Positions 1 through 64,000 of a stretch of DNA of 64,000 bases are shown here, in pieces. The notes beneath the pieces are model-generated. The model did no database searches and was not told the origin of the DNA. It was given only the letters and a program-made list of their open reading frames with translations. The DNA is taken from contig NW_027191459.1 in assembly GCF_011745625.1 (NCBI RefSeq), positions 248,001 to 312,000 of the forward strand, in the 5' to 3' direction. The DNA comes from Cladosporium halotolerans. Taxonomy: Eukaryota. Numbering within the stretch: position 1 is the stretch's first letter; the number at the start of each line of letters is the position of its first letter. The translations under genes were made by a program, and so were the position numbers.

Positions 1-856
1 GGGAGACTAGCAGGCAGTCGGTCCACGGACGCTCGCAGGCGCCGCGGGCGCGGTCGAGTCTGTCCGCGCGATAGAGACGAGCGGGTGCTGGCACGGGCGA
101 GCGCCAACGCCGCCAACCCCACGAGCTTGTCGAGGTTTGACTGGAAATTAAGCTCCGGTTTCAGCGACTTCCGGGGGAGATTGCGCTCTGATGTAATCGT
201 GTGGCAGCGACGTCCGCCCTAGGGCACTTGGGGCCCGCCGGCTGCAACTCCGGCGACTCATGGTGCAGGACAATCGATATACCGATGTGCCGGATGGTGC
301 GACATCGTCAACGGCAGCCTGCTACAGGAGAGCGAAACCGCCTGGTTGCCAGCGACCGCGAAAGGCACGCACGGCACGATGAGGTGAAGTGGACGGGATG
401 CAAGATTTCGCGCATATCTCCCGCGATACGAGCACGGATCTCCCGTCATCTCCTAGCATATTTGCCAAGGTCGCCTGAAGCAAGCTACCGCGTGGGAGAC
501 CGAGAGCCGAAACTAAATTTGCGATGGGGACAGCCACTCAGGATTGATGAAGTCAGTATCCCTGTCGGGTACCCCAGTCGTTTCTCATGCATGCCGTCAG
601 GGTGCGTCGAACTGTGTAACAACCGGTGGATTTCATGGAGTATAGGATCTTTGAGCTTTTATCTTCTCAAGAACCTGAATTTGACACGAGTATCCTGTTG
701 TTAGTACAGGAGTGAATGGGATATGTATTTTTCGGAACTTGGGCACGATCTAGATAAGCTATTCTCTACATGCGCTTTTGTATTGTACAATGTATGAGTA
801 GACAGGCACAAACCACATCACCTACCAATGCCTCTCCAAGCACCCGATGCCCTCCC

Positions 857-2394
857 TCACTTCCTCCTCAAAACCCCCGGCCTCCCCCCAATATAGACCC
901 AGCACAACCCCGCCGTGACCGCACAAATCCCCGCCAACACAGCGTTCATCTTCCCATACCCGACCGCCTCCTTCATCTCCCCCGCCAACTCCGGCCCCAG
1001 CGTCAGCCCGGCGGAGAAAACCATACTGTTCAGCCCATACAGCTGCGCGTAGGGCCCCTCGTCGCCGAAGAACTCCGGGTTCGCCTCGTAGTACTTCTGC
1101 ACCACCGCGCCCGCCTCGACGATGCTCGGCGCGCCGATGCCCGCGAGCCCGATCCCGCTGAGCGCGAGCAGGACGCCGTAGATGACGGCCTGCGGCGTGC
1201 CGCCGGCGTGCGGGATGCGGAGCAGGATGAGGGCCGGGACGAGGTAGGCATAGGTGCTGACGGCGACGGCTTTGGTGCCGAGGCGGTCGACGGCCCAGCC
1301 GAAGACGGGGCCGAGGAGGAAGTCGAAGGCGCCGAGGGGGAGGAAGAGGACGCCGGACTGGAGGGAGGTGAAGGCGAAGTACTCGCTTGCGACGGTCGGG
1401 ATGGTCGCGTCGAAGGAGCCGAGGAGGGTCGCTTGGACGAAGGCGACGAGGAGGGCGGTGAGGAGGCGGGCGTCGGCCAGGCAGGGGAGGATGGGGATTA
1501 GGTGGGCGATTTTGGGCTGTTCGGGGGAGAGTTTGAAGGCGGCGGCGTCGTCTTCTTGTTTGGGGCCGAGGAGGGGTTGGTTCTCGTCGGCGGGTTGTTC
1601 GGGGTCTTCTTGGTTTTGGGCGTCGTGCGGTGTGGTATTCCGGTCGGAGACGGAGTTTGGGTCTTGCGCTTCGTAGCGCTTGGCGACTTTCTTCTCGATG
1701 ACCAGAGCTCGCATCACGAAGTCGACAACGAGGATCGCGAAGCCGATGCCGAACACGCCAGGGTATCCAGTTTTCTCGTAAAGTACGCCGCCAATCAGCG
1801 GAGCGAACAAAGTACCTACGGAAGTGAAGGAGAAGATCTGTACAACGTTAGCGCGGATATGATTATTCACATGAATTGACTGGAACTTACAGATCCGATC
1901 GTCTTGCCCAGGTTGTCCGGACCCACCGTCTCCAAACACAATGCCAGCCCGATAGTCCAAACGAAAGCAGCACTGATTCCCTGAAGAATACGGGCAAATG
2001 CGAGGACAGGAAGGGTCGTACCCACGAACAACAAGACCGTTGCAATAAGGAGCGCTCCGAGTCCAACAAGGAATGGAGCCTGACGAGTCGAGATCCTATC
2101 AGCCAGAATGCCCGCAATCGGGCTTGTTACGACGGACGCTGCGGCGTACGCAGCCAAGAGGGCAGAGACATTACTTTGAATCTGATCCTCAGGGACACCG
2201 ACTTTATCCTTGAGCATGAAGGGGAGGATGGGTACGACAAGGCCGTATAGGAACATGTCGGTGAAGAGACCGATGCCGACCGTGGCGACGATGAAGATGG
2301 TATTGCTTCGCCATGCCAGGCCGTAAGGTTTCTCCGAATAGTCTTTCGTGAGCTGGAGAGTGTTCAACACTTTGGTTGTAGTTGGTCGCGTCAT
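857..2394 (-). CDS. MFS transporter (vesicular amine transporter-like); exons 2394-1891, 1837-857
   Basis: Multiple hydrophobic TM segments; MFS motif A-like GILADRISTRQAP and GWAVDRLGTK; GTAAGT..GCTAAC..CAG intron 1890-1838 joins the two ORFs in frame (494 aa). Confidence 0.9.
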
Positions 2395-3204
2395 GATGGG
2401 CTACCGCCTGCCTTCTCCCGCGAAAGGCTTTCAACAGTATTGGCCTTGTTGGAAGCCAATCAATTTGAAAGGCCCTCAAATTCGAACTGTCTTTTCGGTG
2501 GTACGAGATGAACTTGTATTTGCACTCGGACTCTGCAAGTCCTTGATGATCGACCAGATCTTGAGGATGTCAAATACTGGCCGCCGCCTGCCTTTGATGA
2601 TTGTGGAGGCGGATATGATCTCAGGCTCGCGGTATCGCTGCCCGGTCCCTGTATGAAGTAAGAAAATGCGAGATTCGCAATGAGTCAACGCCGCCTGGAA
2701 AGCCAAAAACGTGTGGTGAGAGGAGCTGAAGTCAGCCCTGTTAAAGTATATGTACATACGAACAAACGCAGTGGACATGGGTGGTGAGGTCATCCTCCAG
2801 CCAGGGCCATCCGGTGGAGCGAGACGAAGGAGACATCCGGCCAGAATGTTAGGCAAGCTGCGCTTTCACAAAGTGGGTTTGATCATTTGAGAGTTTGCAA
2901 TATTAAATCATCACGTACAAATTTTTTATTGGCACTGCAGGTGGTGCAGATACTGTACACTCGATCGCACCACTGACATGGCACGCATGGCCGCGGCGTC
3001 TGCGAGATGCACCGTCGACAGCGGACGGAGTCTTTCCGCGGGGCTGCAGCGCGATGCCTTCACATGCTCAAGCTTTCGCGACCCTTCCTCATGCACCACT
3101 CAATTTGATCAACACACCAGCTTTAGCTGCTTTTTGACGCACTACATCGCGTCGCATAGTTCTCAAGGCCTCCGCGGTCAATCTCAGGCAGGCGAACAGC
3201 AAAA

Positions 3205-4108
3205 ATGGCTGACACCGAACAAGTTCCACCTAACGCAACGTTCGTACATTGCACTCCGTACGGAATTGCGCGAGGTTAGGATCAAAAGCTGACCGTGAAC
3301 ACAGTGTCTACGTATGCCCATTGCATCACACCTTCTAGCCCTTTGTTTCTCCCTAACCCTCCAACAACAGGCCCGCAACCTCGACGAGAAGGTCAAGATC
3401 CCCGCCCTGATCGAGGCGCTGCACGAACTCTTCGACGTCTTCGGCACCGTCGTCGACATCGTCGCGAAGAAGAGCCTCAAGCGCAAAGGCCAGGCGTTCA
3501 TCGTCTACGATAATGTCGAGAGTGCGCAGGATGCGATTGAGGACCTCCAGTCCTTCGACCTGTTCGGCAAGCCGATGAAGTTGGAGTTTGCCAAATCGCG
3601 CTCCGACGTCACGGTGCAGAGGGAGGATGGCGAGGCTGGGCTCGAGACCCACAAGAAGCACAGGATCGCAGAAAAGGGCAAGTTCACACTTTTCAGGCAT
3701 TCGCACGGTGTTGCATCTGACGGTATTGCAGAGCGCAAGCAAGCGCAAGAGGCCGCGGCCGCGGCAGCCACTGCACCGGCCAAACGTGCGCCAGCCGAGA
3801 ACATCGCAGAGCGCCCTGCGAAGAGCGCCAAGCCGGCGGCTGGTGCTGGTGGTGTTATACCGGACGAGTTCCTCCCGCCGAACAAGACTCTTTTCTTGCG
3901 CGACCTGCCCGAGGGCTATGGCCAAGACGCACTCGCTGTCATCTTCAAGCGCTTTCCGGGCTTTAGGGAAATCCGGACGGTGCCTGGCAGAGGCAATATT
4001 GCGTTTGCGGAATACGATGATGAGACTGGTGCCATTGCGGCGAAGGAGGCGCTTTCGGGCATCGAGCTGAGTGGACAGCCGATCTCGGTCACGTACCAGA
4101 GGCAGTAA
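3205..4108 (+). CDS. U1 snRNP protein A (U1A/Usp102-like, U1A/U2B'' family, two RRMs); exons 3205-3239, 3305-3311, 3371-3677, 3732-4108
   Basis: Spliced product MADTEQVPPNATVYARNLDEK..IVAKKSLKRKGQAFIVY..; C-terminal RRM PPNKTLFLRDLP..FPGFREIRTVPGRGNIAFAEY; exon sum 726 nt, in frame. Confidence 0.9.
3234..3270 (+). promoter_or_regulatory. U1 snRNA stem-loop II mimic (U1A-binding hairpin) spanning the intron-1 donor of the U1A gene
   Basis: CGCAA-CG-TTCGTAC [ATTGCACTCC] GTACGGA-A-TTGCG: 7-bp inner stem closed by C-G, 5-bp outer stem, 10-nt loop identical to the human U1 SLII loop. Confidence 0.75.
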
Positions 4109-4200
4109 GCTCTAGTATCAGATTAGGCAGGAGAGCCTGGGCTAGGTTGGAGCCGAATGATACCCATTTCCTTCCCGTGATTGAGTTGTTCGCAGTACCG

Positions 4201-5148
4201 CTAATGGGCGTCATCTAAATGCTGATTGATGCAATCCTCCGCCATCTCTTCGCCACATATCGGACAGGACACTGTGATCCTTTCTCGTTTTCGAACTTCA
4301 GTCACATCATCGACGCCTTCCCGATCTATTGTTACTCCAAACCCATTGGTCTCCGCTCGATCCAGCGAACGCTCCCGCTTCCTACCACCCACCCACCCAT
4401 CAATCTTATTCTTCTGCCTCCCCGCCCTCTGCAACCCATTCAACCGCTGAACCTGCTCCCTCGTCATCCCCGGCTCAGCAATCTTCCGAAAACTCCCACC
4501 ACACTCCTCTCGATGCTTCGCCCACCACGCATCCCCCTTGCCCGGCGCCCTATTCATCGCCCGCTTCACAAGCCCAAAGAACGGCGCACGCGTCCTACAC
4601 GGCCCCTCGCACTCCCACACATGCGTGCGGTAGCTCTCGACCTCGTCATGGAAAGAATGGTACACGCTCACGCCATACCCGCCGTGCTCGTTCACCGCGT
4701 CCGCGAGCATCAGGAACCCCTCGCCGTGCCCCGTGCCGTCGTCCCCGCGCGAGTGCCGCCACGACGTGGTGAGGAAGAGGTACGCGTGGATCGCCTCGTG
4801 CAGCAGCGTGTCGAGGAGGTCGGAGCGCGGGCGGAACTTGAGCGGGGGTTCGGAGAGCTTGAGGCGCACGCGCGTGTATTTGTTGTTGTTGGCGGGGTCG
4901 CGGACGAGCTCGCAGGTGCCGGCGCAGAGGGTTAGGCGTGGGGACCAGGAGAGCTCGTCCGCGGGGAGCAGGAGGGAGCGGAAGTAGAGGGTGTTGTACA
5001 GGGCGAGGAGCGAGTGAATGTCTGGGAAGGGGTCGGGTGAAGCGAGGAGGGTGGTGAGTTGGGTTTGCGCGAGTTGTTGGGTAGGGCTGAGGGGGGTGAG
5101 GGTGCTGATTGCAAGGGCGGCGGCGGATTCGTCTGTTGTTGGAGGCAT
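4201..5148 (-). CDS. SprT-like (Spartan/SPRTN-type) zinc metalloprotease with C-terminal UBZ-type zinc finger
   Basis: WSPRLTLCAG, HEAIH (HExxH), GHGEGF, HVWECEGPC..FFGLVKRAMNRAP; C-terminal CPICG..INQHLD. Confidence 0.9.
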   Translation of the reverse strand: MPPTTDESAAALAISTLTPLSPTQQLAQTQLTTLLASPDPFPDIHSLLALYNTLYFRSLLLPADELSWSPRLTLCAGTCELVRDPANNNKYTRVRLKLSEPPLKFRPRSDLLDTLLHEAIHAYLFLTTSWRHSRGDDGTGHGEGFLMLADAVNEHGGYGVSVYHSFHDEVESYRTHVWECEGPCRTRAPFFGLVKRAMNRAPGKGDAWWAKHREECGGSFRKIAEPGMTREQVQRLNGLQRAGRQKNKIDGWVGGRKRERSLDRAETNGFGVTIDREGVDDVTEVRKRERITVSCPICGEEMAEDCINQHLDDAH

Positions 5149-5504
5149 TGGGGCGAAGTGGTTTCTAGTCTGGTGGCTTTGAGGGCCTCATGGTGGAGAG
5201 ATGATGTTGGCCCCGCGCAACTGGCAAATTGTGATTGACGTTAGAATCGAGTCGCAGTTTCCATTTGGAAATCAATAATGTTGTCTTGCCAGATTGAAAA
5301 TGATCGTCTTTATCGACGGGAATGTATCGTCAATGCACGTGGCGTGAAGTGCCGCGGCTCTGAGAATGTCGTCACTGCAGTCGAGCTTCCCCAGACTCGC
5401 CGAAGGGACCTTTGACTGATGCTTCCACCTCCCACCTACGCCTCTGAGGCTAGACCACACACCACCCAACAAACAAACCGACTACATCCTTTGTATAGCC
5501 CAAG

Positions 5505-6800
5505 ATGGTGCTCGAGGAGGCAGCCAGATCAACCGAGTCCTTCGGCACGGACTCGCCTCCCTCCGACGACATCGACCGCTACGCCGACAAAAACCCACCC
5601 TACACCTCGACCCGTGAGCCCTCCTTCGCCTCGGTCGCCCGCGACGGCGCGCAGGGCAAAGTCTTCGTGAATCTCGCCAACCTCCCGCGGCCCTTCTCGC
5701 TCTTCGGCACGCGCTCCAACCCGCCCGTCCTCATCGAGTCCATCCAAGAATCCTGCCGCTTCCTGCAGCAAGTCCTGCAGCGCCCCGCAACGCAAGAGGA
5801 GGCCGACGCCTTCGCCTACCACGTCGCGAAGTCGTACCGTGTCGCCAGCTTCGGCAGCCCCGTCGGCATGTCGCTCGCAAGCGTGCAGTTCTTCCGCACG
5901 CGCGACAGCTTCCGCTTTCCGGGCTGGTCGCCGTTCAAGGACCAGAGCAACTGGAGCAAGGACCGGTTGGGTCCGCTGACAGGGCCGGCGGCGAGGATGG
6001 GCTGGCACTCGCTGCGGCTCTTTTCGTACATGCTGCTGGGATCGGTCGTGGGCGCGGTGTTTTTCGGCAGCTATGCGGTCAGCTTGAGCTTGGCGGGTAG
6101 GGCGATGGATCCAAGGTTGAAAGAGTTTTCGGAGAAGTTGAGGCAGTTGCAAAAGGACGGTGTGAGCACGCAGCAGCTCAGGCGGCAGCAGGACGTGGAG
6201 GGCACGACGCAGGCGGAGACGTTTGAGCAGAGGAGGCAGAGGCGGAGCGTGCAGAGCATGCAGAGGGAGAGTGGGCAGAGTCAGGGCTATGGTGGTGCAC
6301 AGGGCGCTCGCAAGAGCAACGATTATGACGATGCTTCGCCTACCGGTGGTGCGTTCGAGGCGGATTACTCTGATCCGCTGACCGACACCGGCGTGATGAA
6401 CGACGACCAATCGACTCAGCAGCAATACCGCCAGCAAGCAGATGCTTGGTCGAGTCCCGCAGAGAACAGAGCGAACACAGTCGACTTGAACAAAGCTGCG
6501 CCTCAGCGCCCCAGCGCTGATAGACAGGCGGCGAATCAGGGAGAGGGCGTGTCACAGCAGCAAGGCGGCAGCGCCTGGGAGCGCCTGCGGCAACAAGCTG
6601 CGAACGGCGGCGCCGGCGCCGGCGCCGGATCAGGTGCGCAGAGGAGATCAAGGGACCAGGAGGACCAGGGAGGCGATGCCTTCAGCTTCTCTTCAAGCGA
6701 GGAAGACAAGCAGACGGCCAAGTACGAGGCGCAGAAGGACTTTGATGCCCGCATTGAACAAGAGAGATCAGGCAAGAACTTCGACAGCAAAAGATGGTAA
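5505..6800 (+). CDS. Fungal hypothetical membrane protein (about 2 TM segments, low-complexity Q/G-rich tail)
   Basis: 431-aa ORF with coding-like codon bias, two hydrophobic segments, SAWERLRQ and AQKDFDARIEQER motifs. Confidence 0.8.
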   Translation: MVLEEAARSTESFGTDSPPSDDIDRYADKNPPYTSTREPSFASVARDGAQGKVFVNLANLPRPFSLFGTRSNPPVLIESIQESCRFLQQVLQRPATQEEADAFAYHVAKSYRVASFGSPVGMSLASVQFFRTRDSFRFPGWSPFKDQSNWSKDRLGPLTGPAARMGWHSLRLFSYMLLGSVVGAVFFGSYAVSLSLAGRAMDPRLKEFSEKLRQLQKDGVSTQQLRRQQDVEGTTQAETFEQRRQRRSVQSMQRESGQSQGYGGAQGARKSNDYDDASPTGGAFEADYSDPLTDTGVMNDDQSTQQQYRQQADAWSSPAENRANTVDLNKAAPQRPSADRQAANQGEGVSQQQGGSAWERLRQQAANGGAGAGAGSGAQRRSRDQEDQGGDAFSFSSSEEDKQTAKYEAQKDFDARIEQERSGKNFDSKRW

Positions 6801-6898
6801 ATGTAGCATAGCATGAAATGTACTACTACTCTTGCTTAACATCAACCCATTTTCCAGCTATAACTGAACGCATGTCAACGGTTCATGTATTCATACAT

Positions 6899-8607
6899 CT
6901 ATCCTATAATGTACTTGTCCGCGCCCTCACCAAACAGCAAATGCGGCTTGCGCTCTGCGATGTCGAGGATCGTCTGCGCAAAGACAGAGTTAGCCCAGGC
7001 AAACCAGCTGCGGGTGTAGTCTCTAATCTCTTCAACGTTCACACTCTCATGGACCAGCCCCAGCGGCGATGCTTGCTTGACCGCCGCCAGCAGGGTCTTG
7101 ATCTCACTGTCGTCGTCGCTGGTCATGGCCTGAACGAGCAAGCTCATCGGCCACGCGTTCATGAATCCGATGTGCGGTCCACCGATGCCGTTGAACTCCG
7201 AGCCCGTGAGGTAGTAGGGGTTGCCCTCTTTGGAGAGAATCATCTTGCGCGTGTTCTGGTAAGTCTCCTCATCCTTCTTCAGAAAGCCGAGCAGTGGCAG
7301 GGCAAGAAGCGAGGGCAAGTTTGCGTCGTCCATAAGGATGCTCGATCCGTAGCCGTCGACTTCAAAGGCGAAGACGGAGCCGAACTTGCGGTGCTTGACG
7401 ACACCGTGCTCCCAGACGCCCTTCTCGATACGTTCGCCGCGCGCGCGCAGCTGCTGAGCCAGGTCTGGTTTGCCGGCTTTGTCGAGGATGTCGGCGGTGC
7501 GCTTGAGCTCGACGGCTATCATCGCGTTGCCGGGGATGAAGAAGCCGAGTATGGTAGCGTCGTCGCTGGGTCTGAATGCGGAGCGGACGAGGCCAGTTCC
7601 ATAGTTGAGAGGGTTGCCGTTTCCACCGAGGTTCAAAGTTTCAGTACCGGTGTTGGTGTTACGCTGGAATCGATATTCCTGGCGCTGGAAAGAGCCGGTC
7701 TTGGGGTCGAAGGTGGACTGGCTCTGCTGGTCGATAACCTCGATCAGACTGTCGACGGCTTGCAGCCACCTCTTGTTGATGAACTCCGTCGAGCCGCTGT
7801 GGCTGTAGAATTGGTTCCCGAGTGACAGGAAGTGTGCAAGCGAGTCGATCTCGTACTTGCATTCGAACACCTGGCTGGGCTCGTACGCCGGATGCACCGT
7901 GTCTCCCTGACCATTGTCGCTGGCTTTGATCTTGCTCGCCGGAGGTGGTTGAAAGGCGTTGCAGTATGGCGACTCGATCACGTATTCCGATTGCGTGTTA
8001 ATGGCGCCCAGAAGCAGTGTCTCGATAGCCTTATCCTTCTTCGCTAATCGCTGGTACTGCGCCAGCTGATTCGTGCTGTCACGCAACCATTCCGCAGAGA
8101 TGTCACCCGTCACAATGAACGACTGCGCTCCCTCCCAAGCACCATCTTTGCCCCACCAAGACGACCGTCCTTTTGCGGGCTTTTCTGTGCCGTCCACGTG
8201 CCATTTGACTGTCGTGTCGAGGGTGTTCGGGAACGCGTTCTCGAATATACGCGCCAGGTCCTTATCCACTATCTTCTCGTTCATATCCTTGATCACTTTT
8301 TCTACCAACGGCGACTCGAACGTGCGACATGACTTCGCCGGTCGCTGGAACGGGAGCTCGAGGGGTCCATCGCTGTAGGGATGGCTAAAGCGTCGTCAGC
8401 GGCTGTGTCGCGATGGGACAGAGCTACATGATCTTACTGAGGGAAGCGTGCGTAGTGTTCATACGCAGGGCACGCTGCTAGGATCTTCGCGCGTGCCCGA
8501 GGATCAAGCAAAGGATCCTGCTTGCCTTCGTGATCGCCGAGGCAGTATGCTTGGTCGAAGCACAGGCTGGCGAGCACGCAGAGCGCTGCCGTTGAGGGTG
8601 CGCGCAT
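6899..8607 (-). CDS. Glycoside hydrolase family 125 (exo-alpha-1,6-mannosidase-like), secreted; exons 8607-8438, 8384-6899
   Basis: ENAFPNTLDTT, TGDISAEWLRDS, ECKYEIDSL, FRPSDD, MDDANLPSLL, TRSWFAWANS motifs; signal-peptide-like exon 1; intron 8437-8385. Confidence 0.92.
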
Positions 8608-9102
8608 GATACTGTAGATCTCTCGCAGCGTGGCTTGATTAAAGACGATTTTAAGACTAGAATCGATCGATTGCTGGGCGCTGCATTGGTCGTGGGGTGG
8701 ATTAGAGATGAGGTCGAGGCATATGAAACCGCTTGGCAGTCGCCATGTTACGTAGATGGTCAGGGTCGGCTTCTGGTGAACAGTGCCCAATAGCGGCCAC
8801 GGCTAATGGGAAATAGTCGGGACACGGGCGGCACCACTGCAGGTCTAATAGATTTAGGGGCGCTTGAAGGCTATAAACGCGATCGATATTGGTTGAGGCT
8901 GAATCTCAAATCGTGAGAAGGATTATCGCTTTGATGCGTCTGAGCTCTATACGTTCGTAACTACAATCGCGCTGCGTGCCACAGCGGTCAAAAACCAACA
9001 ATACCTCACACATGCACCATGCGAAGTGGTATCTTGCGCAAATCAAACCAATGCCCTAAAAACGCCGCAAATGCTCCATAGCTTGGTCAAAACAGCATCG
9101 CT

Positions 9103-10225
9103 TCAGAGGAAATAGTCCTTGACCGGGTCATTGCCGGCGTGCTGTTGCTGATTTTGCTGTTCCTGCCGATGCGCATCGTTTTCTGGCGCTGCATCGAACA
9201 CGTTCCATTTCCTCTCGCCGCCAGGTCCGACCTCCAAGACACTCGCGAGGTTGCCACATCTGTAGCAGTAGTTCGGCGCGCTCCAAACCGTCGATAGTCG
9301 GTCGTCAAACATAACCATGTAACCTTCGTTGCAAAGTTGGTGTGCTCGTAAAATGTGATTCATGCTGTTCACTTCCAAAAATTTCTTGACGACTTGTGCG
9401 CCAAACGTGTAGCCTGCGCCTCGGGGCGAAAGGCTGAACTCGTCTCTCTCTCCATCCGGATCCGACCACACCAGATCCGCCATAGGGCCTTCGTGGGGAA
9501 TTTCGCGAAATCGGTCGATGATTTTGATCTGGTCGATCGAGTGGATGCTCGGGCTCAAACCGCCGTGTACGCAGAAGATCTTATCGTCGATGACACAGCT
9601 CAGCGAGAGGTAATCGAACATGTCGGTGAAGTAATGCCAGACCGCTGCGTTGCCGTATTTCCTAGAGCATTCGGTGTAGAAGCCGTAGGACTGTGTGACG
9701 CCTCTGCTTTCGTGATTGCCGCGAATCAGATGCACCCGTTCAGGATACCGTAGCTTTAAGCAAATGAGGAGACTGATGGTCTCTATACTGAAGAGACCGC
9801 GATCCACATAGTCACCTGTTGTCTCGTCAGCTCCAAAAGAAAAAAAGACAACCGAAAATCCACCTCCGACATCTTGCAACAGGCCTGCAACATGACTCTC
9901 AACTGCTCGCGTGACCTACCCAAGAAGAGGTAATTTGTGTCCGGACAGTAGCCTCCGATCCTGAATATTTCGATCATGTCGAAGAATTGTCCATGGATAT
10001 CGCCGACCACCGTAACAGGCGCTTGAATGTGCACCACATTGCTCTCCTTCATAAGCAGCTCTTTTGTCTTAGCGCACACCGCTTCGATAACCGAGTCGGC
10101 GAGGAGCTCCTTGCGGTAGAGCCTTTCGATGCATTCGTCCAGATCGACGCTGGCTATGCGACATGGTTAGCTAACAAGTCGCACGGCGGCGACGCGAATA
10201 TCCGCATACCAGGAAGGCCAGGCAT
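9103..10225 (-). CDS. PPG1: PP2A-like Ser/Thr phosphatase PPG1; exons 10225-10210, 10153-9920, 9815-9103
   Basis: GDIHGQ, GDYVDRG, RGNHE, SAPNYCYRCGN, C-terminal DYFL; N-terminus MPGLPASVDLDECIERL; TQSYGFYTECSRKYG; two canonical introns. Confidence 0.9.
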
Positions 10226-11744
10226 TGCTGGGGTTGGCGACTGGGGAAATGGCTCCCCAGGAGAGTGGCAGCTTTTCCAGACACAGGATGGCGCCTCCGG
10301 CACCGCGCAATTTGTTCAACCCGGTCTTATCATTCTCAGAAGTGCAAAGTATCCAGTAGGCGACGCGACAATGATTCCAGGGTTCTTCTCGACCTTCCCG
10401 ACTTATCGCAGAGTCGGCGACGTTAGATGTGAGTGGCTGACTGTGGCTGTGAAAAGTCGTGAGCGCGTCACGACAAGTGGCAGCCAAGCTGCTCCCGACC
10501 CGACCCCTCCTTCGCTCTGGCTGGTGGCTCGGCTGTGGTCGTTCCGTCAATACGCTCACCACATGAGGGGCATCCGCTCAAATGTTCCATTGACAAGGGC
10601 AACCGATGCCTCAAACTCACCGTTTGTCTTGCCTTGACGACGCCTGCCATACCGTCCCTTGGAGCTCATGAGCCTAGTGCGGCTCAGTGGTACGGTGGCG
10701 CCCACCACGGACAGCGCAACACTGCGCCGGTCTTGTGATCATTACGGTGTTGCGGCATGTTCAGTGCGCGTACATCTTCTCGCAAACGACCATTATATCA
10801 CTGAGCCAAGATTAGGTATGGCCCCCGCGCTGCATACGAGTGGTAAGGCGGTCAGGTATGTACCTTCGTTTTGGTCCTGTTTCTGCACGACTGCATATCC
10901 CAACGCTCTTTTTCTACGTCCTGGCCGGTACACTTGCGGCGATAAGTTGCACGCTGTATCCCGTAACATCTTCCTTCACCGTCTTGCACCCCGCTTGGCC
11001 ATTGCGAGAGATGGACGGCGCGGTGCGTTGCGTATGAGACATTCATCTCGTCGTCCCGTCGCTAGCAGGCGGCCGTTGAAGCCAGCGGCGGTTTGTCTCA
11101 CTCCCTCGAAAGCCGAAAGTCCTCCCTATCCCTGCACCTGCCCGCATGCTCCAAGAGGTATTGCAAGGGGCATGTTCTCTGGCTGAGAAAAGGCATCCTG
11201 TTTCTTCATTCATCTCAGTCTCACCTTTTCCAACGCGTCGACAACGTCTTCGTGCACTTGTTCTTCCACAACGCTCACCACGACTATTGCCTCGAAGTTG
11301 CCTTGGCGTTGGCTCGCGCTCGCGACCGACCGTTTGCTGGCTTCGCAGCTCGAACCTCACTTGAGACCAATTCGCGTCTCCCACAAGTTCTAACGCACGG
11401 CGCCTGGACGCTAGCCGGTATTACGCAAACCGTGCTCGTCTCTACTTGACTACCCAGACTGACAACCACCTCGCCTTTGTGGTCGGTGGTCGCTCGCGCG
11501 AAAGGCTCGTCACCGTGTCAACAGGCCCCTTTCTGGGGATCTCGAGATTCTTTGACGAGCGATCCTGGGCACATATACAGCACGCGACAACCCACGCACA
11601 GCCAAGGAGCTTTTTGTTATACGGTGACGGTTCATCAAGTTCAACTGTCTCCTTGCATTTGCTTTTTCGTTTTCTTTCCTTGCATCTTGAGCGTTGAGCA
11701 TCGAAGAAAACAAATCAAAACAAACCCGGCGGCCGGCGGCCAAT

Positions 11745-13620
11745 ATGCAACCAAGTGAACCGCAAATGCAGCAAGCACACCATGGGTAAGTTGCACTTAT
11801 GCAGAGAATACTTCTGCGCGTCTGTTTGATGGACGGAACATTTCGGCTAAGAAATCAGCAGAAATCATTCGTCAAAGCCCAATGGCGCCACCACGATCAG
11901 AAAAGCAGGCGGCATGGTGGTGACGAAGTATGCCCCTCCGCCGGGCTACAACGCGCAATCCGCACCTCGTCCATCAAGCCAGCAGCAAGGGTGGTCATCC
12001 GCGCCTCAGCAGTACGCCCACGGTTACCCACAGCCTTCATATGCCGGTTACCCACCTCAGCCATACGCAGCCGCGGGAGCTGCCTCGAGTCACTATGGTC
12101 AGAGTTATCAGCAGCAGGCCTCTCCTCCCATAGGATCTTACACGCCTTCCGTAGACGGTGGCAGCTTTCCAACTCCGACTGGTTCTCACCCGGCGACGTT
12201 TGAGTACCTTCAGCAATCGCCACCAACGACTATCGCTGCTGTACATGCACGTCACAGCTCTGTATCTGACATCTACGGATCTAGCAACGCTTCCTACTTC
12301 CCTCCAGGAGCGCTTCACTCTAGAACCAAGTCCAGCCAAGGATATGCGCCTAGTATCGCTCGCCACAACTCAGCACCTTCTGTCGCATACGATTATGCTG
12401 CTGCTTACGCGCGGCAAGAGGCTGGCGAATACATACCAGGCTACGCAAGCGCTCCGCTGGAGGATATTCTTGAGGTGCTCGAAGCTGAATACGACGAGGA
12501 GTGCTACTACTTCAATCATCCAGAGGAAATCGATAAGGATCGCAGCATCGGATGGATCGAATCTCACACCGCGCTTCCCACAAGCCGACCATTGCCTGCG
12601 ACTTTCAACGAAGCTGAATTGGAGGCTTTGGCTCCACGCCCTCAGAAATCGCCGCTTGAGGATTGCATATCCGAGTATTTCAACACGGACGCGAGAGAGG
12701 AGCAACTCAACACTGTTCGGTTGTCACCATCCTGGTCAGACGTTAAGGATGACCTCATCTTCAAGGAGTTTCTGCAAATCGGCTATGAGACTATTCGACG
12801 TGACCTGATGGAGCAAAAGTACCGCAATCGGGTTGACGCAAACTGGGACCGTTTCGATTCTGGGTCAATTTCTCATTTCGCGCGAGCAAGCATCGAGACT
12901 GTGGGCGCTCAAGACATTGAACAACGGCGCAACTCACGCCCTCACACTCGCAACGCATCTAGATCGGCTCGTCGCGAGAGCGTCGACGCGCCGTATCACC
13001 GCGAGCAGTCTTTGGCTGATGGCGGAAGAAGGAACAGCCAAGGCCCGACAAACCGCCCATCGAGCGCAGCTTCCAACCACTCGCGAGCGAGCTCTGTTTG
13101 CTCACGTTACTCCACTCAACGTCCGAAGGCTCTGGAACCCATTCGCGATCAGACCCAAGATGACATCCTCGCTAAGCTCGGTGTCACTGGCTCGCCCAGG
13201 CTTGTTTATGAGACTCCTGGCCCTGCCTTTGGCCCGCCTGCGTCGGTACACTCCAGTCGTCAGAGCTCAGTCACCAGCGAACACCAGTTCGCCCCGACTT
13301 CCCGAGCGCCGTCGGAGCCGCAACAATTCTCGCAGCCGGTGGGCTTCAACGATCCTTGGAGCGGCCATGGAAAGCCTCAGTATCGCCAAGACTCTGGCGC
13401 TGGTCGTTATGATCTGACCAGCTCCGAATTCACTATCATGGAGGATCCAGATGCGACGCCTCGCCCCAAGAACAACCGCTCTCACGGTTTGAAGCGTCAC
13501 CACGACGGAGACCACCACCACAACGACAACAGGGAGAAGCGCGTGCGCGACAACGAAGCGACGCCGAAACAGAACCGCAAGCAGAACCGTCCCGCCGATG
13601 GCTCTGTCCGACGCTGGTAG
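11745..13620 (+). CDS. Hypothetical Pro/Ser/Tyr-rich protein; exons 11745-11785, 11862(or 11859)-13620
   Basis: 568-aa ORF extended in frame by upstream exon MQPSEPQMQQAHHG via a GTAAGT..GCTAAG..CAGCAG intron; 3' end may have a further exon. Confidence 0.75.
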
Positions 13621-14272
13621 GCGTCTCGACTTCTGTAATTCAGAGACGCAGGCACACATCATTCCCTCTCTTGCTGTCAATCTCGAGGACCACGAGAAAC
13701 ATCACGGCCTATTTCTGTTTCTCACAGTTTCTTTTTCTTTTGCGCTGAAGCCATGTCGAATCCGCTTCTACTGAAAACCGGGTGACAGGAGAGTTTGAAG
13801 GGGTAATATTGCTTTCACGAATATTTCGTTTCTTCCTCTTGAGGCGCCTAGCACTGCGTGCGCGGCTGCCGAAAAGAGTTCATATTTCCATCTTAAGGCG
13901 CCACCAGCCGATTGGCCTTCACGCCCTAATTGGTATCTTTACTCCTTATCGCGATGCACAGGCTCGCGGAGGATTCCCGTAATTTTCTCTCACCGAGACG
14001 AACAAAGCTCTCAACATTTCGTCTTCCTTTTCGTATTCTTCAATTTTCATTTAAGTCTCGGTGCAACAGGCGTATTTCCTTTGAGGGTGTCTAGTGGGAC
14101 ATAACAGCCGGATCCGAAACGGCAGGGAGGTCCACATGCTATCCATGACAGCTTCTGGACGTTCATAGCTCATCATGCTGTATATTGAGACGAACGACAC
14201 GAATGTCATGACCGCTGTGCATACTAAATGGGTATCTCGCACAGGTCTGCACACCCGCTATCTCCCCAAAGC

Positions 14273-16816
14273 CTATCTAACCAATCCGGCTTCCTCATCT
14301 CCCTCGCTTTCGCTCTCCTGTTCTTCGCTTTCTTCCTCTTCGTCGGTCTCGTACTCCGATTCCTCCTCGTCCTCTTCTTCCTCTTCCTCATCTGTCTCCT
14401 CGTCCCCGCTCTCGCTCTCCGTCTCTTCTTCTTCTTCCTCATCGTCCAGCCAATCATCCAGAGTCTTCGCTTTCCTCCCGTTAGACTTATAACCCGGGTC
14501 AGCCTCTAGCGCCGCATCGAGCATCTGGCCCGCAGATACAGCTTTCTGCGGCTCGTACGACTCCGTCTTCCCGCTTCCGCCTGCGTCCCGCAGCGCCGCA
14601 TTTGGTTCCTCGCCCGTAGCGACCCAGTCAGGGAGCGGCTCGTAGCCGCGCAATCCGTTGACACCCGCCGCGCTGCCGATGACCAGGCTGGCACTGCCGA
14701 GCGCGTAGCCTTTGTGGCTTTCGCTGGGCGAGGGCGCTTGGGGGACAGGTTTGGGGGCGAGGAGGAGGAGGCTGGCGAGTTCGGTGCTGGAGGGCAGGGC
14801 GAGGAGGGCGCGGTAGACGCGCGCGCGGTCGCGCAGGTCGTAGGATGAGGTGTAGCGGGCTAGGAGCATGGTGTGCTGGTAGAGGAGCGCGATTGTGTCT
14901 TCTTCTTCCGGAGCCTCTGGGGTTTCCTGTTGGTGTTCTTCTCCGAATCCGCCTTCTTCTGGTGGAGGCGAGAGGACCTGGCTCTCTGGCTGCTTTTCTT
15001 GGCTTGGTGAGTTGAGAGCTTCCAGCGCGGTCTTCTTCACGTTCTTCGCGTTTAGGTCGTGTAGGTAGACTTTTGCTGCAAGGAGGACGATCTGCGCTCG
15101 CACTTCGTCTGTTTCATCTGCATAACCTCTGACCAAGATCCTCAACACATCGGCTGCGATGTTGTTCTGAGGATCAGCGCCTGAGAATTCTCCCACCAGC
15201 CAGATGATACTCGCGCGAGCCATTGGTGAATTCAGCGAGTCAAGGTTCTTTGCGAGCCTGACGACGGTCTTGCGATGCTCGTCTGGCGAACGTTGAATCA
15301 TGTGTCGCACGACCTCCATAGCTTCGCCAACCAACACAGAGTCAGAGCTATGAATTTGCTTAAGAAGCAGCGACAAGCAGCGGCGCGAGGTCTTTGCGTC
15401 GGAAGCCTGCGAACAGCGACCGATTGCGCGCACGCTCTCGCGCACGAGATCCGAGTTGTGACCCCTCGAAAAGTGTTCGAGCTCCGCAAGGATGAGATCC
15501 TGCATGCTCTTATCGCAATGAGGGAATAGCAGAGTCAACACCTCAAGTTTCAAGCGCCAGGTCTGCGGTGCCTCAGAGGTCCGGATCAAAAAGTGGCGAA
15601 TGTATGGCAAGAAGTGCGCTGGCTTGGCCAAGCATACTTGTACGATATTGTATAAGGCGACCTCTTGGATGTCCTTGGGCGAGCGCAGCAGAGCCACTAG
15701 AGGGCCAATCGCATGTGGGAGATGTTCCGAGGGCGACAGGTAGAGGTACATCCTGGCAACTGAGACGATTACTGCGGAGTTGCGACTGTGAAGGAGCGGC
15801 TGCACTGAATCAAGCAGGAGCTCAAGGTCGGGATCAAGAACCTCCACCTCATCGAAGTCTTCTTCCCGCTCTTCCTTTGGTTCCAGATCTTCGTAGAAGT
15901 CTTGCGCCTTTTGTTCCCGAGTCGCGGCCTTCTTCACGCGTTTCTTTCGCATAGGGAAGCATTTCCTGGCGTATGTTGGGAACAGACGCAGTATGGCTAG
16001 TTGTCCCCACTCGTCCATATCCACCACCATCTTGCATAGTTTCCGGTATACTGGGTGAATGAGATCGATACGATCCGGACAGATCTCTGCGAACGCCTGA
16101 ACAGCTGCTCCTGCAACGTAGTACTGCTGATCTTCCAACAGCTTCGCCAGGTATTCCTCGACTTGTGGTCTCGTGTTCGCATCCAACGTCACACATTTTA
16201 CGCATGCCAGCGCGGCTGCTTTCCTCACAATTGGTGACAGATCGCTCACACCCTTTTTGATCGCCAAGCTCACTAGCTGCGATATCATGGGCACTCGAAT
16301 GCCGGCCATGGTCTTGAGAGCCATCGCGCGTACTCGAGGATTCGAGTCGGACAGCGACTTTTGTATCGTGTTGATTGAGAGAAGAGTCGTATCGGGGTCG
16401 GCTTCGGCATGGTGTAGCAGGTAGTTGTACACTAGTGGTCTTGTTGAAGGGTATGGGTTCGAAAGAGTCTTCAGCACGGCCGGGAAGAAAGTGAGGGTCG
16501 GTTGCGGCGGGTTCGCATATTGCATCTGGATGTCCCCTCAGCGAAGCTCTTCCATATACGGCAGACCGCTCGACTCATACGGCTATCACCCTCCTCAATC
16601 CGTCTAGCACTTCTCTTTCATTCCGGCTATCCAACAGCTTTTTGATCTGCTGCGTCGGCAAAGGCCGAGTTGGCCTGCGAGGGCCAACATCTTTGGCGGC
16701 TTCGAGGGTGAGATCGCGTGCTTGTGGGTGTTAGCAAGAGTTCAGGTCGCATGACAAATGCATGAGGGAATATTACCTGTCTCTAGCAGCCCGCTTATCC
16801 GCGAAATTGACTCCAT
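14273..16816 (-). CDS. APL6: AP-3 adaptor complex beta subunit; exons 16816-16777, 16720-16581, 16525-14273
   Basis: Adaptin N-terminal repeats (LLSINTIQKSLSD, VDMDEWGQL, SYDLRDRAR), acidic C-terminal tail; N-terminus MESISRISGLLETARDLTLEAA. Confidence 0.92.
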
Positions 16817-17128
16817 CGGCTGTGACCTGCCGTGAGAGAACTTGTGTCTAACGAATGCGAAGGGTCGGTCATAGAACGCCCGACTTCGACCCAGCGGGGA
16901 GTGGAGGTGGTGGGATGATCGCGCGGACGACGTCAAGATGCCTGCCAAGCCGATGCGACTTCACTGTTTCGTTTCTGCAACCCAGCACCAATGGTTTGCA
17001 ACAACATGCATCTGGTATTACGGTGCTGAAGACAATGGAAGGACTACGGAAACTTCACACTTCGCCCTTCAGGCTTCTCCTGCCGATTGGGTGAACACAA
17101 CGCGTGATGCGACACACAGTGTGCCACC

Positions 17129-17890
17129 ATGGCGATCAGACCTCAGATTCTCACGGACATCCATTTATCGGACTTCGTGAGCCACTTACTCAAGACCGAC
17201 ACACAGTCGATATTGATCTTCTGTGGGAGTAAAGAGATGTTCCTTGAGCAGCTGTTGACCGTTGGCAACGAAACCACCACCAACGATAGCGACGATCCAA
17301 CCAGCGATACCGATGAGGCCGCTCTCAGGGCCAACACAGCGCTAAATGAGCTATTGAGACCCCCAACTTTGCATCAGTTGGCCAGTTCGCGTTCGGTCAA
17401 GCTGGCCGTCTGCCCAGATGTTGCACACCTTCGGGCGTATCTTGCAATGATAGCCCTGGCGCAAGCAAAGGAGGCAGAGATTGACACGACCAAAGTCCAT
17501 TGCCAGAATCGAGACTCAATCCTTGCGATACTGAACCCACTTGATCTGCACCGCTCAACTTCTTCCTTTTCCGCACAGGGAATAAATCGCACATTCGCCT
17601 CAGCCGTGGAGGCTGCCCACGCCACTGAAAGGAGACTACTCATGGCTGAATGCCCACCAAACACGCCTCGCGAACCGGACCAGCTCGACATGGGATTTGA
17701 GGTCGAGCATGAGAACGATGTGCGTCTGCCAGACAACCCTTGGGATCAGGAAGTCTCCATTTTGAACGTCACCACCAAAAGCTTCGGCGCAGGAGGACGC
17801 GGCTGGGTCGGACGAACCGTCACAATACGCAGGATAGCCGAACGATGGTTTGAATTCTCGCAATGCCGGCTTCATGACCATTCTGAATGA
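17129..17890 (+). CDS. Fungal hypothetical protein (alpha/beta pattern, possibly a degenerate RecA-like fold)
   Basis: 253-aa single-exon ORF divergent from AP-3 beta and convergent with NUF2. Confidence 0.7.
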   Translation: MAIRPQILTDIHLSDFVSHLLKTDTQSILIFCGSKEMFLEQLLTVGNETTTNDSDDPTSDTDEAALRANTALNELLRPPTLHQLASSRSVKLAVCPDVAHLRAYLAMIALAQAKEAEIDTTKVHCQNRDSILAILNPLDLHRSTSSFSAQGINRTFASAVEAAHATERRLLMAECPPNTPREPDQLDMGFEVEHENDVRLPDNPWDQEVSILNVTTKSFGAGGRGWVGRTVTIRRIAERWFEFSQCRLHDHSE

Positions 17891-18184
17891 ATAATAGTGT
17901 GGATTGTACTTTTGACTCGCTCTCATGCTAGTCTGCAATGTTGGTCATGATCCGGCCGGTGGCTTGATATGGGCCCAGAGAAGTTCATGAATCCCCCAGA
18001 TGTGCGCGACAAAATGCCCACCGACATCTATGCGTGCGTGAGAACGATGAAAAAGGCATGTGGGAACGATTCAAGCAGAGACCAGCTTTCGCTACAGCTG
18101 AAGGAAGTAAACACTCGTGGATATCATTAAAAGCAAACACAGACGCCGGACAGCACCAGCTCCTCAGCCGCGGCTGGAATTCGC

Positions 18185-19700
18185 TCATATGCTCTGCTCC
18201 ATCTCTGTGATGTACAGACGAATGTGGCTCTCCATCTTCATGTACTCTTCTCGCGCGCTCTGCACCTCGTGTTCGATTTGCTCCTTCAGATCCACCATCT
18301 GGGAAGTATGTTAGCGGGCGTCTGACAACACACCGATATTGCAGTGAACTTACCTTCTTCTCCGTTTGCTCAATGCGCACTCTTCTCTTCTCAACCTCAT
18401 CGCCTCTGTCCCTCCGTTCCGCCGCAAGCTCTCTGTGAACAGCCCTCAATTCCTCCATCTTTTGCCGCGCGTTCGTAGATTTGCGCTCTGTGTCTGTTCT
18501 TAACTTGTCCGTCCTGCCCTGCCATTGTTCCAGCTGTTTCCGAAGCATCTTCTCTTTGCGTTCAACTTCGCGAACACTGTTTGTCTGCTCGGTGAGCGCG
18601 TCTCGGTTTTTGCCAGCTTTCTGTCCTTCCTCCTCTTCTTTGTGCAGTTCCGAGGAAAGATCGCTGAGGATACGTGTGAGTGATGTGATGTCGGTTTGTA
18701 GGAGCGAAAAGCTGTCACTGCTCGTTTGCAGGGCACGGTTCCTCTTGTCAAGACGGTCTATCTCGACGCGGTCACGGTTGAGATTCCCAGAGAGTTCGCG
18801 CAGAGACTGTTCAAGGACAGCGGGAGACTGTTCAGCGTATGGCCGTAGCTTGTTGGCTTCTTGCCGCGTGTTCATGACGGTGGTTGTGCGCTCCTCGAGC
18901 ACAGACTTCAAGCGCGCCTGCTCGCCTTTGACACGCTCGAGCTTCTCTGTGACACGCTCCTGGCAGGCCTTCAGCTCCAGAAGACGCGTCCGCAACTCTC
19001 CAGTGCGCTTCTCTTTCTCTTTCAGCGCGGCCTCCACATTCTTGCGGTTCTGTTGCATTTCCTCCAACTGCTCTTCCTTCTCCTGATTCGTGTGGTAGAG
19101 CTGTTCGATGTCGTTCTTTGTGCGCTCGGACGAGTTGTAGTGCTGGTCGATCACGCTGGTTTGTGACTCGCGGAATCGGATGAAGTTGATAATGTAGCTG
19201 AATATCTTCACAAGTCGCGGGTACGTTGGACGGTAAAGGTCGGAGAATGTGAAGTCCTTGATACCACATTCGGCCAACAGCCTTCGCAAGGTAATGAAGA
19301 AACCCATCAAGTCGCGGGTGTCGGCCGTGAAGATGCGGTCTGCGTCGTCGCCGTAAGCCTCTTCGGCTGCAAATCGCATTGCAGGTGCGACGACCTCGCG
19401 GGTCGTGTTTGTGAGTAGCTCCGCAAACCATTCGAAAACTTTCTGAATTTGCTGAGGGTTGGGTTTGCGCAAGTCTTCGACAGAGAAGTTGATACCGATG
19501 TCGCTGATGCATCCTGCGATTTCTGGATCTTTCTGATGGATTGTTAGCACTTTGCGATCGAATGCGCGCGCTATACGCGCATTATGATTTGCTCATACCA
19601 GTTTCATGAAAGCATCCTCATCATCGTCCTTCTTGTGCCTTTGCTGTTGGCTGGATTGCTGCGAGCTACGCGCCATGCTCATCCTGGGATTGTAGTCCAT
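18185..19700 (-). CDS. NUF2: Kinetochore protein Nuf2; exons 19700-19599, 19532-18354, 18298-18185
   Basis: CH-domain features ([23 protein letters not shown]) followed by a long coiled coil; spliced C-terminus ..[17 protein letters not shown]. Confidence 0.93.
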
Positions 19701-20660
19701 GCTAGGCATATTCCTTGTTATTTTCGTACCTGGTTAAGTATAATGATGATGTTGCGGCGTCGCGTGAAACCCCTCACTTCGTCGCAAGTACGCGGGACTC
19801 CCATGTTTACCTGCCAAGCCTGCTGGCGTCAACAAAGCGGGCAGCCTAGCAACTCAGGCTTCAAGGCCGCGAAGCCGAACTGACCATCGTCCGTATTCTG
19901 ACTTCATGTCATCTGAATCAGCGTCTTTATCGCACGCCGGCCCAAGATCAGCTTTATCATTTCTCTGAGATCCCATGGTCTCTCAAATAGGCGCACTATT
20001 GCCGTGAACGATTGATATCCCCGCTCCGTGAGCCTCTGTGAGGCTCAACAGTCCCCGAGAACGCCATTGTTAACACTTTCGCTCAATCTATCCCGGGTCA
20101 AGTATTCGTACCGCACATTGCATTATCTGAAATGCTGCAGCATTTCCTTCGAAGAGATTCTTCTGATTTGGAGGTTGTCCCTATGCGCCGACCAGAGCCA
20201 AAAGGCTTCATTGCCAATGCGGTCCCAGAACCCACGCTCCTCGACTTCCAGCCTGAGCAATGCGTGGATTCGTCCAAATACGCGTCAGAAGCAACGAAAT
20301 GCATTCATAAATGCCGCCTTTTTGGGCTCACTTTGGACCTCGGAGTCTCCACTCCTCGATGTGCGATGTCTTAGTCATATGAGTCTTTTCCAAGCGATTG
20401 GTATGCCACAGGCGTTTAGATCCGTCGGTCTGGTAGCTTTATGACCCCTCAGCACACAAAGCTTCAACTCGCGTACAAATCAATATAATGGTACTCAACA
20501 TTTCCGATGCTTGGTCATGATCGGATTTTGAAGAGCACTATCTCAACGCATGTGATTTCCAGCCATGTAAGTACCCGCGTTATTGCCTCTCTCTTGATCG
20601 CTGCTTCCGTTCCAACATCGATCGCTCTCACATTCGTTCTGCTACTTTGAAGTAACTACG

Positions 20661-22986
20661 ATGGCATTTCGCAGCTCCGCCGCGCTTCTGGCGCTTTCTG
20701 TTCGTTCGCTCGCTCGTAAGTACATTGACAGTGATAGATTGGCGACATCACGCTCAGCGGCTAATAAGTCTTCACACAGAGACCGGAGGATGGGGTGACG
20801 AATACTCCAACCAAACTGCAACGGCTTGCATCACTGGAGATGCGCCTGCTGGTGCAAGCGCGTCCACTGTTACAGCCACTCAAGTCGTTGGCGCTGCTGG
20901 AACATCCTACATCAACAGCGCTAGTGAGTGCGACGCGAACACTCTGTTCTCTGGTCCCGGTGCAACCGAGTGGGCCTACCCTGATTCCTCTGCGCCTACG
21001 CAGTCTACCAGCATCTCCGATGCTGGCGATATCGAGTACAAGCCATCTCCTGGCAGCACACAGTACTACAAAGTCGTGCTCACCACTTCCTACGCGAATG
21101 CGTCTGTCACTCCGACCTCCACCTATTCCGAGCCTTACTGGGCTACTGGCACTGGGTCTAGTGAGGCTACGGCTGATTCTTCAGCTCTTTACGGCAACAG
21201 CACTTCAACCACGCGGTACTGGCCGACTGAGCCGACCTCCCTCGGTACTGCTATCTCTACTTATTCCGAGCCCTTCGAGTCTGCGGCTCCGTACGGCAAC
21301 AGCACATCTCGCACCCCGTATGGTAGTAGCACCAGCTCTGGATCAATCACTCATACTACTGAAGATGTAACACCCAATGTCACTGGCTCGTCGACCTCTG
21401 CTTGGGCTCATCAGACATCGGTGACAACGCAGACTGTCACTAGCGTTCAAACTGAGACCTTGACCCTCAAGAATGGCACCACTACTGTCGTGCACACTTC
21501 TCTTGTTCCCGTGACCACCACCGTTGACAAGACGGTTGCTTACACCCACAATGTCACCAGCTACGAGACGAAGACTCTTGCCACCATCAAAATCGGCTGG
21601 GGTGGCCGCCCGAGGACAATCACTCGGATCACCGAAGTGCCAATTCATCACACCGAAACGGTTTCGCCGCCGGTCTCTTACAGGACCAAGACTATCATCT
21701 CATCTGCAGTGGTGACGCTGCCGTGCTCTACCAAGTCTTGCCGCAAGGCTTCCAGCACCTCGTGGTATGTGCAGAACACTACTACCGTTGATGCAATCAC
21801 CGCTTCTTGCAGCACTATACCTCCAGCGTACGTGACCAAGAGCTACAGTTGGAAGATCACGCTCGTCAAGCCCCACAAGGTCATTACCAGCGAGTCTTGC
21901 GATACCTACACCGTCCCGCCTTCCACGACCTGGGTTTACGAGCCGGAGACTTCCTGCCAGAGCAATGCTACCATCACTCCTCAGGTGAACAGCACAAGCT
22001 TCCAGACTATGCCGACAATCTCGGCCAGCACCACTTCGCAGCAGCTCACCACTTCCACCATCTACGCTACTTCTGTCGTCACGATCTCCCAGCAGAGCTC
22101 GACCAGCCTCAGCACCGCTAGCATCGTGGCCTCTACCATCGTATTCCCCGTAGTCTCTACCCCTGTTGCGCCGGTCACTGCTCCTCAGACTTCCACCGAG
22201 GCTTCCATGCCTGTCTCTGCGGCCACCACTCTCGAGACTTCGGCCCCGGCTTCCACGCCTGTCGCGCCTGTCATGCAGCCCAGTTCTGCCGAGTCTATTG
22301 CCTCTCAGCTGTCTGTCCCTGGCTCATCTCCCTTTTCGTCTGTGGAGCCAGACACTACTATGACGACCCGCATTGTCACCACGCTGCAGGTGTCTTCTCA
22401 GGTCACCATTACTGCCACCCGTCCTGGCGGGGCACCCTTCAATCCTATGTCGCAAGAGCAACCTTCGAACCCTGTGTCTCCGGAGCAGCCTTCGAACCCT
22501 GTCTCTCCCGAGCAACCTGCGGTCCCTGTCGCTCCTGAGCAGTCTTCGAGCCTTGCCTCTCCCGAACAGCCTGCAAGCCCGATGTCTCCCGAGCAGCCGT
22601 ACACCCCTGTCGCTCCCGAGCAACCCTCGAGCCCTGTCGCTCCTGAGCAGCCCTTTAACCCCATCTCCCCTGAGCAGCCCTACAGCCCAGTTTCTCCCGA
22701 GCAGCCTGCAGGCCCCGTCTCGCCCGGGCAGACTTCTGCGCCTGTCACCGAGCCCGAGGTCACTCCGGCTGGCCCTTCTGATTCCTACGACACGACCATG
22801 CCTACGACCTCTGGATCCAGTAAGTCTACCCTGTCCGTCCATGAATCAATTCAAGGCTGCGTAGCTAACGTCAACGTCACAGCCGAGACCGCTGCTCCGT
22901 CACAGGCTGCTGCTGCCGCCCCTACCGTCAACTTTAGCGCTCTGAGCGGTCTGGTGTTTGTCGGAGCTGCCATGGTGGCTCTCTAA
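20661..22986 (+). CDS. Secreted Ser/Thr-rich, probably GPI-anchored cell-wall protein; exons 20661-20715, 20780-22819, 22883-22986
   Basis: Signal peptide MAFRSSAALLALSVRSLA, S/T-rich body, hydrophobic C-terminus FSALSGLVFVGAAMVAL; both introns GTAAGT..GCTAA(T/C)..CAG. Confidence 0.85.
22441..22735 (+). repeat. 27-nt (9-aa) coding tandem repeat, about 11 copies of xP(V/M/I)(S/A)PEQPx
   Basis: NPMSQEQPS NPVSPEQPS NPVSPEQPA VPVAPEQSS ... read directly from the translation. Confidence 0.9.
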
Positions 22987-24007
22987 ATGAGCTCAACTGT
23001 TGAACCCTTAGGCTGGTAGATCTATTAGGTCGTCAGGCTATCGAGTGAGATTTGGAGGACAGTCGCTTTACGTTCGCGGCTGTCGCACTCTCAATGAGAT
23101 CCTGCCACGGATATACATATCGGCCGAGGCAACACTACACATAATTTGGGTTTTGTTTTCGCGCGCCTCCTTTTTGGGTTTCTGCGGTTTTCTTCCAATC
23201 GTTCCAATCTTGTTCCCCAGAGAGGAGTCCGGGGTCACCACCACGAACCAAAGCACGTCTTGAAACCTCACTCCATATATAATCACAATTGGACCGCAAA
23301 ATTTTGAATCATCAAAGTTTCCATTCGCGGCAGTACACTAATTACTACAGAGCGTCTACCGACAAGTGGGCGGAGATAGGCCACCCTGCGGCGCTCAGAG
23401 CGCCACAGGTCCCAGCCTATCTCGCAACCCAGGCCTACCAGCAGCGATGAACGCTGCTGGTCCCCGGCCTTGTCTTCGACGTGCGTGATAGAAAAACGAG
23501 CCCTGCCGTGCGCGCACTTGTGATTGTCTCGTTGACAACACTGCGCGGTATCAAGAAAGAAAGCAAGAGAAAAAAAAAAGGAGAAGGCCTCCCATTCCTT
23601 TCCCGTTCGTGATCCATGCTCAACTTCGTGACTTTCCAGAGAGCAAAAAACGCCAATGCTGTGATGCCGATGCCGTGCGATGCAATGCAAGCCGATGCAA
23701 TGCCGCGTGTGAAGTACAACAAAAACGCCCGCGCGTGCAGTGCTGCTCTGTGGAGCACTCGGGGTATCTTCTTTCCCATATTCCCAGAAAACCCAACGCC
23801 AAAGATCAAAACCCAGTAGAACTCCGATTTGACAAAAACAAGAAATCCGCAGATGCTTTTTCTTCTCCCGTTGTGTCGCTTGCGCGAACCCAAAATCGAC
23901 CGTGAAACTCCATGCTGTGATTATCGTGAGGCGCTGAGAGCGCGGAATGACAGTGCTGTACGCAGAAATGCTGAATAGTGTTGTGTAGTGTTGCTCGCTT
24001 CTCGTGA

Positions 24008-25771
24008 TTAAGAAAATCCATAGTCGGGCTCGAAGCCTCCGTTGATGAGCACGCCGGCCATCATCCTGCGGGCCATCGGCATAGTCTTCGCCGTGACTTC
24101 CTTGTAGGGTCTGCCCTTAGCGGCCGCGAGGCCGTTGAAGCAGGCGAAGACGCCGCAGTCGCTCATGTTGTTCTGCATCGAGCTCTTGTTGCGCTTGAGC
24201 TCGACCCACTCCTGCGCGTGGTAGTCCTGACCTAGCTCGGCCTTGACGAGCTCGCGCGCGACCTGGAACTGCATCTTGCCGTCGCCGCCCATGGAGTCGA
24301 GGTACTCGATGCTGCAGTCGGTGCCGTTGATGATGAGGAGCGTCCAGTGGGAGCCCATGTTGATCGGCAGAAAGAGGCGCTCGCACCTCAGGAGCTTTGA
24401 GCCTTCGACGCCATTCCGCTTCATCCAGCGGCTGAGACCCGCGACGCCGTCTTTGCCGGCTTTAGACCACCACCCGGTGTTGAGCGCCGCGCAGTTGGGG
24501 ACACTGGAGTTGCTCTTGACGTAGCCTGCCATGCGGTTTTTGGCATCCACGATAGCCAGGTACCACGCGTTGACCGCGTCGTCGTCGAGCCAGCTGTCGG
24601 TACCGTTGTGCGAGGCGAGGATGCGGTTGAAGCTGACAGCCGTAAGTGGGACGGAACCCACCTGAACGATCTGTTTCCGCTCCCCAGCTCCCTCCAAGCT
24701 ACTCTGCAGCTTATCGGAAAGGTCTTCGGAGGGTTCAAAGATGAAGCCATGCAGGCGCTCAGCTTCCAGCTCGGCACGAGCTGATTCCTCTGCGGCGCGG
24801 ATGAGCTTCTGTACTCTCTCGAAGTCAAGGCGCGCTGCTTCTTGCTCAGCATCAATTCGCGCGTCCTCCTCTGCTGCAAGAAGGCGTGCTTCTTCTCTCT
24901 CGGCCTCAATTCGCGCTTCCTCCTCTGCTGCGCGAAGGCGTGCTTTTTCTCTCTCGGCCAGGAGACGCGCCGCTTGTTCCGCAGCTGCTTTCTCGACTAC
25001 GGCCCTCTCTGCGGCCTCTTTCTCGGCTTTCTCTCTCGCGACCTCATCCGCAGCCGCTTTGAGTATCGCCCGCTGTCTGTCACTTTCTGCCCACCTCGCG
25101 CGCGCTTTGGCGACGAGTCCATCGACCTGTTCGTCTCGCTCTCGCTCTCCTCTCTGACGGATGGAAGTGAGCCTTCGCTCGGCCCTGGGTATCTCTTTCG
25201 GTGGGCGCTGACGCGCACGCTCGAGCTCGGTGGTTTCGAAGTATGCTTTGTAGAAGCGTTCGCGTCGGGAGACTGCTTTCTTGTTGTTTCTGTCGAATGA
25301 CGAAAGTTGTTGAGGCGCTTTGTTCGCCGCGGTCGGGGTAGTTACGTGCATGTTGCGCGAAGAGTTTTCAGTAGGCTGAGGTGAAGCGCGGAGGATGGGT
25401 TGAGGGAAGGTCTGGTAAAGGGGATGTGTGGTTTGTTGGTTGGTTGGAGGAGTGATTTCGACAGCGCGACGCTTTCTTCCGCTGTGATCGGTCGAGATGG
25501 CATCAATGTGCGTGGGTTGCACGGCTTCAGGCGCGTGAGGAAAGGTGTTCCTGCAATTGAAAAGGTCGAGAAAGCCGTGGACGACATTGGCGCCGAAGGA
25601 CCAGATGCCGGTGGTAATTGTGGAAAACATGCCGGGAACGCGTCTCGGGGCCTCGAGATGCGGGACATGCGACCGTTGCAGTTCTTCGAGCTCGGCCGCG
25701 CGCTTGAGACCGCGGCGCGCGGTGAGACTGCGAGGAGGTGTGATGATTGTGTAGTTGGTGTCGACCTCCAT
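24008..25771 (-). CDS. Ulp1-family (peptidase C48) SUMO-specific protease
   Basis: WLDDDAVNAWY, PINMGSHWTLL (His), YLDSMG (Asp), QNNMSDCGVF (Gln/Cys) catalytic motifs. Confidence 0.9.
   Translation of the reverse strand: MEVDTNYTIITPPRSLTARRGLKRAAELEELQRSHVPHLEAPRRVPGMFSTITTGIWSFGANVVHGFLDLFNCRNTFPHAPEAVQPTHIDAISTDHSGRKRRAVEITPPTNQQTTHPLYQTFPQPILRASPQPTENSSRNMHVTTPTAANKAPQQLSSFDRNNKKAVSRRERFYKAYFETTELERARQRPPKEIPRAERRLTSIRQRGERERDEQVDGLVAKARARWAESDRQRAILKAAADEVAREKAEKEAAERAVVEKAAAEQAARLLAEREKARLRAAEEEARIEAEREEARLLAAEEDARIDAEQEAARLDFERVQKLIRAAEESARAELEAERLHGFIFEPSEDLSDKLQSSLEGAGERKQIVQVGSVPLTAVSFNRILASHNGTDSWLDDDAVNAWYLAIVDAKNRMAGYVKSNSSVPNCAALNTGWWSKAGKDGVAGLSRWMKRNGVEGSKLLRCERLFLPINMGSHWTLLIINGTDCSIEYLDSMGGDGKMQFQVARELVKAELGQDYHAQEWVELKRNKSSMQNNMSDCGVFACFNGLAAAKGRPYKEVTAKTMPMARRMMAGVLINGGFEPDYGFS
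24852..24959. repeat. Two tandem 54-nt copies within the Ulp1 charged-helix region
   Basis: TCAATTCGCGC..CTCTGCTGC..GAAGGCGTGCT..TCTCTCTCGGCC repeated with period 54. Confidence 0.8.
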
Positions 25772-26431
25772 TATAACATTGTCGCGCGTTGAAAGTTAGT
25801 TTGGTCGTCTGATGCAAGGGTTGTGTCGGTGGATGTAGCTCGGCGTCGGCGAAACAGCAACAAGAAAGCGGCGCAACGCCGCGATCAGAGCAACGAGGGC
25901 CGATCCGCGTCGAACCCCGCCACTACATTCACCACGGCTGCGGGTTGCTGCGAGACGCGGTGACGTAGGCGCGTTCTGTCTCAAGGGACAACAGCGTATT
26001 TAAGGGTAGTTTATAGAAACGTCGTAGCATACTCAGAATCGTTCTATAGGGACACGTGCGACTAATATATCGCTTAGCGGTGCGACAAAGCATGCAAGCA
26101 GGAGAGCAGCAGGTCGCAGATCCGTGCGTCCCTAGCGCATTCCGTGCCTGTCACATGGCACAATGAACTCGACAAGCAATCCAAGGCATCCTCCAAATGC
26201 GGCTCTCTCAGGTACAAGCCTCTTGTTCGCCGCATTGAGCATCGCACCTCTCTCTCTAACCCCTCGCTCTCTTTGTCTGTCACTGAAGATGTGACATTTG
26301 GCCTATGGTCAACGCGCCACGACTTGAAACAACGGACATATAACTGCCCCTGTCGCAACCCTTGCAGCGGCACCGCACGCGCCCACGTGTCGCATCGCAG
26401 CGCTACCTGATCGTACGCCGCAATTGCAGCT

Positions 26432-27820
26432 ATGCCGTTCTTCAAGCGCCTCTCAGACTCTTTCTGGTCCTACCTCTCTCCGCGCAAGCCATCCGCGAAC
26501 GAGCCGGCAACACCACGCACTGCGCCGCCGGTCACGAAGAAGCGCGCGCGCCCTGCTAGCAGTCGCTCGCTCAAGCAGCTCAAGCGTTGGTCCAGAAGCA
26601 TGAGTCCGAACTCTCGCGTCGACAGTTGGCGGGCTACGGGGTCGCCCAGTCCAGGTGGGAGGAGGCGGGCTAGTATGACGCCGGAGCCGAACAATGGCGA
26701 CACTGGCAGGCGCAAGATGCGCAAGTTGTACGATGGGAGGGGGCTGAGGGACGTGAGGGACGAAGAGGAGGACGATGAGGAGGACGAGGAGGAAGAGGTG
26801 GACGACGACAGTAGCTCAATCGACGACGAGGAAATGAGAGACGACGACGGATTGTCAAGCATGTTATCCCACGTTCGTGTCGAGGGCACGCCTAAGCCAG
26901 AGGACTTCCAAATCGAATACGAATCGGAAGTGAATGTAGACAATACCGAAGTCCTTGACGATGGCGACTACCACGCGACGCCGCAACGTCGCAAGATCGT
27001 CTCCCTGCCGGAAGAGCAAGAAGCTTTCGGTGTCAGCTCGGATGAACTGCGCGCTGCTGGATGGGACGACGACTACATCACTCTGTTCCAACATATCAAA
27101 ATGCGCGGCCACGAACCGCTCATGCCTCAGCGCTGGCGCTTTAGCTTGCGCTCCATGCCCATCGCCCTTTTTGCAGATTCGGACGATGCGTTTATCAGCA
27201 GCATTCGCAACGACCACTTTCGCGCCGAAAAGGCGCTTGAGAAACTCTTCGAACTCGGCGGACAAGTCAGAGACAGCATCGCGGTTAGATCGCGTCTCGG
27301 TCCGGAAGTGCAGGTCCGCCGGAGCGTAGACGCCTACCTCAAATGGGCGACTCTCGACGCAGAACTTGATGACCATTCAGCCATCCCTCTGCTAGCCGTG
27401 GAAACCAAACCCGCCGACACGCCTGCCTCGGAATTACACGAGAACATCAACCGTAAGCTCGCGCGCCTCGCAACCCGCTACCGCAATGCCTTCCGCGTCT
27501 TGCAGTCGACCGAGACCTCTCCAGCCTCGCGTGCCAGCACTCAGTATTCATATCCGGTGCCAACGCTTTATGGAATCGTCGCCTCGCACGCCTTGATCGC
27601 AATCATGGCATACAGGCCCGACGACCCTACTCCAGATGCGAAACCGATCGCGTTCTTCGACATGAACGACTCCAATTACGACGTGTGGAATTCGCTCGCG
27701 CTGTCCATCCTCATGTGTCACGTGCGCGATGTGCAGGTCAGGATTGCGGAGGAGACGGGGTTGGGACTAAAGGTTGCGGGCAGGAAGAGCAGAGGAGTCA
27801 GTGAGGACCCTGACTTGTGA
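26432..27820 (+). CDS. Fungal hypothetical protein (basic and acidic disordered N-terminus, globular C-terminus)
   Basis: 462-aa ORF with coding bias; possible NLS-like KKRAR and RRKMRK; acidic tract. Confidence 0.8.
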   Translation: MPFFKRLSDSFWSYLSPRKPSANEPATPRTAPPVTKKRARPASSRSLKQLKRWSRSMSPNSRVDSWRATGSPSPGGRRRASMTPEPNNGDTGRRKMRKLYDGRGLRDVRDEEEDDEEDEEEEVDDDSSSIDDEEMRDDDGLSSMLSHVRVEGTPKPEDFQIEYESEVNVDNTEVLDDGDYHATPQRRKIVSLPEEQEAFGVSSDELRAAGWDDDYITLFQHIKMRGHEPLMPQRWRFSLRSMPIALFADSDDAFISSIRNDHFRAEKALEKLFELGGQVRDSIAVRSRLGPEVQVRRSVDAYLKWATLDAELDDHSAIPLLAVETKPADTPASELHENINRKLARLATRYRNAFRVLQSTETSPASRASTQYSYPVPTLYGIVASHALIAIMAYRPDDPTPDAKPIAFFDMNDSNYDVWNSLALSILMCHVRDVQVRIAEETGLGLKVAGRKSRGVSEDPDL

Positions 27821-29155
27821 GAATGGCGTGTACGCATACCGTAGCGCGGGAGCATCGTTTGCGTCTGCTCTTTTTCCTTTGTTGCTTCATCGTTGCTATA
27901 TACCCCCAGGAGGATTCTGAGACAGCCAGAGATGCTGTTGCTTGATAAGGCTTGAGACATGCATAAGGTACCTTTTTCCAATGAATCATGCGTCAACAAT
28001 CCAAGAGCCGCCCAAACCCACAGCCAAACGCAAGCATTGATTGCGAGACCAGCGAGCTGACAGGGCTGACTAACAATGCCATCGAGCACGAAGCAAACAC
28101 AGCGATCTGCATAGCGCAGCGCTCTCAAACGCAATCACATGTGAGGGGCCCTTAGACAGCCAGCTGAGCCTCATAAACTTCGACGAACGTCTGACGCTCG
28201 GCGCGCATTCGGAATGTTCACACGGCAAGTCACCAAAAGACCCTGCCTGGACCGAAGTACATCTCGGAGCCGAGCCCTCGCGGATTCGGCAAGTCGGGCG
28301 GCTGCGCGGTAGTGGTGGGTGGTTGCGGATGGTGGATGTCATGACTTCGCCTAACACAGCGCCACCTGCATAACTGCCAGGCTCGCGGTGTTCGTTCCGC
28401 TATTGTCGTATAGAGTGCCTCGCTCTCGCGCTCACGCCAAACGAGCCGGCTAGTAGAGGCGAGCAGAGTAGACGGAACCGCCGCCGCAGATGTGAGGAAC
28501 GGGACTCAGCCCTGTCAGCCCGCATCCCGCGGGTGCCCAATCGCTCTTCGGCCTACGAAATGCGGCGGTTGGATGTGGAGTGGGACGATCGTGGCTATTA
28601 GAGGCAGCCAGCACGCTGGATGTAAGGTGTCCCAACGTCCTCCGGTGACATTGCATGTGATCAGCCGAATGAAAACTTGTTTCGCCAGTGTTTGCTCCCA
28701 TCGATCGCCTCCTATCTGCACCGTAAACAGACAGAGCAGCGGAGGTCCGCGCTCGGGCGTTTGCTCAATTCAACGTACGAGCAAAGGAGGGTCTCGGAGA
28801 TCAAGACAGCCGTGCCGCTCGCCTTTACCGTCTACGCTTGCACTGCTCGCCCCGCCACGGATCGACGAGGGTGCACAACAACTTTCTGGTCCGTCCTGAT
28901 CGCATACACCCTCGAAACCGCTCGCCGGACACGTGGTCACTTTCACCCAGGACCCGTCGTTCAATACACCTTTACATCTGCTCACGTTAGACGCTGCAGA
29001 CACTTCGTTTGCGCTGTCTCAGCCACGGCGTGACCTGCAGCCAGGCCCACCATAAGCCGCCGCTTCGGAGACGCCAGATTTCGGCATATATCGCAGTCAT
29101 AGCCACGCACTCTCGACACGACTCAACGCACCGGCCTTAGAGCCACACAGACACC

Positions 29156-31304
29156 ATGGCGCAACTGGACACTCTGGACATTGTTGTCCTGACCGCCCTG
29201 CTCATTGGCACAATCGCCTACTTCACCAAAGGTACCTACTGGGCGGTCCAGAAGGACCCCTACGCATCATCGTTCGCAAATGGCGCCGCAAGCAAGGCCG
29301 GCAAGAGCCGCAACATTCTCGAGAAGATGGACGAGACGGGCAAGAACTGCGTGGTCTTCTACGGCTCGCAGACCGGTACCGCGGAGGACTACGCCGCGCG
29401 TTTGGCTAAGGAGGGCTCGTCCAGATTCGGACTGAAGACCATGACCGCCGATTTGGAAGACTACGACTACGAGAACCTGGACCAGTTCCCCGAGGATAAG
29501 GTTGCCATGTTCGTCATGGCCACGTACGGCGAGGGCGAGCCCACGGACAACGCGGTGGAATTCTACGAGTTCATCAGCAGCGAGGAGGTCTCGTTCAGCG
29601 AGAAGGGCGGCGCTGAGGAGAAGGCGCTCGAGAGCCTGCAGTACGTCGCTTTTGGCCTGGGCAACAACACATACGAACACTACAACTCTATGGTCCGCAA
29701 CCTGGTTAAGTTCCTTGACCGCCTGGGAGCCAAGCGCGTCGGTGAGGCCGGCGAGGGCGACGATGGTGCTGGCACAATGGAGGAGGACTTCCTGGCCTGG
29801 AAGGAGCCTATGTGGGCCGCCCTTTCCAGCGCCATGAACTTGGAAGAGCGCGAGGCGGTATACGAGCCCGTTTTCGAGGTCACAGAGAAGCCTGATATGG
29901 ACGCTGAGGACGACACTGTCTACCTGGGCGAGCCGAACAAGAACCACCTCGAAGGCTCCGCTAAGGGCCCTTTCAACGCGCACAATCCCTACATCGCACC
30001 GATCGCTGAGTCGAAGGAACTTTTCAATGACCCCGCCCGTAACTGCCTGCACATGGAATTTGACATCTCTGGCTCTAACCTGTCTTACACCACCGGTGAT
30101 CACATTGCTATCTGGCCTACGAACGCTGGCAAGGAGGTCGACAGATTCCTCAAGGTTCTTGGTCTTCAGGGTAAGAGGCACTCGGTTATTGCTGTCAAGG
30201 GTCTCGATGCTACCGCTAAGGTCCCCTTCCCTTCGCCCACGACATACGATGCTGTTGTCCGCTACCACATGGAAATTTGCGCTCCGCTCTCCCGTCAGTT
30301 CGTCGGATCTCTCGCTCAATTCTCTCCCACCGACTCTATCAAGGCTGAGCTCCAGAAGATTGGCGGTGACAAGGACTACTTCCACGACAAGGTTGCCAAG
30401 AAGAACTACAACATCGCGCAATTCCTCGAGGCTTACGGCGAGGGCAAGTCCTGGGACAACATTCCTTTCTCCATTTTCATCGAAGGCCTGCACAAGATTC
30501 AGCCCCGCTACTACTCCATCTCTTCCTCCTCTCTCGTTCAGCCCAAGAAGATCTCCATCACCGCCGTCGTCGAGTCCGTCGAAGTCCCTGGCGCGCCTCA
30601 CGTGGTCAAGGGTGTCACGACCAACTACCTCCTCGCTCTGAAGCAGAAGCAGCACGGCGAGCCTCACCCGGATCCTCACGGTCTCGACTACGCCATCACT
30701 GGTCCCCGCAACAAGTACGACGGCATCCACGTGCCCGTCCACGTCCGCCACTCCAACTTCAAGCTTCCCTCCGACCCCACAAAGCCCGTCATCATGGTCG
30801 GCCCCGGCACCGGTGTCGCGCCGTTCAGAGGCTTCATCCAGGAGCGCGCCCAGATGGCCCGCAACGGCGAGAACGTCGGCAAGACCATCCTGTTCTTCGG
30901 CTGCCGGAAGCAAGACGAGGACTTCCTCTACGAGAAAGAGTGGGAGGTACGCTCACAATCCCCTCCTATGCTTCATTCCAAGACACCCACTGACCCAACC
31001 CCTCCAGGAATACAAGTCCGCCCTCGGCGACTCACTCGAGGTCGTCACGGCCTTCTCGCGCGCGGGCCCGCAGAAAGTGTACGTGCAGCACCGGCTGCGC
31101 GAGCGCGCGGCCGAGGTCAACGCGCTGCTGGAGCAGAAGGCCTACTTCTACGTCTGCGGCGACGCGGCCAACATGGCCCGCGAGGTCAACGAGATCCTCG
31201 GCCAGATCATCGCCGAGCACCGCGGCGTCGACCGCAAGAAGGGCGAGGAGGTCGTCAAGAGCATGAGGAGCGCGAACCAGTATCAGGAGGATGTTTGGTC
31301 TTGA
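29156..31304 (+). CDS. cprA: NADPH-cytochrome P450 reductase; exons 29156-30946, 31008-31304
   Basis: N-terminal TM anchor, FMN motifs YGSQTGTAE and ATYGEGEPTDNA, FAD motif RYYSISSS, GPGTGVAPF, C-terminal YQEDVWS. Confidence 0.97.
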
Positions 31305-33498
31305 GGGAGTGGGCTTTTTTCCTTCTTCGACAAAGATGATGAAGTAGGTTTGGTGTTTTTCCGAAAGAGACTATTTTGTGCGGGCGTCGTGGTGGGGTGT
31401 GGGATACATCGACGACATTTAGCTTTTGTTCGTTTTCTCTTTTCAATTGTTTTGTTCCCCTTCGCAAGCACCTTGAGGACTTTGAAGACTTTTGTCGGAT
31501 TTGCCTTGCGAAGACGATGTTTGTTCACGAGCCTTTACGATGTACAGGCGCCCTTCATAGATTGTTCATAAAACGAATTCAAAAAACGAAAAGCTATTTG
31601 ACAAAGAGACTTCCCAGAAGGCTGACAGGACGCAATTCTGGTCTGTCAAAGACGACTGCCAACTCCAAGGCGGCTTCTCACCTCAGCCCTACAGTTCCGT
31701 CTCCTCTCTCCCTCTCCTCATGGTTTCTTCGTCCACTTCTCGCCCAGCCCTCACTCCCCAAAAGCCTTGAACATCGCCCGCACAATCACTCTACAACCAA
31801 CACCTCCCAAGCCGCCGAGCATGTCCGCTGCGCGTACCGAGCGTTTCACATGCTGCGCCTATCCGCGCGGGTTCCGCCTGTGCTTGGCTCGGCGGGTGCT
31901 ATCGCTCCTGCCTTCCTGGGTGCTGGGTGCGTTGTGGGAGGGAGCTGAGAGGTTGTTTATTTCACGTGCGTATGGTGGGGTTGGGGCAGGAAGGATGTGG
32001 TTTGGATGAGGTTGGGGAGGGGCTGCTATATGCTTTACTCGCTTGCTTTGGATTTATCTTAGTATATGAGGACGGGCATTTTAGCTGAGGCAAGAGGATT
32101 CGGGATTCGGGTTGGGAGGCGTTGAACGACGCGAACGGCACGAAGAACACGGCCTCGCACGCGTTTGCCTGGCAACGAACGGGACGCGCCTTGCACGCAA
32201 TCATTGTTTTCCGCGCCGCGTAGCACACACTCATCAAGCGGCACCGCGGGAGGACGCAGAGACAGGCCCCGCGGTCATGGGACGGAAAGGGTGGGACTCG
32301 GCAGCGTATGCGAGGCGCCCGTTTGACTCCCGCGCCCCGAGAACCGGGGACTGCGGGAAGGGTGGGCGATGTTTGCAGCCGTTCGGCGGCGGTGTGTGAG
32401 AGACAGAGAGATACAGGTGCTCTGGCGCTGCGAGACATGGGCGGGGGGATGAGGTGGGAGGGTTGTCTCAAGCCTTGTGGCGAAGCTTGTGACGAGGGAG
32501 GCACTCGAGAAAACCTCATATCGCCACTTTCGGCACGTTTGGCTGGACGAGAGCTGTCACGATGCCCGTTGCCGGGGTTTTTTTGCTTTTGCCTCAAATG
32601 ACGCCGGCTGCGGTTGAGGTTGGTGGCTGGACGGGCGGTCGCTTGCAGCGATCTGCACGTCTGTTTTCCAGAAGGCTACGCGGGGCCTGAAAGAGGACCT
32701 GACAGGCACCGTCGGTACCACTGCGTTTGGGAGGCATATGCCGGATGATCGCTGCCGGTCGCGCGGTTGCAAGGGAGATGAGGTCGCCGGGGCCTGGCGA
32801 CAGCGCATCCGTGCAGATTGTTTGGGCTGGGGATGCTTGTGAGGGGCAACAATCTTCAATCTGAAAGAGTAGCGACGAGCGGGGAGAATGGGGGAATGCG
32901 AGCCGTCACGTTTGGCATCCGAGTGCGTGCTTTCACGCGAGCGAGGCGAGCACGGCGGTGTTCAATGCGTACAGGCCGCCATCAAGAGCACATGTCGCTA
33001 ATCGATTCCCTGAAATCACCAGACGCAAGATATCACCTGATTTGCTTAGACGCGTGAGATCGCGTTGAACCCGGCCAGGTCTGTACGCACCTCCTGACCG
33101 GGTTGAAAGGGTTGAAGAGATGCTGGCTCTCCCTGCCCTGGGATTCGTCTGCAGGTACAAAAAGGTGGCGCCTTGGGTTTTCGAAGAGTTGATTGTCTGC
33201 AGGCCGGTTCAAAGGTACGGCGGCGGCAGGCGGCGCACCCTTGCTCTAAATATGTCTTGACTCCTCAGACCTGCACCGCGACGTCTTGGGGCAGTCAAGC
33301 GAGCTGACATCTGCTGCTTGCAGGGCTGGCGCAGCGGCGAACATCCCTCCTAAATGATAGCTCACATTCATGACGCTGCCGTGGCGAAGTCCATCGACCT
33401 GGTGAGCAGCGGCCAGAGTCGGATTCCCTCACTTGGTACGTGTGCTCGCATGCTTTGCCTTTCGGCACCGGGACTCTGTTCCCTTTCAAAGCAGAAGA

Positions 33499-33508
33499 NN
33501 NNNNNNNN
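33499..33508. other. Assembly gap (10 N)
   Basis: Run of n characters. Confidence 1.
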
Positions 33509-34746
33509 GGCGTTTGTGGCGGGTTGCGCCTGTGACACATACACGGGAGGTTTGCATAACCATTGGGCTGCACCATCAACAAAGGACGGCAGGGCTTGCA
33601 TGGGGCCATATGACAATCGTCTGTGGAGCCATACAATGCATGACACCCAGGGGTGGGTGCCATCGAGCGCGAAGGAAGACAAAACCCGCTGTTTCGCCTG
33701 CCTCCCGTCTGATAGAGACGACATTTACCACGTTACCATCCCTTACCAAACGTACGCTCCTGTCGTTCTCGTTGTGCATAGCTGCTGTATCCTTCCACCA
33801 CGGCATCGCTATTGCTTTCCCCGATCCGCCACATACTGAACGGTCAGGCAGCCTTGCCTTGCCACGTCCGTCGCCATCCACATCGATCTTACCTTACCTA
33901 CTTACCCGAGTCGTATGCAAGAAGACCAGATCTGGAAACAGTCCTCATCGCTCGAAGAAAGGTGCGTTCGGTATGCGTCGATCGTGCTTCCATCACAAAC
34001 ACGGCAGCAAGCAAGCCAGCCGGCTTCAGTTGCAGTGGTTCTTTCCCTCGATGACCACAAGGACTCGGCCCGGCGAGCAGACGCCTTCCATCTGCCATCC
34101 AGCACCCAGTCCGCCTTTTCTTCTCACCTCGTGTCTCTTCCTTCAACCTCACCATCCCTCCTCCCAACCATACCATCAACCCACACCACAGCACCATCTG
34201 CCTTCTTCATTCCGTTGCATTGACCGTCGACTCACTCATTAGCATTCAGTCCTCGCGCTTCGCCCGTCTTGTCACTCCTTCTCACTGTCATCACCAGCTC
34301 TCAGCCTCGCTGCCCTCTACGCTTCGGTCCGCACCTCTGAGCACTGCTCATCCCTCACTCTTCACGTGAGTTCCTGACATTCCACACCACGCCGGATCAA
34401 CGATTGTCACAGACACGTCGACCACACCACTGCCACGGACTTTGAGCAACGTATTCGTGATCTTTGCTGACATTGCGGTGCAGACACGTTTAGACGTTAC
34501 ATCGGCCCACGATCTCGATCAATCCCTCCACGGCAGCCTACAGCAACCGTAAGTGCTTTTACTCCTACGTTTCCCGCCGTCGTCGAATCCACCTCTGTCC
34601 TCCACCCGCTCGATGCCTTTAGGAACAAACAGACGAGAGTCCTTTTGCAAGTCCTCGACACGCAGTCGAGGTAGCGGACTCCATGCCAAATACTCCTCAT
34701 TGTTACACATCTCACCTGAGCGGTTTACTGACGATACACGCTGTAG

Positions 34747-36683
34747 ATGGCGACCATGGCCGATCACACCAATCAGCGTCAGTCTGGCTACAACCGTCCG
34801 AACACCGGCTATGGCAACCCCAATGCCGTGTACGGCAACCAGTACGGCGGACGCGCTCAGGGCGGCGGAGCATACGGCATGCACCACAATCCGACCGACA
34901 TGGCTGTCCTTGCTCACAGCTTCCAAGGCATGAACCTCGCCGGCCAACCCTTCGCTGCGCATAACAAGAACGCCATGATGCCTGCCAATGGCACCCAGTT
35001 CAGCGGTATGCCAGTGCCAACCACCATGGCTTCCGGCATGTACGGAGGCGGAGCACAGTACGTTTACCCGAACGGCTACGGATCCGCTGCCACAGGCCAG
35101 TCTCCGGGCATGTACACACCGCATGCTTCTCAGTACGTTCAGCCGCTCAACTACCAGGGCTACCAGCAGCAGGACAACAGCCCGCTGTCTCAGAACTGGA
35201 CTCCAACGACTGCTGGCGCAACTGGCGAAGTTCCAACGCTCATCACTCCTCGTCGCGATTCTGTTTCATCCAACGAGAACGATCAGCCCGTCACGCCGTC
35301 GTACGCCGGGTACGCCAGCTTCGTCCACGGCAATGTCGCGATCAACCGATCTCCGAGCGGAGTCTTCAGCCATGGCACCCCATCGCCGACTTCCATGGTC
35401 GGCCCATACGGCATGACGGCTCCCAAGCAGCCGGAGCAGCCCGACATCTCGCCGCGCCTCAAGCTTCTCATGACGAAAGAGCCTCCTATCCCGCGCGCCA
35501 TTCCTGCCCCATCATCTCCCCTCAAGCCACTGGATCGTGCTTTGGAGAACCAGCGTGGTGAGACGAACGTGTACATCCGCGGTCTGCTGCCGGAGACGAC
35601 CGATGAGATGCTTGACTCCTGGGGATCTCGCTTTGGAGACATCAAGAGCTCGAAGTCCATCATCGACCTCAACACGGGACTGTGCAAAGGGTAAGTTGAC
35701 GCCTTGTTTCACTTTGTCCTCGCAAGGAGCACTGCTGACCCAATTCCAGGTTTGGTTTTGTCAAGTACCACAACTACGAAGACGCGGAGAACTGCATTCG
35801 TGGCTTCCACTTCCTCGGCTACGAAGTCAGCTTTGCCAGGGTGAGTGCCTCCGTCTACCTTGCTGTCGCCGATTGCTCACATTGACAATCCTGCAGGAAT
35901 CCTTCTACTCTAAGCTCAAGACTTTCGCGGACGAGCAGAACACCAACCTCTACGTCTCCAACCTTCCCAAGAGCATGAATGAGCATGAGCTGGGCAACCT
36001 CTTCGCTCCGCACAAAGTCTGCTCTGCTCGCATCCTCCGTGACAGGAACGGCAATGGCCGTGGAGTTGGCTTTGCACGGTGAGTCCGCACTTGTAACTCC
36101 ACACGCTTGCCTTACTGACCTTCTCGTCTGTAGGTTTGAAAACCGCGACGCATGCGAAGAGGTCATCAGGACCTTCAACAACCACACGATCAAGACTGCG
36201 ACCGAAGAGCTTCAAGTGCAGATTCGCTACGCCGACACCCAAGAGCAGAAGACTCTCAAACAGCAGACCCAAGCTGCTCGCCAGTTCCGCTCGGCGGAAT
36301 ACGAGTATGCCACTCAAGCCTGGCGCCAGGGCAGACTTCCTCAGGCCGGCACCACCCTCAATGATACCGTCGCTCCGAAGAACGGCAACGAGTTTGAGCA
36401 GTATCTCGGCACCAACCCTATTGTCCCGATTCAGAACCAGCGCTGGGCCCAGTCAGCCATCCGCCATGCTCCCGGTCGCAGCCCGCTTGGAGCCCTGCCT
36501 TACACTAACACTGCTACTGCTTCTCAAACGCCCGTCCCTCAAGCCAGTAGCTCTTCCATCAAGGACACCACTGCAGCCTCTGCTGACGATACCGCCGCCG
36601 ATGCGAAGCCGTTGTCGACCTCGCCCGCCACGGCGAGCGCGAACAGTCCTGTTGCCTCTGCCGCAACCCCGGAGCAGGAGTGA
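34747..36683 (+). CDS. Two-RRM RNA-binding protein of the Spo5/RBMS(MSSP) type; exons 34747-35690, 35750-35840, 35897-36078, 36134-36683; 5' UTR introns 34366-34483 and 34549-34746
   Basis: [48 protein letters not shown]; low-complexity N-terminus. Confidence 0.88.
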
Positions 36684-38252
36684 TCCGCTCTCTGTGATCG
36701 ACCCGCGCCGACTACCGACCGCCATCCATTCTTAACCCCACCCCTCTTTTGATCCGCGCGAGGACTGACTGTACATCATCATGAATGCACGACGACAAGA
36801 GATTCACGAGCTTACGACTGGGTGAGCCTGACACCAAGGGTGTCGACAGACAGCGGCACTCACTTGTCATCGACCACGCTTGCATTGCATCTAGGCCAGC
36901 GTCATGAGCAAATGGCAGCCATCGTCGAACAAGAGCATCTGTCCGCCATCATCACCGAGCATCATGTGCTGACCTGTCCGTGTTGGGCTGGGTCAAGGAC
37001 AAGAACATTTTCGTTTCGCAGCTCGCCTTCTTCTTTTTCCTGTCTCTGTCTGTTTACCAAAGCGCTTTACTCCAAGTTACCGGAGGCTCTAATCCATCTG
37101 CCTGCTTTTGTTTTTTTGCTTTGCGCACAGCTTTGCATGCTTCTGCTTGTTTGCTTCTGGCCATGCATGAGCTCCCGCGAGGAAGGAAGACGACGAGGCC
37201 CGATGTGGTTCTTAATGGTAATTCGGGACGCTTGTTGTCTGTCTGCCTGCTTTTCTTCGGTCTCGCATCACGCTTGGCATGGCTACCGCAACGAAGCTGC
37301 ATGGTGTAGACAGAATGGTAGATACGCATCGATGAAGCTTTCCCCCTCACTGCCGCCATACCTTCATGCGTCATTCATTTCTGCTGTTGTTTTAGGTTGT
37401 CACCGGAATCAAATAGCCGCAAACGAGTCATTGTCGATCAGCATCGGCAAGGAGCGGCAACGAAAGCACTCACCATTCTTCACAAACCAAACGATATCTA
37501 CCATCGGACAATTGGTTCTTCCATCGGAGGATTCTCCATCATCCATGTACCTGGACTCACGGCACGGAGAGAAAAACCAAAAGAAGCACTCCAATAGCGG
37601 CAGGCCAAGGATGCGCGCTGCCCGCGATCTTCAGGCACACACGCGCGCACTTCAACGCCCACGAGGCAGGCCGGAGCCGGACTCCGTGGCGATCGCTTGA
37701 ACGCGTACGCGCTGGCTGCCAATTCCGAGGTTCTGGGAGAAACGGCAGATGAGAATTTGTGCTTTCCCTTTCCGACGTGTGAAGAAGAGGGGTGATGTCT
37801 CTGCGCGCCTGCGTTTCGGCTCGTCCTCCGTGGGTCTTTGAGGTGGGGTGTGATTGGGTTGGGTGCTGCCTGATGTACCCTTTTCACGGCGTATCATGCC
37901 GAGGGCAAGGTTCCGCCCAAGGCCTCCCTATTGCCATCGGCGGCATGTAGTCATGGGCCCGCAGGAGAATAGAGCCCCTCGATTCAAGGCCCACGGCCCG
38001 TACGAGAGTAGAGGCCACCGCAGGATGCGTGCCTCCCGTAATCTCGTCCCTCCGCGCACCGCGTTGCCGGGGACATGCGCAATGGCAGACTGCGACCGGG
38101 CGCGAAATTGAGTTTCTGTAGCCCGCGTGGGCGTCACCCTGCAGCTTTGACACCTTGGGCTGTGGAGGCCGTCTTGCTTCGGTGGCTGCGCCTCTGGAAG
38201 TCTGATCCACGCGTTGCGCGCAGCCTGCTATCACGATCGCCCACGAGAGCGA

Positions 38253-38278
38253 TGCGTCTGCGTCTGCGTCTGCGTCTG
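38253..38278. repeat. (TGCGTC)4 microsatellite upstream of TAO3
   Basis: tgcgtc x4 plus tg. Confidence 0.9.
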
Positions 38279-38662
38279 GCATGCGTGAACGCGTTCGCCC
38301 GTCGGCGCGGGCCTGCAAGGCTGAAGAAGAAGCAGAGGACGGAAGCACGACAGCCGGGCAGGGGTGGCAGCGATCGCCGTTAGCGAACCCTCCCGCACCT
38401 CTCCAACCCTGGCCAGACGTTTCCGCACTCCGCCGCCAAGCCCATGCAGGGCATCGTCGCCGTTCTCATGCTCACCCTACCGGCCTTACTGAGCCCTATC
38501 TTCACCCGCTAGTGCTGCCTCCATCCTCTCGACCTCAGTCGTCGTTGCTCCTACACCCCGCCCTGACCTCCATATCGCTTCCCGAACCGAACGACGACTC
38601 TGCGACGATGCGCTGCTACGGATCGCTAGATTGATCGCGTCTGGCTGCGACGCTGTGACAAG

Positions 38663-41600
38663 ATGGGTAGGTCTTTGCTTTTGGTCGGATCTCCGTGCTG
38701 CATGGGATGTTGTTTTTGAGTTGGAGGAGGAGAAACACGCCTGGGAATCAGACAGGAAACGCATAACATGCTGACAACAGCTCAGTCCTGCCAATTGCGC
38801 CGCGAGACCTGTCCTCAGACGGCCGCGGCCACGCGACCTCACCGTCTGTCCCTCCTCCAGATCTAAGCGGCACCAGCCCACCACCCGAACCTCTCCTCAT
38901 CGCCCCCAATACCGCGCCCTTTCCACCGCCTGCCTCCCGAGATCCATCCCTCACACGCGGCCGCGCCCTCAGCGCTGCCAGCACGCGCAATGCCTCGCCA
39001 CGCGGCAACACGCCTGTGGCTCAAGCTCGCCCAAAACAGAGCTTAGACGTTGAAAGGAAGCCTTCGGTATCGTACGGACACCACAGGAATACAAGCATTG
39101 TACACGGGGTCCAGCATTCGCGCAACACGAGCAACTTGAGCAACTCCACTAGCGTCAGCCCGCTTAGTCCACACAAGATCATCGCCTCAAATGGTGGACC
39201 CAGCGACATTCCCGCTGCAGCTACCACCGCTCCCACCATCCTCAAGAAAAGTCCTTCAATGTCGACATTACATTCCCACGTTGGCAACGGCGGAGCGACG
39301 TTGCCGCCAAACCGGAGTTTTGAAGGCGCCGCGCCGGCGCATAGGAGACCTGAGCGCATGCACAGCGGCAGAGTGAAGCGACCGAACGAACACCACCGAT
39401 CACAATCTCGGCAACAAGTCCAGCAGATTCAGCAACAGGAGCCGAAGACTGTAGGTGAGTATGCGTTGCACCACTTGTTTACTTCATTCATTGCGGAGGC
39501 GGACGAGAGGATTGAGCGGTGTATGGCACGCCCGGGCGAGTTGGAACCACGGATAGGAGACGTGTGCGGACCCGGTGCGGACCCCAGTTTTGATCAACTA
39601 ATCTCGTCGCTTGGGCACATCAACAGGCACAAGCCCAAGTTCGTGATCGACTCGGTGATTTTATGGCATAAGAGGAAGAGCGACCTGGCGAAGCAGATTC
39701 GGATGGAACTGGAGGCGTTACGGAACTCTACAATTGCTACGCAAAGACACATCAACCAGAGCGGGAATGGAATCAATGCGACCTCTTCTCCTGGCGGGCA
39801 GGATATCATGGTGATGGAATACGATATGGTCGCGGCGGAGAGGCGGTCGGGCATATCGGTCTACATCTTGTGTCGGGCTTTGATTGAAATCATTGGGCAA
39901 ACGACTCTCAAAGCCATCAGCTCGGACCATAGCGGTAATACCGCAGAGAAGCTGGAAAGTGTGATCTACGACCATCTGGTGGGACAGGAACCGGACCAAC
40001 TGCAAAAGAGCGCTCTGAAACACGCTAACTGGGTGATAAGAGGACAGCTGCTTGGTGTGATGAGTGGTCTCCGGTTCGAGGATGTGTCTGGGCGCTTCTT
40101 ACAGGATCTTGGATTCGCGCAGAAGACGCTGTCGATGAAGGGCATGGTCGAGCCGAGGCTGGCTGCGAAGACTGCACTGCTGGTCCAGAGCATGCAGTGG
40201 CTGAAGTTCAGGATCGCGCCCGAAGAGGCTTGGAGCCATGGTTGCGACACGCTACAGCTGCTGGCCAAGTTCTTCGCCGAAGTCCACGGCCGCCAGATGA
40301 AGTATGCGTACGCGCAGCTTTTCGAGCGGCTCTTGCTGCCGATCGCGGCGGAAGGCACGTCTTCGAACTTCAATGCGCCCAAGTGGAAGAGTGTCTTGGC
40401 TTCGGTACGGCCTAAGGTCTCTCAAATGCTCTCCAAAGCGGATCACTGGCCTAACATCTACCCACTTCATGCGGTCTTACTCTGCGTATCGCCCTCAGAT
40501 GTCTTCGCGACTCATTGGATGTCTGTTGCTACGTCGTTTCCGCCGAACCGTAGAGACAGAGCTGCTCGATCACATTACCTGAAAGCTGTCTGCCGACTTG
40601 TATGGAGGTACCTTTATCGGATGTCCGACTCTCCCCATGCGGTCGCCCGAAAGCTCGACGAGATCGTTAAACTGGTGTTCCAGGGCGGCAAACGAGTTCT
40701 TATCTCGACCGACCCTGTGATCGCAGACCCGCTGATCCAGCTCATCCGAATCATTGGTTACAAATACCAGGACATATGCTTCAGGACTATCATTTTCCCT
40801 TTGATGAACTCCGAGTTGTTCACTACGCCTGACAGCCAGCTCAAGATCGAGAGTCTTGATCCGGAGAAGACTGTCATCGCCATTCGGGCTTTCCTGGCAA
40901 TCATGTCCGACCTGGAAAAGAACGAGCCCCCTCCATTTCCCATTGCTTTCGAGTGCGATGCACTGCTGGACCCTACGTCGCGCGCACCCATCACTCACCG
41001 ACGAACACGATCACAAGGCTTCGCCGTGTCCGCTGGCCGGACCGAAAGGCTGTCAAGACCTGTAATGACTAATAACCTCAACGATGTGACGAAGGATTAC
41101 TACAACCGGTTCTGCAAGATCCTGGGCCAATTGACGATCATTTGCGACAACACTTTCGGCGGCCAGGCGGTGCTGGACGAGAAGTTCGCATCGCACACAC
41201 CTAAGACACCCATGGCCGAAGCGTTTAATTTCAACCGACGTGACGAGCTCATGAACCCGACCGATGTGAGGCAGCACTATTACGATTTGTTGCACGTGGC
41301 TGTTGAGGCTTTGCCTAGGTGTCTGTCGCCTCACCTGCCCATCAACTCACTGGTAAACCTCCTCTGCACAGGCACTGCCCACGTGCAAGCACACATCGCG
41401 ACTTCGTCCGCCCAAGCGCTCAAGTCCATCGCCCGCCAGTCGCACGCACAGCAAGTTACTATCGGCTTTGCGCGATTCATCTTCAATTTTGATGACCGCT
41501 ACGCGACGGTGTCTGATGGTGGGCTTCTCGGCCCAGGTCACATTGAGAATACTCTCGAGCTCTACGTCGAGCTGCTGCAGATTTGGATCGACGAGATCCA

Positions 41601-44600
41601 GCAGAGGACTCGCAAGGCTGCTGCGGAGCCAACGGAGGACGACGATCAGACTATCCGACCTTTGCCCTTGGACTTGTCCGGTGTGTTAGCCCACGTCGAT
41701 GAAGTGGAGTCTCACGGCCTGTTTTTCTTGTGTTCGCCCTCGAGAGCTGTGAGAGCAATCGCGGTCAATGTTCTGCGCCTCATCACTAAGTTCGACACCG
41801 CTCTTGGCAAGCCGTCCACTCGAATCATCAGCATTCTGGACGGCAGCTCACAGCAGGTCATCGACGTCAACGACGAGCGGCTGTCATTGGCAGAACGCTC
41901 TCGCCTGCAGAAGGGTCTCCGCAAGAGCAATGCCAACAGTACTCTCGTGGAGCTTTGCAGCAGCGACATCGCTCATGACTCCAACCTCTGGTTTAAGGTC
42001 TTCCCGAATCTTGTCCGACTCAGCTCAGAGATATGTCTGCACGCAGTAGCGCTGACGCGCGAGATCGTGTGCATGCGCCTTTCGCACAGCCACCAAACCA
42101 TTGCGTCTATCGCTGAAGGCAATGTGCCGAAGCCAACGCAGTTCGAGTCTTCCTTCATGACAAGCAGGCTGAACCAAGCGCCGAGAGTGAACAACTCGTC
42201 TCCTGATATTATCATCGAGCAGTGGAAGCTTCACCTCATCTTCGCTTGCACCACCCTCACGAATGCAGGCAGCACCACGTACCTGGCTGCTCCGCAGTCA
42301 AGCCAAGTGTCCTTGCACACCAGAAAGAGCTCGAAGTCTTCCACTAGTAGTGGGAGCCAAGAGAAGATCTACACTGCCTCGGAGCTCTTTCAAAAAGTCC
42401 AGAAGATGCTTTCGGTTCCCAACGCGGCTGTCAGAGATGCGGCGGTCGTTGGGTTGGGTGCGACAAATGCTACTCTCTTCAATACCTTGCTCCAGTCGCT
42501 GCAAGATCTGGTGAGAGAATGCGGCCAAGACGCCAAAGAGCGAATTGCTTCTCACCAGCGGAGTCTCAGTAGCCCGCGAAGGAGTCGCCGGACCGATTGT
42601 CTCCGCCTCGAGATTACGCACCTGCTCAGTCTGACGTGCCATCTGCTGAAGCACCCTGCGATCAACGGTGATGAGTACGTGCTCGAGTACATGACCGACT
42701 ATTCGAAGCACCTGCGCCTCTTCCTTAGTGATTCGGAAATCCAAGGCCAGCTCGAGTATCAGAAGCTGAGGACCTACTATTGCACGCTCACGGAAGAGTT
42801 GTACGACTGCACCAAGGCTTTCAAGGATGCCTCCAGGTGGATGTCTTTCCAAGCACGTCAAGCGACCTTCGCGCTCATGGAGAACTGGTGCGGATTCTCG
42901 CCGAACGAAAGTCACTTGAGAGCTCAGGAGAATCATGTCGCGAGGTCTATACTGGACCGCGAGCACGATCTGCGGAGCAGGGGTATCATCAACTCTGCGA
43001 TTGAAAAGGAACGTAACGAGCTGCAGACGGCTGCGCTTAGTGCCATGGCGGCTCTTTGCGCCGGGCCTTTGAATTTCGTTGCGGATCACAAGGTGCTCAT
43101 GTCTTTCGACATCAAGCGGTTGCTGCAGTGGCTGAACGCTATCTTCGACACACCCAGTGACCGCACGCATGCGATTGGCAGAAAAGCGCTTCAGAACTTG
43201 ATTGTGAACAACCAAGAGCACGCTTACCTCATGGCTCAGACCCTGCGCATGTGCTACATCGCTCGACGTCCCAAGGCCCTCACCAGCTACTTTGAGGTCG
43301 TCACAAAAGTGCTCACCGAGCACGCGCATGTGCACATGCCGTTCTGGAAGGTGCTTTGCGCCGGTCTGTATACGCTGGGCAACGAGGACAGCCAGATCCG
43401 CATGAAGTCTGCTCGCCTGCTGCGCACGCTCGAGGAGCGGCTGGGCAAGACTTCCAAGCTGCAGGACCTCGACATCAGCGTCTCGGACAAGACGACTGCG
43501 GTCTACAAGCTGGCTCAGTTCGAGGTTTCGTGCCGTTTGGCGAAGCAGCATCCTGAGCTGGCTTTCCACGTGTTCTCTGAGTTCTCGGCGTACTTCAACG
43601 AACTGCAGCCGGACCATCAGCGCAATATGGTTTCGGGCATGTTGCCTTGGATCCAGACGATTGAGCTTCAGCTCGATCCCAGTGGTGGTCCGACTGCGAC
43701 TTCGTACATGTTGCTTGTCAACCTGTTTGAGATCACCGTTAAGAGTCGCATCACGCTACACAACGAGATCCAAGCGCTGTGGCAGGCGCTCGCGACTGGG
43801 CCGTATGCCGGCAACGTTCAGCTTGTGCTCGACTTCATCATCGACGTCTGTCTCGACCGCAAGGAGCAGAACTTCGTCATCTACGCCAAGCAGATCGTGG
43901 TCTTCTTGTCTGGCACCGCGGCTGGTGCGAAGGTCGTCGAGTACCTGCTTCTGCAGATCTGTCCCAAGAGCATGGTGGCGGAGCGCAGGGACCCGATCGT
44001 TGCCCCTGTCGACACCACGGCGCTCCCGTACATCGCCGACCTGGCTGTCGTGCTACCCAGTGGCGCGAAGCAAAGCGGCCTGTCGCTTGGACAGTTGAGC
44101 ATGATCCTGCTCGTCGACTTGATAGTGTCGCCCGACAAGCTGCCGAAGGACAAGCTCGCTACCCTCTTGCAAGTCATCCTCGTGCAATGGGACCAGTACA
44201 TTGCCATCGTGCAAGAGCAGGCGCGCGAGTTGCTCGTGCATCTTATCCACGAGCTCGTCATCTCCCAGATCGAGCCGGGCAGCACCGACCCCGACAAGGA
44301 GTCTATCGAGGAATTTATCGAGGCCATTCGCCAGCATGATCCGAAGATCGCGTGGGCGTACAGCGACAGCGAAGTCAAGGCCGGCGAGGAGGACAGTCGC
44401 GCTGTTTCTCAGCCGATGGGTTTCGTCGTCGACGAGGCTGTCAAGATCTTCTCCATCACGCATCCGACCATTCGCGAGGAATGGGGCAAAGTCACGATGG
44501 CCTGGGCTACTTCTTGCGCGGTTAGGCACGTTGCTTGCAGGTCGTTCCAGGTTTTTAGGTGCATTTCGACGACTTTGGATCAGCAGATGCTCGCTGATAT

Positions 44601-46539
44601 GCTCGCGCGGTTATCTAACACGATTGCTGACGACGAGAATCACGACTATCTGATCTTTTCTCTAGAGATCCTGACTACGCTGCGCAGCATCATTGATGCT
44701 TTGGACCCGCTTGACTTGCTGCACTACCCCCAGCTCTTCTGGACCACATGTGCTTGTCTTGACACAATTTTCGAGCGCGAGTTCCAGGAAGGCTTGAGCA
44801 TGTTGAACCATCTGTTGACGAAGATGGATCTCAGCGACCCTGCCGTTCTCAAGATCCTGAAAGACAATCAGCCGCAGAAGTGGGAAGGCAGCTTCGAAGG
44901 CTTACACGCGCTGATGTACAAGGGTGTGAGGTCGAGCAATTCTATGAGCCGGACTTTGGCTGTCATGGAGCGGCTGATCAAGCTCCCGTCGAGCGAGTTG
45001 GTGGGCAGCGAGGAGCGTTTGCTGTTCACTATTCTCGCCAATCTGCCTCGCTTCCTGCATTCGTTCGAGCATCCTGGAGAAGATCCTACCCAGCTGGACG
45101 CGGCTGATACGCTCGCTTCGGCGGCGGAGGCGCAAAATCACATCGGTTTGGCCAAGGCGTTGCAGACGTTCGTCAGACACCAGTACCGGACCGAAGCAGA
45201 TTTCCTCTCACACATGGTTTCGGCCATCCGCACCGCTTTCTTCCCGGTCTGGGAGTTCCAGAGCTTGGTCTTCATGCTAGCCATGGTTAACAACCAATGC
45301 GCGTGGTTCAAGGTCAAGACAATGCAGGTGCTGTGCGTCATCATTCCGGACGTCGACATGCGTAAGCCTGAGATCGCGTCTCAAGGCCCCGATCTCATCT
45401 CGCCCCTCTTACGCTTGCTCCAAACTGAGCACTGCCAGCAGGCTCTGGATGTGCTGGACAACGTAATCGATATGGCGGGCACGCCGATGGATAACAAGCA
45501 TCTGCGGATGAGCATGGCGGGCTCTCACTCGACTCGTGCCACTAGGAAGGAGTACGATCGCACTAAGAGCTTGTACGGCATTCCAGAGGAGTCGGGTTGG
45601 TCGATTCCTATGCCTGCTATTCACTCGGCTCAGACACGGCACAATGTGCACGCTGTTTTCTATACACTGGCGTACGCTGGGCACGGAGATGGCGTTCAAG
45701 AGGCTGCTGGGACGCCCGAGATCGAGTTCCACAAGGACGAGTTCCAGTACGATTCCTTCACGTCTGATCGGTCATACTTCGATCGGGTGCCATCGGAGAG
45801 GACGGCTACGATGATGACAGACGACACGCGCATGAACAGCAACATGGGCGAGCTCGCCATGAAGCTCGACAGCCTCGACGACTTCTTCGACGACGATGAC
45901 GACAAATCCGTCAGCGACGCGCTGGCCGACTCCAACGGCCGCCGCCGCTACCCCAGTGCGCTCATCGAAGAGCGCGAAAACGTCTACGACCAGGAGGCCC
46001 TGCCCATTCTGCACCACTCGCTCCAGCGCAACGTCAGCGTCAACTCCTTCCAGAAGTCCTTCGCCGAGCCGCGCTACCAGGCCACCAGCCCCGTCGTCAT
46101 GACCCCCGGCGCTTTCGCCCAGCACCTCGCCCAGCCCCGCGTCCACAACCGCTCCATCACCTCCCCCGCCATCCCACTCAATAACCAGGGCCCGCAGCGC
46201 CTGGAGCCCGATTTCCGCTCTGGCGACGAGGCTGGCGACGAGCCCTTCTCCGACGACGACCTGCCCATCAGCCGCGCGCAGACGACGGAGGACCTGCGCA
46301 GCGCGGGCATCGCGCAGCACTCGGCTAAAGCGAGCGAACCTGGTGGTGGAGGAGGAGGCGGCGGGATCAAGGCCGGCTGGCGCAATGGGCTCCGCAGGCT
46401 GACGAGCAGTTCCGGCAACAAGGAGGCTCGCGACGCCATTCGCTCGCAGCTGGCGGGCGGCAACAACCCACTGGCGAAGAGTCCCAAGGTGCCCAAGGTG
46501 CCGGCTGCTTGGTTGAGTCCGTCGAGCGCGGAGCCCTGA
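38663..46539 (+). CDS. TAO3: Cell morphogenesis protein Tao3/Pag1/Mor2 (Furry family, RAM/MOR pathway); exons 38663-38666, 38786-46539
   Basis: More than 2500-aa helical-repeat ORF (WATSCAVRHVACRSFQVFR, DMLARLSNT, LFWTTCACL); ATG G|GTAGGT..GCTGAC..CTCAG gives the in-frame start MVLPIAPR. Confidence 0.92.
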
Positions 46540-47034
46540 GACGAACAGGTCTTATTATTGTACTCACCATAAGTTGTGGAAGATGTGGAGGTGGCGTATT
46601 GTACTTCTACGAATCTCGGAAAACACGGAAAAAACGGAAAAAATCAATGTGGCATCCTGCATTGGGTGGCGCAGAATCACAGAACAGTGGAGTGTATACT
46701 TGGCGTTTTTTGGGGGAATGGGAAAACTACCGGTTTTTGTTGCCTGAGCGAGGCTGAGCGGCGTGTGTAACTATATCCTCATCGATACCCAAGGAGAAGA
46801 TGTCCTGTTTTCAAACTGTGCTACTGATCACGCCATCTTGCCTCGATTGAGCTCCGTTCTGAGACATGTGTTCTGGCATTCCTTGAACTTCCCTTGCTTG
46901 TGAAGGCGCGTGAGGAGCGGATCCGTGACGATTCGTGTGCTTTTTGTGAATGACGATGTGCGCCTGTTTTGCTCTGTGGGGGAACTTGTTTATCTTCGTT
47001 GATCTCCTGTATTTGATAGATTGTTTGTCTCAAA

Positions 47035-48387
47035 ATGGCAAATCTGTATTCTACCAAGGCCCTCGGCAGAGCGTGGCCACCTTCTACTCCCACAGCATCG
47101 CCGCGAACATCCTCGCGAGGCCGTTTCATTCCATGGGATCTGAATCCGCCTCGTCAACGTCCGGCTGCTGTAGAAGAATCATGGTTCCAGGATCTTCGCC
47201 TCTTGCGCGGCCGGCTTACCGAACGTCTGGTGTTGGTCCTCGTCTTGGTATTCTGCGCTGCTTTCCTGATACGCAACCATGAACACCTCATTTCACCAGG
47301 CACTCGTGCGTGGGTCGGAACCCTGCACCTCTCCCGCCTCGGCGGCTCTCTGCTCCCGCCCTGGAGTCGCGTCCATTGGAGTGACTACGCTTACGTTTCG
47401 TACGCCACAACTCCCGACTACCTCTGCAACTCCGTCATGCTAGCCGAGTCTCTGCACCGCCTGGGCGCAAAACCAGACACCCTCATCCTCTACTCCTCCG
47501 ACCTCACAACCTCCTCCTCGCCCCATCCCGCCTCCGCTCGCCTCATCTACCAAGCCACCGCCCTCTACGGCGCGCGCACCGAGCCCGTCAGCGTCCTCAG
47601 CGCCTCCTCCTCCTCATCCTCCTCCTCCACCGCCGACACAACCTGGTCGGCAAGCTTCACGAAACTCCTCGCCTTCAACCAAACCCGCTACAAGCGCGTG
47701 CTCAGCCTCGACTCCGACGCAACCCTCCTGCAGCCCCTCGACGAGCTCTTCCTGCTCCCGCCCACGGCCCCCGTCGCCCTGCCCCGCGCCTACTGGCTCA
47801 ACAACACCCTCTGCACCTCCGTGCTGCTCGCCTCGCCGTCGGAAGCCGACTTCGCGCGCGTCCGCGCCCGCGTCGAGAAAGCCGCGCCGCAGGAGGTCGA
47901 CACAGACGTCATCAACGCGCTGTACGGCGACGGCTGCCTCGTCGTGCCGCACAGGCCGTATCTGCTGCTTTCGGGCGAGATGCGGGCGGCGGGCCACGAG
48001 GCGTACTTGGGCGGCGGCGGCGGGGAGTGGGATGCGGTGAAGGTGCTGGCGGAGGCGAAGTACGTGCATTTCTCAGACTGGCCGATGCCGAAGCCTTGGA
48101 TGGCGAGCAGTGAGGGGTTGAGGAGGGAGTTGATGCCGGGGTGTAAAGGGCTTGGAGAGGGAGGGTGTGGGGATAGGGATGTTTGGGTTGGGTTGTATGC
48201 GGAGTTTAGGGAGAGGAGGAAGGTGAGTTTGTTTTTCTCGGGGGTTCAGATTTTTGGGGTATGATGAGCTGACGCTGTGCAGAGGGTTTGCGGGCCGGAG
48301 TTCATCATGTATGAAGAAGAGGAGAAGCAGCTCGACAACCTGCCGCCTTTGGCCCAAGCGATGTCCGGTGGACAACCGATAGAATGA
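47035..48387 (+). CDS. Glycosyltransferase family 8 (Gnt1-like N-acetylglucosaminyltransferase); exons 47035-48222, 48283-48387
   Basis: Type II TM anchor; YAYVSYATTPDYLCNSVM, SFTKLLAFNQT, LDSD (DxD), PRAYW, VHFSDWPMPKPW. Confidence 0.88.
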
Positions 48388-48476
48388 TATGAGCGTGGTT
48401 AGCAAGCTCGAGAACGCCAGGATTGAGGTGTGCATGCATTCGGGGTATATCTATAACGGATAGCTGGCGAATGTGG

Positions 48477-50004
48477 TTACTTCTTCCCGAAGAAGGACAT
48501 GATGCTGCCTTGTCCAGGCTTCGCACCGCCCTTTTTCGGCGCTCCTTTAGCGGCAGGCGCAGGAGTCGGTTTGGCCTTCTTGGGCGCAGGTTCGTCTTCC
48601 GAGAAAGACTCCCAAGCTGGTTCTTCTCTCGTCACTGCGGCGTGTTAGCAAAGTGTTGATTGCCAAGGCAGAAGCAAAGCAATGGGCTTACCGAGATAGC
48701 CTTCCTCATCCTTGACCGTTTTCTTCTTCATCACTCTGCGCCTGCCACGGCGCCTTCCATTTTCCACGGTCATCGACTCCTTAGGCTCTTCCTCTTTCTG
48801 TTCTTCTTCCACGCTCTCTTCTTTGGGCGGCTCCATAGGCTCGTCAGAGGCCCCCTCTGCAGTGTCCTCCATTGGCTCGTCCTCAACATCCATCATGGCT
48901 TCTAATTCCGCTTGCCGGTCCTTCTTCGATTTCCCGGTACCGGCACCAGCCTCGACTTCCACGTCGTCCGCCACATCCTCGGGGTCGTCATCAGACATGC
49001 CGCCCATAGGCTCGTCCTCCGCAGGGGCAGGAGCTGGAGACGGCGCCGCTGAGCTCTCGGTAGACGCCGTCTTCTTAGGCTTGTTGGCTCCCTTAGCAAA
49101 CGACTTGAAAATGTCCGAATTCTCGCGTTTGGTCGTAGGCTTAGTCGCAGTCTTCTTCTTGGTCGCGTCTGTGTCTTTCTCCGGCACGGGTGTCGCTCTT
49201 GAGGAATTAGGGTCGGACTCGTTCGAGGCCTTTGTCGCTTGCTTCTCGAGAGCCGGTGCTTTGGCAGGTGCCGGTGCAGGCTTCGGTTTTGCAGCAGTCT
49301 CCTTTGCAGTAGAAGCTGCAGGCGCAGGAGGCGGCCGCTTTTGTGTCCTCCTCCTGACATTCGGGTTCTGTATCGTGCCGTACTGCTTCCAGGCTTCCAG
49401 TGGGTCCTCCGAAGCATATGTCGCTGCGATCTTGCGATTGCATTCGGTCAGAGTCTGGACATCGCTCAGACCGCCAGCAGCAAGGCTGTAGGCGTGTATG
49501 CCGGTGATGTGATCGAAGGTCGCTTTGGCCTGATCGAGGTGTTCTTCTTTCACCAACAGGATGGATCGGACGGGTGTGGGTTTTGTCTCCTCCTCTTGCT
49601 GCTGGGGAGCAGAGCTACTCGGGAGAGGCGGACTGCTTTGCATGACTGCATCTTCGCTGTCTTGTGACTGAACGCCATTTTGCTCCTGAGGTTTTTGTTC
49701 GGTACGAGTGCCGGTTATAAGGTAGGTTGCGTGGACACTGCCTGGTTTCTTCGCATTTTGTTTGCGGTGGAATTCGAAGAGCATTCTTGACGATCGTCAG
49801 CTGAGATTGTAGCCACATGGTGTTTACAAAGGAACACACTGCTTCGCAAGATTGACATGGACCTTGAGAGCTCTGCTCAGCGAGCGATAGCTCACCTAAA
49901 CACTGTTAGCTTGCACCCCTCTTGCTTGGATGGCTGTCATGGCTTACCAGTTGTTGCTCGTTGAGCACATTGGCGGCCAGGTACTCCGTGTAATCCGTCG
50001 ACAT
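48477..50004 (-). CDS. POL32: DNA polymerase delta subunit 3 (Pol32/Cdc27); exons 50004-49948, 49895-49840, 49785-48692, 48634-48477
   Basis: VSYRSLSRALKVHVNLAKQMLFEF winged helix; KKKTVKDEEGYLVT; C-terminal PIP box QGSIMSFF. Confidence 0.92.
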
Positions 50005-50063
50005 ATTGCTTCGCAGAATTACCGTCGTTGGCTTGTCGAGCAAGCTGCGGGAGGTCTACAAGA

Positions 50064-50092
50064 ACGCGTAAAGTGCTGAAAGTCGCGTCGCG
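50064..50092. promoter_or_regulatory. MCB-like elements in the POL32/TBCD bidirectional promoter
   Basis: ACGCGT at 50064-50069 and GTCGCGTCGCG at 50082-50092. Confidence 0.5.
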
Positions 50093-50195
50093 GGACATGG
50101 CTCGAGCGGCGGATCGGCTTTCGCAAACGCCGCGGCTCGAGGGGTGATGGCGGGAATTTGACCATGTCTAAAGACGAGACACCATCGCACGAAGA

Positions 50196-53100
50196 ATGGA
50201 AAACAACGAGAACGAGGAGGATGTCAAGTTGGCCAGGGCGTCTGCAGGCCTGTTAAGCGACCTTGAATCAAATCTACCAAAGTTACTTTGGAAACGTCCT
50301 CGAAACCATGAAACCCAGCGAGGAGTGCATTCTCGGGTCCGTCAGACAGACCTGGACCACATCATCAACCTCGTATGTCGAGTACTTCCCTAGCAGTCAT
50401 GTGTAGGCTTACGGAATGCTGCAGATAGAACCATTCCAAAGCGAGCCACATCTTCTCGACACAAAATTGAAGACCTTGTTGCCTCCAATCGTCGATGCCT
50501 ATCTCACTTCTCTGCTGAAGTCAACCCCTTCGATTTGCGAGGTGCATATTGACATCCGGACTGCTCTCGCTTCCATCCTCTACACTCTCTGCAAGGTCCG
50601 CGGCGCAAAAGTCATTGTAGGCTTCTTGAACAATGAACCACGCTACCTAGAACCAATTTTGGACAGCCTCGAGAGAGTTGCCTCAGAGCAAGACGGCCAA
50701 GCCGTAAACTGGAAGGTACCCTATGTACTCTTGTTATGGCTTTCACATCTCTTACTGGCTCCCTTCGCTCTGGCGTCCATATCAAGCGATAAACTCCCGG
50801 ATGTGGACAAGCTTGCACACTTATCACTTTCACCTGATGTTCCTCCTGTCGCTCAAAGGATCACATGCATCGGGGTTGGTTATCTATCTGCATCAACAAA
50901 GGCTCAAGACGCCGCTGCAGCTATGCTTGTACGGCTCGCTACCAGGCCTGATATGCAACAGCTAAAGGTAGCTGATGCCCTTGTCGACTATGCTGTGGGA
51001 GAGGTATCCGCCTCGCACGACTCGTCGATTTCTATCTACCAGCAGCTCGGTCCCTTGCGGTTCCTTGCAGGTGTTGCAACCTCCGCTGATCTGGGTCATC
51101 TGATACCAAAGATCTATCGCGCATGTGGAAAGCTAATCACTTTTGCCGACGCATCACCTGTAGCCAGCAACGCTGTCGGGAAAAAGATGGCATTGAAGAT
51201 ATACCGGAACATCGCTATATTAACCCTTCGATCGTCTTCTGTGTCAGGCCCTCTCCTGAGTTTTCTGGAGACGACTGATGTACTGGAAGATGTCATCGAC
51301 CATTTACTGCAATCTTTGGGTGACCGAGACACACCAGTAAGGTACGCGGCAGCGAAAGCTATCAGCCTGATCATTTCAGAACTCGAGCCTGAGATGGGCT
51401 TTGAGGTCATCCAAGCTGTACTTGATACATTCAAGGAAGATATCCCTCGCAATGCCGCCGGCATAGACTATCAAACAGTCAATGCGCTCAAGTGGCATGG
51501 ACTCACTCTTGCTTTGAGTCATGCCCTATTCAAGCGCTCCGCGTCGCCGACACAGTTGCCAGACATTCTGAATGCGCTTGTATCAGCCTTGAACTTCGAG
51601 CAGCGCACGGCTACAGGGAGTAGCATTGGTGCCAACGTACGAGACGCGGCAAACTTCGGGATCTGGTCGCTCTCAAGAAGATATACGTCAGATGAACTTT
51701 TGTCTGTGGATACCCAGTCCCTCCGCTTCAACTCTGATGCGTCGCCTCACACATCGGTCATCCAGGCTGTGGCCGTCCAGTTGCTACTATCAGCATGTCT
51801 AGATCCAGCAGGGAACATTCGCCGAGGTTCATCGGCAGCTCTACAGGAACTGATTGGTCGCCATCCTAACCGGGTCATCGAGGGAATAGCGGTAGTACAG
51901 ATAGTCGACTATCAGGCCGTTGGTCTCCGAAGGCGAGGTCTAATCGACGTGGCTAACAAAGCCGCTGCGCTTCACGTTTCCTATTGGCAGGCTCTCATCG
52001 GCGGGCTGGTGGATTGGAGAGGCCTACGATCAGTTGACATTCCTTCCCGCGAGGCTGCAGCACGTTCGCTTGCCAATCTGGTTTCCATCCAAGATGAGAC
52101 CGATGGGCTTGCTTTCGTTAGCGAACGCTTACTCGCCGAGCTCGAAACACCTTCTGGTACAGACATTGAGTCGCTGCATGGGCTGATCTGTGCATTGTCG
52201 AATCTACTCGAAGGCAAGGGTGAAACAAAGCCAACACTGCCATTGCACCGCCGATTCTGGCATGCGGTACAATCAGTCGACGGTTTCAAGATTGAGTTCG
52301 GCCCCAGAGCTCTCAAGTCAGAGCTCCCGGTCGCCTTAGCAAAGCTGATTGCCGAAGTATGCTGTCGCGAGAGAACATGTCTATCACAAAATCCCGTGGA
52401 GAAAGGCTTCACTTTTGCTAGTCTCGAGGACGTCGCCAAGCGCTTACTGACCCGCCATGAAGATCCCATCTTGCAAGTATTGCCTGAAATGGCGAAACAG
52501 GTCTATGGTCTGAGGAAACTGGCATCCAGAGAACTTGGCTGCATGGATGTGGTCAGCCTAGCTCGATCAGTCGAAGTCGATGGCTCCAAAGCGACTCTCA
52601 ACGGTGCTGGTAGAGCCATCGCTTTGGGTTCTCTGGTATCCCAACCAGCCAAATACCTCGTGAGTGAGGAAGCTGATGCTGCCATCTCCTCTCTGAATGG
52701 ATTGGTCACGGCGATGAATGTCGAGTGGCGCATCATTGGGTTGCGAGCATTGAGTCTGGCTCTACAAAGACTTGGCGATCCATCCAATGGGATTTCGGGA
52801 TCCATAGCCGCAGTAGTGCAGACTATTCACATCGGCTTGACTGATTACACGATCGACGAGCGCGGGGATATCGGCTCGCTCGTGAGGTTGCAAGGTCTCA
52901 ATGCAGCATCCTCCTTGCTTCAGCTCGATGTCCTTTCCCAAGACACTGGTGAGGTCCAGCTCCTTCAGTCGGACATACTCCGACTCTCACTTGAGAAGCT
53001 GGATCGTGTACGTGGCCGCGCTGCAGCCTGCAGGCAGCAATGCTTGCCTTCCTTTCTGAAAGCTGAGCATCAAGAAGATACCAACAGCGAAGCATACCTC

Positions 53101-53730
53101 CAATCCGCCCTTCGACCTATCTTCGAACCTTCAATATCATCGTGGGCTCACCGCGCCTTGGTTGAAGGCGCAATTTCGTGCGCAGGCATCGGCGCTGAAT
53201 CACTGCTGCAGACATCCCGGGCCATACTTACCCACTCCCTCTGGGAATGCGATATGCAGCACCTGCACAGCCTGCTCACGACCTATGCGGACATCATGCG
53301 CGATCTCCTCTCACCTTCAACACCGAACGCAAGCAACCTCATGGTTGCCGCGCTAGATCTATTGGCCTTCTTCCTCGATATGCGTATTCCGCAGCGGCTG
53401 GCGCAAGCCGAACCAGCCTTCAAGTGGCGGACCCTCCTCTCGACCGTGCAAAAGTCACACCACAAGAGCTCCGACGTGCCGAAGCTGCTCGCTGCTGTGA
53501 ACGTGTACAGAGGTCTGGCGGAGGTGGAGAGCATACGAGGAGAGGTCGTGAAGAAGCTTCTGAGCATGCTGGCCACGAATCCGTATCCCAGAGTCAAGGT
53601 TGCGGTGGCTGAGGTGACTTTTGACGTTCTTGGTCAGGATGCGATGAAGGTCGTCAATTGGACTGAAAAGGGACCGGAGCAGAGCAGGGTGTTAGGGGAG
53701 CTTAAGGCGATGTCGACACATGCTGTGTAG
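50196..53730 (+). CDS. Tubulin-folding cofactor D; exons 50196-50372, 50425-53730
   Basis: EPFQSEPHLLD, LCKVRGAK, DTPVRYAAAK, NVRDAA, NIRRGSSAALQELIGR, DYTIDERGDIGSLVR. Confidence 0.93.
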
Positions 53731-54373
53731 TCACGAAGTCCGGGCTGGGTAAGTAGGGTTAGGGTTGGGGTTACTATACACTTTCACACCTCCAAAGCGA
53801 CTACAGTACGTCAGTATTGACGATGTGCGCTCTTTTGCTCTCCATTCTGGAAAACGTAGGAGTGTAATACTAATCATACCGCCTTGTCGTTGTCGTGAAA
53901 TGACTGGTTGAAGATCAAGCGCTGAAGTCTGGAGCCAATCTCAAACGAGTCCAAGCTGATCTCAAAGCCCATACACTCCTGGTTCCCGATGCACCCTAGG
54001 AACATATTCTACATGCGGCGTATCACCTCGAGCATTGGGAAATAACTCGAGCATTGTATCGGATCATGGGGAACAATCTTCCTATGGTGCAAATGCGGAG
54101 GCGCTGTCGCGTCTGCTGCTGTGTGCATGAGTACGTCGACGGAGAGTAGCAAGCGACCTAGCCAAATCGGTAGCCGTGCCTGATTAACACTTGGGAATCG
54201 TCTCGACCATTCAAAACAGAGGATTGGTGCCTTTCTGATGCTTATTGAAGAATGACACAAGGGAAGACAATGTTCCGCCATGCTATGGTTGCTTTTTTGT
54301 ATTTTGAATCATGCAATACAATATGTACACTCTAGAAAACCCCAGCGCCATATTTCATCCTCTATCTGTTCCT

Positions 54374-55182
54374 CTATTTCGTCCTCACCTGCTTCAGCTT
54401 GCCAGGGCTGTAGACGAACTGGGTGGCGTAAGCCTTAGGGACGATCTTGCGCTCGTTCGGCTCCTGAACGAAGTACTCGTAGCCCTGCTTGTTGGCGAAG
54501 TCGATGGCGTCCTCCTTGGTCTTGAAGTTGAGGCGGGTGCCCTGCATGTAGTCTGCGCTGGATTGCCAGCCCATGAGAGGGTTCTCCCATCTGTGGCCCT
54601 TGGACAGCACGTCCCAATCCATGCGCCATTGGTGGCCGTGCCAGTCGCCGGACTGGGTGGCGGTCTTTGTGGGGCGGTAAATGCTGGACTTTGGTCAGTT
54701 TCTGGCCGTTTCAAGAGTGCTCGGGAGCGTTCATGTGTACCGGACGGTTCTGGCTTGGAGGTCGGTGGGCGCGCCAGAAAGCACGGCAGCCGGGGTGTCG
54801 AGGCCAGGCTCGGAGCCATCCATGACTCTCTTGGGGAGTGGTGAGAAAGCACTGTCTCATGTATCAATATGTATCCTACCCCACGCTATCTTCCCTCGGA
54901 TCGCTCTTACGAAGTCCTGTAGTCGGCGGCGACGTTGTAGTCGGGGTTGTGGTCGGGCTGGCCCTCCACCGGACCCTGCTGCCTGATCATCTCGGCGTCT
55001 CCGTGGCGAGCTGTGGGCGCATCCTCAGAAGAAGAGGCGGGACGGCCTTTCTGGCCACCGGCGGCCATACCAGGGTTGTGGGCGGCGGTCTCGCGGCGGA
55101 CGAGCGCGGGTGCGCGCTGGGAGAGGGCAGGGCGGGCGGATGCACGCAGCGTCGAGGCTGCGAATCTCTGTAGAGTCGTCAT
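54374..55182 (-). CDS. NDUFS4: NADH:ubiquinone oxidoreductase NDUFS4-type (about 21 kDa) subunit; exons 55182-54911, 54851-54741, 54683-54374
   Basis: Arg-rich mitochondrial presequence; RTVRIYRPTKTATQSG, RWENPLMGWQSSAD, FKTKEDAIDFANKQG. Confidence 0.93.
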
Positions 55183-55384
55183 GGTTCGTGGTTGTGTGAT
55201 TGTGTCGCAGGCCCGCAATCGACGCTCTGCGTTTCCAATGCTTGAGGTCAGCAGCTTCGCGACGCCGGGGAGTGGCACGGACCCCGTGCCAAGGTCGAAG
55301 TCGGGAGGAGCGATCTTCCGCTCAAGCTTCACTACTTGCGACGGCGAAGACCATCACCCCAGTACATACCCCAACAACGCAATC

Positions 55385-55991
55385 ATGGTCTCTACTCTCG
55401 TCCCCCCGAAGGTATGTGGAACGCCTGAAACAGTTTGCGAGCCCTTCTAACAGTTTATACAGGTCGCCTCTCCCAACGTACGTACTCCAGGACCCTCTCC
55501 CGTTCTCCTCCGATCGAGCACTCCAACCACCGAATGCGCATTCAAAACCCCGAGAAGCCGAATAAATGCGACGAGGAATGGGTTTGCAGAGCATGGAAGG
55601 ACACGAGACGCTGACAGGCACGGTTCCAGGCCATTGGCGGTGCTGCTGATGCCGCGCGCATGCAGAGAGTCGTCGCTTTCTACGAGGCCCTTCCCCGTGG
55701 CCCTGCCCCGGCTCCTCAGCCCAAGGGTTTCCTCCAGAGATACCAGCACCGCTACATGAACGGCAAGAACGCTCGCGCCATGCGTATGTTATTAGACCCG
55801 AAAGCAAGACCGCAAGGGAGTAGATCAGGGATACTGACCGTGGCACAGCGCTCGTCCACATCATTGGTGGTCTCCTCGTCATCGGCTACGCGCAGAACTA
55901 CTACTTCCACCTGCGTAAGTTACTGTGAAAGGAGCGGGCGTCGGAACCTTGCTGATAATTCCTAGGTCACCACAAGAACAACGCCCACTAG
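55385..55991 (+). CDS. ATP17: Mitochondrial ATP synthase subunit f; exons 55385-55411, 55463-55477, 55630-55783, 55849-55914, 55966-55991
   Basis: Spliced product MVSTLVPPKVASPNAIGGAADAARMQRVVAFYEALPRGPAP..GYAQNYYFHLRHHKNNAH (95 aa); four canonical introns. Confidence 0.93.
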
Positions 55992-56730
55992 AGGCGCTGA
56001 CTGCAACGATAGAGTGGAGGACTGGAGAAATGTGTATCTGTAAATAAGGCGAATGGAAGACGTTGAGAACAATTGGCGAGCTCGAGTGCTGTGACTTTTG
56101 AGAGCCACTATCGACGTACACCGTCGTCAAGGCTGACATCTATCACGTGACGTTGAGCTTCACTCGCTATGGACCCTCCCGATCATGACTCGTAAGCTGC
56201 TATGAGCACATCCTCATATGTGATCATATGTTGGTATGGTGTCTATGACTCTATGCGAGAGTGAATCTAAGCGTGACTATTTGCCAGCAATGAGAATGGC
56301 AACTACGTGTGCATAGGTAGCACACGTCGCCGCCTCTCGAAGAGCCGGCGGCGGGCCGCCATGAGGTCCGTGCCAACGTCGCAACCGCGAGCGAACCTCG
56401 CTTTGTAGGCTCCGCCCACTGCGACGGACTGGACGATCTCCACACCCCATACCACCACCCTCGCGACATCCGACGCAAGAGAGGTTCTACACGCCTCCTC
56501 TCCCTCAGAGCGCGATCTCATTTCCACCTCAAGCGCTCTCCATCGCGCAGGCGACACTGCCGACGCCGACCTCCGACCCCCGACTCCAACCGTGGCGAGC
56601 TCTTACATCTGACCGTAGGTACTGACACCACCACCCTACACTCAGCGCTTTCCCCTCAGACCGGTAATTCTCATACGTCTCTTCGCGCTCATCTCCATAC
56701 CTTCGGGGAAGCGGTGCTTCATTCCCTTCC

Positions 56731-59700
56731 ATGCGCACGCCATTGTCCGAGTCAGCAACACCTTCAGATCCGACAGCTGACCTCAGTCTCGCTGCGCAAA
56801 CAGTCCGACATTCTGTTATGGCAGAGCAGGTTAGCCACAATGTGGTAAACGTCCCCGAGTCGGCGAGCGGCTCGTCCCCGCTTGTCGACGTTGTTGCGAA
56901 CCACACTTCTACCAGCTCCGCCGAATCCGGCAACACACTTCCAACAGCGATTCCGACTAAACCAACCGACGCCTCTGACCCGCAAAACGACCTCACAGCC
57001 GACGCGATCGCGCCGGATACCACATCAGTCGATGCAGGACAAGCTGCGGCTGAGCCAAGTGCTGGGGATGCCGTGGCTAAGCCAGATACCATTCCTGCGA
57101 TCGCACAGCCTCTGAAAACCGATGATCAAAGCAAAGCCGGCCAGACGCCGACTGTGAATGGAATTCTCGACAGTGCTAGTCAAGGATCTGCACTAGAAGA
57201 TGGAGGGTCTCAAGACAACTCGGCTGTGAATTCGGACACGGACATGAGCAAGGGAGACGTCTCTGAGGCGAAGGATGGCCACCTACACGTGCGCACTAAT
57301 TCCGTCAAGAAGCCCACTACCTTTAGCAAGATCTCTGTGACGAAGAATTTCCTGGCAAAGTCCAACTCAGCAGCGCCTACCGCGGCCAAGACTGGTGAGC
57401 GAGGTAAGCGTGACCCGTGGAAAAGATCGGAGGACATAACTAATTGCCAGCAGCTTCTCCAGTTAGCTCTGTGGCGCCCCCCGTCGCAAAGCCGAGACTT
57501 ATCGCAAAGACCGGCGCGTCGCTCCGGGAGCTTCAAAAGGCTCGTCAAAATGCGGAGTCTCCAAGTGGACCAGACGCTAGTAAGGTGTGGAATAAGAACA
57601 GACCGACAGCTCCACCACCACCAAAGCAGTTTACCGATGAGGAGCTCAAGCAGCAGTATGGCATCCACTTGGCTACGCGCTTACAATCCGACGAGAATGG
57701 CAAGGAATCGAAATGGGCGGATATCGACGAGGATGAAGACGACTGGGTTCCGGACGCTGTGACCTGGATCGACGGGACCAAATCTGCTCTTACACCTGCA
57801 GACAATACTCCGGCGTCAAAGGAAGCGAAACCTGCCGAGCCCACTTCGGCAAAACCGGCAGAAGAGCCAAAGCCCTCCCTGACTGCCATGAAGAAACCGG
57901 CGGAGCCATCTGGCCCTCCAAAGACGATTCTGAAGCCTGGAGCTGCAGCACAAGCCAAGCAAATTGGTCTGGCCAACCAGTCCTCTTCTGCTCCCGAGAA
58001 AGCAACCCTGAAGGCCAAAAGCCCGGCTCCCCCTTCCAAGTCGCCATGGGCAACCTTGCCTCCAGTCGACAAAGTGTCGCCTGTCAATCCACCAGTGCAA
58101 AGCACCCAACAACAGACTCCGTTTGTCTCGCAGGATGCCAGAGCTTACGACTCCATGCCGCCACATCAGCCGATGCGTGAAATTGCCGCGGACACTTTTG
58201 ACCGCTCTTGGCGCGAAGGTGAAGGCGGCCGCCGTGAGCTTTTCAATTCTGTTAGCGGCCATTACGAGCCGGTCGCGGAAGGTCGTCGGGGCTCTAGGCC
58301 GGATCCTTTTGGTCGCAAGCCTGCAGTGCTACAGCGTCCATCACAAACAGGGATGGACATTCATGCTCCAGAACCGTCACCAGCTTTCCAGACGAGGTCT
58401 GGCAGCCAGACTGACGGTCCACCGCCTTGGGCACGTAGGAGAGGCTCTAGTGTCAGTCAGGGTAGCATGGCGCCTCGTAGAATGTCGATGAACAGAAGCC
58501 AAGAGCCATTTGCTCCTCAAGAGCGGCGCATGAGCACTGTTGCTGGGCATAACATGCGCGCCTCACCGACTTTGAGCAAGACGGACGGGCACCCGAGCAT
58601 GTTCCCGCAGCAGAACGCTTGGCATCAACAGATGCCACCACCGCCCGCGCCGGGTGCCGGAGAGGAGCTTGAGGACCCTTTCAAGGCCCAAGAGCGTATC
58701 ATGAAGGAGAAGCGCGAATTGGCGCTAAAGAGGAAGGTAGATGAGGAGGAGCAGCAGCGCCAAGCAGCCTCAAAGGAGCGTCTACAGGCCAAAATGGCAG
58801 CACTTCAAAACGCTGGTCAGTCCCGGCAAGAAAGGGAGGCTGCTGCCAAAGAAGCAGCTGCTTCAGCGCCAAAGCCTGTCGTCGAGCCGACTCCCGAGGA
58901 TCTGAAGCCGGCCGACAATCTTGCAGTGAAAGCAGTCCACCCGCAAGAGGTTTCACCTGCTCCTGTCGTCCAAGCTCTGGAGTCAAAGGTTGCTCACTCT
59001 CTACCTAATGGTTTCCAGTCTGCTCAAGCCAAGGCGTCTCCGCCAGCTGATGCTGATTTGCCTCACCCTATTTCCAAACCCGATGGCCCTGACATACCTA
59101 CGCGCTCCGTTTCCGACCAAACGCAGCGACAGGCACCTCGCGGCCCCCTTTCGCCGAAGGCTAACAATGCGCGGGCGCCTTTTCAGCAGGCCACGTCTTC
59201 GCCATACCGCGCCCCAAACTCCGCCTTTTCTTCCCCTGGAGAGCGGAAACAGCAGCCTTTTGGACGATCGCCAATGGTTGGCGGTGACGGCTTTTCTCCA
59301 TGGCCGTCTGCTGGCAGTGGTAATGTCTGGGGCACGGCGGGTATTGGCAACGGCGTATTCGAGAGCGCGTCGAGCTTTGCTCCCATGCCCATGATGTCTC
59401 AGCAAAGCTCTACATTGCCGCCACCACCTGGAATGAGTCGACCTGGCGCGCAAGCGCGTATTACGCCGCCGCAAGCGCTTGCCTCGGAGTCGAGATCGCC
59501 GAGTCTTGCGGCTGCTCAAGCGGCAGAGCAGGGCAGGGCATTTGCTCCACCAGGCATGGAAGGCCGTCCGGACCACTTCACGTCGCAGTCTCGCCCAACC
59601 GGTGCGTCACCAACCTCCAGCCTAAGCCGCCCGCAGCGCGTCCCGGGGCCAATCGCACCGCCGTCCCGCGCACAACCTCCGCTGCAGAACCAACCTGCTG

Positions 59701-61202
59701 AGGACAGCAGACTCGCCGCGTGGAGAAGTGCCTCCCAGACTTTACCCGCACAATACGCGAGCAACGCGAAAGCCAACGGCTCTACCTCACACACTGAACC
59801 TCCCTCAGTCGAGAATGGCGATATCTACAGGGAAACGTTCAGGCAGACTTCACGAGGACGACTCGGCGGTCCGCGCAAGATCGAGCGGTCAGAGTACACC
59901 GTCCACGATGCTCAAGGCTCGCACTTGATCTCCAGCATCACACCCGCACCTCCAAGCACTCAGACGCAGCCCGCAGTGCCTGTACCGACTTCCTCTCCCT
60001 TGAGTCATCCGTGGAAGCAGGCAGCGGGAAACACTGTCCGCTTGCCTAACGGGTCAATGAATCCTGCTCATGGAGGCGCCGCAGCGCCGCAGCCTCCAAT
60101 CGGAGCTCCATACGCTCGAGCACAGCCTGCTCCTGTCGGCACTCCGCGTAGAGCAAAGGCCCCCGCTGACCCTCTCCCTCCAACGGTGGACTCAAAAGAA
60201 CAACCGCCGCCTCCACCCGAGACTGCGACACACCCTGTTTACTCTGGTGACGCAAAACAGCCTCACGTTCGCCTTCCCAAATCCAGACCTGTAGTCAAGC
60301 TCCCGCCACCATCCGCAACGGCTCCTCCGCAACCATCAGTGATGATGCCTCCACGGCAGCACTGGGGCCCACCAGGCGGGCGCCCAATCGTGCAAAACGA
60401 AGCTTGGCAGGCTCGCTTCAATGGCCTCTTCAATCGCGCCAATATCACTACGGAGACCCCACCATCGCCTCCCAAAACCCCACCAAAGGCCTATGATCCG
60501 GCTTTTAACGTTGCCAGCTCCTCAAGGATTGCGATGCACGACCCGCCGACTTCGACAAGTGCCACGGTTTCTCTTCCGCAGATGCAGCAGCCAACAAGGC
60601 GCACGACTGTTGAGGGATTCCTCCTCGATGACAGCAGCGACGTTACTAGTAAGGATACGATCGAGCAGATGTTCAACGAGGAACTGAGCTTCGGCTCCAA
60701 GCCATTGACGCGCGTTCCGCGCACAGTTGTCTACCCGGAAATTGGTGCCGACGCCGTGCACAACATGCTCACGCTGCGTCCTGAAGCTTTCCCGAAGCCA
60801 AGCGAAGCGCAAAGCAAAGCCCCTTTCGACATGATTTCACTGCACTTTCGAAACCCCAAGGGATGTTTCGTGAAGATGCCTGGCGTCAAGACCAAGCACA
60901 ACCCCATCTTCTGGAGGAGGACTGGGCTCAACAAGGGAACGCACAAGCCCAAAGCGAAGACTGTCGCTGCCAAAGAGACTGGAGTGATCACTCCAAACTC
61001 GACGGTGCCCAACAGCGCTTCAACTGCTGGTTCTAGGAAAGCCAGCTCTCAAAAGGTCTCTGCCGCATCTACGCCTCAGCAGAAGTCCCCGACCCCTGGT
61101 GCCACCGACAATGCAGCGTCTGCTGGCAGCAAGCGTGGGCTTCCTTTCAAGTCTGCCAAGGGCCGTGGGCCAAACGCGTCTGTCAAATCGACTACCAACT
61201 GA
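56731..61202 (+). CDS. Large, mostly disordered Pro/Ser-rich hypothetical protein; exons 56731-57403, 57451-61202 (ATG 56818 is an alternative start)
   Basis: Two long ORFs joined in frame by a GTAAGC..ACTAAT..CAG intron; motif islands VWNKNRP, EELKQQYGIHLATRL, SKWADIDEDEDDW, EIAADTFDRSW. Confidence 0.8.
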
Positions 61203-61938
61203 AGACTCCTCAACGGCGCCAGCGCTACGGAGGAGTGACCTCGTCTTTATTGGAGCAATCATGTATATTAAGCACACTGGTGGTTTGGGAATGCATGTTT
61301 GATGTGTTTCTTGTCTTTCGGCGCTATGGAGGCTTCTGTGAAGCATCTTTGAAGTGCGAGCGATGCTTTTATTGAGTTCGGATCGCTGCAGTCTGCAGTC
61401 ATTAACAGAGCAGAGCGCAGACGTCGCTTCTATGCTTTCATGCCGTTCATTCGAGTTCTGCAAATGTGGACTTGTACTATCACAATAATTTTTCAGTCCA
61501 ATATCCAATACCCTCTCAGTTTTCCCTCTGTCTTTTTGAGTTGCGTTTGTATTTTGACATGGTACCCTATCTCACGTGCCATCGTACCAACACTGTCGAA
61601 GCCGACTGCTCGATCGAGCTCATGAAGTCGTGCCCCACCCCCACCCTTCGACAGGTACATATCGTCATCGACAACACCGATCGTGTTTTGGCACCGACAC
61701 AAGCAATATTCTTGACATTATGAGATCATGACCACCCGCAGCTGCACAATACAATAGAGCTGTCTTCCCACTGCCTCTACTCGTCTCACAGGCATCAGCA
61801 AAAAAGCATAAAAGCTTGCCAAAACAACTCCCTATGCAGTGTCGACTCACACCTTAACATCGTCTACCCAAAGCAACCATAGCTCCCAAACTCCGCCTCG
61901 CGCACCTCTCGCGCACCCTCGGACGAACAACACGCACC

Positions 61939-62848
61939 ATGGCCAGCACCTCGCACTCCACGCCCTCGAAGCCGGCGCCCTGGCGCGCCGACTTCCTCAA
62001 CCACCTCTCGCGCATGGACAGCCCGGAGTTCGTCTTCAGCAGCCTGCACGCCGCGCCGCCCGGCCACAGGAGCCCGTCGCCGTACCTCCCGCGCGCCCGC
62101 TATTGCATCATGCGCGGTTTCTGGGCCGAGCTGCCGGACAACAAGCACAACAATGCGCCCATGAACCCGCGCGTGTACGAGAGCGAGATGCCGGCCTTCA
62201 CGACGGACGTCCGCATGAACAAGCCCATTGAGCTGTTTGGCTCCAGCAGTGGGAAGGCGGACGATCAGAGTCTTGTGCAGGGAAGCGGAGGCGGTGGGCC
62301 GTGTGAGGCTGTTTGGTGGGTCAAAGATGCCATGGTGCAGTGGAGGATGAAGGGCGAGGCGTTTATTGTTGGGAATGATGTTGAGGGCGAGGGGGATCAG
62401 AGCAAGGAGAGCTCGGGCGTGAGGACGCTGAAGAGCGAAGTTGGGAGTAGGATGAGGGTTGTGAATGCTGAGAAGGAGGCGGAGTGGAGCTGGAAGAGGG
62501 AGCTGACGGGGCACTTTGGCAACAACTCGCCTGGGCTGAGAGGTATGTTTGTTGTCTTATACATGAATCAGATGCTGAGCCAGTGGCTAATCGTACGTTG
62601 CAGGCTCATTCAAGAACCCGCCGCCAGGTCAGCCGGTCGATCAACCCTACGACAGCAAGAATCTCGCTATTGGACAGAAGGTGGAGGATCTTGAGGATCC
62701 CGTGGCAAGGGCAAACTTCCGCGTAGTCATCATCAAGCCGGAGGAGATGGAATCCGTCGATTTGAGTGACCCCGCCAAAGCGAGAAGGCAGGTGTACAAG
62801 TTTGATGAGAGCTCTGGCGAGTGGACTCACACCGAATGCTGGCCTTGA
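61939..62848 (+). CDS. Pyridoxamine 5'-phosphate oxidase-like FMN-binding protein; exons 61939-62542, 62604-62848
   Basis: PRARYCIMRG, FTTDVRMNK, EAVWW..QWRMKG, spliced ARANFRVVIIKP..VDL..W..ECWP. Confidence 0.85.
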
Positions 62849-64000
62849 GGCAGCCGTCGGTTGCAAACACTGTAGGCACGGGCATATGTACAAAACCGTC
62901 CAACTATATCCATCTCTGTGCATATCCGCAAGAGTTGGCGGCAACTCACATCGAAAGCTGCAGCCTCGGTTAGAGGCTGCCCTAAGTGGCGGGCAATCAT
63001 TGTGGTTGCATGTGCGCCTGTGGAAACCCGTGCTATTGTTACATTGTAGGACAGGATCTCTCGGCGCCTGTCCGGCGGTCGGCGCATGCACATGAGCTTC
63101 GGATGGCTGCTCGCCAGCTAGATTAGCGACTTAGCTGCATAATTTCCTTGGACAAGGAATCTGCAGACAGCTGTTTAACAAGCTACAGCTTCCTGGTTGC
63201 TCAACACCAGCCAAAATCTGAAGACGTGACACGCGTTAAGTCCAGACCGTGAGATCGTCTCTCTTCATGTCATCGATGTCACCATCACATCCCAGCTATA
63301 TGCCGGCGGCAAGATGCCACCCGCGGGCGGATCGGGGGGCGGCGCAGCCGGATGTGCCCTAAAAGGAGACCGTCGCTTAGCTAGCACTGAAAAAGGCAAG
63401 TGCACGAAAGAGATCGCTGGAGGAATGCCTGTCGCGTGTTTCAACCCGGCCTTGCGTGCATTTCAATCCCTGCTGTTGCTGAAGTTCGACGAGTAGGCGC
63501 AGAAGACACGCTGTCGTGTCGAGCTGCCGTTCGCTGTGGGCGGGTCACGTCTCACGTAGGACACCCACTTCAGCTCGCCCTAGCATTTTGACAGCACCAC
63601 AAGCGGGCGGCTGGACAACGTTGTCATACCCACGCGCAGGCTTGTGCCGCTTGCGTATGTTGGCGCGCCCGCTTCGTGCGGCGACTTTGACAAATAATAG
63701 AGTAGGGCTTGGCCCTGCGACCTTGGCTGGCTGGACGTTGAAGGGCTGCGCCCGTTGGTGATCGGCTTGACGTGGTCGTGGCTTACACGAGACCAGCAGG
63801 GATCAATACGATAACGGGCGGCATCGCCCGAACCTCTCTGCACGCATGCTGGAGGAATCATGCCACTCCAAGCGACGCGTGAATCTACTTTCGATAATAT
63901 GGTTCGAGTAGATTGTCAGTAGCTGTACTGTTATTTCGGCGAGGTCTGAAGACGACAGGCGGATACTCATGGTGAGCTTTCAGCGGCCAAGGCTGATGTG

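What the first reader, a model, noticed from the sequence alone, without database searches (positions are those of the whole stretch)
3234..3279. The U1A gene carries its own binding site: a U1 stem-loop II mimic that buries the intron-1 5' splice site (candidate splicing autoregulation)
Seen in the sequence: TTCGTAC (3241-3247) pairs with GTACGGA (3258-3264) around the 10-nt loop ATTGCACTCC (3248-3257), closed by a C-G pair, and an outer stem CGCAA (3234-3238) pairs with TTGCG (3266-3270). The intron-1 donor GTTCGT (3240-3245) lies inside this hairpin. Retaining the intron gives an in-frame TAG at 3277-3279 (a 24-aa ORF). Established: U1A RRM1 binds AUUGCAC in a hairpin loop closed by C-G, the human U1 SLII loop is AUUGCACUCC, and vertebrate U1A autoregulates through a 3' UTR polyadenylation-inhibition element. 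Inference: excess free U1A clamps the hairpin, blocks U1 pairing to a weak donor and sends the transcript to NMD. That would be a splicing-level feedback loop distinct from the vertebrate one. I am not aware of it being described in fungi, but I cannot search the literature.
Basis: partly seen in the sequence, partly recalled or inferred. Interest (0 to 1): 0.92.

Follow-up and report, generated by a model that had tools for sequence, protein, structure and literature searches.

The report
U1A gene carries its own binding hairpin
The gene for the splicing protein U1A in this fungus, and in most of its relatives sampled, keeps a copy of that protein's RNA docking hairpin on top of a splice signal in its own intron, which looks like a so far undescribed self-limiting switch.

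Summary
Window 3234-3270 (+) folds into the described hairpin, with the loop AUUGCACUCC closed by C-G and the intron-1 donor GTTCGT in the 5' arm. The gene is a two-RRM U1A/U2B''/SNF-family protein. An RNA contig confirms the splice pattern, which includes a 7-nt microexon.

In one window the motif is not statistically rare. The comparative data decide the matter. A model of the hairpin hits 62 of 80 fungal orthologue loci from metagenomes, once per locus, always on the sense strand and just upstream of the RRM1 exon. Nothing else in 386 kb scores below E 0.57. AUUGCAC and the closing C-G pair are nearly invariant. Eight of nine stem pairs change on both sides, and about seven unrelated stem sequences occur.

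In 50 loci the stem starts at the donor. In 12 it sits on or next to the branch point. It is missing in the Eurotiomycete-like and some Pleosporales-like loci.

The best reading is that free U1A binds the hairpin, blocks a splice signal and leaves a retained intron with a premature stop. Binding, feedback and decay are inferred. Nine literature searches and Rfam gave no prior description.

The parts
3205..3239 (+). Exon 1 coding part (ATG 3205; ends with the first two bases of a Thr codon, phase 2)
   Evidence: Sequence. Matches the N-terminus of P0001, 241 aa. The junction is confirmed by the RNA contig loose end.
3234..3270 (+). U1 stem-loop-II-like hairpin: outer stem 3234-3238/3266-3270, inner stem 3241-3247/3258-3264, 10-nt loop ATTGCACTCC 3248-3257 closed by C3247-G3258
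   Evidence: RNAfold gives -20.2 kcal/mol, z -3.17. Covariance model R1 scores 37.7 bits, E 2.8e-8. Covariation is seen across 31 distinct homologues.
3240..3304 (+). Intron 1 (65 nt): donor GTTCGT 3240-3245 inside the 5' arm, in-frame TAG 3277-3279, branch-point-like GCTGAC 3288-3293, acceptor CAG 3302-3304
   Evidence: Sequence. Removal is shown by the RNA contig of run X15. The branch point is assigned by consensus only.
3305..3311 (+). 7-nt microexon TGTCTAC (completes Thr, then encodes Val-Tyr)
   Evidence: The loose end of the X15 contig carries exon 1 end + these 7 nt + exon 3. Required for the frame of P0001. The same 7-nt unit is seen in many loci.
3312..3370 (+). Intron 2 (59 nt; GTATGC...CAG), with a near-match ATTGCAT at 3320-3326
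   Evidence: Sequence; RNA contig.
3371..3677 (+). Exon 3, encoding RRM1 of the U1A/U2B''/SNF-family protein
   Evidence: phmmer against PDB: human U1A chains at E 1e-19 to 1e-20. RNA contigs cover it.
3678..3731 (+). Intron 3, GC-AG type (54 nt)
   Evidence: A joint skipping 54 nt is seen in 4 of 4 RNA runs. The cut is ambiguous by 1 nt, and the GC..AG placement fits the P0001 frame.
3732..4108 (+). Exon 4 coding part (linker and RRM2), stop TAA 4106-4108
   Evidence: Sequence. Pfam RRM_1 at residues 170-234 of P0001. RNA contigs.

Best explanation
The hairpin is a selected binding site for the gene's own product, a copy of the U1A recognition element of U1 snRNA stem-loop II. It sits on the 5' splice site of intron 1. 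When U1A exceeds the U1 snRNA available to bind it, free U1A RRM1 binds the AUUGCAC loop and the closing C-G pair and stabilises the stem. U1 snRNP then cannot pair with the donor. In other lineages the same site sits on the branch point and would block branch-point recognition instead. The intron stays in, an in-frame stop ends translation after 24 codons, and no RRM is made. The transcript is probably degraded or retained in the nucleus. This is negative feedback on U1A at the splicing step.

Shown: the structure, its use as an intron, conservation of exactly the features U1A is known to read, covariation of the stems, and placement on splice signals.

Inferred: binding by the fungal protein, repression of splicing, and NMD.
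For: 1. Structure and donor overlap; the intron is really spliced.

2. The gene is a U1A-family protein: PDB U1A chains at E 1e-20, with RNP residues such as the GQAF block aligned; two RRMs.

3. Model R1 hits the window and 62 of 80 orthologue loci at E <= 0.0012. There is one hit per locus, all on the sense strand and all within about 25-130 nt upstream of the RRM1 exon. The next best hit in 385,960 nt, both strands, has E 0.57. Of the 18 loci without a hit, 3 are cut upstream and 3 are spliced-form contigs.

4. Conservation matches U1A specificity.
   - AUUGCAC is present in 29 of 31 distinct sequences; the other 2 have ACUGCAC.
   - The closing C-G pair is present in 30 of 31.
   - The loop is 10 nt in 30 of 31.
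   - Loop positions 8-9 vary freely.
   - Passages of PMC2203988 state that U1A contacts AUUGCAC and the closing C-G pair.

5. Covariation.
   - 86.7% of cells are paired, against 52.2 +/- 2.3 in shuffles (0 of 500 reach it).
   - 8 of 9 pairs change on both sides.
   - The score is 0.802 against 0.194.
   - Slid controls pair 19-35% of cells.
   - About 7 unrelated stem sequences occur.

6. Placement.
   - In 45 of 51 sequences (50 loci plus window) the stem starts exactly at donor +1.
   - It lies within 1 nt in 4 more.
   - In the other 12 loci the branch-point consensus lies inside the 3' arm or within 0-9 nt of it.

7. Read-through gives a premature stop in 51 of 51.

8. Spliced-form contigs L010, L026 and L027 show that the hairpin introns are removed in mature RNA of two other lineages.
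Against: - No test of binding, of feedback or of decay was possible.
- The RNA contigs showed only the spliced form at intron 1, with no retained isoform. Contigs cannot show absence.
- The species' own U1 snRNA could not be examined: no genome is held and there is no Rfam hit in the window. 'Mimic' therefore rests on the human and mammalian site.
- The fungal proteins have Lys where human U1A has Arg52 (alignment). That residue contacts A1 and the closing pair, and Arg52Gln abolishes binding (PMC2203988 passages).
- Twelve loci with intact upstream sequence (7 distinct lineages: Aspergillus-like, Onygenales-like, three Pleosporales-like and two others) lack the hairpin. The circuit is therefore dispensable or replaced there.
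- Instances were picked by motif and position and then used to build the model, so their matches are by construction. Many class A rows are close kin.
Confidence: 0.7

Rival explanations
1. The hairpin does bind U1A-family protein, but it acts positively or for ordering. It could help recognition of a poor donor, or time intron 1 against intron 2 so that the 7-nt microexon is included. It would not be a repressor.
For: In the window class the donor GTTCGT is non-consensus, and a 7-nt microexon needs special handling.
Against: - The hairpin is kept in lineages without the microexon or intron 2, such as L003, L011, L014 and all the Sordariomycete-type loci, and with consensus-like donors.
- Pairing of donor positions +1 to +8/9 opposes U1 pairing.
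- In 12 loci it sits at the branch point instead.
- RRM1 of U1A inside the U1 snRNP is already occupied by stem-loop II (established knowledge).
Confidence: 0.1
2. The structure controls splicing without the gene's own product. It could be a protein-independent kinetic or thermal gate on the donor, or a site for another factor such as a separate U2B''-type paralogue.
For: Stems of 7-9 bp (about -12 to -15 kcal/mol for the core) would by themselves hinder U1 access. Whether a second family member exists in this genome could not be checked.
Against: A protein-independent gate does not explain an invariant heptamer, an invariant closing C-G pair and a fixed 10-nt loop across about 7 unrelated stems. 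The loop is the U1-type AUUGCAC; the U2 stem-loop IV type ends in G (recalled).
Confidence: 0.1
3. U1A binds the site, but the regulated step is not splice-site occlusion followed by decay. It could be nuclear retention, transcription-coupled effects, or buffering of free protein by the pre-mRNA.
For: Nothing here measures RNA fate. The vertebrate precedent acts at a different step, polyadenylation (passages of PMC6884704).
Against: The site always sits on or beside a splice signal even as it moves between introns. A premature stop follows in 51 of 51 read-throughs.
Confidence: 0.08
4. Chance resemblance or neutral hitch-hiking with the donor sequence.
For: In a single window the loop motif is not rare: 2 found against 0.86 expected.
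Against: 62 of 80 loci carry it with covarying stems, and there are no other hits in 386 kb.
Confidence: 0.02

Closest known systems
Vertebrate U1A polyadenylation-inhibition element (PIE) in the U1A 3' UTR
   Same: The U1A gene carries copies of the AUUGCAC recognition element of U1 stem-loop II. Excess free U1A binds its own pre-mRNA and lowers its own expression (passages of PMC6884704, and PMC9977717).
   Different: - PIE lies in the 3' UTR at a fixed distance from the poly(A) site, has two sites in internal loops, binds two U1A molecules and inhibits poly(A) polymerase.
- Here there is a single terminal-loop hairpin in a 5'-proximal intron, on a splice signal.
- The region gave no Rfam match at E <= 10, so no match to any PIE model in Rfam 15 either.
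S. cerevisiae RPL30 (L32) autoregulation of splicing
   Same: A protein binds a structure in its own pre-mRNA that mimics its normal RNA target and includes the 5' splice site, blocking splicing (recalled). PMC6884704 and PMC8216456 passages mention ribosomal-protein splicing autoregulation in general.
   Different: Different protein and fold of RNA (kink-turn against an RRM-bound hairpin loop). That case concerns a ribosomal protein, not a subunit of the very snRNP that reads the occluded site.
U1 snRNA stem-loop II, the primary U1A site
   Same: AUUGCAC at the 5' side of a 10-nt loop closed by C-G. The window's loop AUUGCACUCC equals the human loop as I recall it. The heptamer and closing pair are confirmed in passages of PMC2203988 and PMC6325900.
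   Different: It lies in an mRNA intron, and its stem is made of splice-signal sequence. The fungal U1 stem-loop II itself could not be examined here.
Fungal TPP riboswitch control of splicing (Neurospora NMT1)
   Same: A conserved intron structure in filamentous fungi that hides or exposes a 5' splice site to control expression (recalled).
   Different: The ligand is a metabolite, not the gene's own protein, and the RNA fold is unrelated.

Membership tests
U1A-type RNA site (U1 stem-loop II type) | Heptamer AUUGCAC at the 5' side of the loop | tested here: met
   Window 3248-3254. Present in 29 of 31 distinct homologous hairpins; the other 2 have ACUGCAC.
U1A-type RNA site (U1 stem-loop II type) | Loop closed by a C-G pair | tested here: met
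   C3247-G3258. C-G in 30 of 31 distinct sequences; the exception is the 11-nt-loop Fusarium-type.
U1A-type RNA site (U1 stem-loop II type) | 10-nt loop whose last three bases act as a variable spacer | tested here: met
   10 nt in 30 of 31. Positions 8-9 vary: AU, AC, UC, UU, GU, AG.
U1A-type RNA site (U1 stem-loop II type) | Bound by RRM1 of the U1A-family protein | not testable with these tools
   Indirect only: RRM1 aligns to human U1A at E 1e-20 with most RNP residues kept, but Arg52 is Lys.
Vertebrate U1A PIE | Located in the 3' UTR upstream of the poly(A) signal | tested here: not met
   The hairpin lies in intron 1. Model R1 finds no second site in the window gene or its 3' flank.
Vertebrate U1A PIE | Two heptamer boxes in internal loops of one stem, binding two U1A molecules | tested here: not met
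   Single terminal loop. No Rfam family hits the region at E <= 10.
Autoregulatory splice-signal occlusion (RPL30 type, by mechanism) | The structure includes a splice signal of the regulator's own pre-mRNA | tested here: met
   The stem starts at donor +1 in 45 of 51 and within 1 nt in 4 more. The branch point lies in or next to the 3' arm in the other 12 loci.
Autoregulatory splice-signal occlusion (RPL30 type, by mechanism) | Splicing is repressed by the gene's own product | not testable with these tools
   No experiment was possible. The RNA contigs show only the spliced form.
[quoted passage not shown] | Two RRMs with an N-terminal RRM closest to U1A/U2B'' | tested here: met
   PDB U1A and U2B'' chains at E 1e-19 to 1e-20. 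Pfam RRM_1 in two stretches. Relatives are named U1A, usp102 or U2B'' by their sources.

The most novel reading that the evidence does not exclude
An old autoregulatory circuit, shared by at least Dothideomycetes, Sordariomycetes and Leotiomycetes. The U1 snRNP protein U1A would sense its own free pool through a U1 stem-loop II mimic placed on a splice signal of its own pre-mRNA. The site has been rebuilt with unrelated stems and moved between the 5' splice site and the branch point, and between intron 1 and intron 2, while keeping the loop. This would be functionally convergent with the vertebrate 3' UTR PIE but would act at splicing. It would mean that U1A self-control through stem-loop II mimicry arose at least twice, or is far older than vertebrates.
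Probability: 0.65. Interest if true: 0.85.

Novelty: new variant of a known kind. Interest (0 to 1): 0.82.

Why it matters
U1A is the textbook RRM protein, and its vertebrate self-regulation through the 3' UTR PIE is a classic case. In the library I searched, that control is described only as a 3'-end event. A splicing-level version in fungi would matter for four reasons.

- It would show that snRNA mimicry for U1A homeostasis is widespread and evolutionarily plastic.
- It gives a natural case where a subunit of the U1 snRNP controls access of the U1 snRNP to a donor.
- It provides a compact, portable protein-responsive splicing switch (38 nt) for filamentous fungi.
- It explains recurrent mis-annotation of the 5' end of this gene, where a 7-nt microexon follows the hairpin intron.

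The element is directly testable in tractable species in which it was seen here (Fusarium oxysporum-like, Alternaria-like and Aureobasidium-like loci).

Tried and rejected
- **Own genome and U1 snRNA.** No whole genome is held for the window. The large metagenome records behind five loci are not held either. The window has no Rfam family at gathering score. The fungus's own U1 stem-loop II could therefore not be compared.
- **Rfam on the gene region**. Only two sub-threshold matches turned up: s2m-like at E 0.055 upstream on the minus strand, and SNORD43-like at E 5.1. Both are taken as chance.
- **RNA runs**. Four metatranscriptome runs were laid, all as contigs. None covers 3000-3351, so nothing can be said about a retained-intron isoform, the transcript start or expression levels.
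- **Partly spliced transcripts among the loci**. I asked whether L001 or L013 are partly spliced transcripts with only the hairpin intron retained. This cannot be told: sister loci on multi-kb contigs also lack the downstream intron, and L013 shows no tail.
- **Sensitive search for decayed sites** in the 7 distinct hairpin-less lineages (filters off). Nothing is significant. The best is a remnant in L037 (E 1.9) at the homologous place.
- **Earlier notes of this scan**. Nothing was found.
- **Tree of RRM1 exons**. Only the quick tree finished, on 59 rows. I left out the 6 cut or spliced-form loci, L062 (short match) and identical sequences. It shows that hairpin classes follow protein lineages, but too few columns are available to order events.
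- **Literature.** Nine searches and passages of nine papers gave no fungal or splicing-level U1A autoregulation. One further search failed on syntax. The library lacks most subscription journals, so absence is not proof.

Full report
**What is in the window**

The plus strand between 3205 and 4108 encodes a 241-aa protein. It is identical to P0001, which NCBI lists as a hypothetical protein of Cladosporium halotolerans.

Its first RRM matches human U1A chains in the PDB at E 1e-19 to 1e-20, and U2B'' nearly as well. Pfam finds RRM_1 in two stretches. It is therefore a two-RRM member of the U1A/U2B''/SNF family. Sources name relatives U1A, usp102 or U2B''.

The gene structure, from the sequence, the P0001 frame and the RNA data, is:

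| Feature | Coordinates | Note |
|---|---|---|
| Exon 1 | 3205-3239 | coding part from the ATG |
| Intron 1 | 3240-3304 | holds the hairpin |
| Microexon | 3305-3311 | 7 nt |
| Intron 2 | 3312-3370 | |
| Exon 3 | 3371-3677 | RRM1 |
| Intron 3 | 3678-3731 | GC-AG type |
| Exon 4 | to the stop at 4106-4108 | |

The four metatranscriptome runs I laid are contigs only.
- All four show the intron-3 joint.
- One contig of run X15 ends at 3371 with a 21-nt loose end equal to the end of exon 1 plus the microexon.
- The donor at 3240 is therefore really used.
- No contig covers the intron-1 region itself. Nothing can be said about a retained form.

**The observation**

- RNAfold returns exactly the proposed two-stem hairpin around the 10-nt loop AUUGCACUCC, at -20.2 kcal/mol and z -3.17.
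- The hairpin survives in the MFE and the centroid of a 176-nt context.
- The donor GTTCGT occupies the 5' arm.
- Read-through from the ATG stops at TAG 3277-3279 after 24 codons.

Taken alone this is not improbable. The loop motif with its closing pair occurs twice in the window against 0.86 expected.

**The comparative test**

I aligned 28 relatives (A1) and scanned JGI/ENA metagenome contigs.
- 267 stretches matched a pattern.
- 131 encode relatives, and the best 80 were kept.

In most loci the exact heptamer ATTGCAC lies 24-130 nt upstream of the RRM1 exon on the sense strand. It is usually the only ATTGCAC of the locus.

I took every such instance regardless of pairing, which gave 31 distinct 38-mers including the window, and aligned them (A3).

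*Conservation.* AUUGCAC is present in 29 of 31 (ACUGCAC in L001 and L048). The closing C-G pair is present in 30 of 31. The loop is 10 nt in 30 of 31 (11 nt in the Fusarium oxysporum-like L016/L072). Loop positions 8-9 vary.

*Stem statistics for the 9-bp stem I named.*

| Measure | Observed | Control |
|---|---|---|
| Cells paired | 86.7% | 52.2 +/- 2.3 in shuffles; 0 of 500 reach it |
| Pairs changed on both sides | 8 of 9 | 7.8 +/- 0.4 in shuffles; 430 of 500 reach it |
| Covariation score | 0.802 | 0.194 |
| Cells paired with the partner slid 1-3 columns | – | 19-35% |

The count of pairs changed on both sides does not separate from the shuffles; the cell-level measures do.

*Specificity.* A covariance model (R1) was searched over the window and all 80 loci, 385,960 nt on both strands.
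- It gives 63 matches at E <= 0.0012: the window hairpin and one per locus in 62 loci.
- All are on the sense strand.
- The next best match has E 0.57.
- The matches of the training sequences are by construction. The lack of any other hit is the informative part.

**Where it is missing**

Of the 18 loci without a match:
- L017, L045 and L047 are cut upstream.
- L010, L026 and L027 are spliced-form contigs. L010 is the spliced version of the L023-type gene. L026 and L027 are the spliced version of L039. They show that hairpin introns are removed in mature RNA of two further lineages.
- The remaining 12 loci form 7 distinct lineages (L005/6, L012, L034/35, L037, L053-55, L062, L077/79). They have the upstream region but no hairpin. 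A search without filters found only a decayed remnant in L037 (E 1.9).

**Who carries it**

I assigned each locus to its nearest named protein (names, blastp).

| Stem type | Nearest named relatives |
|---|---|
| Window type (GTTCGTAC / GTACGAAC) | Dothideomycetes: Cladosporium, Teratosphaeria- and Recurvomyces-like, Aureobasidium at 95-99%, Elsinoe-like |
| Second type (GTAYGTGTC / GACACRTAC) | Sordariomycetes: Sordariales-like, Coniochaeta 90%, Colletotrichum 87%, Fusarium oxysporum complex 98-100%. Also one Leotiomycete-like locus (Hymenoscyphus 90%) |
| Further unrelated stems | An Alternaria-identical locus (L039), a Glonium-like locus (L071) and unassigned lineages (L007-9, L020-24, L018, L067/68) |
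| No hairpin | Aspergillus-like (85%), Onygenales-like (76%), three Pleosporales-like lineages, L005/6 and the distant L062 |

These labels are nearest-hit guesses, not identifications. A quick tree of the RRM1 exons shows the classes following protein lineages (the careful search did not finish, and rows were dropped as listed under Tried and rejected).

**Placement on splice signals**

In 50 loci and the window, the hairpin intron sits at the same place: phase 2, inside the Thr codon before Val-Tyr.
- The contiguous stem starts exactly at donor +1 in 45 of 51.
- It starts one base to either side in 4.
- It starts four bases inside in the two Fusarium-type loci, whose stem continues past a bulge.
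- Donors are GTTCGT in the Dothideomycete class and GTACGT, GTATGT or GTGCGT in the other. The 'weak donor' idea therefore holds only for the first class.

In the other 12 loci the hairpin lies elsewhere.
- L007-9 and L020-24: mid-intron 1, directly before the branch-point consensus.
- L018, L039, L067/68 and L071: intron 2, with CTGAC inside the 3' arm or within a few bases of it.

Read-through from the ATG gives a premature stop in 51 of 51 of the 5'-splice-site class. The stop comes after 17-67 codons in 50, and out of frame after 135 codons in L048.

**Interpretation**

The pattern of constraint is what U1A RRM1 is known to read.
- Passages of PMC2203988 say U1A contacts the AUUGCAC sequence and the closing C-G pair, and that the heptamer is selected in varied loop contexts.
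- Passages of PMC6325900 say the same for mammalian U1 stem-loop II.

Everything else is free to change and does change by compensation. The one further constant is that the hairpin lies on a splice signal.

I therefore read it as a sensor of free U1A that blocks splicing of the U1A pre-mRNA.
- *Shown:* structure, splicing of the intron, conservation, covariation, placement and the premature stop.
- *Inferred:* binding by the fungal protein, repression and decay.

Points against are listed in full under the best explanation. The main ones are:
- no retained isoform was seen;
- the fungus's own U1 loop is unknown;
- Lys stands in place of human Arg52;
- the element is absent in 7 distinct lineages.

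**Comparison with what is known**

The vertebrate PIE uses the same recognition element for the same purpose, but in the 3' UTR, as two internal-loop sites acting on poly(A) polymerase (passages of PMC6884704 and PMC9977717). The defining PIE features were tested here and not met. This works like PIE in logic but is not a PIE.

By mechanism, the nearest case is yeast RPL30 splicing autoregulation (recalled).

**Prior description**

- No Rfam 15 family matches the hairpin.
- Nine full-text searches found no fungal or splicing-level U1A autoregulation.
- Neither did the passages I read. In the fungal structural-RNA survey PMC8216456, the terms MUD1 and snRNP do not occur. The review of RBP autoregulation PMC6884704 describes only the PIE for U1A.
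- I saw only search listings and matched passages of these papers, and no supplements.
- The library lacks most subscription journals.

I rate it a new variant of a known kind.

Noticed in passing
window 3305-3311: A 7-nt microexon (completes Thr, then Val-Tyr) lies between two short introns and is confirmed by an RNA contig. Extending the alignment, the Tyr lines up with the RNP2 aromatic residue of human U1A. Several deposited gene models of relatives look mis-spliced at this spot (P0009, P0010, P0023, P0026).
   Followed up: partly
window 3678-3731: Intron 3 is a GC-AG intron. The 54-nt joint is present in 4 of 4 RNA runs.
   Followed up: partly
window 3320-3326; L049 2949, L051 486, L060 2657, L061 2943: A second heptamer lies early in intron 2. 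The window has the near-match ATTGCAT. Two other Dothideomycete lineages have an exact ATTGCAC about 11 nt after the intron-2 donor, not in a hairpin. It could be a weak second U1A site or chance. It is not conserved in most class A loci.
   Followed up: partly
L001 223, L048 387: Loop variant ACUGCAC (U2 to C) in an otherwise intact hairpin, in two lineages.
   Followed up: no
L037 2170-2206; L034, L053, L077, L012: The hairpin is lost or decayed in some lineages. L037 keeps GUUGCACUCC with a poor stem at the homologous place. The Aspergillus-like and Onygenales-like loci have no heptamer at all on the sense strand.
   Followed up: partly
L010; L026, L027: These metagenome records are spliced forms (no introns) of the L023-type and L039-type genes. 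They are presumably transcript-derived contigs inside the 'metagenome' collection.
   Followed up: partly
window 2948-3001 (-): Sub-threshold Rfam match to the coronavirus s2m motif (22.3 bits against gathering 50, E 0.055) just upstream of the gene. Taken as chance.
   Followed up: no
window 1-64000: No Rfam family reaches its gathering score anywhere in the 64-kb window.
   Followed up: yes
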